DNA of 63,530 nucleotides, counting the filler, from Chrysochromulina tobinii (taxonomy: Eukaryota), in assembly GCA_001275005.1 (NCBI GenBank). It is 6 parts of 6 records of this genome, joined end to end, with 100 filler letters (N's around TTAATTAATTAA, not from the genome) between each part and the next. Parts side by side here need not be neighbours in the genome. Positions count along the whole stretch, not along the records: positions 12,002 to 26,602 come from JWZX01000194.1; 5 more parts are not named here. The stretch is one strand, 5' to 3'. This document shows positions 1 through 63,530 of the stretch, in pieces. Positions within the stretch are counted from its first letter, which is position 1, and every line of letters starts with the position of its first letter. The notes beneath the pieces are model-generated. The model was not told the origin of the DNA. It searched no databases and saw nothing but the letters and a program-made list of their open reading frames with translations. The translations under genes were made by a program, and so were the position numbers.

Positions 1-1341
1 TGCCGCGTCGGCCGCCGCCGCCCCGGCCGCCGCCGCGTCGGCCGCCATCGCCTCGGCCGCCGCCGCCTCAGCCGCAGCTGCCTCAGCCTCTTCTCTCGCC
101 TTTGCATTCTCGGCTTCTTCTTCCACGCGCAACCCAGGTGAATCTTTGGCAGACTCGAGCCTCTCGCCCCCAATCCCATCCATCAGCTCTTTCTCCTGCT
201 CAATCACTTTGTGCACAATCGGCGTCAGCTTCTGTGATGGAGGTCGGCCCGAGAAGCCGCCGAAAATAGAGGTCGCCACGCTGCCCGCAATGTTGTCTCG
301 TCTTCGCTTGGGCGACGGCAGGGATGGCTTCAAAGGTACAGCTTTGGGGCTGGAGAGGGTTTGGAGCAAATTGGCGAGCGAACCAGGTGGCGAGTTTGAC
401 GGGGGTACCACGACCAGGATTCCGCGCGGGCTCTCGAGCTTCTTAAAGGCGGGGATGGGCGCCTTGATCGACTTGTGATTGGTGACCATCTTCTCGCCTT
501 CCTCAATGTCGTGATCGAGCTTTGCCCGCCTCTCGCGCTCCAGCTGCTTGCGCTCATGGATACGGCGCACAGCGCTGCGCCGGGCGATCACGTCAGCTTC
601 CCTGGCGAGAGCGAGCCTCCGCTTCTTCTCAAGCACCTCGAGCTCCTCGGCCTCGCGCTCGAGCCGCTCGCGCTCGACTCGTTCGTGCAACTGGCGCTGC
701 CAGTCGCTGTTGCCTTTTGCAGCACTCTTGCTGTCCTCGGCTTGCGCGGGGTTCTCGTCCTTGAGCTCCTTATAGCCAAAGATGCACGGTAAGCAGCCGA
801 AGAGGCGTGGCAAGCACGAGCAAAGAAGCGCGGAGCATAGGAAGAGTCCCAAGATGAGCGGCAGGTATGCTTGGTACTCGCCCGAGAGCTGCTGGGCAAA
901 GATGAAGGCGTTGATTTGGGGCGACGAAGGAGGCAGCGGCGGCAACGGTGGGGGCGGAAGGGGCGGCGGCGACTGTGGGGGCGGAGAGGGAGGTGGCGAT
1001 GGTTCAGGGGAAGGCGCCGGAGGATAGGGCGGCGGCGATGGTTCAGGAGAGGGCGGTGTCGGCGGCTCGGGCGGGAACGGAGAGGGGGGAGGCGGCGACG
1101 GCTCGGGTAGGAGCGGGGAGGACTGCGGCGATGGCCTGGGCGGGAACGGCGAGGGGATTTGCTGTTGGTGCTGCGGATGTCGACCAGAAAGGTAATCTAT
1201 GGCGTGTGCATCCAGACCCTTGAGGCCATTCCCAACGGACCGTGCGCCAGGGTCGGAGTGGCTGGAATGGTTCGAATCGGCGAGCTCGTGATCAAACGGG
1301 TTGTGCAAATCTCCCCCCTCCACGGCATCGCTCAGAATCAT
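1..1341 (-). CDS. Pro-rich, single-TM, coiled-coil hypothetical protein (3' end runs off the window)
   Basis: Manually read minus-strand frame from ATG at 1341 to position 1; absent from the ORF track because no stop falls in the window. Contains a PSPPP-rich segment, hydrophobic YLPLILGLFLCSALLCSCL, a charged RERLEREAEELE coil and an Ala/Glu tail. Confidence 0.65.
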   Translation of the reverse strand, partial: MILSDAVEGGDLHNPFDHELADSNHSSHSDPGARSVGNGLKGLDAHAIDYLSGRHPQHQQQIPSPFPPRPSPQSSPLLPEPSPPPPSPFPPEPPTPPSPEPSPPPYPPAPSPEPSPPPSPPPQSPPPLPPPPLPPLPPSSPQINAFIFAQQLSGEYQAYLPLILGLFLCSALLCSCLPRLFGCLPCIFGYKELKDENPAQAEDSKSAAKGNSDWQRQLHERVERERLEREAEELEVLEKKRRLALAREADVIARRSAVRRIHERKQLERERRAKLDHDIEEGEKMVTNHKSIKAPIPAFKKLESPRGILVVVPPSNSPPGSLANLLQTLSSPKAVPLKPSLPSPKRRRDNIAGSVATSIFGGFSGRPPSQKLTPIVHKVIEQEKELMDGIGGERLESAKDSPGLRVEEEAENAKAREEAEAAAAEAAAAEAMAADAAAAGAAAADAA

Positions 1342-1615
1342 CGCGAGTCGGCGAAGATCGTAAGCCCCGAACTCGCGTGCGCGTTTAGAACTTGTCCTAC
1401 TTTGACAACTTCGTAAGTTCAAAATTTTCGGAAATTCCTGGGTCTCCGTGAGCGAGCACGTCTCCCCCCCGTACGCTCACCCAGTACGGGAGCGCCTATA
1501 GAAAAGCAACCATGTGGGCCAAACCGTCGCGGGAGATCACACTCAGGAGATGGAGGGGACGGTCAAAACACCGAACTCGACAGTCGTTGTGGCTGGCGCC
1601 AAGCGAGCCGCTCTT

Positions 1616-2383
1616 TCAAAGTCGCTGCGCCAGGAAAGCAACCGCCAAGATCACCAGAGTCGAGGCCCCCACCATGAGCAACTGCATGCCGCCTAGATGC
1701 CCTGCTGGCGATGCCTCAACGACCTGGTCCATCTCAGGCGCCTCATCATGCTCCGATGGATGCATGATGAGTTCCGGGAAGAGCTCGCAAAAGATGGGCG
1801 ACTTGCGGTTGAATGCGTGCGAGGCCAATGCGAGCCGTCTGCGCTCCGCCTCGCTGGTCTCGATGCTCCCTACAGTTGGCGTCGCTTCGAGCATGAAAGA
1901 GAGCACACCGTTGAGAATCGAGGCCACTGACCATGCGGGTACCCATGTCTCCGGGTGGAAGTCGCTCATGGAGAGGCACAGACGAGTGTTCGTCGCGAAG
2001 CGTCCACTGCGCGAGAAGATGGCAGATCGGGATGAGTCATGAGCAGAAGGCGAAGACAGGTCGCAGGGGCAGCGGGCTCACTTGGGTGTCAGCATCATGA
2101 TCGCGGGTGGCTTGTATGGATAATCAGCCGGGAAGACAAGCTTGCCGTGGTATCGGCCTCCTGCATAGGGTGTGTCCTTTGGACCCTTGATGACAAAATG
2201 CCACTCAAGCATGTTTTGTGGCCTGTTGGGGGCAGTGAGTAAGTGTGAGCAGAACGAGGTCCATCGGCAATGGAGCATGACTCGATGCTCGAACCTTGGG
2301 TGTGCCGCAATATCTGGCAATGGGTCAGCTCCTAGCCGCACGTATTCCTTTTGCAGCCTCAGGAGGCACGGACGCGACCCCAT
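1616..2383 (-). CDS. UBE2J2: Ubiquitin-conjugating enzyme E2 J / Ubc6 (tail-anchored); introns 2223-2294 and 2007-2081
   Basis: Motifs [43 protein letters not shown] and [30 protein letters not shown] (catalytic Cys); C-terminal TM; GT-AG splicing restores the frame. Confidence 0.93.
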
Positions 2384-2659
2384 GTGAAAGCGACGCTCCA
2401 CGTCTCGCACGAAATCCTTCCGCTCTCACGCCCATCCCGAAATTGCGCTGAAACAGAATCTGAACAGTACTTCGTTCTCCAACGAATCGCCGCTCCACTC
2501 GACAATCAGGTGTGTGCGACACCGTGGCCATGCTACCGACGATTCGAAATTCCACGTTTCGTCATCTTCTGCCGCGCAGTGCCCCTTCGCCAGCCGAGAA
2601 GCCGAAGGCGCGCCGCAGCCAGTCGAGGCGGCGCAGAGCAACGCTCCAAGCTTTCTCCG
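2384..2659. promoter_or_regulatory. Probable compact bidirectional promoter between UBE2J and TOP6A
   Basis: The two start codons diverge about 275 nt apart. No specific element was identified. Confidence 0.4.
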
Positions 2660-4059
2660 ATGCCTCCCGCTAAGCGCCAAGCCGCAGCACCTCTCGAGCC
2701 ACCCAGCGGCTGGACCGTTGATGCCGTGCTCAAGAACGTCAAGAAGCTCAGGACTACGATGGGCGATCAGGCAGCTGGCAAGCAGACGCTCGCGGATGTG
2801 GGCGTATCGGGCGTCACCAAGGAGGTGATTGCCATGGATCGCCACCTGGTCACGCGCGCGATCGAGCGCATCGCGATGGACGCGGCGCTCACCATCATGC
2901 GCGGTGAGGGCTTCAGCTACACGATGCCTGTGCGCACGGCCTCGAACATGCTGTACGTGCCCGAGCTGGACCGGCTTGTACTCAAGGACAAGATGCTCGA
3001 GCGCGTCTTCGCGAACGCGTCGGCCGCTCGCAAGACGGCTATCACCACGCGCGTGCTCCAGCTCGTCCTCGAGCTGTGCGGGCGCGGCATCCATGTGACG
3101 AAGCGCGACCTCTTCTACACGGACGTGAAGCTCTTCAAGCAGCAGACCGAGTCGGACGACGTGCTCGACGACGCCGCGTGCATGATCGGGTGCACACGCT
3201 CGTCGCTGAACGTCGTCGCCTCCGAGAAGGGCATCGTCGTCGGCAGGATCATCTTTGAGGACGATGGCGACACGATCGACTGCACCAAGATGGGCGTGGG
3301 AGGCAAGGCGATCCCGCCGTCGATCGACCGCGTGACGAGCATTCGCGGCGACGCGCAGTTCATCCTTCTCATTGAAAAGGATGCTGCGTTCATGCGCCTC
3401 GCCGAAGATCGCTTCTACAACACGTACCCTTGCGTGATCATGACCGGGAAGGGGCAGCCTGACGTGGCAACACGTCTCTTCCTCAACAAGGTGCGTGCCG
3501 GCCGGCGGGGGCGGCGGGGGCGGCTGCGAGGATGGCTGGGGATCTGCCTTCGAGCTCCTCTGCGTGCCAGCGAGAGTCACTTGGAGGCTCTCACTTCGAG
3601 TCCCAGTGAGTGCCACTGAGTCCCCTCGGCTGCGCCCGGCCTGTCCTCTCGCACCAGGTGCGCGCGACGCTCAACATACCGGTGCTCGGGCTCTTCGACG
3701 CGGACCCGTACGGGCTCAAGATCCTCTCGGTGTACATGAAGGGCTCCAAGAACATGTCGTACGACGCCATCAACCTCACCACGCCCGACATCAAATGGCT
3801 CGGGGTGCGCCCGTCCGACCTCGACAAGTACCAGATCCCCAAGCAGTGCCGGCTCGAGATGACAGAGCACGACATCAAGGAGGGCAAACAGCTGCTCACC
3901 GAGGAGTTCATCAAGTCCAATCCCGAGTGGCACAAGGAGCTCGAGCTCATGGTGCGCTCCAAGGTCAAGGCCGAGATCCAGGCGCTCTCATCGTTTGGGT
4001 TCCAGTACCTGTCCAAAGAGTACCTGCCGCGGAAGCTCAAGGAGGGCGATTGGATCTGA
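2660..4059 (+). CDS. TOP6A: DNA topoisomerase VI subunit A (SPO11-3 type); intron 3491-3657
   Basis: [15 protein letters not shown] (catalytic Tyr), TOPRIM motifs [17 protein letters not shown] and DADPYG, and C-terminal [15 protein letters not shown]; splice AAG|GT...CAG|GTG joins the two ORFs. Confidence 0.95.
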
Positions 4060-4239
4060 CTAGGATGGGTTTCTCTCAGTACGCACGCGAACTAACTTCT
4101 CTCGATGTGTCTGAATTCACAGCATGTTTTCACACTATATAAGTTTTTAAGTCCCAAATGAGAAAACTTTTTTTCGCGACTTCGCACTCTCTCCTCCGCC
4201 GACAGAGCGTTCAGCCCGCTGGACGAGGACGTGGAGCTC

Positions 4240-7200
4240 ATGCCAGTCGAGCGTCAAGAGCATGGCAGCCCGGCAAGCGTGGCGACGACCAAAACGGCGC
4301 ACCGTCGTGAGGACGCGAAGCCGTTGCTGGGCGCACCGGCCAGAAGCGACGCCGAGATGTGGCAGCTTGACGCCCCACCTTCTTCCATCAGCCCAGGCCG
4401 TCGAAAGTTTTTCCACAACGGCCCCGTCAGGAGCCCCGATGGCCCCAAAGCGCCCAGCAGCGCACCGGCAGACCGAGGTACGGAGCGCGGAGCTGGTCGG
4501 TCCTGGTTCGACAAAGCAGCGTTTGCGCGCTTCACCTCGTGGGCGCAGGATGTGCTGTCCGGCGAGGAGGGATACGGTTGCATCAGCACGCGCCTCATCA
4601 TCGCGCTCTCCTGCGTGGGCATCGGCGCAGTTGTCTGCCTCATCTACAACGTGGGGGGCGTGGGCGAAGTACTCAGCGCGAAGGCGTCATTTGTGTTGCA
4701 GGAGCTCGTTGTCTTGCTAACCAACGCGGCTGCGGGCCTGGACGCAGCGTGGCAGACCGCGTGGCAGGGCGTGGGCGCCGTTGCACTCGGCGCGTGGGGA
4801 AGGCTGTCTTCACTCGCCTCGGAGGAAACGTGGACAGCCATCCTCGCGTGGTTCACGGACACGGAGTCGGAGGCGTGCCCTGATGGTCTGCTGATCCCGG
4901 GGCCGGCGCCCTCGCGCTCAGGGACGCTCGTGACGTTGCTTCTGCTCCTGTGGGCATTTGTGGCGACCGCCATCGGTGCGGACATCTTTATGGAAGCGAT
5001 CGAGTTCATCACTTCGCAGGAGGTCAGCACGGTCGTCTCCTTACCCGGCGGCAAGAGCAAGACGCTCACCCACAAGGTGTGGAACGCGACGGTGGCCAAC
5101 CTGTCGCTGATGGCGCTCGGCACCTCCTCGCCGGAGATTCTGCTCTCGATCATCGAGATTGTGGGAACGGGCTTTTACGCGGGCGAGCTCGGGCCTTCGT
5201 GTATCGTAGGCTCGGCTGCCTTCAACCTGATGATGATTTCGGGCTTGTGCGTGGTCGCACTGCCGGCGGGCCAAGGGCGGTACATTCGGCAGACCTCGGT
5301 CTTCTACATCACCTCCGCCGCCTCGTGCTTCGCCTACTTCTGGCTGTATCTGATCCTCGTGCAGCTCACGCCCGATATCGTCACGCCCATCGAGGGACTT
5401 CTCACGCTCTTCTTCTTCCCCATGCTCGTCCTCGTCGCGTACCAGGCCGACGTGGGCACCCTCGGCACACTGCCGGGCTGGATCCAGCGCCCTCTGGACG
5501 TGGTCTGGGCGGTGAACGACGAGCCGTACGTCTTCGTGGAGGGCGTCGGCATCAAGGAGCGGCGCGTTCTTGGCATTGAGGGGAGCGTTGGCTCGGATGC
5601 GTACATCAAGCGCTCGCAGGCCTACTATCGACGCACGACGCTCGGAGCGCGCCAGAAGCGTCGCGAGCGCCAGCCGCTCTGGGTCGCCATGGCCAACATG
5701 AAGACGCGCTCGCTGCTCGCGGTCGGCAGCTCGGAGTTTGAGATCGGCGCATCGCAGTACAGCGTAGTGGCCACCGACCGGCGCGTCCTCATCGACATCT
5801 TCCGCACGGGCGCGACGACGGAGGCGGCCTCGGTGCACTACGAGGTGACGCTCGGCCGTATCGCGGGCGAGTCTGGCGCGAGCCAGATCGCGTGCGAGGG
5901 GTTCGTGCTATTCGAGCCCTCGCAGCAGAGGTCGACGCTCGTGATCGAGGTGCTCCCCGAGGACATCGAGCTCGCACGCAAGAGTCGCGAGTCGTTCGAG
6001 GCCAAAGAGCTGGACGCCCAAAGTGCCACCGGGCATCAGCATTCGACTGCCGCTCAGCGTGCTCGAGAGGAGGCGAATGCGGCCGAGAGGGCGCGTTACA
6101 AGCTGGCGAAGATGGCGTCGCCCACCAAGGTGGTGCAGCCGGCCGACGCCATCTTCCTGGTGCGCATCGACCAGCCCTCGGCTGGCGCCACGGTCGGCCC
6201 CGTGAGCGAGACGGCCGTCGTCGTCGAGGACGAGGCCTCTCCGGGGGTCTTCTCTCTAGAGAGCGACAGGGTGGTGGTCAAAGAGGACGCAGGCAAGGCG
6301 ACGCTGACTGTACGACGCGACCACGGCGCCAAGGGCGTGGTGAGTGTTCGCGTCAAGACCAAGAACGGGAACGCCGTTGCACCCGCCGACTACTTGCCCG
6401 TCGACACGGTGCTAACCTTCAGAGACCAGCAGAGGACCGCGAGTATCGACGTGCTGCTCGTCAAGGACAAGTCTTACGAGGGGGATGAGTCGTTTCAGGT
6501 GATCTTCTCGGACGCGACGGGTGGCGCCACGTTCCATCCGGACAGCAACGGCTACCCACAGCGCGCCTTCGCGACCGTCGTCATCACGTGCGATGATCCG
6601 GTCGATTGCGGCTCGGCTCTCCTCGTGCGCTTCTGCGGCTTCAACTCCGACGTGTGTGCGCTCGTCATGGAGGCCTGGTACGCTCAATTCGAGGACGCGC
6701 TCACCTATGACCGCGACGGGAGCCTGCTCGGCCACCTCGTCGCGCTGCCCTGGAAGCTCTTCTTCGCGCTGGCGCCGCCGACCGCCCTGGCGGGCGGTTG
6801 GGCCTGCTTCGTCGTGGCGCTCTCGATGATTGGCATACTCACGGCGCTGATCGGCGACCTCGCATCGCACCTCGGCTGCTGCCTGGGCATCAGCAAGGCC
6901 ATTACGGCCATCACCTTCGTCGCGGTCGGCACCTCGCTCCCCGACACCTTCGCCTCGATGAAGGCCGCGCGCGAGGAAGAATATGCCGATGCGTCCCTCG
7001 GCAACGTCACCGGCTCGAATAGCGTCAACGTCTTCCTCGGCCTCGGGCTGCCCTGGGCCATGGCTGCCGTCTACTGGTCCGCTCCTTCATTCTTTCCCTA
7101 TATCTGGGGGGGGTCATCCCGAGGAGAGCACGTGGCGCGTGCGCTATGCTGGCGAGTCGTGGTACAACGACGGGATGCCGCTCAGCTTCGCTGTGCCCGC

Positions 7201-7390
7201 GGGTGATCTTGGCTACACCGTCTTCATGTTCTTGCTCTGTGCGATGGTCACGCTGGGCATTATCTTCCTGCGCCGCGCCGTCTTCGGCGTCGAGTTGGGC
7301 GGGCCGCAGCCGTGGGCCTCGCTCACCTTTGTGGTGTTCGCAGGCCTCTGGGTCTTCTACTTGAGCGCGTGCATCGTCAACGGCACCTGA
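4240..7390 (+). CDS. NCX: Na+/Ca2+ exchanger (SLC8/NCX family, Calx-beta domains); +1 frameshift in the G8 run at 7106-7113
   Basis: Alpha-1 repeat NLSLMALGTSSPEILLS, alpha-2 repeat AITFVAVGTSLPDTFAS, GNVTGSNSVNVFLGLG and Calx-beta motifs. The last TMs (VPAGDLGYTV...RRAVFGVELGGP) lie in the other frame, and removing one G restores them. Confidence 0.9.
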
Positions 7391-7771
7391 GCAGAGCTGC
7401 ATGTGTCGATGCATGCGCGGCCCTTGTCGTCATCTCTCAACTGACCAGTAATAGCTTCTACGGCCGTGAATACGGCAGGGGACTCGTGGAGGACGACGTG
7501 GCATGCGGTGCTCTGCGCCCAGCGCGGGTAATGACCCTGCTGTTGTGCTCAACATGCTTGCGTATCAGATCCTCGATTGACGGCCTTGAGACAGTTGTGC
7601 GATGACACGTTGTGCTCGTGAAGATGAAGAGTGTTGTGTGGACATATTGAGGACACACGAAAGGAATGAAAGCGCCTCCCAGTGTGTGTGGTAAACTTTG
7701 TATAACACTTCGGAACGGCAGCGGCTCGGACCGCGCGTCGCTGCACGCTGGCGCGCGCGGGAGCACACTCC

Positions 7772-7834
7772 AGGTATTTTGCACAAAAAAAAGGGGGCGC
7801 GGGTGCGGGCACGGGTGCGGACACGGGAATCGTC
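7772..7834 (+). repeat. Left TIR of Harbinger element
   Basis: AGGTATTTTGCA-N13-GCGCGGGTGCGGGCACGGGTGCGGACACGGGAATCGTC matches the reverse complement of 11749-11811. Confidence 0.85.
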
Positions 7835-7841
7835 ATTTCCA

Positions 7842-9116
7842 ATGCGAAGGCCATGGAGCGCCGGCCTCGACCGCTTGCAGAGCCGCAGCAAGCTCGTGGG
7901 CATCGTCGCGCTCAGCGTGTTGGCACAGCTCGACCAGGGTATGAGTTCGTCCGACTCGGGCAGCGACTCGGGCTTCTCGAGTAGCAGCTCCAGCTCATTC
8001 TCAAGTGATGGTGCTGGAGGCTTCAGAACGATGTTGCTGAACGCGCAGGGCCAGCTGCTGCTGAGCGCAGCGGAGCCCTACTTCCGCAAGAAGACCGTCT
8101 ACGCCATTGGGCCTGAGCGCTGGAGCTTCGCTCGTATTCAACGCCAATTTGGCACGAGCGCCTCGTGCAAGACGTTCTTCCGCTTCACGCTAGCCGACAT
8201 GAAGCGGCTGCTCCGCGCGCTGCGGTTCCCGAAGGTGATGAGGACGCATTCGCGTCGACCGCACAGCGCGAGCGGCGAGGAGGTATTGTGCCTCTTACTC
8301 CGCCGTCTGAGCTACCCGACCATTGGCGCTGTGCTGTGCTGGGAGTGTGGCCGCTCGGCGAGTGGCATCTCGGAGCTCGTGCAGGCAGGGGTGGACCATA
8401 TTTACAATGAGTTCGAGCACCTGCGGGACAATCGGTCTCTCGAGTGCTGGGGGCCGCATTTCCCGCGCTTTGCGCGTATCATCGCGCGTGGTGGTAAATC
8501 TGGTCCGTGTCCACTCACCAATTGTGTCGGATTCGTGGATGGGAGTAATCAGCGGCTGTCGAGGCCAGGTCGTTACCAGCACATACTTTACAATGGGCAC
8601 AAACGCTGTCATTGCGTAAAATGGCAAGGTATCATGCTGCCGAATGGAATCATGCCCATGCCGTTCGGCCCTATCAATGGCCGAAACAATGATGCATTCA
8701 TGCTGAGCAAGAGTGGGCTGATCCGAATTATGCGTCGGATTTGCAGGCGGCTTGGACAGGCATATTGCCTCTATGGTGATCCTGCTTACCCCTTTTCTGA
8801 CTGGATGTGTTGTCCGTTCAAGCATGCGCGCCTCAACGCTGATGAGGCTCATTTCAATACCCAAATGAGCCGAACACGCATCCCAAATGAGTGGGGCTTT
8901 GGGAAAATCAAGGGCAACTTCGCCTTCTTGGACTTTTCGAAGGGCATGGAGCCATACAAGAGCGACATCCAGCGTCTCTGGCCTGTAGCCGTCATTCTCA
9001 CGAACTGCCACACGTGCTGTTATGGCAGCCAGACGGGAGCGCATTTCAGCGTGAAGCCACCCGATCTGTTTGAGTATGTGCACATGGGACTAGAGTATGA
9101 GAAGCGTGACCCGTGA
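7842..9116 (+). CDS. Harbinger/HARBI1-like DDE transposase
   Basis: FFRFT, SGEEVLCLLLRRLSYP (HTH), CVGFVDGS, YNGHKRCH, GRNND, LYGDPAYP and FNTQMSRTRIPNEWGFG; catalytic residues appear intact. Confidence 0.92.
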   Translation: MRRPWSAGLDRLQSRSKLVGIVALSVLAQLDQGMSSSDSGSDSGFSSSSSSSFSSDGAGGFRTMLLNAQGQLLLSAAEPYFRKKTVYAIGPERWSFARIQRQFGTSASCKTFFRFTLADMKRLLRALRFPKVMRTHSRRPHSASGEEVLCLLLRRLSYPTIGAVLCWECGRSASGISELVQAGVDHIYNEFEHLRDNRSLECWGPHFPRFARIIARGGKSGPCPLTNCVGFVDGSNQRLSRPGRYQHILYNGHKRCHCVKWQGIMLPNGIMPMPFGPINGRNNDAFMLSKSGLIRIMRRICRRLGQAYCLYGDPAYPFSDWMCCPFKHARLNADEAHFNTQMSRTRIPNEWGFGKIKGNFAFLDFSKGMEPYKSDIQRLWPVAVILTNCHTCCYGSQTGAHFSVKPPDLFEYVHMGLEYEKRDP

Positions 9117-9318
9117 TGGGTAGTATCTATACAATGAGTTGCGCACATTGCCATCCACACCGCATGATGGGCACATTCACACTGATTACACGCACAGGCA
9201 CACGCGGAGGCGCATGTGGCGCACCGTTCGGCGCACCGTTCTACCGCGCACCGTTTACCGTGCTCATTCTTTACGAAACCGTTGACACGCTCTCCGATGC
9301 CAGAAGCGCTCAGGCCTC

Positions 9319-11640
9319 CTAAATGGAGGCGATGATCGAAGCCCGCTTGTCTTCGTATTCCTTCGCCGAGAGGATACTTTTCATAGCCTCGAGCTCAGCA
9401 AGTCGCTGCGCCGGGGTTTTCCGGGTGAGCGACTCAATCAAGGTCTGCTGTGCTGCCGCTGCTGCTGCGGCCGCCGCTGTGGCTGCTTCATTCTGAAGAG
9501 AAAGGACCTTGAGCTGGTGGGCATGCTCATCCTTGCGGGCATCCGCAGCCGCAGTGAGCTTCTCGCTCTGCCTTCGCTCCGAAGCTGCAAACTTGGCCTT
9601 CTGCGCATCCGCTGCCTTCTCAGCTGCCGCCGCGATGCTGTTCCCAAGTGAGGCGATGTCGTCACGGTCGCCACCCCCGCCATCACCCCCGCCGGTACGC
9701 TTTTCCTGTTGGATGCCACATGCCTTGGACATGGCAGTCATGTGCTCACGACTGAGGGTCGAGAGCCAGGTCATGTATGTCATGTGGTGTTGTGCCCAGT
9801 CGCCCAGCTGGCCGACGACGTTCGCAGTGTAGCCAGGCTCGTGCCGGTGGAAGGGCTCGTAGCCAACAAATACGAGGCCGCGCCAAATGGGCTTGAGCAT
9901 CAGCTCGGCGGCGGCGCTCTCCTCCATCTCCTCCTTCTCCATGCCTTTGGCGAGGTCCCACAAGTTGCTCTCGTAGTCGTCAAGGCACCCGATTGCGAGC
10001 ATCACGTCCTCGTTTGGCTCGCTCATTCCCACAGGGATCTTCGTGTGAATGAGGGTGTCATAGACAGACTTGGTCTTCTTCCGCTTCTTGGGGGGCCTCG
10101 CGCCTGTTGAGGCGTCTCCGCCGGAAGATGACTCTCTTGAGGGGAAGGGTGGTTTTGAGCGCTGTCCGCGAGGAGCATCGGCGCCTGCAGCGGCGCTCGC
10201 GCCGGGTGTGCCCTTCGGCTTGCCGCTCTTATTTCGGAAGGCCGATTCGACGTCCGCCTCACGACCTTTTTCCTGTGTCGCCTTCTTGTCCGCTTCGGCC
10301 TTGGCCTTCTCCTCGTCACGCTTGACGCCCTGCTCAAGCTCGATGAGCTTGAAGCAGTTCCTCTCCATCTCATTCTCCGCCTCGCCCTCACCGCTCTCGT
10401 CCGCGTGCGTCGTCGCGAACTTGAGCCTGTACGCGTCCATCAAGCTCGACCGCCGCGGTCCACCACCCTTCTTCTTCGTGCCCGCCCAGAGGTTGTTACG
10501 CAGTACCTCCCAATCACTCTTGTAGATGGGGAAGGCGTGCCGCATCTTATCGGCGAGCTGCTTCCAGGCGTTCGGGTTGCCCAAGCTCATCGCCGACGTC
10601 TTCTGGAAGAGCTTCTTGCCAATGTCGCGCGCCTCACGGCTCGCGGCCTGAAAGTATTCGAGCCCGTCCTTTGACGCCCAGGGCGGCCTGGTTCCGCTCC
10701 ACGCTGGCGCCTTGTGGCCCTCTCCCCTTTCACGCTGCGGCCGACCGTTGTTTGACGGTGGGGAAGGGTTGTCGTCATCGAGGCTGTTGTCGCTCCCCTC
10801 GTCGCCCTGACCGCCCTCCTCGTCGACATGATCACCCTGCTTACTCTCGTTGTCGACCTGATCATCCTGCTCATCATGGTCCATATGCAGAAACTCCTCC
10901 TCCTCGTCGCGCGCGTCTGAGTAGTTTGAGCTGCTGTTGCCATCCTCTTCGTCACCTGCAGGGAGATGGAACACATTTCTGAGTTCATCAGAGGCCATAA
11001 GAGATCATCAGATCAGAGGTCATCAGAGGCCATCAGAGGCCATCAGAGGCCATCAGAGGTCATCAGAGGTCATCTGCTTTTCGTCACCTTCGTGAAGATG
11101 GAATTGACTTTTAGGCACCTTGTGCACGGGTGAGACATCACGCATGCGGCGGCGGGCGGCTTCTTCCTTCTCGGCCTCAGCCTCAGCCCTCTGCTGCTTG
11201 GAATTGACCAAGCGTTCTGATGGCATACGGCGGCGTGCTCCTGATGCACCCGGGCGCGGACTCGACGCGCGCGGTGGTGCCCGGTGAGGACTCTTCAGCG
11301 GAGCAGCCAGCGGGCTAGCATGCCGCGAGGCCACGTTCGAGCGCGTGCCCGGCAGACCACTAGCGATTGACGGCTGCGGCAATCGCTCCGGTCCCGCGCC
11401 TGGTGCGTCTGCGTGCTCATGGGGCTTCTCGGCGTTGAAACCATGGCGCTCGGGCAGCTCGTCGACGTCAATGGCGGCCTCGACTGCTGGTCCGCGCTTC
11501 GACCCGCGCGCGGACGAGCGGCCAGCGGGCGCAGAAGGCTTTGAAGGCCCTTGCTCCTGCTCATCCTCGCTCTCCACAGCTTCCCTGCACCTTTGAAAGA
11601 AGCTTGGCCCATTCTGCTTCGCCTTCCTGGCCCTGGGCAT
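9319..11640 (-). CDS. Harbinger ORF2: Myb/SANT(trihelix)-like DNA-binding protein with SHOCT-like C-terminus; intron 10956-11087
   Basis: WKQLADKMRHAFP...LMDAYRLKF...ESGEGEAENEME..FKLIELE resembles the trihelix domain of Harbinger accessory proteins. Splicing GAAG|GT...CTGCAG|GT joins ORFs 11053-11640 and 9319-10998 in frame. Confidence 0.7.
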
Positions 11641-11748
11641 CGAGCCTAGCCGATTGATGCCTTCAGCGCGCGCCCCGCGTGCGCACGGGAGATACCCGCG
11701 CGCCTGCCCGTGCCGGCGAAGAGGCCACGGGAATGTTGGCCACGGGAA

Positions 11749-11811
11749 GACGATTCCCGTACCCGCGCCCGTCCCCGTACCCGCGCGGGGAGAAAAAAAT
11801 GCAAAATACCT
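11749..11811 (-). repeat. Right TIR of Harbinger element
   Basis: Reverse complement reads AGGTATTTTGCA-N13-GCGCGGGTACGGGGACGGGCGCGGGTACGGGAATCGTC. Confidence 0.85.
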
Positions 11812-11901
11812 CTACTGTCGGATTCTGGTTCCATTCGGTCGTCGAGCGAATTTTTTTCCATGCTCTCGCGAGTCGGCCTTTGCGCTGCTCGTCGCCCCAT
11901 T

Positions 11902-12001
11902 NNNNNNNNNNNNNNNNNNNNNNNNNNNNNNNNNNNNNNNNNNNNTTAATTAATTAANNNNNNNNNNNNNNNNNNNNNNNNNNNNNNNNNNNNNNNNNNN
12001 N
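11902..12001. other. Artificial contig spacer
   Basis: N44-TTAATTAATTAA-N44 (stops in all six frames). Confidence 0.99.
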
Positions 12002-12335
12002 GGGTGCCCGGATGCCGATCGCCGAGCGTCGCACGCATCGCCTCGAGCGCCTCGCGGTACAGCCTGCCCGCCTCGTCGAGCTTGCCCTGGTGGTGCAGCA
12101 GCTTCCCCATATTACTAATCGAGATGAGGGTGTCCGGATGCCGATCGCCGAGCGTCGCACGGCTCGCCTCGAGCGCCTCGCGGTACAGCACGCCCGCCTC
12201 GTCGAGCTTGCCATGGTCCTGCAGCAGCGTCGCCAACCGATCCTGCAGCGCCGACGTCGCCCGCTCTTCGCGCGGCATGCGCGCCAGCGCCGCGCGGCCC
12301 TCCGCCGCGAGCCACTCGCGCAGCGACGCGCACAC
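12002..12335 (-). CDS. Kinesin-light-chain-like TPR repeat protein fragment (cut by contig end, 5' part missing or interrupted)
   Basis: Two 42-aa repeats GKLDEAGxLYREALEAxRATLGDRHPxT. Confidence 0.75.
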
Positions 12336-12445
12336 GGTGCAAGTATTCCCCGCATCTCGACTGTATCTTGGCGAATATCTCGCATAAATCTCGCATGATT
12401 AACTAATATCGCGCCCGACATTCCTACCAAAAAAGTTTACAAGGC

Positions 12446-12836
12446 TGTATACCACGTTTCCATTGGGGAGATACGTCGAACCCTAAGGTGCGTGCGTGTA
12501 TAGGTATGGTCCGGTCACCAAAAGCAAACTTTTCTATACCACAATAACGTCACCACCCTTCCCCACAGGGGGAGAGTGGGACCACCCCCCTCTACGGGGG
12601 CGGCCACGACGTCCAACACCGCCACAGGCAAAAAAACGAAACCTCCCAACCCACCCCCCGTCGGGAAAGCGGGGTTCGAGGTGTGGGTTCTCTCTAAGGG
12701 GGGTCTAGTAAGTGTGCACCACTGCAGACCATACCGTACCGTAGTACACGTCCACATCCGTTGGGGATGTACGTCAGAACCTAGGGTGCGTGCGTGTATA
12801 GGTATGGTCCGGTCACCAAAAGCAAACTTTCCTAGT
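12446..12836 (+). mobile_element. Putative nested non-autonomous Helitron-like elements
   Basis: 46-bp identical direct repeat (12487-12532 and 12785-12830), TCTATACC start at 12533, two CTAGT ends (12705 and 12832), AT-richer than the flanks and not clearly coding. Confidence 0.35.
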
Positions 12837-12964
12837 ATGGCGTCCTCGAGCACTGTATCTGCGAAGCCTTCCGTGCATTCCGTGCTTTTACCGCCGGCGC
12901 CGCGCACAGCAACCATCATGGACCATGGATCAATCGTCCACAGCGCACGAACAAGCTTCAACGT

Positions 12965-15900
12965 TCAAGCGCGCCGCTGGCTCTCAGCGACATGTACCGC
13001 AACTGCCGCACAGACCACGGCCTTCACCACGGCCTCCGCCATCAGCATCACCTCCGCGATCTCCTCGATCTCCTCGATCTGCGCGATCTGCGCGATCTCC
13101 TCGATCTGCGCGATCTCCTTGACCTCCGCGATCTCCGCGATTTGAACAGCCGCCACGGCCTCCGCCATCTCCGGCTCGAGCTCCGCCATCTCCGGCTCGA
13201 GCTCCGCCATCTCCGGCTCGAGCTCCGCCATCTCCGGCACGAGCTCCGCCATCTCCGGCTCGAGCTCCGCCATCTCCGGCTCGAGCTCCGCCATCTCCGG
13301 CTCGAGCTCCGCCATCTCCGGCTCGAGCTCCGCCATCTCCGGCTCGAGCTCCGCCATCTCCGGCTCGAGCTCCGCCATCTCCGGCTCCAGCGTCGGGGAA
13401 TCTCTCGTGCCCTCAACGGCTTGCACCACCACTTCTCCCGGAGCTTGCACCACCGCTTCCCCCGGTACGGCGTGCAGCCCTCCAGTCACGCCTGGCGGCG
13501 CGCCTGGTGGCCTGCTGGCAGACCTGCTGGCAGGCCTGCTGGACGGCCTGCTCGGAATATCTCGGGGAATATCTCGGGGTAAATCTCTGCTCGCTTGCTT
13601 GCTGGCAGGCCTGCTGGACGGCCTGCTCGGTATATCTCGGGGGAAATCTCGGGGGAAATCTCGGCCAGCCAAGCCGGGCGGCCTGCTGGGCGGCCTGCCG
13701 CTGGAAGGTCGGGAGGCGTGACGGGACGCGGTGGCGGGCGACCATGGTGTGAAGAGGCCGCCGCTGCTGTAGGTGGCGAGCGCGTCGTAGTAGGCACGGT
13801 TGCTCGGCAGCGGCGAGTGCTTGAGCTGCGCATGCAATCCCAGGAGCTTCATCTCCGATTTGGCCGAGATGAGCGCCGAGCTGAGCGTCGAGTGGTGCGG
13901 CAGTCCCGGGATGGGAAGTTGGCTGCTCTCCACCGATGGGTTGGGAGGTGCCGCCTTGAGGCCATCATACGAGATATTCCCCGAGATAGCCCTCGAGATC
14001 GTCCTGCTCTCCACCGATGGGTTGGGCAGTGCCGCCTTGAGGCCGTAAGCGTACACCGCCGAGGGTGGTCGGCATCGGACCAATGCGGGCCCATTGGGCG
14101 GCACCCAGCGCGGCATTCCAGGGAAGTAATAGCCACGTAGCTCCTCCGAAAGCGACGGCTCCGCTGGCGCTCGATTAGGCAACTCCGCTGGCGCTCGATT
14201 AGGCAACTCGTCCGAGTGATTGGGGTTAGTCTCGATTAGGCAAGTCTTGCAGGTCGTCCGTCTTGGGTGTTGGGTGCTGGTGGCGGCGGCGGTGCCAGGG
14301 CGCGCCGGCCTTGTCAGAGGACCCGAGGTGCCCATCCACTTGACGAAACTTGAGGGCGATCGGGTGGCGGCAGAGGGGGGGCGGGTAGAGGTGCCGGTAG
14401 CAGTCGATGGCGGACGGTTGGGAGTGTACGGCTGGCGGGTTGAGATGCTCGGAGATTGCACGAGATGACGAAGCTCGCCCATCAGCAGTTCTCGACCCTC
14501 GTCCTCCCCTCCCCCTTCCCCTCCCGCCTCCCCCCTTTCCGGCTCCCCCCTTTCCGGCTCCCCCCTTTCCACCTCCCAATCCCCCTCCCCCTCCCCTCGT
14601 CCACCTGCACGTACAGCATCCTCGCCAGCTGAGGCCCGAGCACCGCCGCCCTCGCCGCCTCCATCCGAACCTGACGGTTCCCCACAGCGTTCGCGATCGC
14701 CGCATCGACCTGCTCCTCCACCTTCTCCTTTGCACGCAAAGCCTTCGCCTTCTGCTCCTTTGCCTTCTCGGCCACTCTCTGCGCTCGCCGAGTGAGATCG
14801 CAATCAGGTGCAATCAGGTGCAATCAGGTGCAACCCATCGCAATCAGGCCTTCACGGCCACTCTCTGCGCTCGCGCCGGGTCACCGAGTGAGATCGCAAT
14901 CAGGTGCAATCAGGCCCCATCAAGTGCGATGAAGGTACAAAAGGTGCAGTCGGGTGCAACTACTCGTGGCAATCTCGTGGCACTGACTCGTGGCAATCTC
15001 GTGGCAATCTCGTTGCACTGACTCGTGGCAATCTCGTGGCAATCTCGTGGCAATCTCGTGGCACTCGCCTGCTCGAGCATAACGGCAGATTGAGATCGCT
15101 CGAGATGCACGATCTCCTTGAGGGGCGGCGCGTCGTCGTGGGCGTTCCCATCGAGCTCGGAACGCTCGAGCCAGCACTCAAGCTCAAACACGTCCACCTG
15201 TGATGAGGAGGGCAATCACTCGGAACGCTCGAGCCAGCACTCAAGCTCAAACACGTCCACCTGTGATGAGGAGGGCAATCAAGAAGTCATCTGATAGTAA
15301 TCAGAGTGACCAACCAGAAACCCACCATCACTTGAATCAATGACACTCACAGGCCATCATTGATGAGTGAGGCCATCAGCATGCAATCAGCATGCGATCA
15401 CTTGAATCAATGACACTCACAGGATTACACCGTTCTTGATGAGTGAGGCCATCAGCATGCAATCAGCATGCGATCACCTTTCTTGAGAGCTCGCCACCAA
15501 TCGAGTCGTGCCGCCCAGCCACGAGCTCGAACACCTCGTCTGCGAGTGATCGCATCTCGTCACGGTGCGCGGCCGAAGTGTTGCGAAACAGCGAGCGTAC
15601 CTAATGAAGGAAGATGAAGGAAGATGAAGGACTAATGAAGGAAGATGAAGGAAGGTGAAGGACCAATGAAGGACCAATGAAGGACTGATGAAGGACTGAT
15701 GAAGGAAGATGAAGGACCAATGAAGGACGCACTCAGACATCATGTCAGCGAGGCCACATCCTTCATTGGTCCTTCATTAGTCCTTCATTAGTCCTTCATT
15801 AGGCACACTCAGACGTCATGTCAGCGAGGCCACATCAGAGTATGCCATCGGGTATCGCGACACGTGAGGCAGTCAGCATGCAATCAGCATGCAATTACCA

Positions 15901-18900
15901 TGCGCCCAAACTCAGCCCGATCGAGCGCGGGAAGGGTGCCTTCGGTGCTCTTGTCATACGCGCGTACAAGGTCGAGGGTGGACACCTATAAAGAGGCGAC
16001 CGGGAGCAATCAGGAGGCAATTAGCATTCAATCAGGAGACAGCATGCAATCAGGGTGGACACCTATAAAGAGGCGACAGGGAGAGGGAGAGAGAGTAGTG
16101 GGAGGTAGAAGTTAGAAGTGCGAGTCACTCACTCCGTCTGATTCGAAAGTCGTGCTGACACCCGAGGCGTGCACTCAGGGGCGCTGAGTAATCAATGGTA
16201 ATCAATGGTAATCCGGCCATCACCTTCGCGCCCTCGAGGCTACGCCAGAGCTGCCGCTGAAATAGCGAAGGAGTCCAGTTTAATTGCTCGAGCGGGATAC
16301 TCCTCATCGGGCTGCCTAGTCGGCCGCTGCCGGGCGGCTGCAGCACAAACGCCTTCGCGCGCATCGCGCGCCGATCCGTGCGTCGGTCGAACGGATGGCG
16401 TACCTGCGCATGCATCGCAATCGGAAGCAATCAGCGCCATCAGTGCAATCAGCGCCATCGGTGCAATCAGCGCCATCAGTGCAATCAGCGCCATCGGTGC
16501 AATCAGCGCCATCAGTGCAATCAGCGCCATCAGTGCAATCAGCGCGTAAACCGCGGCACCACTCCCACAGCTGATGAGTGAGGTAATCAGCATGCAATCG
16601 GTCAAATGGAGAGGGTCGCGTACGCCGCGGCACCACTCCCACAGCTGATGAGTGAGGTAATCAGCATGCAATCGGTCAAATGGAGAGGGTCGCGTACGCC
16701 GCGGCACCACTCCCACAGCTCGTCGCCCTCGATCTCGCCGTCCAGATCGAAATCGATCTCCTTGAACACGTCATCGAGCACCCATGGCGTGCCCAAGAAT
16801 CGGAAGGACGCGCGCATGCCTGTGATGAGGGAGGCAATCAGATGCCATCAGCATGCAATCACAGAAGGACGCGCGCATGCCTGTGCACGATGGCATTCAG
16901 TGGCCATCAGTGGCCATCAGTCGCAACCAGTGGCCATCAGTGGTAATGAATCGCAATGAATCGCAATGAATCGCAATGAATCGCAATCACGGCACTCAGA
17001 GAGAAAGGGGGACCAGTGAGATTACAGTGAGATCAGTGAGATTACAGTGAGATCAGTGAGAGAACAGAGTCGTCGTCACTTTCTGAATGAGCGGCAATCG
17101 GCATGCAATCGGCATGCAATCGGCATGCAATCGGCATGCAATCGGCATGCAATCGGCATGCAATCAGCATGCCTGCATGGAACTGCATCACGTCCATCGC
17201 CGGGCTCGCGCCGTCTTGAGCGTCGATTAGGAGCCCTATCACATCGGACAGCATGAAGCCGCTCTGCCTCACATGCTCCTGCAGCTCCTCGCGCACCTGC
17301 ACGCATCGGAATCAGACGCAAGCTCACCGCAATCAGACCCAATCAGACCCCATCAAACCCAATCACACACCTTGGCGCAGTTGGCAGTTCGGTGGGAGCG
17401 TGCAAGCCGCTCCACCGCTCGCTTGGCCTCGGACTCGGCGCGCTTAGCAGCCTGATGAGGGAGGCAATCAGATGCCATCATAATGGGACTTCAGTGGTCA
17501 TTAAATGATCATCGATGGTAATGATTCAGGGCACTTAGGGGCAATCAGGATCATCAGCGGCAGAGCTCGCCTGCATCTCCTTGGGCGAGCATGCAACGCT
17601 CTGCTCGAGCCGACGGTAAGCGGCTGTCGCCTCTGCACTAGCCGCCTCGGCTTCCTTTAGAGCGAAAGCGCTCGGGGACTGCGTGATGGGCGATGGATGG
17701 ACGGATGGCAATTAGTGGCAATTAGTGGCAATTAGTGGCAATTAGTGGCAATTAGCGAAAGCGCTCGGGGACTGCGTGATGGGCGATGGGAAGATGGATG
17801 GCATCATCAGATGGCCACTCCATATGGATGGAGTGCCTCATTAGACTCACGTCGTGCCCCCGGATGCAATCAGCCTGCCATCAGAATGAAATCTGCATGG
17901 CATCGGCATGTCATCAGACTCACGTCGTGCCCCCGGATGCGCCACTGCTGATGAGCGAGGCAATCAGGCTGATGTGCGAGGCAATCAGACTCACGTCGTG
18001 CCCCCGGATGCGCCACTGCTGATGAGCGAGGCAATCAGGCTGATGAGCGAGGCAATCAGACTCACGTCGTGGCCCCGGATGCGCCACAGCTTGGCCCGCT
18101 CCGCCAGCGAGACTGTGCTCGAGACAGCGCCCTCGCTTGTTGCCCTTGCGGACTTGCACGTCCAGGCGAGCGCAATCAGGAAGCGCTTCGCCTCCATCGA
18201 GATGTCCGAGCACCTGATGAGGGAGGCAGTCAGAGGCAGTCAGAGGCCATCACAGAAGGACCCTTCGGCCTCAATGACCTCGGTGATGAGGGAAGCAATC
18301 AGATGCCATCAGAGGCAATCACAGATCGGTCGGTGCACCCTTCGGCCTCAATAGCCTCGGTGAGCTCCAGATGAGGGAGGCAATCAGATGCCATCACAGA
18401 AGGACGCACCCTTCGGCCTCAATAGCCTCGGTGAGCTCCTGATGAGGGAGGCAATCAGAGGCCATCACAGATCGGTCGCACCCTTCGGCCTCAATGGCCT
18501 CGGTGATGAGGAAGGCAATCAGAGGCAATCACATGCCATCACAGAAGGACGCACCCTTCGGCCTCAATAGCCTCGGTGAGCTCCAGATGAGGGAGACAAT
18601 CAGAGGCCATCACAGAAGGACGCACCCTTCGGCCTCAATGGCCTCGGTAAGCTCCTCGTAGCCGATCTCGCCTGATGAGGGATGCAATCAGATGCAATCA
18701 GATGCAATCACAGATCGGTGAGCTCCTCGTAGCCAATCTCGCCTGAGCGGTCTTTATCCAAAGATCGGAAGATGAACTCCGCGCGCGCGCTGAAGCCCAT
18801 GGCCTTGCACACGACGGCGAACTCGTCGCGATCGAGCAGCCCGCCGCGCCCCAGGTACGCCGGCTGCTGGTCGTACTCGCTGAAGGCCGCCTCGAGCGAC

Positions 18901-19437
18901 GCCGCGCCCATCGCAATGCCTCGCTGCGAGAGCGTGAAGCGCAATCAGCATGCAATCAGGAGCGTGAAGTGCAATCAGCATGCAAACAAGAGCGTGAAGC
19001 GCAATCAGCATGCGATCAAGAGCGTGAAGCGCAATCAGCCGCAAATAGGCGCCACCAAGCGCACACAGGTGCTACACAGGTGCACTCAGGCGCAATACCT
19101 GCGAGAGTGTGAAGTAGAAGAAGGAGTTGATGGAGACCCGCTGATCGCCGCTCGTGCCTGGTGGCTCGTGGGACGGCGGCATGGATGGAGGAGGGCCCTC
19201 GTCCTCGCAGCGGTCGGCCTCTTCGAACCACGTCCGGATCACGCTCGCCGGGAACGTGCGACGCACGCGCAACGGCATCATCGAGAACCACTCTTCAAAG
19301 TCGAGAGGCGTCGCGCCGTCCGCATCGTATTCCGAGTAGCGCACCGTGCCCTTGCGCCGCTTCTTGCGCACCTTGACTTTGGCAGACTGCGTCTGCACGA
19401 GGACCGCCTTAATGTTGCGTGTCAGAAGAGCCTTCAT
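12965..19437 (-). CDS. Multi-EF-hand protein, 14 exons (about 1100 aa), low-complexity C-terminus
   Basis: Manually spliced exons 19437-19099, 18923-18743, 18671-18626, 18213-18066, 17678-17571, 17451-17371, 17296-17173, 16819-16698, 16403-16224, 15985-15899, 15600-15478, 15197-15069, 14778-14605 and 14431-12965 give one continuous frame. EF-hand-like loops DADGATPLDFEEW, DKDRSGEIGYEEL and DFDLDGEIEGDEL; 4 of 13 donors are GC. Confidence 0.72.
13160..13390 (-). repeat. 21-nt coding minisatellite, about 11 copies (LEPEMAE)
   Basis: CTCCGCCATCTCCGGCTCGAG tandem array, preceded by 9-nt GATCTCCKC-type repeats. Confidence 0.95.
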
Positions 19438-19699
19438 ATTTTGCAACGACAGCGCCAGCAGGCACGAGGCAGCACAGCAGCAGCTCTCCACCCGCCACAG
19501 AAGTTGCTTTCGGAAACGGGCCACATAACGGCTAAAGGAAGGTGCGCATGCATTCTGACCTTTCTGGATTCTGCACAGATCTTTTACATCCAGAGCAGTG
19601 GTTTCGAATTAAACTTAACTACGTCTCATTTGGGCCTGTAGTATTTCGAGTCCACCCGCCGGTCGCCTCATCCCGCGCGCCTCGAGTGCGTGACAGTTG

Positions 19700-20628
19700 T
19701 CAAGAGCCCACATGCAGAGAGCCCGAGCGCGAGGAGCACAAGCGCCGTGGCGAGCACTTGCATGCAGAGAGCCCGAGCGCGAGCAGCACAAGCGCGGTGC
19801 CGCCCGCGTGTGCAAGGGCGTCTGCCCAGCTGTACTGCTTGGGCGCCGTGATGAGCGCCCCGATGAGCGCCGTGAGCGGTGGCTGCGCGGCGTTGTACAA
19901 GACGAGCGTTGAGGCCTCAAGTTGTCGCGAGGCCCATGCGCGCAGCGAGTACCCTACGCAATGACAGAGGCAATCAGAGAGGCAATCAGAGAGGCAATCA
20001 GAGAGGCAATCAGAGAGGCAATCAGAGAGGCAATCAGAGAGGCAATCAGAGAGGCAATCCGAGGCAATCAGAGGCAATTACCGACGCACGATACAAGGAC
20101 GACGGCGTACGCGACGGCGCAGAGGGCGAGTGGTGTGAAGAGGTCATTCACACCCTCAGCCGAGATTGGGCTCGGAGATTCGAGATGCAGCGAGATGTCG
20201 ACGATCACGGCCGCCGAGATCGTCGCGAGAGATACGAGGTATGCATGCGCCGTCACAGTCACTGGCCCATAGAGGGGAATGCCGTTGGGCGCCGTCTCGG
20301 GCGCATGTCCATCGGTTGAGCACACGCTCAGGACGGCGCCATGGCTGCTGCTGCTGCTGCCACCACTGCCGCGACCGCCGCCGCTGCCGCAGGTGATGGT
20401 GATGGGACTGGGAATGGTAATGGGACTGGTAATGGGCTCAACACCAGGGTGTGAATCGACACCAGGGTGTGTATAAGTCGAAGCGGTGGTGAGCGTGGTG
20501 TTGGGCGCTGTCGTGCGCGCTGTGATGGGCGCTGAGGTGCGCACCAGTCGCTTCTGAATGAGACAGAAGCCCACGATACCAATGCCCTGTCCGAATAAAA
20601 GAGCGCAGCCCACCGTGTACGCGAGCGT

Positions 20629-20660
<32 letters not shown>

Positions 20661-21273
20661 TGACGCCGCCACCGCCGACGCCACTCGTGTCGGACGAAGC
20701 GGAGGCTGCGAGGTTGAGGTTCGTCACTGTGTGGTTGAGGTTCGTCACTGTGTGGTTGAGGTTCGTCACTGCGTGGTTGAGGCTCGTCAGCTGGATGAGC
20801 AGCACGCCGCTGCCAGCGAAGAGCGCACTAAACGATTTGCTGATAGTCAGGCGCTCCTGCTGCAGCAGCGCGGCCATGAGCGCCGCGGTCGTCGGCTCGA
20901 TGCACTGGAACAGAGCGGCGGTGTCGGCATCCGTGAGGGCGACTCCCCCGGCGAAGCACATCTGAAAGGCTCCAAGCAGCAAACCGAGTGCGAGGAAAGC
21001 GGTGCGGTGCTCCCTAGCAGGCCACTGCAGCGGACCCTCCACCGCCACCGCCCAGGCGTAGAGGAGAATGAGCGCCGCCGCATCGCGAACCGCAGCAAAC
21101 GCCAACGGGCTCACGCCGCCGTGCAGCGTCTGCGAGAGCACGACGTTGAAGCCGCTGGAGATGGCGGCAGCGATGATGAGGGCGGCGTGAGATTTCACCT
21201 CGAGAGCTCGATCGGCGGCACTGGCCCTCTTCGGAGCAGGCAGCAGTGCGGAGAGCGCGTCATCCGTCGGCAT
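19700..21273 (-). CDS. EamA/DMT (WAT1-like) membrane transporter; intron 19954-20081
   Basis: Multiple TMs, VSPLAFAAVRD, TAALFQCIEP, ERLT and STLVLYNAAQPPLTALIG. The intron is a (CTCTGATTGCCT)n array, and splicing G|GT...TAG|GG restores the frame. Confidence 0.85.
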
Positions 21274-21733
21274 TTCACGATGAAATCACACACTGTCTCC
21301 CATTCACATTCACACACATCATGTTGTGAATGTGCATCTCTCCAGGCACGACCTTTTCAACTGTGAGTTGGTGCCTTCTCGTGGTCGAACTAGGCTGCGC
21401 CTTAGCCATACGTCTAGACGAGGGAACGGAAGTCCCCGCGTCGATAGATCACACTACACAAGAACCGAGCTACTGTATAGCCTGTACCGTACACCCGCAC
21501 CACCACCAGGCTTTATGGTAGATGCTCACGCCATCGGCCTTGTAGACTCTTCGATAGGGATAGCGGCATGCACATCACCCCAGGCCACGCCCGCACCAGG
21601 CTTCATTCACAGCTTCATTCACAACACACCCTCACCCACACGATAACAAGTACCATGGTAGTTTCGTATCGACCCCCACCCCAACCTCGCCCCACCGGCT
21701 ATGGTCTATCATTAGAGCTGTGGGGAGTGCATT

Positions 21734-21845
21734 GAAGAAGCTGGCTCGTTACAGCTGTGAAGAAGCTGTGAAGAAGCTGTGAAGAAGCTGTGAAGAAGCT
21801 GTGAAGAAGCTGTGAGAAGCTGTGAAGAAGCTGGCTCGTTACAGC
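21734..21845. repeat. 11-nt tandem array (GAAGAAGCTGT) bounded by a 22-nt direct repeat
   Basis: GAAGAAGCTGGCTCGTTACAGC occurs at both ends. Confidence 0.9.
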
Positions 21846-22191
21846 GTTGTTTCTCCTGCGGCCGCCGGCGCAGCGTACGCGGTCGACAAGCACGACTATC
21901 TCTCTTGCTCCAAGAGCCATCTAGCGGCGCGCTCCGTCGCAGAGGCCGCTGGAGCATTCGCTCGTTCGGCGTCGCTGCTTCTGCTACTGCTCGCGACGGC
22001 GCCAGGCTTGGCAGTGGCGGCGGAGGTGCTGCTGCTGCTCGTCAGCGCCCCGGAAGGTGCCGGCGGCGGCGGCGGCGGCGCGAGTGCTCACGGCGGCGCG
22101 AGTGCTCACGGCGGCGCGAGTGCTCACGGCGGCGCGAGTGCTCACGGCGGCGCGAGTGCTCTTGCCGCTGCCGTTGCTGCTCCTGCCGTTG

Positions 22192-22232
<41 letters not shown>

Positions 22233-22260
22233 AATCCTGCTGCTGCCGCTGCTGCTGCTG

Positions 22261-25200
22261 CTAATCCTGCTCCGCTGTTTCCGCCGCCGCGCCACCGGGC
22301 ATATCAGCTGCGACGGTGATTGCCTCTGATTGCCTCCGATTGCCTCCCTAATCACCAGACAGATCAGCTGCGACGGTGATTGCCTCTGATTGCCTCCGAT
22401 TGCCTCCCTAATCACCAGGCAGATCAGCTGCGACGGTGATTGCCTCTGATTGCCTCCGATTGCCTCCCTCATCACCAGGCATATCAGCTGCGACGGTGAT
22501 TGCCTCTGATTGCCTCCGATTGCCTCCCTCATCACCAGGTATATCTGCTTCGACGGTGGTGACGCGAAGCTTGCGGCTGAAGCTACTGCGAAGCAGAAGG
22601 GTGATGTCACGCATGCTCCGGTTCTGCATGCTCCGCCTCTTGAAGATGTGTAGCTTGGTAGACCCATGCTTCTCGCTGTGATCTTGCCACTTGGCCTGCG
22701 TATCTAACCTTGCCTCTTCTGGGCCGACCGCGCCGACGAGCCTGTCCGTGATCCAAACGGCGCAATCAGAGGCAATCAGAGGCAATCAGAGGCAATCCGA
22801 GGCAATCCGAGGCAATCAGACGAGCCTGTCCGTGATCCGAACGGCGGAATCAGAGGCAATCAGAGGCAATCAGAGGCAATCAGAGGCAATCCGAGGCAAT
22901 CAGACGAGCCTGTCCGTGATCCGAACGGCGCAATCAGAGGCAATCAGAGGCAATCCGAGGCAATCCAAGGCAATCAGACGAGCCTGTCCGTGATCCGAAC
23001 GGCAGGTCGTCAGAGGTCATTAGAGGTCATTAGAGGTCATTAGAGGTCATTCACACCTGTCCGTGATCCGAACGGCGTAACGGCGGAAGTCGAGGAACCA
23101 ACGGCCAGCCAGGCCGACGTTGCCCTCAGCATCGGGCTTGGTGTAGCTGCGCAGGTATTCCCACAGCGGCGTTTCGAAGATGAAGGTGAGGACCACGGGC
23201 ACGGCGAGGAGCGCTGGGAGCAAGACTTGCATCACCGGATCCTCGGGGTAGGCGTTGGTCACCAAGGAGCTGACCAACGAGAAGAAGATGATGACCTGCG
23301 CCACCTGTGCGATCAAGTCGTCTTCATCTGAAACGTAGGGAGAGTAGACGCAGTAGGCGCCGTACGAAAGAAAGCAGATAATCAACCCGAAGATGAGCTG
23401 CGGCGGCGACCCCGGCGGGAAGAAGATGGGCAGCCCGATGAGAGCGATCTTGCGCACGCATTCAAAGATCTCGAACCAGTACGTGCGGAGCTCGTAGCCA
23501 GCGGTCAGCTTGCGCAGCGTCGTCGGAAGCTCGCCGCGTAGATTCTCGAGGGCTTTCATGGTTGCCTCGCGCGCTTCAATGGCCCTGCGCACCATCTCGT
23601 CCACCTTCTCGGGAGTGGCCTCCGCCTCAGCCTCGAGCTTCGCGAGCTTAAAGTCTGTCTCTTGGGTGAGCTCGATGAGGCGCATCTCGTGAAGCTGGTG
23701 GCGCGCACGGTGGAACATGAGCGCATAGAGGAGGGGCACGCCGATGGGGTAGACGCCGAGCATGACGACGGCGTACGCGGAAAAGGCCTGGTAGAGAGGC
23801 TCCTGGCGGTTGATGGAGCGGTCGGCTCGCATCAGGTCCACGAACACCTCCCCATCCCCTTCATACGTCTCGCGCATGAAGAACATGAAGGTCATGTTCG
23901 AGCAGCTTGGGTAGACGAGGAAGATGATGAAGAACCACAGATCCGAGCACGCTTCAGCGAGGAACGCCCCAAAGCCGCTACCGCCAGAGAATGTGCTCAG
24001 GGCTCTGCTCAGGAAGACTAGCAGCACCACAAGTATGATAGGCGTGGCCGTCTTCAGGACGAGATCGAAGATGAAATTATTTAGCTGCGGAACCATACAG
24101 CCAAACGGCAGCAAGTCGATAGGAATGTTGATGTTCTCGATGGCTGCGAGGACTGAAGTGTATAAGGGGGGATACCGGACATTGAAGATCACGCCCAGCT
24201 GCGAGACCACCTGGCATAGGGAGATCATAGGGAGATCATAGGGAGATCATAGGGAGATCATAGGGAGATCGCTGCGAGACCACCTGGCATAGCGAGATCA
24301 AGATCCGGAGCTTCACCCCGAGCGGTCCCATGATTGACGCGACCCTAGCGCCGGCCGCCTCCAACTTCGTCGGAGTTTTATCCGTTACTATCGATAGGTT
24401 CGGAGAGCACACCAAGATCTTCTCATTGCCTGTCGTCTCCATCTCGATATCCCAGAGGGAGGCCTCGGCATTCCACCGGATCACTTTCGCGTGTACGCCG
24501 TTCAGGTCCTTGCGTTGCTGCATGCCCTGTACAAGGACGCGACGCCCCACGATCGCCTGGGCCTCGGCCGTCGAGTGTGGGTCAGTCATCTCTTGGGGTG
24601 ACGCGGTTGCCCCTTTGACCTCGTCTTCATCCCCCACTTCCGCCGGCTTGCCTGTGACAGACGCAAGCACGCCCTTTGCGATCGTGGTCGCTCTGCGCTT
24701 GCAAACAGCCATGGCCACCAAAATAGCGATCAGAATCACCGCGCCGCCAATAGCGTAGGCGATGATGGTGGTCTCGGGGTCGCCCGCGTCGGAGCACAAT
24801 TGGCAGGGTGCTCCGCGACCGCCAAAGTGCAGCGGATCCTGCACGCAAAGGTCGCACACCGGCCCAGTGTGACCGTCCACGCACGACGTGTCGCCCGCGA
24901 TTTCGCCGCCGAGGCACGCCTCCTCGAGGTCGCACTTTCGAACGTACTGCGCCCTCGGGTTCTGCCGCCAGTGGCCCTCCATGACGGGGATGGTGTCGAG
25001 CGTGACGCCTGGCGCGGTGCAGTTGGTCATCTCACCTGATTCTGAATGAATCCCTTCGCAAGGTTTACACTCGAAGGAATCTGCGGCGACGCGGCTGCTG
25101 TCGTTGGTAGCCCGCATCATCTCAGCACGTGTCAGGCTGGCGAACGTGCCCACCTCACACACGCATTGAGAGATTGAGTCAGCGCCTTCCTGTACCGTGG

Positions 25201-26602
25201 TCGTCCCAGGCACAGGGCATTCGAGGCACTTCAGTCCTCGAGTGTCGCCCGTCCAGTCCTTGTACGCGCCAGTCTTGCACGCGTCGCAGCGCACGCCGCC
25301 GATGAGCTCGCGGCCGGGCGCACAGACACATCGGGCGTTGCCCGCGGCATCGAGCTGCTGAATGAAGGTCTCTTGGCACAGGCATTGGCTGACGTGGGAG
25401 GATGCGGTGCCGTTGGTGGTTGAGAACTCGGGGCAGCGCACGCAGGCTGTTTGGCTGTTGGCGTTTGTGTTTGGGTTGTAGAAACCCAGCTCGCACGCCA
25501 CCTCAAGCCCGGCAGTGCACCAGAAGCCCCTGGGGCACACGCGCTCTCGAATGACGGTCACGGTCTGCTGGACCACGGTTGCGGTGGGTGCCACGAGGGC
25601 GGCCACAGACACACCGAGAGCGGCGCCGAGGACTGCGGGGTCGAGGTTGTTGAGAGCAAAGGATGGGGCCACGACGGGTGGGCCGCTCGTGGTGACGTTG
25701 CTCGTGGTGGCGTTGCTGGAATTGGTGCCCGGGCGCGGAGCGGTCGGATTCGTGGTCACCGTCCGAATGATGGTGTACGTGAGGACGGTGGAGCCAATCT
25801 GAAGCCGACGCCCAGCAGACGGCGGAGCCGCCGAAAAGTCGAGTTGCAGGTCCTGCCACGGAATGCCGAGCTGCGCGGCGAGGGTCTGACGATACTGGAG
25901 CTGCAGGGCCGTGTCGTTCAAGAAGGACGAGAGTGGCGCGTTGAGCGAGATAGAGCCCGTGATCGTCTCGACCGTCTGCGTCTCAACCGCGACCACCGGG
26001 GTCAACCCGCCCGATGGGAGAATGAGGGGCTGAGAGCCGGACGTATTGACGTCGTTGAAGTACCCAGGGCACGAGAAGCCCGAGGGGCACGGGATGGGAA
26101 ACACGCTCCCGGTCGGAGCCCAATAGCCAAAGCCGACTGGCACGCAGCCGTCTGCGGACTCGAGACCCGTCCGGTTGTTGAACTTACCGCCAGGGCACGG
26201 CACAGGGGTGGCGGCGCCCTCGGCGCAGTAGTAGCCCGGCGTGCACGGGCTGCACGACGTTTGACCAGCCAGCATTTGGAAGGAGCCCGGTGCACACTTC
26301 AGGCACGTCTCCTGCCGCGACCGGTTGTTGTACGTGCCCGGAGCACACGGCACCGCCACGGCCGAGCCCACAGAGCACGATGTGCCGACCGGGCAGGCGA
26401 CGCACTGATCGACGGACATCATCACACTCAGCGAGGCGTTCTTGTGCGTGCCGCCTGGGCACGGCAGCGCGGCCGCCGCGCCCTCGGCGCAGTAGTAGCC
26501 CGGCGTGCACGGGTTGCACGACGTTTGACCAGCCAGCTCTTGGAAGGAGCCCGCTGCACACTTGAGGCACGTCTCCTGCCGCGACCGGTTGTTGTACGTG
26601 CC
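22261..26602 (-). CDS. Cys-rich (GCC2/GCC3, ephrin-receptor-like repeats) multi-pass membrane protein, 5' truncated; introns 24211-24283 and 22742-23056; 3' end uncertain (22408 or 22261)
   Basis: Repeats CPxGxxC...CAPGTYN...CTPGYYC, then a TM region typical of this algal family (LRILISLCQVVSQL, YPIGVPLLY, YELRTYWFEIFECVRK, PYVSDEDD). Confidence 0.82.
22300..22558. repeat. 60-nt tandem repeat x4 (exon-derived segment plus GATTGCCTC units)
   Basis: ATCAGCTGCGACGGTGATTGCCTCTGATTGCCTCCGATTGCCTCCCTMATCACCAG repeats line by line. Confidence 0.95.
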
Positions 26603-26702
26603 NNNNNNNNNNNNNNNNNNNNNNNNNNNNNNNNNNNNNNNNNNNNTTAATTAATTAANNNNNNNNNNNNNNNNNNNNNNNNNNNNNNNNNNNNNNNNNN
26701 NN
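26603..26702. other. Artificial contig spacer
   Basis: N44-TTAATTAATTAA-N44. Confidence 0.99.
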
Positions 26703-29700
26703 GCATACGCGCGCTGAACCAGCCCGTCTCTGGGCCAGAGCTGATCACCGAGACCACCGTCGCAGGTCGCCAGAGCGTCGCCCCCTCCTCCTCGACCTCA
26801 ATCTCGACACGATCTCCCTCGCGCGGCCACCGCCACCCCGCGGGCGGCGGCGGCGGCAGCGGCAGCGGCGGCGGAAGCGGCGGCGGCGGCGGCTCATCCT
26901 GCGAGGCGCTCGCATTCGAAGCGCTCGCAAGCGAGGCGCTCGCATTCGAAGCGCTCGCATTCGAAGCGCTCGCATTCGGATTCTTGCCTCTAGGCGCTGG
27001 AAAGGACTCAAAGTCTTCGTCGGATGCCTCGGGCCTCAATCGTCCCTTGGCCGCCGCCTTGAGCTCACCCCTTTTGGCAATAGGAGAGGGCTTGGCGAGG
27101 GAGCCTTCCTTATTAGGAGAACCTTCCTTCTTTGGAGAGCTTCCCTTGGGAGCCGAGCAAGGCGCCGAGCCTGCATGCATGCATGCATTCGGTCCACCAA
27201 ATTTGGGCTGCGGCGCCGAGCATGCATGCCGCCGCACATTCGGTCCACCGAATTTGGGCTTATCGAGGCAATTAACGCATTGGCCGCAGTCGTCGAAGTG
27301 CTCTCGTCGTTCCGCGGCGCGCGCGCGCGCTTTGGCTGCCTTAGCCGCCTTGTCCACCTCAGCCTCGGCGGCGGCTTCCGTGACTGTCTTCTTGGCGAGA
27401 GAGCCTTCCTTATTAGGAGAGCCTTCCGTGACTGTCTTCTTGGCGACTGCCTTCTTGGTCGCCTTTCGGTCCGACGCCGCCTCCTCTGCCGCTGCCTCCG
27501 CCTCGGCCGCCTCGGCCGCCTCGGCCGTCTCCGACGCGGTCGCGCTCAGCTTGCGCTTGCCGCCGGTGCGTCGCCAGTCCTTGCCCTCCTCTTGCCACGT
27601 GAACCAGTCGACCCACTCGTTGTCGTGGAGCATACGCGCGCTGAACCAGCCCGTCTCTGGCCCAGAGCTGATCACCGAGACCACCGTCGCAGGTCGCCAG
27701 AGCGTCGCCCCCTCCTCCTCGACCTCAATCTCGACGCGATCTCCCTCGCGCGGCCACCTCCATCCCGCGGGCGGCGGCGGCGGCTGCGGCAGCAGCGGCG
27801 GCGGAGGCTCATCCTGCGAAGCGCTCGCGTTCGGATTCTTGCCACTAGGCGCTGCTGCTGTCTGTCTGGCCGCATCGCCCACGACAGCGCCATCCGCCGC
27901 CGCCTCCGACGCAGTCGCGCTCAGCTTGCGCTTGCCGCCGGTGCGTCGCCAGTCCTTGCCCTCCTCTTGCCACGTGAACCAGTCGACCCACTCGTTGTCG
28001 TGGAGCATACGCGCGCTGAACCAGCCCGTCTCTGGGCCAGAGCTGATCACCGAGACCACCGTCGCAGGTCGCCAGAGCGTCGCCCCCTCCTCGACCTCAA
28101 TCTCGACGCGATCTCCCTCGCGCGGCCACCGCCACCCCGGCGGCGGCGGCGGCGGCAGCAGCGGCGGCAGCGGCGGCAGCGGCGGCGGAGGCTCATCCTG
28201 CGAAGCGCTCGCGTTCGCATTCTTGCCACTAGGCGCTGGAAACGACTCAAAGTCTTCGTCGGACGCCCCCGCCCCCCCCTTTTTGGCTGCCACCTTTTTG
28301 GGCGAGCTTCCCTCATCAGGAGAGCCTCCCTTAGGAGGGCTCTCAGGCGCCGCATCTGCAGCCCTCATAAGGGAGGCTCTGATGAGGTTCTGATGAGGCG
28401 CCTCATCAGCATCCCGCGGTGGCACGTCCGATAGCCTTTCGTCGGTGACGGGATAGAGCTGGGCGGCGAGCTGGGCGGCGCGCTGGGCGGCGAGCTGGGC
28501 GGCGCGCTCCTCGGCCGTCTTGGCGGCACGCGCCGCCTCTTTGGCCGCCCGCTTCGCCTCAGCCGCCGCCGCCTTGTCCGCCGCCGTGGCCTCCGCCCCC
28601 TTGGCCTCGCGCTTGGCGGGAGCGGCCTGCAGTTCAAAATGGCGCGCGATCTCGACGCGAGATCGGAAGCGCTTTCCCTGCGCAGGTGGGGGCAGGGTGG
28701 GGCGGCTGAGGGCTCAAACACTGGCCTGCAGGGCTGTGAATATGAATAGGCTGTGCGCGCGAGGGCTGTGCGCACGATGGGATGGCGCCGCGCTCCCGCT
28801 CACCTGCGTGTTGAAGAAGTACGAGTCATAGGTGCCTGCAGTGGCGCCATTTTTGCGGAATTCGGTTTTGGTGTACCAGCCCGTGATCATCTCCGCCGAG
28901 CCGCCGCAGTGCTCGAGGTACTTGGCCAGTGACGCGAGGAGCTTTTCGGAGCTTTCGGGCGAGTCCGCATCAGCGGGGTCGAAGGAGGTACGCCGCTTCT
29001 TGGGCGGCTTCTCGGCGGAGGCGGACACAGTTGCCTCCACAGTCGCCTCCACGGCCGCCTCCACGGTCGCCTCCACAGTCGCTTTCTCAGTCGCTTTCTC
29101 AGTCGCCTCCACCGTGCTTGACTCTGGCGCTGCAGAGGGTGCAGTGAGCGCTGCAGAGAGCGTGCCGGCTCGGACCGCCGCAGCTGTTGCAATGAAGGAG
29201 GTGGCCGGCGCAGAGTAGGTCTGATAGATCTCCGGTAGCTGATAGATCTCCGGCAGGGGCGGGAAACTGACGTGTGGGCCGTTGTACGGCCTCACGAACT
29301 TGGGCGGCACCCGCTCCTCGATGCAACCGTTCACATACTCAATGTCGACTTTGCCGCCCGGATGACACGCGGTTATGCGACCGATACTCCAGCTCGTCGC
29401 CTGCGCACCCTGTTGCGCGAGGCTACACGCCTCCACGATGGTACCACGCTGCAGCGCCACCATGCTCGCCGCCATGAGGCACACACCTGTTGGTTGCGAC
29501 GAGTCTGGCTTGGAGCGTTTGCTTCGCCTTTCGTCTTCGGGGAATTGGTGGAGGCCGCGATGCATATCTGGCAAGGTACAGCCATAGGTGCCACAGAGAT
29601 CTACCCTCCTCGTCATGGGCTTGTCGCCGCCATCTTTGAAGTCGGGGAGGAGCACAGAGCGCAGAGGAATAGGTGCGTCAGCGCTCAGGTCGGCAATGAT

Positions 29701-29754
29701 AGGGTGGAGCGCTCGGGCGAGGCTGCGCCGCTGCTCGCGTGCGGCTGGAATCAC
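26703..29754 (-). CDS. Chromatin reader: Tudor-like + methyl-CpG-binding domain + repeated Tudor/Agenet-like domains + CXXC zinc finger; intron 28678-28803; 3' truncated; start uncertain (first in-frame ATG at 29616)
   Basis: Spliced MBD GWYTKTEFRKNGATAGTYDSYFFNTQ|GKRFRSRVEIARHF, CXXC DCGQCVNCLDKPKFGGPNVRRHAC and three copies of WPREGDRVEIEV...WRPATVV. Confidence 0.8.
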
Positions 29755-30020
29755 GACTCACCCATGCTCGATCCGTGTCGCACAAAGCAAGAACCACACA
29801 AATGAGGCGCGCGCGCGCGCGCGCTCCCCGGAGACTGCTGCGCAGGGAGAGATCGAGGCAAAAAAGCCGGGCATGTCAAGTCATGTCAAGTTTGAGGCAT
29901 CTTTTGAGGCTACAAGTATTTGGAGGGGAAACTACAAGTTCTCTTCTGTTCAAAAGCATCGGATCATCCTTCTGCTCCAAGTTAAATTCCTCAGAAGTTG
30001 ACGAATCATGTACATTGGCT

Positions 30021-30892
30021 ATGAGGGAGTTGAGTTCCTTCCATGGATGGCGTCGGAGCGGCCTACCTCCACGAAGCTCAAGGCAGCGTTGCTGTGCCTA
30101 TGTCGATCCGCTCGTTGCCTGCCGAAGCTGGGTTGAGCGTGTTGTGATCGGGCTCACCCTGTGCCCATGGGCGCGCCCTGTCCAACCAAGTATTCACTTT
30201 GTGCAGACCGAGGCCCCGAATCGCGAGGGGGTCTATCTCGCACTCTACGATGAGCTCCAGAACCTTGCGAGTGGCACCCCACCCGAGGTGCCGGAGACCA
30301 CTATCCTTGTAGCACCTAATGCTTTCAAGGATGACTTCCTCGAGTTGTGCGCCACGGCTCTACTCAAACCCTCCCTAGGCACAGATCTCCGCATTCGCTC
30401 ACTTTTACTTCGTGCTGCATATACGCCTTGTGCTGCAGCCATGCGCTGGTCGTCGACTTTGAGGACTTTCTCGAGGAGACGGCGCTCGAGTTCCAGGTGG
30501 TGGGCTTCCACCCGCACCACGTCTTTGGTGGCGAGGACCCCTCGGACCCCGGTAACTTTGTGAACAGGTCACCACACCCGATGGTTCACATCCTGCGCCA
30601 GGCGAGCATCACGGACGCGGTGGAGGCCAACCCAAAATTAGCCGGCAGCGTCCCGAGCACGAACCAGGCACTTCTTCGGTCTCTGCACGCAGTGTTTTCG
30701 AGCCGGACCGAGCAGGCGCACAAGGGCCTGCGGCAGTCGGGAGCGCGGCTCGCCTCCCGCGTCGACCACGAGGCGATCGCCGCTTGGATTTCGCGAGGAG
30801 GCGACGAGGAGCAGCGAGCGATGTCGTTCACCGATTTCCTGCAGCTAGCGGGTGTCCAAGGGCTGCTGGAGCCCCCGCTGGAGCCTCGATGA
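30021..30892 (+). CDS. DUF1415 family protein; intron 30347-30438
   Basis: WVERVVIGLTLCPWA, PETTILV and FQVVGFHP...NFVNRSPHPMVHILR. Confidence 0.85.
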
Positions 30893-31071
30893 CAGCCATG
30901 GCCCATGCAGGGACGATCGGTGCTGCAGTTGGCTGTGTGTTCGCGGATTCAAAGCGCTGCTTCGGTGGTAAAGCGAAATACAGGAGAAGCGCACGGTACC
31001 TGTACACATGAATGAAAGTGATTTTAAAGATAGTGCTTATGACGGCGCTTCCAATTTGGATTCTCACATAT

Positions 31072-34000
31072 ATGGTTGACTCAGTCATCACTCCCACGCA
31101 CTGGGCCGACAGCGTCGGGCTTGAGGGCGAAGATCGCCGCCGTTTCGAGCGCGAGCGGGCCCGGCAACTCGCGGCTGCCCTGCGCGCGAGCTATTCGGCC
31201 GAGGAGCCGTGCGCTTGGCTCCGAAGGGACCGTGTGCTGCTCTCAGTCAACCCTGGCCGGCCGCTGCCAGGCCTGCACGGCGACCGCTCATGTACGCAGC
31301 TGCTCCAGCTCGCCGTGTGGCGCGCTCATGCGCAGCGTGGCAAAGAGTCGCCAGCGCACCCCTTTGCTCTCGGCGAGGCGGCGGCGCAGCGGGCAGCGGA
31401 TGGTGGCAAGGCGTGCGTGTGCGTAGTTGGCGAGAGCGGCTCGGGCAAGAGCGAGGTGGCGAAACTCGTGCTGCTGCACCTGCTCGATTTGCCGCCCAAT
31501 GTTATGCACACGTACGCCGACCCCGACGCGGAAGCCGTCCGTGCGGGCGCCTCGGCTCACCGTGCGATCGGCGTTGCCGTCGTGCTCTCGCGAGGTCTCC
31601 TGGAGAGCTTCACACACGCGGCGACGCCGGCGAACCCGAACTCGAGCCGGCTCGTGCTCGCAACGCAGCTTTGGTTCAGCCCGGGCGCTTTCCTGGTCGG
31701 CGCGCGCTATCAGATGACGCTGCTCCAGGCGATGCTTGCCGGCCGTCCGCCCTCGCGCGCTCACTCGAACTTTCACGTGCTCCATGCGGCGGCGCTCTCG
31801 GCGAGCACCGACGAGCTCGGAGGCGTCGTGCCGAGCGAGCTGCGGCTGCTCGGCGGTGGTGGCGCCGGCGACGATGGCGACGATGGCGCTGGTGGCCCTC
31901 CTGCGTCCGCACGCGGCCGTCGGTTTGACGAGCTCAGCGCGGCGCTTGCGGCGCTCGGTATGGGAGCGACGTCGGTGCGCCGTCTGCGTGAGGTGCTGCT
32001 GGGGATGCTACTGCTAGGGCAGCTGGACACATGCCACCTGAGCCGCATCGGTGCCAACGGCGAGCCACCGCCCGCACCGAGCGTTGCCGAGGCGCGTGTG
32101 AAGCGCCGGTGTGAAGAGCTCATTGGCGACGGGTGCGACGTGCGGGATCTGATCCCTAGCGCTGTCCCTAGCGCTGTCCCGGGAGGCGGCGGTCGGCCGT
32201 CCCACCTCGCCGCCTTCACCGCTGACGAACGCGAGCGCATGCGCGCCCGTCTGATTTCCCGAGCGTACGAGCTGCTCGTGGTTGGTCTCGTGCATTGGCT
32301 GAATGGGGCGCTCGCGATGGTGGCTGCGCAGAGCCTCACTGACGAGTGGGCAGGCGGCAGCGGCGGTGGCGGTGCGCGCCGGCCCGCGATGGACGTGGCG
32401 TCGCTCGGCTCGGTCACTCTCCTCGACACTCCGGGACTCGAGGCGCTCGACACAGCGCCTTTTGGGCGGCGATCGGAGCGCCTTCCGAGCGCCGTGCCGA
32501 GCGCCGTGCCGAGCGCCGTGCCGAGCACCGGTACGTACGCCACGCTCATCGCCAATTACGCGGCAGAGCGGCTGCGCTTGGCCCTGCTCGGGGCGCTGCT
32601 GCCGCCCGCCGACACAGCGCTCAAGATGGACGAGGGCCTGGCCGTGGCCCTCAGCGGTGCCGATGCCGATGGAAGCACCAACGGAGGCGACGACGGTGGG
32701 CTCACGAACGGCATGGAGAGCTTGTTCACAGCGCTGCACACAGCGCCGGAGGGGCCGTCGACGGAGGCGGTGGAGGCGGCGCGTGTGTTTGCGCCTCTCA
32801 CCCCTTGGCTCTCCTCCGCCATCCCCGCCGCCGCCATCCCCACCGCCCAGCCCACCGCCTCCGCGCATGCTCGGGACGGCGCTCGCCCGCCGAGCGCCAT
32901 GCTGAGCGCCAAGTTCACCGTGGCTCACTACGCAGGCTTGGTCACGTACGACGCCGCTCAGATGCCCTTGCGCGCGCCGGCGGGCCAGGCTTCGCACGGT
33001 CTACGCCAGCACGAGCTCGATGCGTCCGTGCTCCTCGCCACCATCCAGCGACAGATCCACACAATCCTCGAGCCGCCCAGACCAGCCGCCGCCGCCGCGC
33101 GCGCTGGTGCCAAGGCCCAGCCTGGCCCGCCGCTGCTCAATGGGCTGGTTGTCGCACCCGAAGAAGTGGTCACTGCGGTCGATTCGATTGCCGACGTCCT
33201 TGAGAAGGGCACAGACGTCTCCTACATCCTGTGCCTCCGCCCGAGTGCGCGCGAGGCGCTCGCTGAGCTGCCGCCGCAACGGGCGAACGGAGGGTCGAAC
33301 GATCTGGACGCGTTGGCAACGCGCTGGGATGATGAGTGCATCAAGCGCCAGTTGGAGTCCTTTCGTGTCCTGGAGGGCGTCTTGAGTGCTGCGCGTCCAG
33401 ATGTGAGCTGTCGGCTGCCGTACGATGCCCTTGCCGCGCTGCTCGGCGACGGCCGCGGAGGCAGCGCGGGGCACGCTGGCGTTCGCAACGGGGCGCTCGC
33501 GGACCTGTCGATACAGCATTCGATGCTGCTGCTGCTGCTTGCATGCGGCGCGCCGCTTGCGGCGATTTCGGTAGGGGACGAGTGGGCGGCGTTGGGCGAC
33601 GGTGCCCCGGCGCGTCGTGCGCGCCGGTTGCTCTTGCACGGCAAGCCGGCCCTCGTGCGCTCGTTGGTGGAACAGTGCGAGCAAGCGCAGCGTGAGCCAA
33701 TGGCCACCCCTCCGATCCGGAGCAGAGGGGGCGGCAGCAGGGCTAGAGGCTTGCCTCCAAATGCATTACTCGAGGCGCTCTTGCAGCAGGTGGACGCGGT
33801 GGCCCCGTGCACTAACCCTCACCCTCACCCTCACCCTTACCCTCACCCTTCACCCTTACGTTTCCCCACAGGTGGACGTGGTGGCCGGGGATGATGGCGA
33901 GATCGCCTCCACCGTGAAGGGCACCACCGCCCCTGGTTGGGCAACCACGCCATGGCCGCATCGGGTGCTCTCCACACGCGACACGCCGGTGTGCGGGCGA

Positions 34001-34948
34001 CGCTCGGGGCCCTAAATACCTGCATGCGAGTGCTCACCACGACGCCCTTGCTCCTCTCCCCACAGGTGTGCGAGCGACGCTGGGGGCGCGCTTTCGCCCG
34101 TTTGAGCGCCGAGGCACCCGACGGCCGCCTCGAAGCCCTCGAGCTGAGTGACACGCAGCCTGGGGTGGAGCCGCTGCAGGCCGTGCAACTAGCGGCGGCC
34201 GCACCAGCACAGCGGGCGCTCCGCCGGCGTGTGCTGGCGGCGCTCGCCGATGCAGCACCGCCCCCTGGGCTCGCCTCGGTGGCGATGCGTGGAGTGGGCC
34301 TCGGCGATGCCGAGCGTCAGTTGCTGCTGCGCCTCGTGCGTCACCACCCACGACTGGCGACGCTGGACATCCGTCACAACGCCCTCTCGCCGCCAGCCGT
34401 TGAGGAGCTTGGGCGCCTCGTGAGCGCGTGTAACCGCGAGCGCCTCGCCGCCGGCATCGCGGCGCCACTCACCCTGCTGTGCCAGCCGATGCTTGCGCGC
34501 CCTGCGCTGGCCGGCGAGGCGGGTGGCCAGCAGCCGCGTTTCGGTAGCGCGCAGCACTGGGGCACGCGCGCCCTCGTGTACGCCGCGTTCGCCCTGCTCG
34601 CCGCCCTCACCGTCGCGGATGTGCGCTCGCTCCATAGCTCCATCTCAGCAGATCTGCCTCACTCGCCGGCAGGGCGCCTGTGGAAAGGCTCGAAGGGTCT
34701 GCAGTGGCCCGCGATGCCGCCGCCGCCGCCGCCGCCCCCGCTGCCACCGGGCTCTCTGCCGCCTCGACGTCTGCCGCCCTCGCCGCAGCCGCATCCCCCT
34801 TCACCGCCCGTGCCGCCTCCCATGCCCGATGTGCCCCTGCCCTCGTGGATGGCCTCGCTTATCTCAGCCTTTCAGCAGCCGCCGCTGCCGTCTGCGCCGC
34901 CGCAACCCGCACCGCCTCCTCCTCCGCCGCCGCCGCCACCGCCGCCCC
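31072..34948 (+). CDS. Divergent myosin motor domain + RNI-type LRR + TM + Pro-rich tail; introns 33790-33871 and 33989-34065; 3' truncated
   Basis: Myosin landmarks in the correct order: LLSVNP, VVGESGSGKSE, NPNSSR, NFHV, LLDTPGLE, NYAAERL, VAHYAGLVTYD, YILCLRP and QLESFRVLE. These are followed by LATLDIRHNALS and hydrophobic ALVYAAFALLAALTV. Confidence 0.78.
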
Positions 34949-35048
34949 NNNNNNNNNNNNNNNNNNNNNNNNNNNNNNNNNNNNNNNNNNNNTTAATTAA
35001 TTAANNNNNNNNNNNNNNNNNNNNNNNNNNNNNNNNNNNNNNNNNNNN
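34949..35048. other. Artificial contig spacer
   Basis: N44-TTAATTAATTAA-N44. Confidence 0.99.
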
Positions 35049-35424
35049 GGCGAGGGGAAGGCGACGCTCGGCGCCTGGGTCTAGCCCTAGTGCGCTGCCG
35101 TGCCCCGGTAGTCCACTGATCGGCCTCAGCCCCGCTCGTCGTCACCTGGACGTCTTGACACCTATGCACGCGGAGGCGAGCCGCGCGTGCACAGTCATGG
35201 GAACGGGCGTGGGGAGAGCGACGCTCGGCGCCGGGGTCTAGCGCGTCTCCGTGCCCGCCGAATATCTTGGGTGCGAATTCCGAGCGGACGAAAAGCAACG
35301 GAATATCTTGGGTGGACGGGTGTGAAGGTGTGTGCGTGAATGTGATTGAGTGGGGTTAATTAATGGGCCGGGTTGAAGGGGGAGTCACAAAAGTACCCCG
35401 CAACGCCCCGGGTCCCCGCGTCTA
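35049..35424. repeat. Probable interspersed repeat remnant at contig end
   Basis: Internal direct repeats (GCGACGCTCGGCGCCKGGGTCTAGC x2; GAATATCTTGGGTG x2), no credible ORF, and the assembly breaks here. Confidence 0.35.
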
Positions 35425-38112
35425 CTACACAGCACCATCCTTTCGCGTCGCAAGCGCCGTGACAATCAACTGCCGTTCGTACAAGTAGAGATACTTCTCA
35501 TCTGGGGTCTCCTCGGCGTACCGCTTCCAAGCCGTGAGACCAAAAGGTGGAGCCTCGAGGTTAATCCTCTGATAGTCGCCCGTGGCGATGTCCATGTTGG
35601 TGCCGACGGGCTGGGGTGAGTAGCCTATCTGTCCCGGCTGCACAGCTGTCGGGTACGAGCCCAAGAGAAGATACGGCGCGTCGGTCTCAGCGAAGCGCCG
35701 CAGGATCTGGAACACGTCAGCAAGCGAATTGTGCTGCAGCGCGTCGCGAGAGAAGATGAGCTGATAGCCACGTGGCAGCGGCTCGTGTACCAGATTCATT
35801 CGCTTGAAGCGCAGACGCGGCGCGAGCGAGCTGTGGGCTGCCGAGTTGGCGGCGATCACACTTCTTGCGACGTCGACGCCGAGGTATCGGAACACAGGGT
35901 TCTGCTCAAGCAACGTGTGCACCATTGGCGTCTGCCACACAAAAGCGCCGCAAGGCGCGTCCAAGACCGAGGACACGTTCAGCTCGCGAATGACCTGCAT
36001 GAGCACACGCTTCGCGCCCTTGGCGTATTCGATGCTCGAGCCGAGTCCGGACCCACCACCGGCTGGTCCCCACTGTTTGCCCGCGTAGATGCCATCGAAC
36101 ACGGAGTGGCTGTTGTTCCAAGTCCGGCCGACCTTGGCCGACTTTCGCCGATGGGTTGTTGACGGGGACACACGCCGTGCTGGGACTTGCGGGCTGTCAG
36201 GCCGCGTGGCGACAAAGTCAATGATCTGGTGCGGCTGCGCGTCCAGCTCACGGAATCGCTTCAGGGTCGCTGGCTGCGGGGGCGCGCCAGTCGTTAACGT
36301 CTCGGCGAGAACAAAGCCGTGTTGTACCAAGAGGCAGAAAAGGGACGCCGCCGACGTGTTCTGCGCATGCAGCCACTTGGGCGCCACCTCAAACTTGACG
36401 TGCTGGATTGCGCCAGCCTGCAGCAACCGCCGTGCGCCGTGTAGAAGCTGCGTCTCGAGCCCCTGCACATCCATCTTGAGCACACCAATGCGTGGCGCCG
36501 GCTTCGTCTCGTCTGGCCAGAGCATCTCATCGAGGGTGACGACCGGCACTCGCTGCTTCGGCCCTGCGCGCCGCATGGCTACCTCCTGCTCCGCAGTGTC
36601 ACCGACTGGTAGGCCAACCACCGTGTTGCCCGGATTCGCATCGGTGTACAAGACCGATACGCGCCGTCGCGCGCCGAGTGCGACTGGGTGGAGCGTCAGT
36701 TTCGCGCCAAAACCAGGGCCGTTACGGAGCACGGCCGACGTGAAGTAGTACAGGTTGGCAGCGAGCGGCTCGAAGGCCACCGTCGAGGCCCCGATCGCGA
36801 GCATGAGCAGCGAGCACGAGCCTGTGTTCGCGCCCGCATCGACGAACAACGGTTGCGCAGATGTGCCTGAGGCGGTGCCGTTGCCGGAGGTTTCGGCGTA
36901 TGTGGCAGCGGTGGCATCAGCAGTAGCACGGCGCCAGAGGGGCACCAGCGCGTCGCAGTCGGGCCAGCGGCCTTGCCTACGAACAGCGGTGCTCAGCACG
37001 TCCGCGTAAGGCCGCAGGCATTGGACATACGGGCTCACCCCGACCGCGGTGTACGTGCGGACGGTGAAGGGAGAGCAATCCTCTAAGCGAGCCAACGCGT
37101 GGGTAGGGGCCGCGAGGGGTTCGCGCCCAGCCCACGGGCGCTGCTGCCACGCCTCCAGGCTTGACGTCTCCGCTGCCGAGGAGCCTGCGTCGCCTGCGTC
37201 GCCTGCGTCGCTGCCTGCCTCGTCGGCAGCGATGGCCCTGCAGCTAGACGCCGAGCTCGCATGGCGCCCCATGTGTGCCGCGTACGGAGGCGCACCCGCC
37301 GGCGGGCGCGTGCGAATCCACGAGAGCTCGAGGCACGAGGCGATCGGCGGCTGCCCCGGCCCGAGCTGCGTCAAGTTGGCAAACGAGTTCGCAGTCGAGT
37401 GGAAGAGCGAAAACGACCGACTTTCGAGCTCATCCACGAGGGTTGCAAGGGCCGCGGCACCACCGAATGCATCCCACTGCTCGAACCAGCTGCTGCCTAT
37501 GTGTGCCTCGAAGAGGATCTGGTCGACGCGATCGAGCGTCCCGTCGGCCACCGCTGCAGCCAGCGCCTCCCATTCGAACGATTCCACATCGATCTTGAGC
37601 AGCGTCAACCGCTCGTGCCGAAGCTCGTGCATCACTGTGCGCAGCGTCGCCACGCGCCACGGCCGGCGCATCTCGCTGTCGGTGCGTCCATTGCGCCACC
37701 CGATGCCGCGCGGCTCCACTCGCTCGCCGTCCGAGCCCGCCAGGCCGGTGGGCTGAAACCAGACGGCTCCAGGCTGGTGCACGTGGGCTGCCAGGCCCAT
37801 CGTCGGGTCGAAGGAGTGCACCGAGCAGCCAATCCCCTTCACGAACGAGCCGCTAAGCCCAAAGTAATCTCCCTGGGCCATGGCTTCGTCGAAGGACCAG
37901 TCGCCACCTATCCCGAAACTGTAGACGACGCAACCTGGAGCAGTCAGGATGCCCTGATCAAAACACACCGACCAAGCGCCGTCGTACGAACCGTCAGCTC
38001 TTTGACCCCAAAGCTTCGAACCGCCGATGGCTCTCTCGAATGAGCAGCTGTAGGTTGGGGTCAAGAGTCGATCGTGTAACGACGAGGCCAGACCCACGAT
38101 GGACCTTCGCAT
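35425..38112 (-). CDS. Triple SAM-dependent methyltransferase fusion (METTL24/Methyltransf_22-like + FkbM + class I MTase)
   Basis: Domain 1: VVYSFGIGGDWSFDE...FDPT...LLKIDVE. Domain 2: FVDAGANTG...AFEP...TLDE...LKMDVQG. Domain 3: FDGIY..KQWG..GSGLGS...VLDAPCG...LIFSRDALQH. Confidence 0.85.
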   Translation of the reverse strand: MRRSIVGLASSLHDRLLTPTYSCSFERAIGGSKLWGQRADGSYDGAWSVCFDQGILTAPGCVVYSFGIGGDWSFDEAMAQGDYFGLSGSFVKGIGCSVHSFDPTMGLAAHVHQPGAVWFQPTGLAGSDGERVEPRGIGWRNGRTDSEMRRPWRVATLRTVMHELRHERLTLLKIDVESFEWEALAAAVADGTLDRVDQILFEAHIGSSWFEQWDAFGGAAALATLVDELESRSFSLFHSTANSFANLTQLGPGQPPIASCLELSWIRTRPPAGAPPYAAHMGRHASSASSCRAIAADEAGSDAGDAGDAGSSAAETSSLEAWQQRPWAGREPLAAPTHALARLEDCSPFTVRTYTAVGVSPYVQCLRPYADVLSTAVRRQGRWPDCDALVPLWRRATADATAATYAETSGNGTASGTSAQPLFVDAGANTGSCSLLMLAIGASTVAFEPLAANLYYFTSAVLRNGPGFGAKLTLHPVALGARRRVSVLYTDANPGNTVVGLPVGDTAEQEVAMRRAGPKQRVPVVTLDEMLWPDETKPAPRIGVLKMDVQGLETQLLHGARRLLQAGAIQHVKFEVAPKWLHAQNTSAASLFCLLVQHGFVLAETLTTGAPPQPATLKRFRELDAQPHQIIDFVATRPDSPQVPARRVSPSTTHRRKSAKVGRTWNNSHSVFDGIYAGKQWGPAGGGSGLGSSIEYAKGAKRVLMQVIRELNVSSVLDAPCGAFVWQTPMVHTLLEQNPVFRYLGVDVARSVIAANSAAHSSLAPRLRFKRMNLVHEPLPRGYQLIFSRDALQHNSLADVFQILRRFAETDAPYLLLGSYPTAVQPGQIGYSPQPVGTNMDIATGDYQRINLEAPPFGLTAWKRYAEETPDEKYLYLYERQLIVTALATRKDGAV

Positions 38113-38432
38113 TTTCGGCTTCCAGCCAGGCCAAATCCAAGTGATCTAACGATAAAACGCGGCTCGCCCGCACGTCTACGCCAGCACAGCTTGCGTGCCC
38201 GCGCGGGCTGCCCCACTGCCCGGGGAAACCATGAAGAAAAAGTCAATCGGACCGTGAAGTCGAACGGCGGGGTCAAGCATTGGGGTCTTGGCGTGGGGGT
38301 GAAGTAGTTGAATTTGTGAGTTTCGTCAGTGGCAAACTTGCGCGACGAACGCCCCGATCGTGTTGGGAATCATCGCGGTGCACGCGCGCTTTTTCTCTTG
38401 CCCGTTGACGCGCGCGCGTACGTGAGTCGTCG

Positions 38433-39392
38433 ATGGTTGAGACATCTGAGCGTTTCCTCAAGCTGCTCGACGTACGCACCGAGCTCGAGATGGCTAAGAC
38501 GAATCTGAAGGTGTCGCTGGACAACGTGGATTACCTGACCGAGCTCCTCGAGGCAGCCAAGGCGGTGGCGGCTGCACCAGCATCGGCTGAGAACGCTGCG
38601 GCGGCGAGTGCTCAGGTGGCCGCGGCGGTGGAGGCGGCTAGGAAGGAGGCCAGGGAGGAGGCGCTCGCGGAGGCGCGTGCCCTGATGGCGGTGGAGATCA
38701 CGGCAGCGCGCGCAGAAGCGACCGCGGAGGCGGAGGCGGCCGTGGCCGAGAGGCTTGTGGCAGAGGTGGAGGCGGCCAAGGCGGAGGCGGAGGCGGCGGC
38801 GATGGAGGAGGCGGAGGAGATGATCCGCGCGGCCGTCGAGGCTGCCAAAGCCGAAGCGGCGGCCGAGGCGGAGGCGGCGACGGCGGCGGCCGTGGCAGCA
38901 GCGGTGGCGTCGGCGAAGGCGGAGGTGCGAGAAGCTCCGACCTCAACGTCAGCAGCAGCAGCGGTCGAGACAGAGGCGGAGGCCGCCTACCGCCGCCGGA
39001 AGGCGCAGCTGAATGCGGATGCGCTCGCGACCGCGGCTAGAGAGGAGGCAGCCGCGCGTCAGAGCCTTATCGACAGGCAGGCGGCGGCGGTGGCTGCAGC
39101 AGTTGCCAAGGCTCAAGGTGCGGCGCCGGCGCCGGCGGCCGCCGACGCGGACGGCGCGGGCAGCGAGGCCAGGCTGGCGGAGGTGCAGGAGGGCAGCGAG
39201 GCCAGGCTGGCGGAGGTGCAGGAGCAGCTCGAGAAGGCGATCGCCGACAAGGAGGCCAAGGCGGCCGAGCTCCTTAAGACGCAGGAGATGCTCGCCCGGG
39301 TGAAGATGGAGAAGATTGAGCTGCTCGAACAGCTGAGCCATCCACCAGCTCAGCCGGGGTTCAGCAACCCTTTCCAGAAGAAGAAGAAGTAG
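38433..39392 (+). CDS. Ala/Glu-rich coiled-coil protein
   Basis: 319-aa ORF with heptad-like composition and host-like codon usage. Confidence 0.65.
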   Translation: MVETSERFLKLLDVRTELEMAKTNLKVSLDNVDYLTELLEAAKAVAAAPASAENAAAASAQVAAAVEAARKEAREEALAEARALMAVEITAARAEATAEAEAAVAERLVAEVEAAKAEAEAAAMEEAEEMIRAAVEAAKAEAAAEAEAATAAAVAAAVASAKAEVREAPTSTSAAAAVETEAEAAYRRRKAQLNADALATAAREEAAARQSLIDRQAAAVAAAVAKAQGAAPAPAAADADGAGSEARLAEVQEGSEARLAEVQEQLEKAIADKEAKAAELLKTQEMLARVKMEKIELLEQLSHPPAQPGFSNPFQKKKK

Positions 39393-40058
39393 CGGCGCGA
39401 CGCCGGAAAGCGGAACCCGACCTCGGAGCGCTATCGGAGCGTGCTGATTCGATTGGCTGTGTGAACCGCGAAGAGTCTAGAGTGAGTGACGGTTTTGGCT
39501 GCGGTATGCCGCGTATGCGTCCGTTAACATAAATATCCATCTTACATAACGACACGTGCTGCGCGGCATGGCCGCGCACGCCGCACCCTCGGCGCACACA
39601 CGCAACGCAGCGACGGTCTTTCACCGCCCGGTCCCGCAACTCTATTCCCCGATAAACGAACAGCCTCCGCACACGGCGCAAGGGGCTTGGCTGCCGGCGT
39701 GCAAGCGGAGGAACCTTCGGCTCCGCCCGCAGCACCAGCGCGACCGACCTCTAAAGGATGATGATCACCGAAGAGTACAGCTTGCCAGGAGGCACTCCGC
39801 ACACAAGCAGGAGCTGGCAAGCAAGTTCGCGGTACGGCAGGGCACAACGGCCTACATGCTCGCGCGGGCATGGGCAATGGGGGCGGCTTCGAGGGAAGCG
39901 CCCAACGACATGCCTTCATGTCGTGGGCCCTTCGGCGCGTGGCTCTGTCTCGATGCCGCCCCTATACCCATTCCCACAGTCTCCACGGGAGGGGCGCGTC
40001 AGCGCGTGGGTCGCGGACTCCAGCCTTACTTAAGTAGAGGCAGCCCGCGAGCCTGCCT

Positions 40059-43000
40059 CTACTGCTCCACCAAGAAGCCCGCGGCCTCGAGCTCCTCGTC
40101 TGTGTAGCACTCGATGCCCGACTTGCGCTTGTCCGCAATCTCCTTCTTGATCTTCTTGAGCTCAGCCTTCGAGGCGGGCTTCTTGGCCTTCTGCACCTTG
40201 ATCTCGTTGCCCTGGCCGTCGATGTACGAGTCTGCCTGCTTCTCGAGCTTGGCAGCCTCTTTGTTGGCCGACTCGAGCCAGTCGTACGAGCCCTTGAGGT
40301 TCAGGGTGTGGTTCTCGAGGTGCCACACCTCAGGGCACACTTGGTCGACGAACTGCGCGTTGTGCGAGATGATCACAATGCCGCCCTCGTACGCGTTAAT
40401 GGCCTCGGCCATTGCACCGAGCGAGTCGCGGTCGAGGTAGTTGGTCGGCTCGTCGAGGATGACAATGTGCGGAGTGTTCCACATCGAGCCCGCGAGCACG
40501 ACCTTGACCTTCTGGCCGCCCGACAGGGCACCCATGCGCGAGTGCGTCGCGAACTCGGCCTCGAGGCCGACGTCCGCGAGGTGCCCTTCGACCACCTTCT
40601 GGGTCAGGGGACGCACGAGCTGGGTCGCCTTGGCGGCGATGCGCTCGTCGCAGTGCTTGAGCAGCTTGACCCACACGGGCCCCGCCGCGACGAGCTTGGC
40701 GCGCGACACCCACGTGGTGAAGTTCATGTCGCCCACCCAGTTGATCTCGTACTCCTGCTCCTTGGACTTTTGCATCTGGCGACGGCCGTCGGTGAAGCGG
40801 TTGAAGACGCGCTTCTCTTGCTTGATGACCTTGGCGCCGTTCTTGTCGACCGCCTCCACGTCGATGATGAACGGCTTCTTCATCGCCTCCTCATCCTCGG
40901 GCGTGAGCTTCGTCGTGACCTTCTCCACACCCTCCTTATCCGAACCGTGCTCGTAGCGCCAGCGGATGTACTCGTTGGGGGTGAGGTCGAGGTGGTGCTC
41001 GATGTGGTGGAACGCGTGCTGCGCCACGTAGGCGACGCGCGCGTTCGGGTGCTTCCACACCTCGCCGGAGCCCTTGTCGGGCTCCAGCTCGCCCGTGAGC
41101 AGCTTGATCATCGTGGACTTGCCCGCACCGTTGGCGCCGATGCACGCGGCGCGTGTCGCGAGCGAGACACGCACTGTCACACCGGTAAGCTGCGCCTTGG
41201 GCGCGCCCGGGTACGTGAACGAGATGTTGGTCATCTTCATGATGTGCTTCCCCTTGGACGAGACGCCCTCGAGCATGCCCGGCGTCGGGAAGCGCATGTG
41301 GAATTTGGTCGCCTTGAGCTCGAAGTACGAGAGCAGCGCGGGCACGTGGTTCTCGGCCACGTAGCTCAGGTTGCCCTTGAACATCTTCAGCTTCAGGTTC
41401 TCAATGTGGAGCACGTGCGTGCACACCTGATCGAGCACCTTGATGTCGTGCGACACGATGATGGAGGTCACGTGCGTGAGCGACGTCAGGTAGTCGATGA
41501 CCCACTTGACGTTGCCCGGGTCGAGGTGGTTGGTCGGCTCGTCGAGGAGCAGGATGTCGGCCTTCATGAGCATCGCACGCGTGAGCGCGACCTTCATGCG
41601 CCAGCCGCCCGAGAGGCGGCCGACCTGCTTCGTCAGGTCGGCGGCGGGCATCGTGCCGTCGGGGTTGGGAGTCGCGTCCTCGGCGAAGCCGACCGAGAGC
41701 AACTTCTCACGCGCCATCGCCTCCGTGACGCCATAGTGCTTGAGGCCAGCGTGGTTCGCGACAAAGTCGAGCACCGAGAGCTCCGAGAGGAGCTTGCCCG
41801 ACCCGTCCTTGGCCTCGCCCTGCACGTCCGTCTCGACGAACATCGTGCGGAGCTCGGTCGGCGGGGGGAAACCCTCGACCTGCTGGTTGGCGATCGCGCG
41901 CATCAGAGAGGTCTTGCCCGAGTCGTTCTTGCCGCACAGGCCGTACCGGAAGCCACGCTTGAGCTTGAGCACAGTCTGATTGAGGAGTACCTTGTTGCCG
42001 TACGCGAGCGAGAACTGGCAATCGCACAGCTGCTCCGCATCGTCCACCTCCTCCTTCTCCTCTTCAATATGCACGTCCTTGGCGCACACCTCGAGCCAGC
42101 TCTTGACGACGCCCTCAATCTTGGCCGCCGGGAGCGTGAGCTTGAGGTGAGGCGTGAGGGCCGTCTTCCACAGCGCCTCGTCGAGCAGCTTGAGGTCGAG
42201 CATCGAGAGCGCGAGCCCGACGGCGTAGTTGGCCGTCGCCTCGTGGAGCTTGGCGCCGGCCGCCGCCGTGTTCAGGCTCGCAAGCACCTTGGCACGCTCG
42301 ATGCGCGCCCAGATCGGCGCCTTTTTCGAGGTGAGCTCGAGCTGCGAGTACGCCTTCTCGCACACGTTGCGGCACTCGGGGTCTGACACCTCCTCCTTGG
42401 CGCGCTTGAGCTGCGGCAGCAGGATGGGCACAAAGGGCTCGATCTCGTACGGGTCGTCGACGAGCTTCGACATGTTCTCGACGATGCGAGCGACCTGCCC
42501 AAATGAAGAAGGCGTGCGGGGCGAGCTCAGAGAAGAGAAGAGGGGCGGGCAAGAGCAAGCGAGCGAGCGAGCGGGGGCAACGAGCCGAGAGACCGCAGCG
42601 GCAACGCGGACGGCAGGAAATGTGCGCATGCCGTGCACCAACATGCACATGCCGCACGCCGCGCATGGACCGGCATTCGTGCCATTTGGGACAGAGCATG
42701 CTCTCTTGGGCGGGGCCGCGGCGCACGTTGCGCTTGATGGAGGTCGTCGGCTCGTCCATGCCGCGCTTGAGGAGCGGGCACATGATCGCGAGCGCCGAGC
42801 CCTCGATGTCCTGCACGAAGACGACACCCGCGAGCTTGTGCACGGTCTCGGCCACCTTTTCGGGCTCGAGGATACACTGGATGATCTCGGGGATCGTGTC
42901 CTTGATGTCCTTGTTCTTGCACGTGGCTGCGCACGTCTGCATAGCCGCGGTGGCCTCCTCCTTCACCTGCGGCTTCACATCCCACATCAGCGTCGAGAGC

Positions 43001-43494
43001 ACCGGGATGATGTCGTTGATGCATCGCCCAGTCTGAGCCGGGAACGCCTTGGCGATCATGCCGATCAGCTGCGCGCGCCCTAGGTTGGTCTGCCACTTGC
43101 TCTCGTACTCAGCGAGGAGCATGGGCATGACGCTCTTCACGCCGTGCTCCGACAGCTTGGAGATGAGCGACTGCGCAAACTTGTCGGCCTCGAACGAGAC
43201 GGGTTTCAACTTGTCGGCGAGAGCCTCGAGAGCGTCGGGGAGGAGAGGCACGAGCACCGACTCGGCCGCGTGCCCAAACTTGGCGTGCAGGGCGCAGAGG
43301 AAGCCAAGAGCTCCCGCGCGCCCGTTGGCCGCCTGCTTCGACTTGTCCGCGATCACCGCCTTGAGCGAGGCCAGCGTCGCGTCGATCTTCACGAGGTCAG
43401 CCTCGGAGAGCTTGTCCATGATGGCCTTGCACTCGGCCGCGCGGTCCTCTGGCGTGGAAGTCGCCAGGAGCTTGGTGGTGTCGATGGTCGCCAT
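40059..43494 (-). CDS. YEF3: Translation elongation factor 3 (eEF3; HEAT repeats + two ABC domains with chromodomain insert); intron 42495-42726
   Basis: HEAT KWQT...LMWDVKPQVK; LCDCQFSLAYGNKVLLN; GKNDSGKTS, LSGGWRMK, LLLDEPTNHLD; GANGAGKST, YVAQHAFHHIEHHL, LSGGQKVKVVL. Confidence 0.93.
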
Positions 43495-44286
43495 GGTGCT
43501 TCTTGTTTGGGTGCGACTCTGCGTGCGCAGGCGGGTGTGCAGGCGCCCGTGAGTCAGATCGTAAGGCTGGTGTTGCTGCTGCTCCTGCTCTGTGCGCGCG
43601 CAAACGACATGGTTGTTCAGGCGGGCCGAATCGGCGCGCGAGCGGCCCAGCGACGCTGTGGCAGGGCTTCTGAGGCGCAGGCACAGCTCCGCTCGGGCAC
43701 CAGCGCGCGCGGCGCGCGCGCAGCTCCGCACAGGCACCAGCGCGCAGGCGTGTAATGACGGGAGTATCCCCGGGTTCCGGGAGAAGAAAGGATATCGTGG
43801 GCCGCAGCGCGTTTGGCAAGGTACGGCGAGCGCTGGAGGTTGCGCGGCGCGCGGCGCAGGCCCGGGGCCACCTTGGGCCACGGACTCCACGGAGCTGCGA
43901 CCCCGAAAGAGTTCTTTCATCAATCAGCATCGCACCTTTTAATATTGCTTGATCGTCGGGGCCGATGTGATGAGGCGTCCAGGCCGACGAAAACAAGATC
44001 TCGCCTCGGTCTCGTCGGCACACTTTGACGAATTGTTTTTCGTTTTTGACGAAGCATGATGATGAAACACTCCAAATTTGGTCGTTAGTCTCGATGAGTC
44101 CATAAAATGAACAACTTTCGCTCGTCGACATAGCTCTGCGCACCGCGAGAACGCGCCGCCGGGAGGTCTCGAACGCCCCAACGAAACGCTACGTTCCCGG
44201 CCACTCTCCACTCAAAAACGCGCCTCTCACCCTAACTCTCACCCGAATAAATTCCCGTCGCCGTTGCCGCCGGCGTCAACGACCTT

Positions 44287-45894
44287 TTAGTCGTCCTCTG
44301 CCGGCGGGTCCGCCGCTGGGGCAGGGGCCAGCGCTTTCGCCTCGGGAGCCTGCGCTTTCGCCTCGGCAAGCTCGGATTGGAGCTCTGTGCACCGCTTCTT
44401 GTACTCGTCGAGCTCGCTGGTGGCCGCGTCATACGACTCTAGCATCTCATCCTGTTGAGCAGAGAACTCGCTCTCCTTCTGCGCAAGCGCCGCCTGGTGC
44501 TCGCTTTCCTTGTGAGCCAGCGCCGCCGCCACGGCCGCCGCCACGGCCACTTCGGTCTCTGCCGCGTTCGCGCCCACAACGGAGGTGCTCGACACAGCGC
44601 TCGCCTTGGCAGCTTCCAGCTCGAGCCTGAGGGCGTCGGCCTGCGCCTTCGCTTCCGCCTCCGCCGCCTCCGCCTGCGCTGCGCGTTCGGTGGCCGCGCG
44701 TGCGTCGGCGTACGCTTGCGCCGTCGCGTCAGCCGAGGCGAGCTGCGCAGACTGCATTTGCTCGATGACCGCCTGGCGAGCGGCAGCCTCCGCTTCAGCT
44801 TGGTCTGCGCGCCGGTGGAGCGCCCTCAGCTCTTCTGCCGGCCCATCAGCCGCCTCCACCCTCCCCGCCGCCGCCGCCTCGGCCTCGGCCTTCGCCGCCG
44901 CGACCGCCGCGGCAGCCGACTCAGCCGCCTCCGCCTTGGCCGCCTCGACCGCCACCTCGATGGAAGCGGCCGCCTTGGCCTCGGCCGCCTCGATGGCTGC
45001 GCTCAGCGCGCCCTGTTGGTTGCCGAGGGCCTCCTCGCGCGCTGCGGCCACCGCCGCCGCTGTCGCTTTCGACGCTTCCTCTCTGGCCGCTGCCGCCGAT
45101 TCGAGCTTCTCCACCATCTCGTCGAGCTTCTCCTGATTCTTTTGGGCAAGCATGCGCGCCGCCTCTGCGTCTGAGCGCGCGGCCGACGCGGCCTCCACCG
45201 CTCTCTCAGCCTCGGCGCGTGCCGCAGCGACGGCGGCCGCCGCCTCCGCCGCCGCCGCGCTCGACTCATTGCCCGAAGTGGCAGAGGCGGCGGACGCCTC
45301 CTCCCGCGCCGCCGCGACCGCCGCTGCCAGCGTGCGCTCCGAGTCGTCCTTGAGAGCGGCAAGTGCGGCCGCGTGAGCCGCCTCTGCCTCCGCCCTGGCC
45401 GCTGCGACCGCCTCGGCGAGCGCCGTTGCCGCTTGCGCGGCGGCCGCCGCACGGCCCTCTTCGACGGCGGCTGCGCGCTCTTCCGCGGAGAGGCCAGGCG
45501 CTGGCGCCGCAGTCGCGCCCATAGCGTCCGATCCACTGCTGCGCAGTGCGTCGAGCTCGGCCTCATAGTACTCGTCTGCCTCCTTCCTGGCCGCTGCGAC
45601 CGCCTCGGCGAGCGCCGTTGCCGCTTGCGCGGCGGCCGCCGCACGGCCCTCTTCGACGGCGGCTGCGCGCTCTTCCGCGGAGAGGCCTTTCACTGGTGCC
45701 GCAGTCGCGCCCATAGCGCCCGCTCCGCTGCTGCGCAGTGCGTCGAGCTCGGCTTGGAGGGCTTCCTTTTGCTTCATGAGTTCCTTGGACTCCTTCTTCG
45801 AGTCCATCAGCTTCATCAGATTGCTCTTGGACTTATCCTTCTCCTTGTCGAGCGCCTCCTGTAGCTGCTGGAGCTTGTCGGCATCGGTCGCCAT
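44287..45894 (-). CDS. Ala/Glu-rich coiled-coil protein with an internal duplication of about 60 aa
   Basis: ATG at 45894 (MATDADKLQ); AELDALRSSG..AMGATAAP..GLSAEERAAAVEEGRAAAAAQAATALAEAVAAAR occurs twice. Confidence 0.7.
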   Translation of the reverse strand: MATDADKLQQLQEALDKEKDKSKSNLMKLMDSKKESKELMKQKEALQAELDALRSSGAGAMGATAAPVKGLSAEERAAAVEEGRAAAAAQAATALAEAVAAARKEADEYYEAELDALRSSGSDAMGATAAPAPGLSAEERAAAVEEGRAAAAAQAATALAEAVAAARAEAEAAHAAALAALKDDSERTLAAAVAAAREEASAASATSGNESSAAAAEAAAAVAAARAEAERAVEAASAARSDAEAARMLAQKNQEKLDEMVEKLESAAAAREEASKATAAAVAAAREEALGNQQGALSAAIEAAEAKAAASIEVAVEAAKAEAAESAAAAVAAAKAEAEAAAAGRVEAADGPAEELRALHRRADQAEAEAAARQAVIEQMQSAQLASADATAQAYADARAATERAAQAEAAEAEAKAQADALRLELEAAKASAVSSTSVVGANAAETEVAVAAAVAAALAHKESEHQAALAQKESEFSAQQDEMLESYDAATSELDEYKKRCTELQSELAEAKAQAPEAKALAPAPAADPPAEDD

Positions 45895-46204
45895 CGTGGG
45901 TAGGTAGGAGGAAGCGACTGTGAGTGCCACTGCGGTCCGCGGGGCCGCGTCTTGGCCCGCGCGCGGGGCTTCCGACGCTCGATTCACAGACACACCAAAC
46001 ATCTTGCCTTTAAGAAATGTGTTAACGGTGCTACTTCACCGGTACCCAGTGCCGCCGTCCCCCCGTTGTCGGGCGCGGTCGCGCGCGCGTTACGCGCGCT
46101 GCGCTAGTATGGATGCGCGTCGGCGTTCGCAACGAAAGAGGAGCCATCGACCGCCGCCGTGGGACGGGTGCCGCCCTCGCCGCGCTCGCACGGTAGCTTG
46201 ACCC

Positions 46205-46963
46205 ATGACGAGGAATTGCAGCGCCATCGTCTCCTCGCCCGTCGATGCCGCACCCATGCGCTCGCCCCAAGCCGTGCACACGGCTCTGCTCAAGCATTTT
46301 GCCGGCCGCGAACTGATCGAGATTGGCACACGCAACGGGGATGGCATGGCGTGCTTCTGCCAGCACACGCTGAAGGCCACAGCGATTGAACTCGCAACGA
46401 ATTACTGCACCGTGCTTCGTCAGCGATCGGAGGCGCTCAAACAGGCGGGCGGTCGCGGCTTCGAAGTGCTGTGCTCCGACTATCGCAAGGTGCCGAACCT
46501 CGACGCCGACATCTTCACATGGTGGCAGGAGCCGCCGCACCTGCTCAACGGCGCTGCGCTTCAGTCATTGCGTGGCTTTATGCTCAATAAACAGATCCGA
46601 CCTACCGCGGTCGCTGCCATGGTTTTCGATCCCAAGTTTCGATACGACTTGAGCGACTACCGAACGTACCGCCAGTATGCCGTCGGAGAGGGCGCTTGGG
46701 CCGAGGCCGTGGAGGTGGACGAGGCGGCTCTGTGCTGTGCAAAGAGGAAGCGAAAGGATCCCGGTTTGTGCGGATGCGACGGCCCAAATCCTGGTATAGG
46801 ATGCGGTGGCCTGTGCGGGCGTGCCCGTGGCACCTTCTACACGCTCGGCGTGCCGCTGATGGCGCTCGTTAATCACAGCTTCAACATCGATACTCAAAAA
46901 TGGCGATTGGGGCCACAGCGTGCCAAAATTTCAGATGCCTCGTCTCGTCTTCGGCGACGGTGA
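46205..46963 (+). CDS. Hypothetical protein, class I SAM-methyltransferase-like fold
   Basis: LIEIGTRNGDG (motif I-like), TAIE and VLCSDY; Cys-rich insert near the C-terminus. Confidence 0.55.
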   Translation: MTRNCSAIVSSPVDAAPMRSPQAVHTALLKHFAGRELIEIGTRNGDGMACFCQHTLKATAIELATNYCTVLRQRSEALKQAGGRGFEVLCSDYRKVPNLDADIFTWWQEPPHLLNGAALQSLRGFMLNKQIRPTAVAAMVFDPKFRYDLSDYRTYRQYAVGEGAWAEAVEVDEAALCCAKRKRKDPGLCGCDGPNPGIGCGGLCGRARGTFYTLGVPLMALVNHSFNIDTQKWRLGPQRAKISDASSRLRRR

Positions 46964-47336
46964 TGACGTGCAGGTCGTCGCGCGATTTGAGCGCGCGCGC
47001 TTGTGTGGCTGACGTAGTCGGGACCGCCTAGCGCGTGACGCCTGCCGTGCATGGACGCCTTGCTGCCGACGCAGCTGTATGGCGATGCCGAGGGCTACCA
47101 TGCACATGGCCCATGATCCTTGATGACGGAAATACAGCCGCAGATCAATTGAGCATCGTGCGGCACCAAACGTGTGTCGTGCAGTACTGTCTACTGATCC
47201 AGAGTGCCCCGAGAGACCGGACAGCACCGTACACTGCTCTACACACCGATCACCGTCCGACGGCTGTGAGCTCAGAGCTGACAACCCAGAGCTGTTCCCA
47301 GTACCGCACGGGTAACGGTACGGCGTTCCGTTTTGT

Positions 47337-49607
47337 TCACCACTCAGTCTCCTTGTAGTCCTTGAGAAAGACGCCGAAGAGTGGCGCCCCGGTCAGCACG
47401 CCATCGAACACGGGATGAAGCACGCGCGCGGCGGCATCCACTTCGTCAATGGGTGTCTGGAAGTGGTGGCTCTCCGCCGTGCGCGCTGCGCGCTCGCGCG
47501 GGTTCTCGTCGTTGATCCATCCCGTGTCCACAGCGGTCATGAAGATGCGATGGCTCGCCGCGAGGTCGGGTGCGCTCGTGCGCGTCATCATGTTGAGCGC
47601 CGCCTTGGCCATGTTCGTGTGAGGGTGGTTAGGCGTCTTATACCTGTAGAACTTACCCTCCATGGCGGACACGTTGACGACAAAGGCCGCGCCAGCCTCC
47701 GACGTCGATTCTGGAGGCGGCGTGCGTGCGGCAGCCTCCAAGAGCGGCTGCAGCCGCGCGTTGATCACAAAGGGAGCGAGCGTGTTGATGGCGAGCACTT
47801 CAGCGAGCTCGGGGGTCGACACGTCCGCGAGCTTCAGAACCCATGAGTTGGTCGAGCGAAGGTCAATCTGCTGCCCGTTGACATCCAAACACGCCACGGC
47901 CGAGGCGGTTGGGGCGGGGGCGGCCAGAGCGCCGCCGCCGTGGTCCCCGACGCCGTCGCCCGTCACAGTCTGCTCCGTGGCCATCGTGTCGGGCGCGAGG
48001 ATGGCGATGAGCGGCCTGGCGTCCTCTGCGGTGAGGACCAACTGGGAGAGCCTCGCAGGCGACGGAGGGAGACGACGCGCATCGAGGCGGGCTGCGCCCG
48101 AGAGCGCCGTCGCGCCGCCGCCGACGCCCTGGTGGCCGATGACCTCAGGGCGGTGAGCAGCTTCGCACGCGGCCCTGATGCGCGCATCATGCTGTGCGAG
48201 CAGAGGCAGGAGCACCGCACCCTCGGCGTCGCCGCCAGCGTCGCCGTCGCCGCTTCCATCAGCGCCGCCCCGCGTGGCATCGTCACCGCCGCAGCTGCTG
48301 CCGCCGTCCTCACCGCCGCTCTCGCTTTTGCGGGCAGCCGAGATGCTCGGCACGGCGCTCCTCGAGAGCTGCAGCAGCTGCTCCTCTAGCGCCGTCTCGG
48401 CGGGCAGCAGGTGGGCATAGTAGCTTGCGGGCCGACGGACGGTCTGACACGCATTGTTCACGACGATGTCGAGCCGAGGCAGCGTGGCTGTGAGGAAGGC
48501 ACAAAAGTGCTCGAGTGCCCCAAGATCACGCAGGTCGAGTGCATGCAAGTGTAGCCGATGCTTCCACACTCCAAAGTCGGGTGTCGCCGCGTACCGCCGC
48601 GCCGTATCGGCGGGGAAGCGGCTCGTCGCGATCAGGGTGGCCCCAGCGCGCAGTAGCTTGAGCCCAATCTCAAAGCCAATCTTGACGCGCGCGCCCGTGA
48701 GCAGCGCCACACGCCCCGTCAAGTCGGCCGTCGCGTGGCGCATTCGGTAGTTGAGGGCAGCGCACGGCGGGCACAGCTGCGCATAAAAGTGATGAAGCCG
48801 GCTGAAGCGCGCCTTGCATGCATAGCACTGGCGAGACGTGAAGAGTTCGGGCGTGGCCGGCGGCGACGGCTCGGTGAGTGCATCTCCTGCACTGCTGCTG
48901 GTGCCGCCGCCGCCGCCGCTGTTGCTCATGGGGAGCGTGCTAGCGGTGATGCTGCCGCTGCTGACGGCGCAGCTGCTGGCGGCCGTGAGTGGGGCCAGGT
49001 CGGAGGGCTCATACACGGCGCCGTCCGGTACTTGGCACAAGTAACGGATTGCCCCACTTCCCTCAGGACCGCCGGCGCCGCCGGTCGCCGGCGTGGAGCC
49101 GTCGGCCATCTCGATCAGGCGCGCGTCGCCGCGTCCTCCGCCACCTGCCTCACAGAGCTGCCGGAGGCGCTCGATGCGCCCGCTGCGCAGCTGAGTCGTG
49201 TCGCGATGCCGCTTATCCAGCTCCGCCTGGCGTGCTCGCCTGCCCTCCTCCTCCTTGCGGAGTTGGCGCGCTCTTCCATACTCGAGCACCTTGGCATCCC
49301 GCCGCTGGAGCAGTTGGTGGACTGGGATCAGGGCGCACCGGAGCGGGCGCAGCCGCGCGCTGTCAAAGTCGGCGTACTTGCTGGCATGCAAGGCCCTCAG
49401 GGTGGTCACGCAGCCGGCGAGCGCCTCGTCGCTGATGGCGGACGCGCTTGAGACGGCGCTTGGGACGGCGCTTGAGACGGCGCTGGTGGTGGAGGCGCTA
49501 GTGGCTGTGTCGGTGGTTGCTTCACTGATGGGGGCAAGCCAAGCCTTGGCGTTGGTGCTGCTGCTGACGGGCGCGAAGGTGGGCTCGGCAGATGCGGGCG
49601 TGGGCGT

Positions 49608-49656
<49 letters not shown>

Positions 49657-49685
49657 GGCGCAGGCGCGGGCGCGGGCACGTCTGC
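47337..49685 (-). CDS. Short-chain dehydrogenase/reductase with N-terminal CxxC...CxxC finger (probably the 3' part of the upstream ARM gene)
   Basis: CYACKARF...FYAQLCPPC, DLTGRVALLTGARVKIG, LDIVVNNA, VVNVSAMEGKF, HPHTNMAKAALNMMTRTSA and VDTGWI. Confidence 0.88.
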
Positions 49686-50485
49686 CTATGGCGCGTAGGA
49701 TGACCCACACAAGGCCTTTGCAGCTGGTGCATCGTCGCGGCAGCCGCTCGCATCTGGGCCCGCGTCAGCATGAGGAGGAGGAGGGCCGACGAGCGCCGTC
49801 TTGAGCGGAGCGCCGTCTTGAGCGTCAGCATGAGGAGGAGGAGGCGGAGGGCCGATGAGCGCCGTCTTGAGCGGAGCGCCGTCTTGAGCGTCCGCATGAG
49901 GAGGAGGAGGCGGAGGGCCGACGAGCGCCGTCTTGAGCGGAGCGCCGTCTTGAGCGTCCGCATGAGGAGGAGGAGGCGGAGGGCCGATGAGCGCCGTCTT
50001 GAGCGGAGCGCCGTCTTGAGCGTCAGCATGAGGAGGAGGAGGCGGAGGGCCGACGAGCGCCGTCTTGAGCGGAGCGCCGTCGGTTCGGCGGCCGTCCTTC
50101 TGTGGTTCCTCGGCGTCTTCGAGCGCCTGCATGGCCGAATGCACGCTACTCAAGCAGGCGGCGACCTCCGCAGCCACCGCACCCCGCCGCTGCGCCTCGC
50201 GCCCCGCCTCCGAGCTGAAGATCTCCGCCAGTCCGCTCCGATCCAGCTGCTCGGCGATGGGCCTAGCGCCGTGTTGAGCACCGCCACGACCTGCCGCCTC
50301 GAGTAAGTGGCGAGTCGCGGCAGCAAGTAGCCACACGCACGAGCTGAGCAGCGCACGCCAACTCGACGGGCGGCCGAGCTGCGTGCTGCACTCCGCGTTG
50401 CTAGAGGACCTGTCAGCTGGTGCACTCACGCCATCCGAGCCCGTGCCCTGCACCACCTCGCCGCCGCTGCCACCGCCGCCACCAC

Positions 50486-50532
<47 letters not shown>

Positions 50533-51605
50533 TCATCATTCGGAAGCATCAGAGACCCTTCACAGCCATGCGACCCTTCACAGCGATGCGACCCAGTGGA
50601 TAGCCTCAGCAGCTCCTGTATCGCCACAAGCGCCGCCACGTGCGCGCCACACTCCACCGCTCGGTCCGCGACGCTGCCATCCGCTTCCAGGAGAATGAAA
50701 CTGAGGAGCATGGTCGCGGCCTCGATAGCAGCCGGATCGCGCGTGTGGCGACGCAGTACGTCCGCAGATTGCTCGAGGGCCCCGTGCGCGACGGCGGCCG
50801 CACGGTTCGGGCCGTGCTGCTTGAGCACAAACGCGAGCGCCTTGCATCCCGCCTCCTGAGCTCGCGCTGAGCTCGCATGAGCACGCAGCCCGGCAACGAG
50901 TGCCTCGACGCCCGCCGCTTGGCCGATGGCGTGCTGCATCGGGCCTGAGCGCACTGCAAGGTTGCGCAGCGCGTGCGTCGCCCACCGGAAGAGCCCCGAG
51001 GCCCCCGTGGCCGCTTGCTGCGTCAGTCTCACCAGCAGTTGGGCACCGCCCACTCCGATGGCTTCCTTAATCGGCTCGACATCCCACCCGTATGCCAGGT
51101 TGCCGAGCGCCCGGCACGCCTGCAAGCACAGTTCAGCGACGAGCACAGGGGCAACGCATGGGCATGTTGGCCCAACCAGCTGCTCGACGCATGCCAGAAG
51201 CGCCGACACGCCACCGTGAGCGAGGCACCGCTCCTTGTTGGCTCCGGCAGCCGCCACCATGTCGGCAAGAGCAGCAGCGCCGTCCGCAGCCATGCGCAGC
51301 CTCGCCCTGAGTGAGGCGGCGCTTTCGTTGCCTTCCAGTGTCTGGGTGCCCTCTGAGAGCGCAGCAATGGCCAAGCACACGCCGTGACTACCAAACGCCA
51401 CCGAGGCGGCGTGGTCCTTTTCCAGCCGTGCCGCCTCCGAGCGAAGCAGCCTCAGCACGTGCGCTCGAACCGCCTGCTGAGGCATCCAGGCTGCGGCGAG
51501 GAGGGCGGATACGTCCGAAGGTGAAAGTGCACCGCCGTCGACGCGCACGCACTTTGTGATTGCGGCCGTGCAGTCGTGTGGATTCGGCTTCGTGAACGAC
51601 GACAT
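49686..51605 (-). CDS. Armadillo-repeat protein (in frame with the downstream SDR, separated by one TAG)
   Basis: ACRALGNLA, ATHALRNLA, AGVEALVAGLRAH...AQEAGCKAL and GALEQSADVLRRH. Confidence 0.75.
49762..50081 (-). repeat. 66-nt tandem repeat, about 4.5 copies (DGAPLKTALxGPPPPPPHADAQ)
   Basis: Directly visible tandem array. Confidence 0.93.
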
Positions 51606-51639
51606 CGTTCGTGATCACGTGTGATGACCCACCCGCAAT

Positions 51640-51916
51640 CAAGACTCGGTCGCGCATGCAAACGGTGGGCCAGGGGGAAGGGGGGGGAAGCGGGAAACGT
51701 CGGAAGTACCGGGTTCTGAAGCTCAAACAGGAGTGGACGACCTCCGTGCTGGTGGGGGGTGGGGAGCTGCAGAGGTGCACCTTCAAAGCTGTGGCTCTCT
51801 TGCCGCCAGAGGGCACTCGGGGGGTGACGGGGGGTTTCCTATACAAATTGGGGGGGGGGTCCTATACAATACGTATCCTGATGTATCCTGCATGTATCCT
51901 GCATGTATCTTGCATG
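51640..51916. repeat. Probable end of an interspersed repeat with (GCATGTATCCT)n 11-mers at contig end
   Basis: G-runs, CCTATACAA x2 and tandem ATGTATCCTGC units running into the gap. Confidence 0.45.
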
Positions 51917-52016
51917 NNNNNNNNNNNNNNNNNNNNNNNNNNNNNNNNNNNNNNNNNNNNTTAATTAATTAANNNNNNNNNNNNNNNNNNNNNNNNNNNN
52001 NNNNNNNNNNNNNNNN
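51917..52016. other. Artificial contig spacer
   Basis: N44-TTAATTAATTAA-N44. Confidence 0.99.
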
Positions 52017-52291
52017 ATGCACAAAGCATCAACAGCGCGCCTGTCGAAGAGCTAGCCATGATTGACTGCCTGAAAGTGTGACTGCCGAGATCGTCAAGAG
52101 CGGACGTCCGTCGCCGTGCGGAAATCGTGTGTCGCTTTTCGAGCGACAAGTTTGACGCGTCGTTATGGTTATTTGTAGAGGGTAGGTAAGTGGGCGGCGA
52201 GCGCCTGTGCGCGCGCATAACTGTAGGAATTCGGTCGTTCACGCGTGGTTCACAGCCGGTGGCCAACGTGCGCGGAAAAGAAGCGGTCAGC

Positions 52292-53494
52292 ATGGAGGCC
52301 TTCGCAGTCGACGTTCACTTCCAAGGCATCGTTCGCGAGGTGAAGCTCGATGCGTCCACGAAGCTCGACGAGGCCTTCGTTGGCGTGCTGCACGCGAAGG
52401 TCATCGAGCAGCTCCCAGAAGGTGACGCGCGGCGCGCTGCATCGCTTGAGCTCCAGGTGAGCATTGGCAACGATGAGTTCCTCGCCTTTGGTGAGGTGCT
52501 CAAGCAGCTGCCCGACGATGCACGCGTGCTCAGCAGCCTCGCTCCCGAGGCCTCGGAAGCGGATACTGCCGTTCCGAAACCGTTCATGAAGCTGGTGGAG
52601 GTGGAGGCTTCAGCTGAGATCATGCTCGTGAACGGTGCTGGCGAACGCAAAGGCGTGCTCAAGCTGCCGGAGGAGACTACCGTGCCCCTCCTGCGCAAGG
52701 AGCTGGGCGCACACTTCCAAAGCAGCACGGGGCTCTCGAATGTGAAGCTTCAGTACACAGCCAAGAAGCCAGGTCTCTGGCTAGACCTCAAGGAGCCCAA
52801 GCCCGACGCGACCATCCTGTCCGCGGTTGAGGGTGCTATCAAGGGTCTCTTCCCACTCATCAAGCCATCGGTGCCAACCTCAATCTCATCATTGCGCATC
52901 ATTGTCCCAGATGACTGTGCACCCATCATGCCTGCTGAGGCCCAGGATGAAGCTGAGCCCAAAGGGCAGGCCCCCCAAGCAGCCCAGGCAGCCCAGGCAG
53001 CCCAGGACCTGGCAAAGGTGCTCAAGGCGTTCAAGAAGTCGGGCAAGGAAGTGTGTCTCGAGATGATGCACGGCAATGATGAGAGTGAGTGCTTCATCGA
53101 GACTCTGGGCGACGGCAAGTACGTCTGCTCCATCTGCTGTGACGCCATGGGCAAGCTTATCGTCAACCCGGGCAAACTGGGAGAGGGGATGTCGGGCCTC
53201 GCGCGCCACCTCCTTACTAAAGGTCATGTGCAAGCTCGGCATGCTCGCATGAATGGTGGCCAGGGGCTGTCCAAGGTTGATGCGGAGATGCTCATGGCAG
53301 GGGCCAGCTCGACTCTTACGTTCAAACGCTATCAAAACACCTCCAGGGCGACAGCGGCAAAGGTGGCACGCATCGCTGGCGCGGTAGCCAAGGGTACCAT
53401 GGGATTCACGCCTCCCCCCATGCCTCCCATCAATGGCTCCCCCATGCCAGCTCCCTCTCCCTTCGGCCACGAAATGGCGGGGGCATTCGAATAG
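52292..53494 (+). CDS. Hypothetical protein with a single BED/U1-like zinc finger, possibly a transposon accessory gene
   Basis: YVCSICC...LARHLLTKGH; intronless; followed immediately by a subterminal-like repeat array. Confidence 0.6.
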   Translation: MEAFAVDVHFQGIVREVKLDASTKLDEAFVGVLHAKVIEQLPEGDARRAASLELQVSIGNDEFLAFGEVLKQLPDDARVLSSLAPEASEADTAVPKPFMKLVEVEASAEIMLVNGAGERKGVLKLPEETTVPLLRKELGAHFQSSTGLSNVKLQYTAKKPGLWLDLKEPKPDATILSAVEGAIKGLFPLIKPSVPTSISSLRIIVPDDCAPIMPAEAQDEAEPKGQAPQAAQAAQAAQDLAKVLKAFKKSGKEVCLEMMHGNDESECFIETLGDGKYVCSICCDAMGKLIVNPGKLGEGMSGLARHLLTKGHVQARHARMNGGQGLSKVDAEMLMAGASSTLTFKRYQNTSRATAAKVARIAGAVAKGTMGFTPPPMPPINGSPMPAPSPFGHEMAGAFE

Positions 53495-53528
53495 GCTGGT
53501 CCGTATCTTAATCCGTATCGGCTCGGCT

Positions 53529-53716
53529 CTGTCGAGCTCTGTCGAGCTGTCGAGCTGTCGAGCTGTCGAGCTTGACACTTGACGCAGCCGTCGCATGGAG
53601 TCAGGGGGGTTCTGTCGAGGTCTGTCGAGGTCTGTCGAGTAGCTGTCAAGCTATCCTGTCGAGTAGCTGTCGAGTTTCCTGTCGAGTTCTGTCGAGTTGT
53701 CGAGGCCAGGGCTCAA
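53529..53716. repeat. (CTGTCGAG)n array in two blocks, ending in CCAGGGCTCAA
   Basis: About a dozen TGTCGAG copies with 8-10-nt spacing. Confidence 0.85.
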
Positions 53717-53923
53717 GAACGCACGTACGAACACATGACACATCTCACGTGGAACTCTAGAGAAGAAAGCGGTGAGCGCCCCCGGCGCCAATCGCCAATG
53801 CGCGCAGCTACGCCGGCCTCGCGGGACGGTCCGACGGAGCCGTGCAGCGACAAGCAGGTGCGGCGCCCCTGACGGAGCCGGTGGGCATCATGGTGGGCGT
53901 GCCAGCACGGAGACTAGATGCGA

Positions 53924-55252
53924 TCACCGGTCGATCTCGCCGAAGACGACGTCGAGGGTGCCGATGATGGTGACGACGTCGGCGAGCATGTGGCCCTTGG
54001 ACATCTTCTCGAGGCCAGCCAGGTGTGCGAAGCCCGGTGGACGGATGTGGCAACGGTATGGCCGGTTGGTGCCGTCGGAGACCATGTAGATGCCAAACTC
54101 GCCCTTGGGAGCCTCGACCGCCGTGTATGTCTCGCCAGGAGCGGGAGAGTAGCCCTCAGTGAAGAGCTTGAAATGGTGGATCAACGATTCCATGTCTTCC
54201 TTCATCTCCTCCCGGGCGGGCGGGGTGACCTTCTTGTCATCGACGCGCACCGGGCCGGGCTCGAGCTTGTTCAGGCACTGCACGATGATGTGCACGCTCT
54301 GCCGCATCTCCTCCAGCCGCATCAGGTAGCGGTCGTAGCAGTCGCCCTTGGTGCCCACAGGCACATCGAACTCAAGCTCCGGGTAGATTTCGTACGGCTG
54401 CGCGCGCCGAAGGTCCCAAGCCACGCCAGAGCCGCGGAGCATGACGCCGCTGAAGCCCCAGTCGAGCGCGTCCGCCGCCGAGATCACGCCCACGTCCACC
54501 AGCCGCTGCTTCCAGATACGGTTGCCCGTGAGCAGCTCCTCGATCTCATCGAGCCGGCCCGGGAACTGCTCGCAGAAGGTGTAGATGTCCTCGCACAGGC
54601 CGAGGGGCAGGTCAGCGGTGACGCCGCCCGGCCGGATGTACGCCGCGTGCATGCGCGCGCCCGACACGCGCTCGTAAAACTCCATCAGCTTCTCGCGCTC
54701 CTCAAAGCCGATGAAGAAGGGCGTCGTCGCGCCAACGTCGAGGCCCTGCCAGCACACGTTGCCGATGTGGTTGAGGATGCGCGTGATCTCGAGGAACATG
54801 ACGCGGATGACGGACGCACGGCGCGGCACGTCGATGTTCAGCAGCTTCTCCACCGCAAGTGAGTAGCCGTGCTCCGACGCCATCATCGAAACGTAGTCCA
54901 GCCGGTCCATGTACGGGAGCGCCTGCTGGTAGTTCTTGTACTCGATGAGCTTCTCGGTGCCGCGATGCAGCAGGCCGATGTGCGGATCGGCGCGGATCAC
55001 CGTCTCGCCGTTGAGCTCGAGCACCTGCCGCAGCACGCCATGCGCCGCCGGGTGCTGAGGCCCAAAGTTGAGCGTGAAGTTCTTGATCTCAAAGTCCTCG
55101 TCGGAGACGAGCTCGCGCTGCATCGACGCGGCCTTCTTGGACTTCTTCATGAGCGCCAGCGTCTCTGACACCATGCCGCGCGCCACATGCGGCTGTGCGC
55201 GCGCCAGGCGGCGCGCCGCAGGCCCAGCTGAGCGGAGCAAGACCGCAGCCAT
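53924..55252 (-). CDS. NDUFS2: Mitochondrial complex I 49-kDa subunit (nuclear-encoded Nad7), intronless
   Basis: [40 protein letters not shown] and EAPKGEFG...[22 protein letters not shown]; Arg/Ala-rich presequence. Confidence 0.97.
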
Positions 55253-55325
55253 TTCCTCTGATCAGCACGGCGATCTTCTTTTCGCTGTGAATGCGGCGAC
55301 CAGCCCCAAACCACTCGCCTTCTGC

Positions 55326-55360
55326 CAAGTCAAGTCAAGTCAAGTCAAGTCAAGTCAAGT
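55326..55360. repeat. (CAAGT)n pentanucleotide microsatellite upstream of NDUFS2
   Basis: About 7 tandem copies. Confidence 0.9.
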
Positions 55361-56242
55361 GATTCAAAATGGCGGTCGCCTTTCCGCCGCCTTTGGTGCC
55401 CATCGCTGGCGCGAGCGATCGGGAGGGCAGATCTCGGCGCAACCGGCACCACTGGATAGCCCCGAGTCGGGGCATCATCCCCATCTTCTTGATCTTGATC
55501 ATCGCGGCGCAGCGCGGCTTCAACATCGTGCCTTTTCAGGAAGTCTACAGTACGGCAATGCAACACGGCTCCAAGACGACGACGGGAGCGATCGGGGGCC
55601 TGCGCGAGGGCTGCTACGATGGGCCGAGGTGTCGGTAGGATCTGGCGACCGCCGGCGCCGCGCGTCGCGCGCGCGCCGGTCCTTCTCCGACGAGTTTTTG
55701 GCGTTTTGGGCTTGACAAGGGCACGTCAATCGATTTTGGCCAGGCAACAAGGGCGGCTGGCGCGGGAGCGGCAAGAGTGGTCGAGGGCGTTTCCGCGGTG
55801 CGCGCCACACACCCGCTCTCCATTCTCACACATGCGCGCGCGCTCGCGACACGCACAGGTGTGGCGTCGACTGCGGCGCGAGAGGCATGAGCAAGGAAGC
55901 CAAGGCTGAGCGACGCAAGCCGAATAAGTACGGCGGCAAGGCGACGTGAACTACCGAGGGACTGACAGCGCTTGCGCGGTCGGATTGATCTCAGCGTGCC
56001 CACTCAATGGCTTCATTGGCAGCGGCCGACGACTTGTTACTACCGGGGGACTAGTCGCGCTTGCGCGGCCGGATTGATCCCAGCGAGTTCCTTACGAGCG
56101 CGATGCGGCGCCGATCGGTCTCGAGCTCTTCGGTCGAGGCGCCTATGTCCCCCTTCTTTCTCTCCCCCAATCCCCCATCTTATGCTTGACGCCACGGTCG
56201 ATCTCGAGCCGATTTCCTCTTCGGCGTAAGAGTGGCGCTCAT

Positions 56243-56342
56243 NNNNNNNNNNNNNNNNNNNNNNNNNNNNNNNNNNNNNNNNNNNNTTAATTAATTAANN
56301 NNNNNNNNNNNNNNNNNNNNNNNNNNNNNNNNNNNNNNNNNN
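56243..56342. other. Artificial contig spacer
   Basis: N44-TTAATTAATTAA-N44. Confidence 0.99.
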
Positions 56343-56344
56343 CG

Positions 56345-58732
56345 CCGCCGCCATCGCCACCGCCGCCATCGCCACCGCCGCCATCACCGCCGCCTTCACC
56401 GCCGCCATCACCTCCACCATCACCACCACCACCATCCCCTCCACCTCCTTCGCCACCTCCGCCCTCGCCTCCCCCACCCAGTCCTCCACCACCTTCTCCT
56501 CCTCCCCCCTCGCCTCCGCCGCCCTCGCCACCACCCTCTCCTCCGCCATCGTCCCCACCTCCCGGCCCCGAGTATTGCGTGTACCACGGGCGGCAGCGGC
56601 ACATCTCGTTGCGACCGCTCAATGGTCGCCGCCATTACTGCTTTGGCGACTATGTCGAGTACGAGCTCAGTCTGCCCACGTGGCCTCCCGGCTCCACGGC
56701 ACAGTACGAAGCTCGTCACGTGCGCTCGCTGAATGCGACGATGAGCGTCCTTCTTTCGGAAGATCGCTCGCAACTGATGCGCAGCGTGCACGAATACCGC
56801 CACCAGTCCTACGTGCTCACGCTGCGCTATGAGGCGCTCCAGTCAGGATGGGCTTTTGAGGAGACGATGCGCTTCGTCGAGGATCTTCCTCGCCCTGGGT
56901 ACATTGGTCGCCATTCCTTTGTACGCGAAAACCTCCCATTCCTTCCCAACGAGCAGCTGACCATCACGCTCGTCCAGGCGGATTGGGAGGGCGTGATATT
57001 TGGTGATTGGCGCAGCATGCATGGAGTGATCGAAAGCCTCGAGATGTGTGGAGCCATCCCGTCGCCACCTCCACCGCCCTCACCGCCGCCGCCCTCGCCA
57101 CCTCCATCACCGCCCCCACCAAGCCCGCCACCGCCCTCACCTCCGCCCTCGCCACCGCCTCCCTCGCCACCACCGCCATCCCCGCCTCCCTCTCCACCAC
57201 CTCCTTCGCCGCCGCCGCCGTCCCCGCCGCCGCCAAGCCCCCCACCGCCGTCGCCTCCACCTTCCCCGCCGCCACCGTCGCCTCCGCCTCCTTCACCGCC
57301 ACCGCCGAGCCCCCCACCTCCGTCTCCGCCGCCATCGCCACCACCGCCCTCACCACCTCCACCCTCACCACCACCATCGCCTCCACCTCCCTCGCCCCCA
57401 CCACCTTCTCCTCCACCCTCGCCACCAGCGCCACCTCAGCCACCGCCGTCACCACCTCCCAACTGCATCGGCTACGGCAGCGATCCTCATTACCCAGGAT
57501 CCGATGGTGGAGCCATCCACCTACGTCTCCTCCAGCCTCCGGTACTCGCCGCTCCGACGGCGTTGTACAATGCTCGGTACGATCTCTCAGGTCTCCTCCG
57601 CATCTACCTAAACGCGGACCACTACACCATCTACCCGAAGGGCGTGCAGCAAGACTACTCGGTGCAGGTGCGCGCGCGAGCGAGCATCAGCGGTGGCAGC
57701 TTTACCTTTAGCCTCACTGCAAGCGCGCCCTCGCCACGCTTCCAATACATCGGCGAGACTACCTTTAACGGTGGCTTTGATCTCGTCAAGAATGAGCGCG
57801 TCGAGTTCAGTCTCATCCGGGCCCGCTGGGCATGGAGCGTAGACTATGGCCGCACCGACTCGCCCGAAGTAGAAGCGGACGTCAGGGAACTTGCCCTGTG
57901 TGCCACTCTTCGCTCTCCCGACCCCCCGCCCTCTCCACCCTATCCGCCACCCTCGCCGCCGCCGCCATCTCCGCCTCCGTCTCCGCCACCACCCTCACCA
58001 CCGCCACCCTCACCACCGCCCTCGCCACCGCCCTCGCCACCGCCCTCGCCGCCGCCACCCTCACCCCCACCCCCGTCGCCACCACCCACACCGCCACCGC
58101 CCTCGCCTCCTCCGCCCTCGCCGCCGCCCTCGCCGCCGCCCTCACCACCGCCCTCGCCTCCCCCCTCACCGCCGCCTCCAGCGAGAACAATACTCGATAC
58201 CTCGTCGCCCCGCGGCGATCCGAATTGGATCTGTCGCTCGATCAACCCCGATTACACCCTGAACTGTGATAGCGTCACCTATCCGCGTGCCGACGGCCTG
58301 CTGCCGGTGCGCTTCCTAGGCACATGGGATCTCCACGTGCGCATGCGCGCGTACAATCGGAATGGCAATTTCCGCACGACGGCCCCGTATCGGATCGTGC
58401 TGCAGGCGGCGGCTCGCAACTGGGTCGTGCGCCACGACACCGGATTCATACGGGACGTGGGCGAGGAGAGGCAGTACAGTTTGTACGTGACCCACACTTG
58501 GTACAACAACACGATAGGCCCAGGCGACAACTTGACAATCACGCTCATAAGTCTGTCGCGCCAGCTCAGCAGCTTCTGGCCTGACTTTTCAATGCAACTG
58601 ACCCGGATATGGCTGACGGCCAACGTATCGTCTGAGCAGGTCAATCCGAGCTACTGGTCGTGGCTCTACGGTGCTGAGAATTATGAGTCGCCGAGTCCGC
58701 CACCGCCGCCGTTCAGAACTGTGTGGCGGTAG
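56345..58732 (+). CDS. Extensin-like (SP3-4) glycoprotein with three globular domains; 5' truncated
   Basis: Open frame from the contig edge; three SPPP(P) stalks alternate with aromatic-rich domains of about 150 aa. Confidence 0.8.
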   Translation, partial: PPPSPPPPSPPPPSPPPSPPPSPPPSPPPPSPPPPSPPPPSPPPPSPPPPSPPPPSPPPPSPPPSPPPSSPPPGPEYCVYHGRQRHISLRPLNGRRHYCFGDYVEYELSLPTWPPGSTAQYEARHVRSLNATMSVLLSEDRSQLMRSVHEYRHQSYVLTLRYEALQSGWAFEETMRFVEDLPRPGYIGRHSFVRENLPFLPNEQLTITLVQADWEGVIFGDWRSMHGVIESLEMCGAIPSPPPPPSPPPPSPPPSPPPPSPPPPSPPPSPPPPSPPPPSPPPSPPPPSPPPPSPPPPSPPPPSPPPSPPPPSPPPPSPPPPSPPPPSPPPSPPPPSPPPPSPPPSPPPPSPPPPSPPPSPPAPPQPPPSPPPNCIGYGSDPHYPGSDGGAIHLRLLQPPVLAAPTALYNARYDLSGLLRIYLNADHYTIYPKGVQQDYSVQVRARASISGGSFTFSLTASAPSPRFQYIGETTFNGGFDLVKNERVEFSLIRARWAWSVDYGRTDSPEVEADVRELALCATLRSPDPPPSPPYPPPSPPPPSPPPSPPPPSPPPPSPPPSPPPSPPPSPPPPSPPPPSPPPTPPPPSPPPPSPPPSPPPSPPPSPPPSPPPPARTILDTSSPRGDPNWICRSINPDYTLNCDSVTYPRADGLLPVRFLGTWDLHVRMRAYNRNGNFRTTAPYRIVLQAAARNWVVRHDTGFIRDVGEERQYSLYVTHTWYNNTIGPGDNLTITLISLSRQLSSFWPDFSMQLTRIWLTANVSSEQVNPSYWSWLYGAENYESPSPPPPPFRTVWR

Positions 58733-58888
58733 TCTCGCATGAAGAGAAAAAGCGTCTCGTCGACAGCGCTGCGACCTTTACTTATTGGCCACTTTTTGCA
58801 GAGAAGTTTTTCGCGAAAACGCCCAACGCGACGCGCCTGTAGAAGAACTTCGGCATCGAGCGAAGCTTCGCTGAGACTCCGTCCACAA

Positions 58889-60067
58889 ATGCTGCTCCCG
58901 ACGATGGCCCTGCTGCTCTCACCGAGCGATCCATATACAGCCCGCACTGCCCATGCACGCATGCAGGCGCAGACGTCTGCTCCGATTCCGGGGTGGGATT
59001 CCGGGATGACAAACTCCTTGCCGCCGGCGAGCGCAGACAGCCCGAATCCAGTGGTTCTCGAACCTGCGGATGGCCCACTTTCGTGGGCGACAGAGTGGGA
59101 TGGCCAACGCCGTTTTGGGCAGGAGGCGCGCAAGCGCCATCTAGACGCGCAGAGTACCAACAAGCCATCGCGCGCACGTCCACTTCCGGAAGCAGAGCAG
59201 ACGCGTGCAGTGAACGCGCCGACGCGGGCTGTGCGGCGCGTTGTTTCGACGTCCGACCCGAACCCGGGAGTGGGACGGCCGCTCTCGTGGGCCACAGAGT
59301 GGGATGGCCAGCGACGCTTCGGGCCAGAGGCGCGCCCGCGTTTCGCCGGCGCGCAAAGTACCAACGAGCCGTCACGCACGCCGCCGAGGGAATCCTGGCT
59401 ATTGGGAGCACCGGCAGTCGCCGCGCCAGCACCACGGATGGAAAGCGCGCCTCGAGAATCCCTCGTTCAGCTGCGTGCGCCGCCGGAGGCAGCTTGGGGT
59501 GCACCAGCCGCCGCCGCCGCGCCAGCCGCTGCTCCTTCTGTGGCTGATGTGGCAGCCGCGGAAATGGTTTGGGCGGAAGCGCAGAAGGCGAGCGCTGTGG
59601 CGAGCGCCAGGGCGGAGGCCATCCAGCGCGAGGTAGCCCAGCCCGGCGCGCCTCCTCCGGCAGCATCACTCGCGTGGGACTCGAAGCGCCCCGTGCCCCG
59701 CGAGGCTTCGGATCCTGTTCGCATGCAGACACTCAAACTGCTCGAGGCGCGTGTGGCGCGCGCGCGCGCCGTGCTCGATGCTGCCATCGAGACGCGTGCT
59801 CGTGAGCACGCCCAGGCGGCCATCGAGGAGTACTTTGCCAATCGGATCGACGAAGTGGAGCTAAAGAGACGCAAGGAGGCGGCGTACGAGCAGGCGAGCG
59901 CCGAGCAGAAGGGAGCTCTGACGCTCGAGACCATGTATAGCACGTATGCGGCGGCAGCGGCGGCGCGCGTGGCGGCGGAGCAGTCGCTCGCCATGGCGCT
60001 CACCGCCGAGGATGAGGCTGCCAAAAAGGTCGACGAGGCGCTGCGGGCGATCGAGGAGAACTGCTGA
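58889..60067 (+). CDS. Hypothetical protein with a duplicated PLSWATEWDGQRRFG motif and C-terminal coiled coil
   Basis: Open frame; short hydrophobic N-terminus (possible targeting signal); two near-identical repeats of about 35 aa. Confidence 0.65.
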   Translation: MLLPTMALLLSPSDPYTARTAHARMQAQTSAPIPGWDSGMTNSLPPASADSPNPVVLEPADGPLSWATEWDGQRRFGQEARKRHLDAQSTNKPSRARPLPEAEQTRAVNAPTRAVRRVVSTSDPNPGVGRPLSWATEWDGQRRFGPEARPRFAGAQSTNEPSRTPPRESWLLGAPAVAAPAPRMESAPRESLVQLRAPPEAAWGAPAAAAAPAAAPSVADVAAAEMVWAEAQKASAVASARAEAIQREVAQPGAPPPAASLAWDSKRPVPREASDPVRMQTLKLLEARVARARAVLDAAIETRAREHAQAAIEEYFANRIDEVELKRRKEAAYEQASAEQKGALTLETMYSTYAAAAAARVAAEQSLAMALTAEDEAAKKVDEALRAIEENC

Positions 60068-60219
60068 GGAGCGTCGGCCGAGGGCCGCCGCAGCCACCAG
60101 TGCGACCAGTGATGCTGCCGTCCGGAGGGAAGCCTTCCTGTCTTCCTGCCAAGCATGCCGCGTGCCCCTCAAGTGTGAGAGGGGCCCCTGTGCATTGTGA
60201 ATGTGAACAGAAAAACACG

Positions 60220-61998
60220 ATGGTGACTAAAGCTTGGGTGCTCCTTCCGGCCTCTGTCTTGGGCCACGGCGCGATGGTATATCCGCAACCCCGATCTTCC
60301 AGCGGACAGGTGCTAGACGATGCAAACCGGTGCACGTGTGGCGTCAACGGCCAGAGTTGCTATAGCAGCGCCGGGTGGCCCGCTTCAGTGTACTGCGGCA
60401 CAGGTTGCATCGGCGAGTCCTGCCTCTACTACCACATTGGTTGCTTTCAGGGCTGCCGCGCGTGCTCCTACATGAACACCGACTTCGGACACCTCTACCC
60501 AACCAATGCGAGTATCGAGGCAGCAGGCTGCTCAGTGCCTCTGCCATCCCCGACCCTGGGCGGTGGCGATCCTGTGGAAGAGCGGCGGCTTCGCACATAC
60601 AACATCGATGGGGCCTCGGCGTTTGGCGATTGGACACGCGTTCATCCGTGGCGCTCTCCGGGCAGCGTCGGCCGCGACAACAATGACTTCTCTCCGTGCG
60701 GCGTCAACTCGGGAGCGAAGCCGAGCACGTTACTCCCGATGGCGCGAGCCCAGCCGCAGTTTGCCAAGGGGACTGACCTGCCGCCGCTGCCCGAATCGTC
60801 CCGAAGTTTCTGGAGAGCTGGTGGCACAGCCGAGGCCGCATGGGCCATCTACGCGAACCACGGTGGCGGCTACGCCTACCGGCTCTGCCGAAACGTTGGG
60901 AAGCGCGAGATGAGCGAGGCATGCTACCAGCAGACGCATCTAGAGTTTGCGACGGAGACGACCGAGGTGCGTTACATGGACGGCTCGCGGCCGTCCGTGT
61001 GGATCAACGCGACCACCACGAGCAAGGGCACGTGGCCGCTCGGCTCGCAATGGCGCAAGAACCCGGTGCCCATGTGCGGCTGCGATGCTGGCATAGGGTG
61101 CAAGCCGCGCTCCTCTTCCACCATCACCTCCTCGTCTTCCACCATCACCTCCTCGTCGTCTTTGTCGTCGTCCTCGGCGGCACCGCCAAACCGTGGCTCC
61201 GACGGATGCTCAGCCGCGAACCCGTACGCGTGCTACGACCGCGCGTACCCCAAGTCGTACCTAGCCGCCGGCCAGCGAGTGCCCGAGTGCCCCACCGGCC
61301 TCATGTTCCCGTCAGCATGGGCCGAGGGTGCGGGTGCGGGCGAGACGCCGCATGCCGGCGCGTTTGAGTTCATCCTCGTGGATCGGCTTCGGGTGCCCGT
61401 ACTGCCGCCGGGCGACTACTCGCTCTCTTGGCGTTGGGACTGCGAACAGACCCCACAGGTTTGGAACTCGTGCGCAGACATCACCGTGACGTCAGCCAGC
61501 GGCGGCGGCGCCGCCACGACTGATGGGCCCGGGTCTGCTGCTGCTATGCGCCACAAGCCGAAAACTCCTGGCAGCGATGGGGTTGCGCCTGCGCCACCGC
61601 CGAGGGGGCGCGCGCGCTCTGGCAATGCCTCTCTAGCGCCCTTCGACGACACCGTCTCGTGTACTGTCAGGCTTATCGCCTCTAACCCAGGCGTGTACGA
61701 GCTCGCGATGACGGGCCATGCGGCTCACCTAGGCCAGCAGAACTGCTATTTTGGCGCGACGTCCAAGTTCATCTCGGCGTTGAACACGACGCGCGACCGC
61801 TCCGGTCACTGTAGCCATGAGGCGGACTTTGCCGGCTGCTCCAATTTTGGAAACCCCTACTCATATAACTGCGTGTGCGCGTGCGTCGCCGAGGATGGGC
61901 CGGGCGAGGGCTGTGCCCTCAACTTCTCGGCCACTGTCGTTGCACGGAGCATGCCGACGTGCGAGTGCGCGTTTCCCGTTGGCCGGGCGCTAGGCTAG
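60220..61998 (+). CDS. Secreted lytic polysaccharide monooxygenase (AA10/AA15-like) with Cys-rich C-terminal domain
   Basis: Signal peptide followed by His1 (VLG|HGAMVYPQPRS), ANHGGGYAYRLC (second His) and LSWRWDCEQTPQVWNSCADI. Confidence 0.85.
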   Translation: MVTKAWVLLPASVLGHGAMVYPQPRSSSGQVLDDANRCTCGVNGQSCYSSAGWPASVYCGTGCIGESCLYYHIGCFQGCRACSYMNTDFGHLYPTNASIEAAGCSVPLPSPTLGGGDPVEERRLRTYNIDGASAFGDWTRVHPWRSPGSVGRDNNDFSPCGVNSGAKPSTLLPMARAQPQFAKGTDLPPLPESSRSFWRAGGTAEAAWAIYANHGGGYAYRLCRNVGKREMSEACYQQTHLEFATETTEVRYMDGSRPSVWINATTTSKGTWPLGSQWRKNPVPMCGCDAGIGCKPRSSSTITSSSSTITSSSSLSSSSAAPPNRGSDGCSAANPYACYDRAYPKSYLAAGQRVPECPTGLMFPSAWAEGAGAGETPHAGAFEFILVDRLRVPVLPPGDYSLSWRWDCEQTPQVWNSCADITVTSASGGGAATTDGPGSAAAMRHKPKTPGSDGVAPAPPPRGRARSGNASLAPFDDTVSCTVRLIASNPGVYELAMTGHAAHLGQQNCYFGATSKFISALNTTRDRSGHCSHEADFAGCSNFGNPYSYNCVCACVAEDGPGEGCALNFSATVVARSMPTCECAFPVGRALG

Positions 61999-62400
61999 CG
62001 GCACACCTACACGCTAGTTCTCCTTTCCGCGCCGCAAGGTGCAGCACCGTCACGCCTCGCTCGTCCGCAGCGGAGGCGAGCGATGGCGAGCGCTCGAGCA
62101 TCGTGCGCACGATGGGTCCGAGCGCGCGCAGCACCGTGTGCTTGATGCTGCTCTTATATATCGTGCGGCTCGCGTTCGGCCACGGTACGAGCGACGAGAG
62201 CTCTCCCGCCTTTAGGAAGTAGAGCGACCCTGCGGGCCGGTGCATGGCGGTGCGGCCGCCGGCGTCGACGTGCGCGAGTTCCGACGCGGAAAGTGACGAT
62301 TCCAAGGCGCGTAGGGAGGGAATGTCGCACGTGAGGGCCGCGTTGTCGAGAGCGGCGCAGTTTGTCGGCGCATCGCGACCGTCCGACCGCCAATGCGCTT
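61999..62400 (-). pseudogene. Ankyrin-repeat fragment
   Basis: DAGGRTAMH and DERGVTVLHLAARKG motifs. There is no good start, and the frame runs into the LPMO 3' end. Confidence 0.45.
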
Positions 62401-62543
62401 CCAAGTTCGCGTGATGTGCATGGTCCTGTGTTGTTAGGGGACAGGGCACATAGAGCCTAGCAGCTAGCTCACCTTTCGCAGAGCGGTCTGTTCTGAAACA
62501 ATGACAATCGCAAACGAGACGTACCAAATTTGGGTCGAGAACG

Positions 62544-63530
62544 ATGGCGTATGCCTGCGACCACGAGGGCTGCGGCAAGCGCTTCTTGCAGACGAGCGAC
62601 CTCACGAGGCACAAGCGCACGCACACGGGCGATCAGCCGTACGCCTGCGAGCACGAGGGCTGCGGCAAGCGCTTCTCAGAGTCGGGCAGCCTCACGAATC
62701 ACAAGCGCACACATACGGGCGAGCGGCCGTACGCCTGCAACCACGAGGGCTGCGGCAAGCGCTTCTCGCAGTCGGGCAGCCTCACGAATCACAAGCGCAC
62801 GCACACGGGCGACCAGCCGTTCGCCTGCGAGCACGAGGGCTGCGGCAAGCGCTTCACGGAGTCGGGCCACCTCACGAATCACAAGCGCACGCACACGGGC
62901 GATCAGCCGTACGCCTGCGAGCACGAGGGCTGCGGCAAGCGCTTCGCGGAGTCGGGCGCCCTCACGGTGCACAAGCGCAAACACACGGGCGAGCGGCCGT
63001 ACGCCTGCATCCACGAGGGCTGCGGCAAGCGCTTCTCGCAGTCGGGCCACCTCAAGAGACATATGCGCACAAGCTCGCATGGCCAGTGCAGCCACAATGC
63101 GCCGGAGCACCTGTGTGATGACATCGAGTGCGTCCAGCGGCGGGACATGTTCCGCCAGCTCGCTGTGTACTTTGGCCTGCAAGAAGCCTGCTCGCCAGCA
63201 GCGCGCCCAGCGCCTGCAATGCTCCGATCAACGCCGCAGCGCTCGGGTGACAGCAGCCGCAAGCGCCCACAGGAGGCCGAGGACTGGTACGAGGACGAGG
63301 AGGGCATGCAGCTCGCTGTGGCCCTGTCGGCCTCCGTCACAGACGCGGGCCTTCCCGATGAAAGGCAACAGCGGCGGGACGGCGGATGGGCTCGCATGCA
63401 AGGCGCTTCTTCCAGCTTCGACGTGGAGCATGCTGGCAACAGCGACGAGTTGGATGAGGTGGAGGTGGAGGTGGAATTGGAGGAGGAGGGTCCTTGCTTC
63501 GGCTGCTGCTTGGGCGGGGAAGTGACCTTG
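62544..63530 (+). CDS. C2H2 zinc-finger protein (6 tandem fingers) + UIM-like motif + possible PHD start; runs off the window
   Basis: Manually read frame not in the ORF track: (Y/F)ACxHEGCGKRFxxxxxLxxHxRxH x6 with TG(D/E)xP linkers, EDEEGMQLAVALS and terminal CFGCCLGGEVTL. Confidence 0.9.
   Translation, partial: MAYACDHEGCGKRFLQTSDLTRHKRTHTGDQPYACEHEGCGKRFSESGSLTNHKRTHTGERPYACNHEGCGKRFSQSGSLTNHKRTHTGDQPFACEHEGCGKRFTESGHLTNHKRTHTGDQPYACEHEGCGKRFAESGALTVHKRKHTGERPYACIHEGCGKRFSQSGHLKRHMRTSSHGQCSHNAPEHLCDDIECVQRRDMFRQLAVYFGLQEACSPAARPAPAMLRSTPQRSGDSSRKRPQEAEDWYEDEEGMQLAVALSASVTDAGLPDERQQRRDGGWARMQGASSSFDVEHAGNSDELDEVEVEVELEEEGPCFGCCLGGEVTL

Follow-up and report, generated by a model that had tools for sequence, protein, structure and literature searches.

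A 73-nt spliceosomal intron in a Chrysochromulina tobinii membrane-protein gene, likely made in place from its own exon

The window analysed here, a 63,530-nt stretch of the Chrysochromulina tobinii genome with filler included, carries on its minus strand a membrane-protein gene whose two long exons are separated by a 73-nt GT..AG segment (Table 1). The upstream exon, which falls within an ORF call at 24236..26650, encodes Cys-rich Ephrin_rec_like repeats (PF07699, E 1.4e-21), one TM helix and a cytoplasmic stretch, and RNA contigs run unbroken across 24271-24839. The multi-pass membrane domain encoded by the downstream exon matches no Pfam family. A 91%-identical protein, P0001, additionally has FG-GAP repeats, and the gene appears to belong to an FG-GAP / Ephrin_rec_like / multi-pass membrane family. 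Its best named homologues are Chrysochromulina tobinii proteins, and identity to paralogous loci of the same cultures reaches 90-98%.

Several features of the surroundings deserve mention in their own right. A 219-nt in-frame segment of the upstream exon (24386-24604, minus strand; 73 aa, matching no Pfam family) has no canonical splice ends, is contained in the window's RNA contigs and in P0001 and P0002, and is missing from the related locus L003; it is an indel of a small cytoplasmic module. Runs of N at 26603-26650 and near 28700 interrupt the upstream exon and the next gene (26647-28713, minus strand), which encodes three long near-identical protein repeats (GWRWPREGDRVEIEVEE...).

Read on the minus strand, the 102 nt from 24299 to 24198 resolve entirely into local sequence. 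They open with a 29-nt exon segment, S (GATCTCGCTATGCCAGGTGGTCTCGCAGC, 24299-24271), continue with units of an 11-nt sequence, U', and close on the remainder of a second copy of S, giving the layout S + 4xU' + U' + S[12..29], where U' is the first 11 nt of S with a G>C change at unit position 7. A string built by script from window slices equalled the observed string at all 102 bases (102/102), which bears out two claims of the earlier note on this DNA: that every base of the insert comes from duplication of the 29-nt junction segment and expansion of its first 11 nt with one G>C change, and that no foreign DNA is involved. TRF placed the array at 24215-24270 (period 11, 5.1 copies, 100% matches), and a repeat search of the window returned a 30-nt direct repeat of 97% identity with a spacing of 73. 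The two 29-nt copies are identical at 28/29 positions, and both carry CAG/GTGG (the slash marking the splice junction). No second occurrence of the 22-nt double unit was seen in the window, with 0/100 shuffled controls holding any match, and among 49 fetched loci the array and the intron start are present in L001 and L002 alone; array copy number beyond the locus is gauged from the window, these 49 loci and one depth figure.

Excision of the 73 nt yields ...KLRILISLCQVVSQLGVIFNV... / ...KLRILISLCQVVSQLGVIF... and restores the family-conserved peptide KLRILISLCQ/VVSQLGVIF, which equals P0001, P0002 and L003 at the junction, so that the exact restoration of exon sequence announced in the earlier note holds. 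The length is not a multiple of 3: read-through of the insert gives ...LCQVVSQRSPYDLPMISL and then a stop, after 15 codons, whereas without it an open frame of at least 773 codons continues into one of 387. The cut can slide over 22 nt, and the sole canonical pair in that range is GT(24283)/AG(24211), in phase 0; the plus-strand description of the same cut is 'CT..AC (cut +13)'.

Table 1. Features of the 73-nt insert, its host gene and other inserts in the window (positions count along the window)
Feature	Coordinates	Strand	Description
Upstream exon	24284..26602	-	Open frame up to a run of N; ends ...KLRILISLCQ
Copy 1 of 29-nt segment	24271..24299	-	First 16 nt exon, last 13 nt (GT at 24283 on) the intron 5' end; donor source
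73-nt GT..AG phase-0 intron	24211..24283	-	13 nt of copy 1 + five 11-nt units + GCCAG
Array of five identical 11-nt units, GATCTCCCTAT	24216..24270	-	Each is exon GATCTCGCTAT with G>C; rich in pyrimidines, with a TGAT motif
Copy 2 of 29-nt segment	24198..24226	-	First 16 nt close the intron (acceptor CAG); last 13 nt open the downstream exon
Downstream exon	23057..24210	-	Multi-pass membrane domain, from VVSQLGVIF... to ...AVRITD + AG of Arg codon
Intron 2 (sequence prediction)	22742..23056	-	315 nt, GT..AG, phase 2, after ...AVRITD/R
60-nt units	22293-22558	-	4.4 copies; exon-end-like CACCGTCGCAGCTGATATGCCTG, then GTGATGAGGGAGGCAATCGGAGGCAATCAGAGGCAAT (GTGATGAGGGAGGCAATC...)
132-nt GT..AG intron (predicted)	10956-11087	-	Flanked by 10-nt direct repeat AGGTGACGAA, which gives the donor

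Further inserts lie in the same gene and elsewhere in the window. Predicted intron 2 starts GTGTGAATGACCTCT(AATGACCTCT)n. Inside it the exon junction GGATCACGGACAG/GCTCGTC recurs intact three times, in each case ahead of CTGATTGCCT arrays of 10-nt units, with an overall period of 84 nt; the counterpart of intron 2 in locus L004 measures 157 nt and has one internal junction copy, and P0002 and P0028 run ITDRLVGAVG unbroken at this site. The 60-nt units are in frame (20 codons), with TAG in copies 3 and 4, and number four in the window, two in L004, one in L003 and none in P0002 or P0028; they may be an intron, a coding repeat or both. Neither intron 2 nor the 60-nt-unit insert was found in the paralogues. 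At 11087-10956, the predicted 132-nt intron is filled with GATGACCTCT/GATGGCCTCT arrays and ends TTCCATCTCCCTGCAG, and its removal joins 241- and 544-codon frames; judged from its sequence, it looks like a mobile-intron (Introner-type) insertion.

Short-period repeats are a wider feature of the window. The motif GATGAGSGAGGCAATC occurs 25 times against 0.12 expected, with 19 copies on the plus strand at 15.2-18.7 kb (15200-18700) and others at 22338-22533 on the minus strand; many copies sit within tandem units of 63-145 nt, which include exon-like sequence as well. There are 23 arrays of period 10-11 with at least three copies in the window, and 9 of these contain TGAT/ATCA. We also pursued several leads that were rejected. 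The sequence ATCTCCCT, common to the array of the 73-nt insert and the 3' end of the 132-nt intron, was considered as a family mark, and a pattern search gave 0 matches, so the sharing is treated as a pyrimidine-tract coincidence. A CTGATGAG-like motif was ruled out as a hammerhead by an Rfam search of the window, which returned no Rfam families. A window scan for other repeat-flanked, frame-restoring GT/GC..AG segments gave mostly false leads: 33872-34065 consists of two neighbouring acceptor sites, 62645-63004 appears by eye to be a 90-nt zinc-finger-like repeat on its reverse strand, and the GC..AG candidates are located in GCG-rich repeats. The 90-nt period repeat extends over 62560-63120, and its plus strand resembles, by eye, a C2H2 zinc-finger array.

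Mobile introns with target duplications are described in this lineage in the account of PMC9860276, which makes a cargo-less Introner event the main rival to an origin of the 73-nt segment in place. The insert would then be a by-product of an insertion or aborted insertion, in which an unusually long target-site duplication of 13-29 nt gives the splice sites and the cargo is missing or has been replaced by an array grown from the duplicate. As presented by Gozashti et al. (2022, PMC9860276), Introners of Chrysochromulina sp. create 4-bp duplications, with the element carrying the 5' splice site and co-opting the 3' site; the 73-nt insert shares with them the genus, a similar size (their example is 70 nt) and a flanking duplication that supplies one splice site. 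The 132-nt intron with its flanking repeat and 10-nt arrays would fit such activity, as would intron 2, which opens with family-like 10-mers and closes on a copy of the upstream exon, and the TGAT/ATCA found in 9/23 of the period 10-11 arrays, as in that of the 73-nt insert. Introners are, however, multi-copy elements with a foreign core and 3-9 bp target-site duplications, according to that paper, whereas all 73 nt here come from the flanks, no foreign base is present and the 29-nt duplication far exceeds that range. Nor are there many near-identical copies at different sites: own locus (L001/L002) aside, the array appears nowhere else in the window or the 49 loci, and in the DNA-like run X4 a contig of pure array has a depth of 90, about twice single-copy, as this locus alone would be expected to give. 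We consider a mobile-element by-product improbable at this site.

Support for treating the segment as an intron comes from six RNA runs compared at the locus (X1, X2, X3, X14, X15 and X16), the evidence being assembled contigs and not reads. Three of the six skip exactly 73 nt, by one contig each (X1, 847 nt; X2, 777 nt; X14, 404 nt), with 0 mismatches on both sides of the gap, and in these runs the short form is the sole one assembled. The joined contig links 23920-24197 to 24271-24839; the skip as placed in the contigs, 24198-24270, is equivalent to 24211-24283, and a shift of +13 brings it to GT..AG. Contigs of X3 (24005-24244 and 24281-24839) enter the insert from either side with no joint, and those of X15 and X16 do not bridge the site, so splicing may be incomplete, and the contigs give no ratios.

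Run X4 is labelled 'DNA?', and we take it as DNA because its depth is even over the insert and pieces shared with paralogues stand at multiples of that depth. Its contigs over the insert (23920-24244, 24219-24255 and 24241-24526) have depths of 45.7-48.5, as do the exons, and none branches to a short form there. The two metagenome assemblies L001 and L002 carry an identical insert and hold only the insert-bearing form. The insert is thus absent from RNA contigs and present in X4, L001 and L002, in agreement with the intron proposed in the earlier note; retention in mRNA, which that note had named as fatal to its proposal, is not what the RNA contigs of X1, X2 and X14 show. RNA and DNA runs alike are coded 'mixed culture' and date from nearby years, possibly from one campaign, so they do not count as independent.

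The boundaries of the segment (24283-24211) are the GT...AG of a spliceosomal (U2-type GT-AG) intron, with a 5' splice site, GTGGTC, that is far from GTRAGT. The intron is 67% pyrimidine and contains TCTCCCT runs and TGAT motifs; a strict YTRAY match was not seen by eye. Going by these motifs, the array could be the source of a putative branch point and polypyrimidine tract, and the G>C change would lengthen the pyrimidine run. The RNA fold of intron plus flanks was no stabler than shuffles (z = +1.35), which argues against a structure-based mechanism.

Direct repeats of this length are a classic substrate for template-switch artefacts. The segment might accordingly be no intron at all, and instead a frameshifting minisatellite in a dead or dying gene copy, with an allele that lacks the insert, or template switching by reverse transcriptase over the 22-nt exact repeat, as the source of the short RNA; the long form in X3 RNA would agree with this, as would the derivation of all RNA evidence from assembled contigs. 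Template switching is nevertheless unlikely to leave the short form as the only one assembled in three runs, without mismatch over 404-847 nt, and with 31-letter words the joined contig cannot come from a collapsed 22-nt repeat, so that reads of the joined form should exist. In X4, the exon-to-insert contigs are unbranched, and an insert-free allele with these flanks was not seen. Both flanking frames, moreover, are fully open (at least 773 and 387 codons), and the sole GT..AG pair lies exactly where the contigs skip. A non-intronic repeat is therefore very unlikely, and we continue with a spliced intron.

To place the insert among its relatives, we used the 49 related loci, scoring the 36 that start at residue 1 of the downstream exon and leaving out the other 13. 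Of those scored, 29 have a 0-nt gap at the site, two are the window's own locus with its 73-nt gap, and five gave no motif match. The 29 insert-free loci include at least seven paralogue types on contigs of 38-85 kb in the same culture assemblies; in X4, a 70-nt contig at a depth of 138 is the insert-free junction of VVSQLD paralogues. A regex for the uninterrupted junction motif matched 15/26 homologous proteins and not the other 11. No paralogue was found with any intron at the site, and an ancestral, unrelated intron shared by paralogues, which the earlier note had allowed could overturn its reading, is not borne out.

Closer relatives narrow the comparison. A FastTree analysis of 19 rows groups the window with L003 and P0001 (support 99) and places P0002 as sister to that clade (support 100). 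P0001, an 1865-aa IMG gene call on a 27.7-kb contig with 91% aa identity, reads straight through the site and ends ...ITDRCE, that is, by read-through into intron 2, so its lineage has intron 2 and not the 73-nt intron. P0028, an 88% relative with a 2339-aa ORF on a 13.3-kb contig, reads through both sites. These two serve as unspliced ORFs provided that the gene callers leave introns in place, which we assume for both calls.

The closest relative, L003 (96% nt identity; 47/1155 nt and 12/188 fourfold sites differ from the window), has neither the insert, nor intron 2, nor the 219 in-frame bases. L004, 99.6% identical to it, has intron 2 in its 157-nt form, and at L003:1293-1295 a stop codon, TAG, stands where the window and L004 have TAC (Tyr). 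L003 may be a retrocopy, a cDNA contig or an assembly error; we therefore downgraded it as an intron-free orthologue and do not count its lack of the insert.

Leaving L003 as ambiguous, relatives without the intron comprise 29/36 loci, P0001 and P0028, and the direction of change points to gain. The description 'very young' given in the earlier note stands, on the strength of absence from the 91%- and 88%-identical relatives, the five identical units and the 28/29 copy identity, and no finer dating is possible. That an old intron was instead lost by all relatives, acquiring its likeness to the exon later through local conversion or slippage, is very unlikely: precise intron loss is common in many lineages, as noted in PMC3629103, yet the intron would have had to be lost precisely and independently in P0001, in P0028 and in at least seven lineages of paralogues, and all 73 bases must have been overwritten by flank sequence.

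Taken together, these results make it likely that the insert, which consists only of flank copies and is lacking in RNA contigs and in the related gene copies, is an intron of recent birth. We consider it quite probable that 24283-24211 is a GT-AG spliceosomal intron made in place by duplication of a 29-nt AG/GT exon segment and growth of an 11-nt, five-unit array, with no foreign DNA, and the insert is likely a rare clean example of an already known intron-making route. Writing S as UV, where U is its first 11 nt, the event would have begun with a 29-nt tandem duplication (UV to UVUV), followed by G>C in the second U and then by slippage of U' from one copy to five, which would lengthen the insert from 29 nt to 73 nt, a size in keeping with the other small introns of the genus. 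Alternatively, everything may have happened in one error-prone, repeatedly templated repair synthesis. The G>C change is common to all five units, so it either preceded array growth or arose in the first copy of one multi-round templated synthesis. The stepwise course has to accommodate an intermediate of just 29 nt, which would shift the frame and is probably below the size that can be spliced; that the array expanded 'to reach a spliceable length', as the earlier note put it, is one interpretation, and the succession of steps is as conjectural as any selection on length or on pyrimidine content.

The duplication itself follows the Rogers model, in which, as outlined in PMC4974935 and PMC3265369, an AG/GT exon segment is duplicated so that copy 1 provides the donor and copy 2 the acceptor while the protein is unchanged. 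Here, an AGGT-bearing exon segment is duplicated across both splice sites (29-nt copies, 28/29), and splicing restores the ancestral coding sequence, the junction peptide being that of P0001, P0002 and L003. The ATP2A1 intron (2011, PMC3265369; PMC4974935) shows the same arrangement in the accounts of those papers: an AG/GT duplicate, donor in the first copy and acceptor in the second, the same protein and a fully identified source. Unlike that case, the primary duplicate here is only 29 nt, most of the length is taken up by a nested array of five 11-nt units with one base change, and the haptophyte event looks recent, against about 500 Myr.

The closest precedent lies in fission yeast, where the introns of SPOG_01682 and SOCG_00815 are tandem 24-nt exon repeats in the description by Zhu & Niu (2013, PMC3629103). 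In both cases, a short unit that derives from the exon and contains a proto-splice site is repeated in tandem; the yeast introns have the support of spliced ESTs. The yeast introns consist of one 24-nt unit (AGGC), with splice boundaries given as uncertain in that description, whereas the present case has nested periods of 29 and 11 nt, a canonical AG/GT, contigs of three RNA runs that skip exactly 73 nt, and a broad bracketing by paralogues; the nested 11-nt array is the new element. The potato RdRp intron, as reported by Ma et al. (2016, PMC4974935), likewise became a new intron by recent tandem duplication, with gain established by phylogeny and an identified source. That duplication, however, spanned an intron-exon boundary and re-used the signals of an existing intron, whereas here all signals come from coding sequence with no intron nearby. 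For haptophytes, the literature searched gave no array-filled or exon-derived introns beyond PMC9860276, and such arrays may already be described elsewhere.

More tentatively, the alga may make introns without mobile cargo, by a lineage-specific duplicate-and-array process acting at AG/G coding sites, with 10-11-nt arrays grown from the duplicated target; we regard this as a possibility well short of an even chance. If it were true, three inserts (24283-24211, 23056-22742 and the 60-nt units at 22558-22293) would have been gained within ~6% silent-site divergence while the sister lineage kept a single 7-kb intron-free ORF, and the 73-nt intron would be a stage caught before sequence decay.

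The question of how spliceosomal introns originate is an old one, and, in the assessment given in PMC4974935, there are few proven recent gains for which the source has been identified. At this locus, each base of a likely working intron can be traced to its own exon, its removal is seen in RNA contigs, and the gain is bracketed by paralogues and close relatives. The case shows that a very short duplication and microsatellite-type growth can suffice for an intron, and constructs with 0-5 units and G or C at the changed base would form a simple series on the minimum length and signals for splicing. From the neighbouring inserts of the gene there is a hint that the lineage undergoes such events repeatedly.
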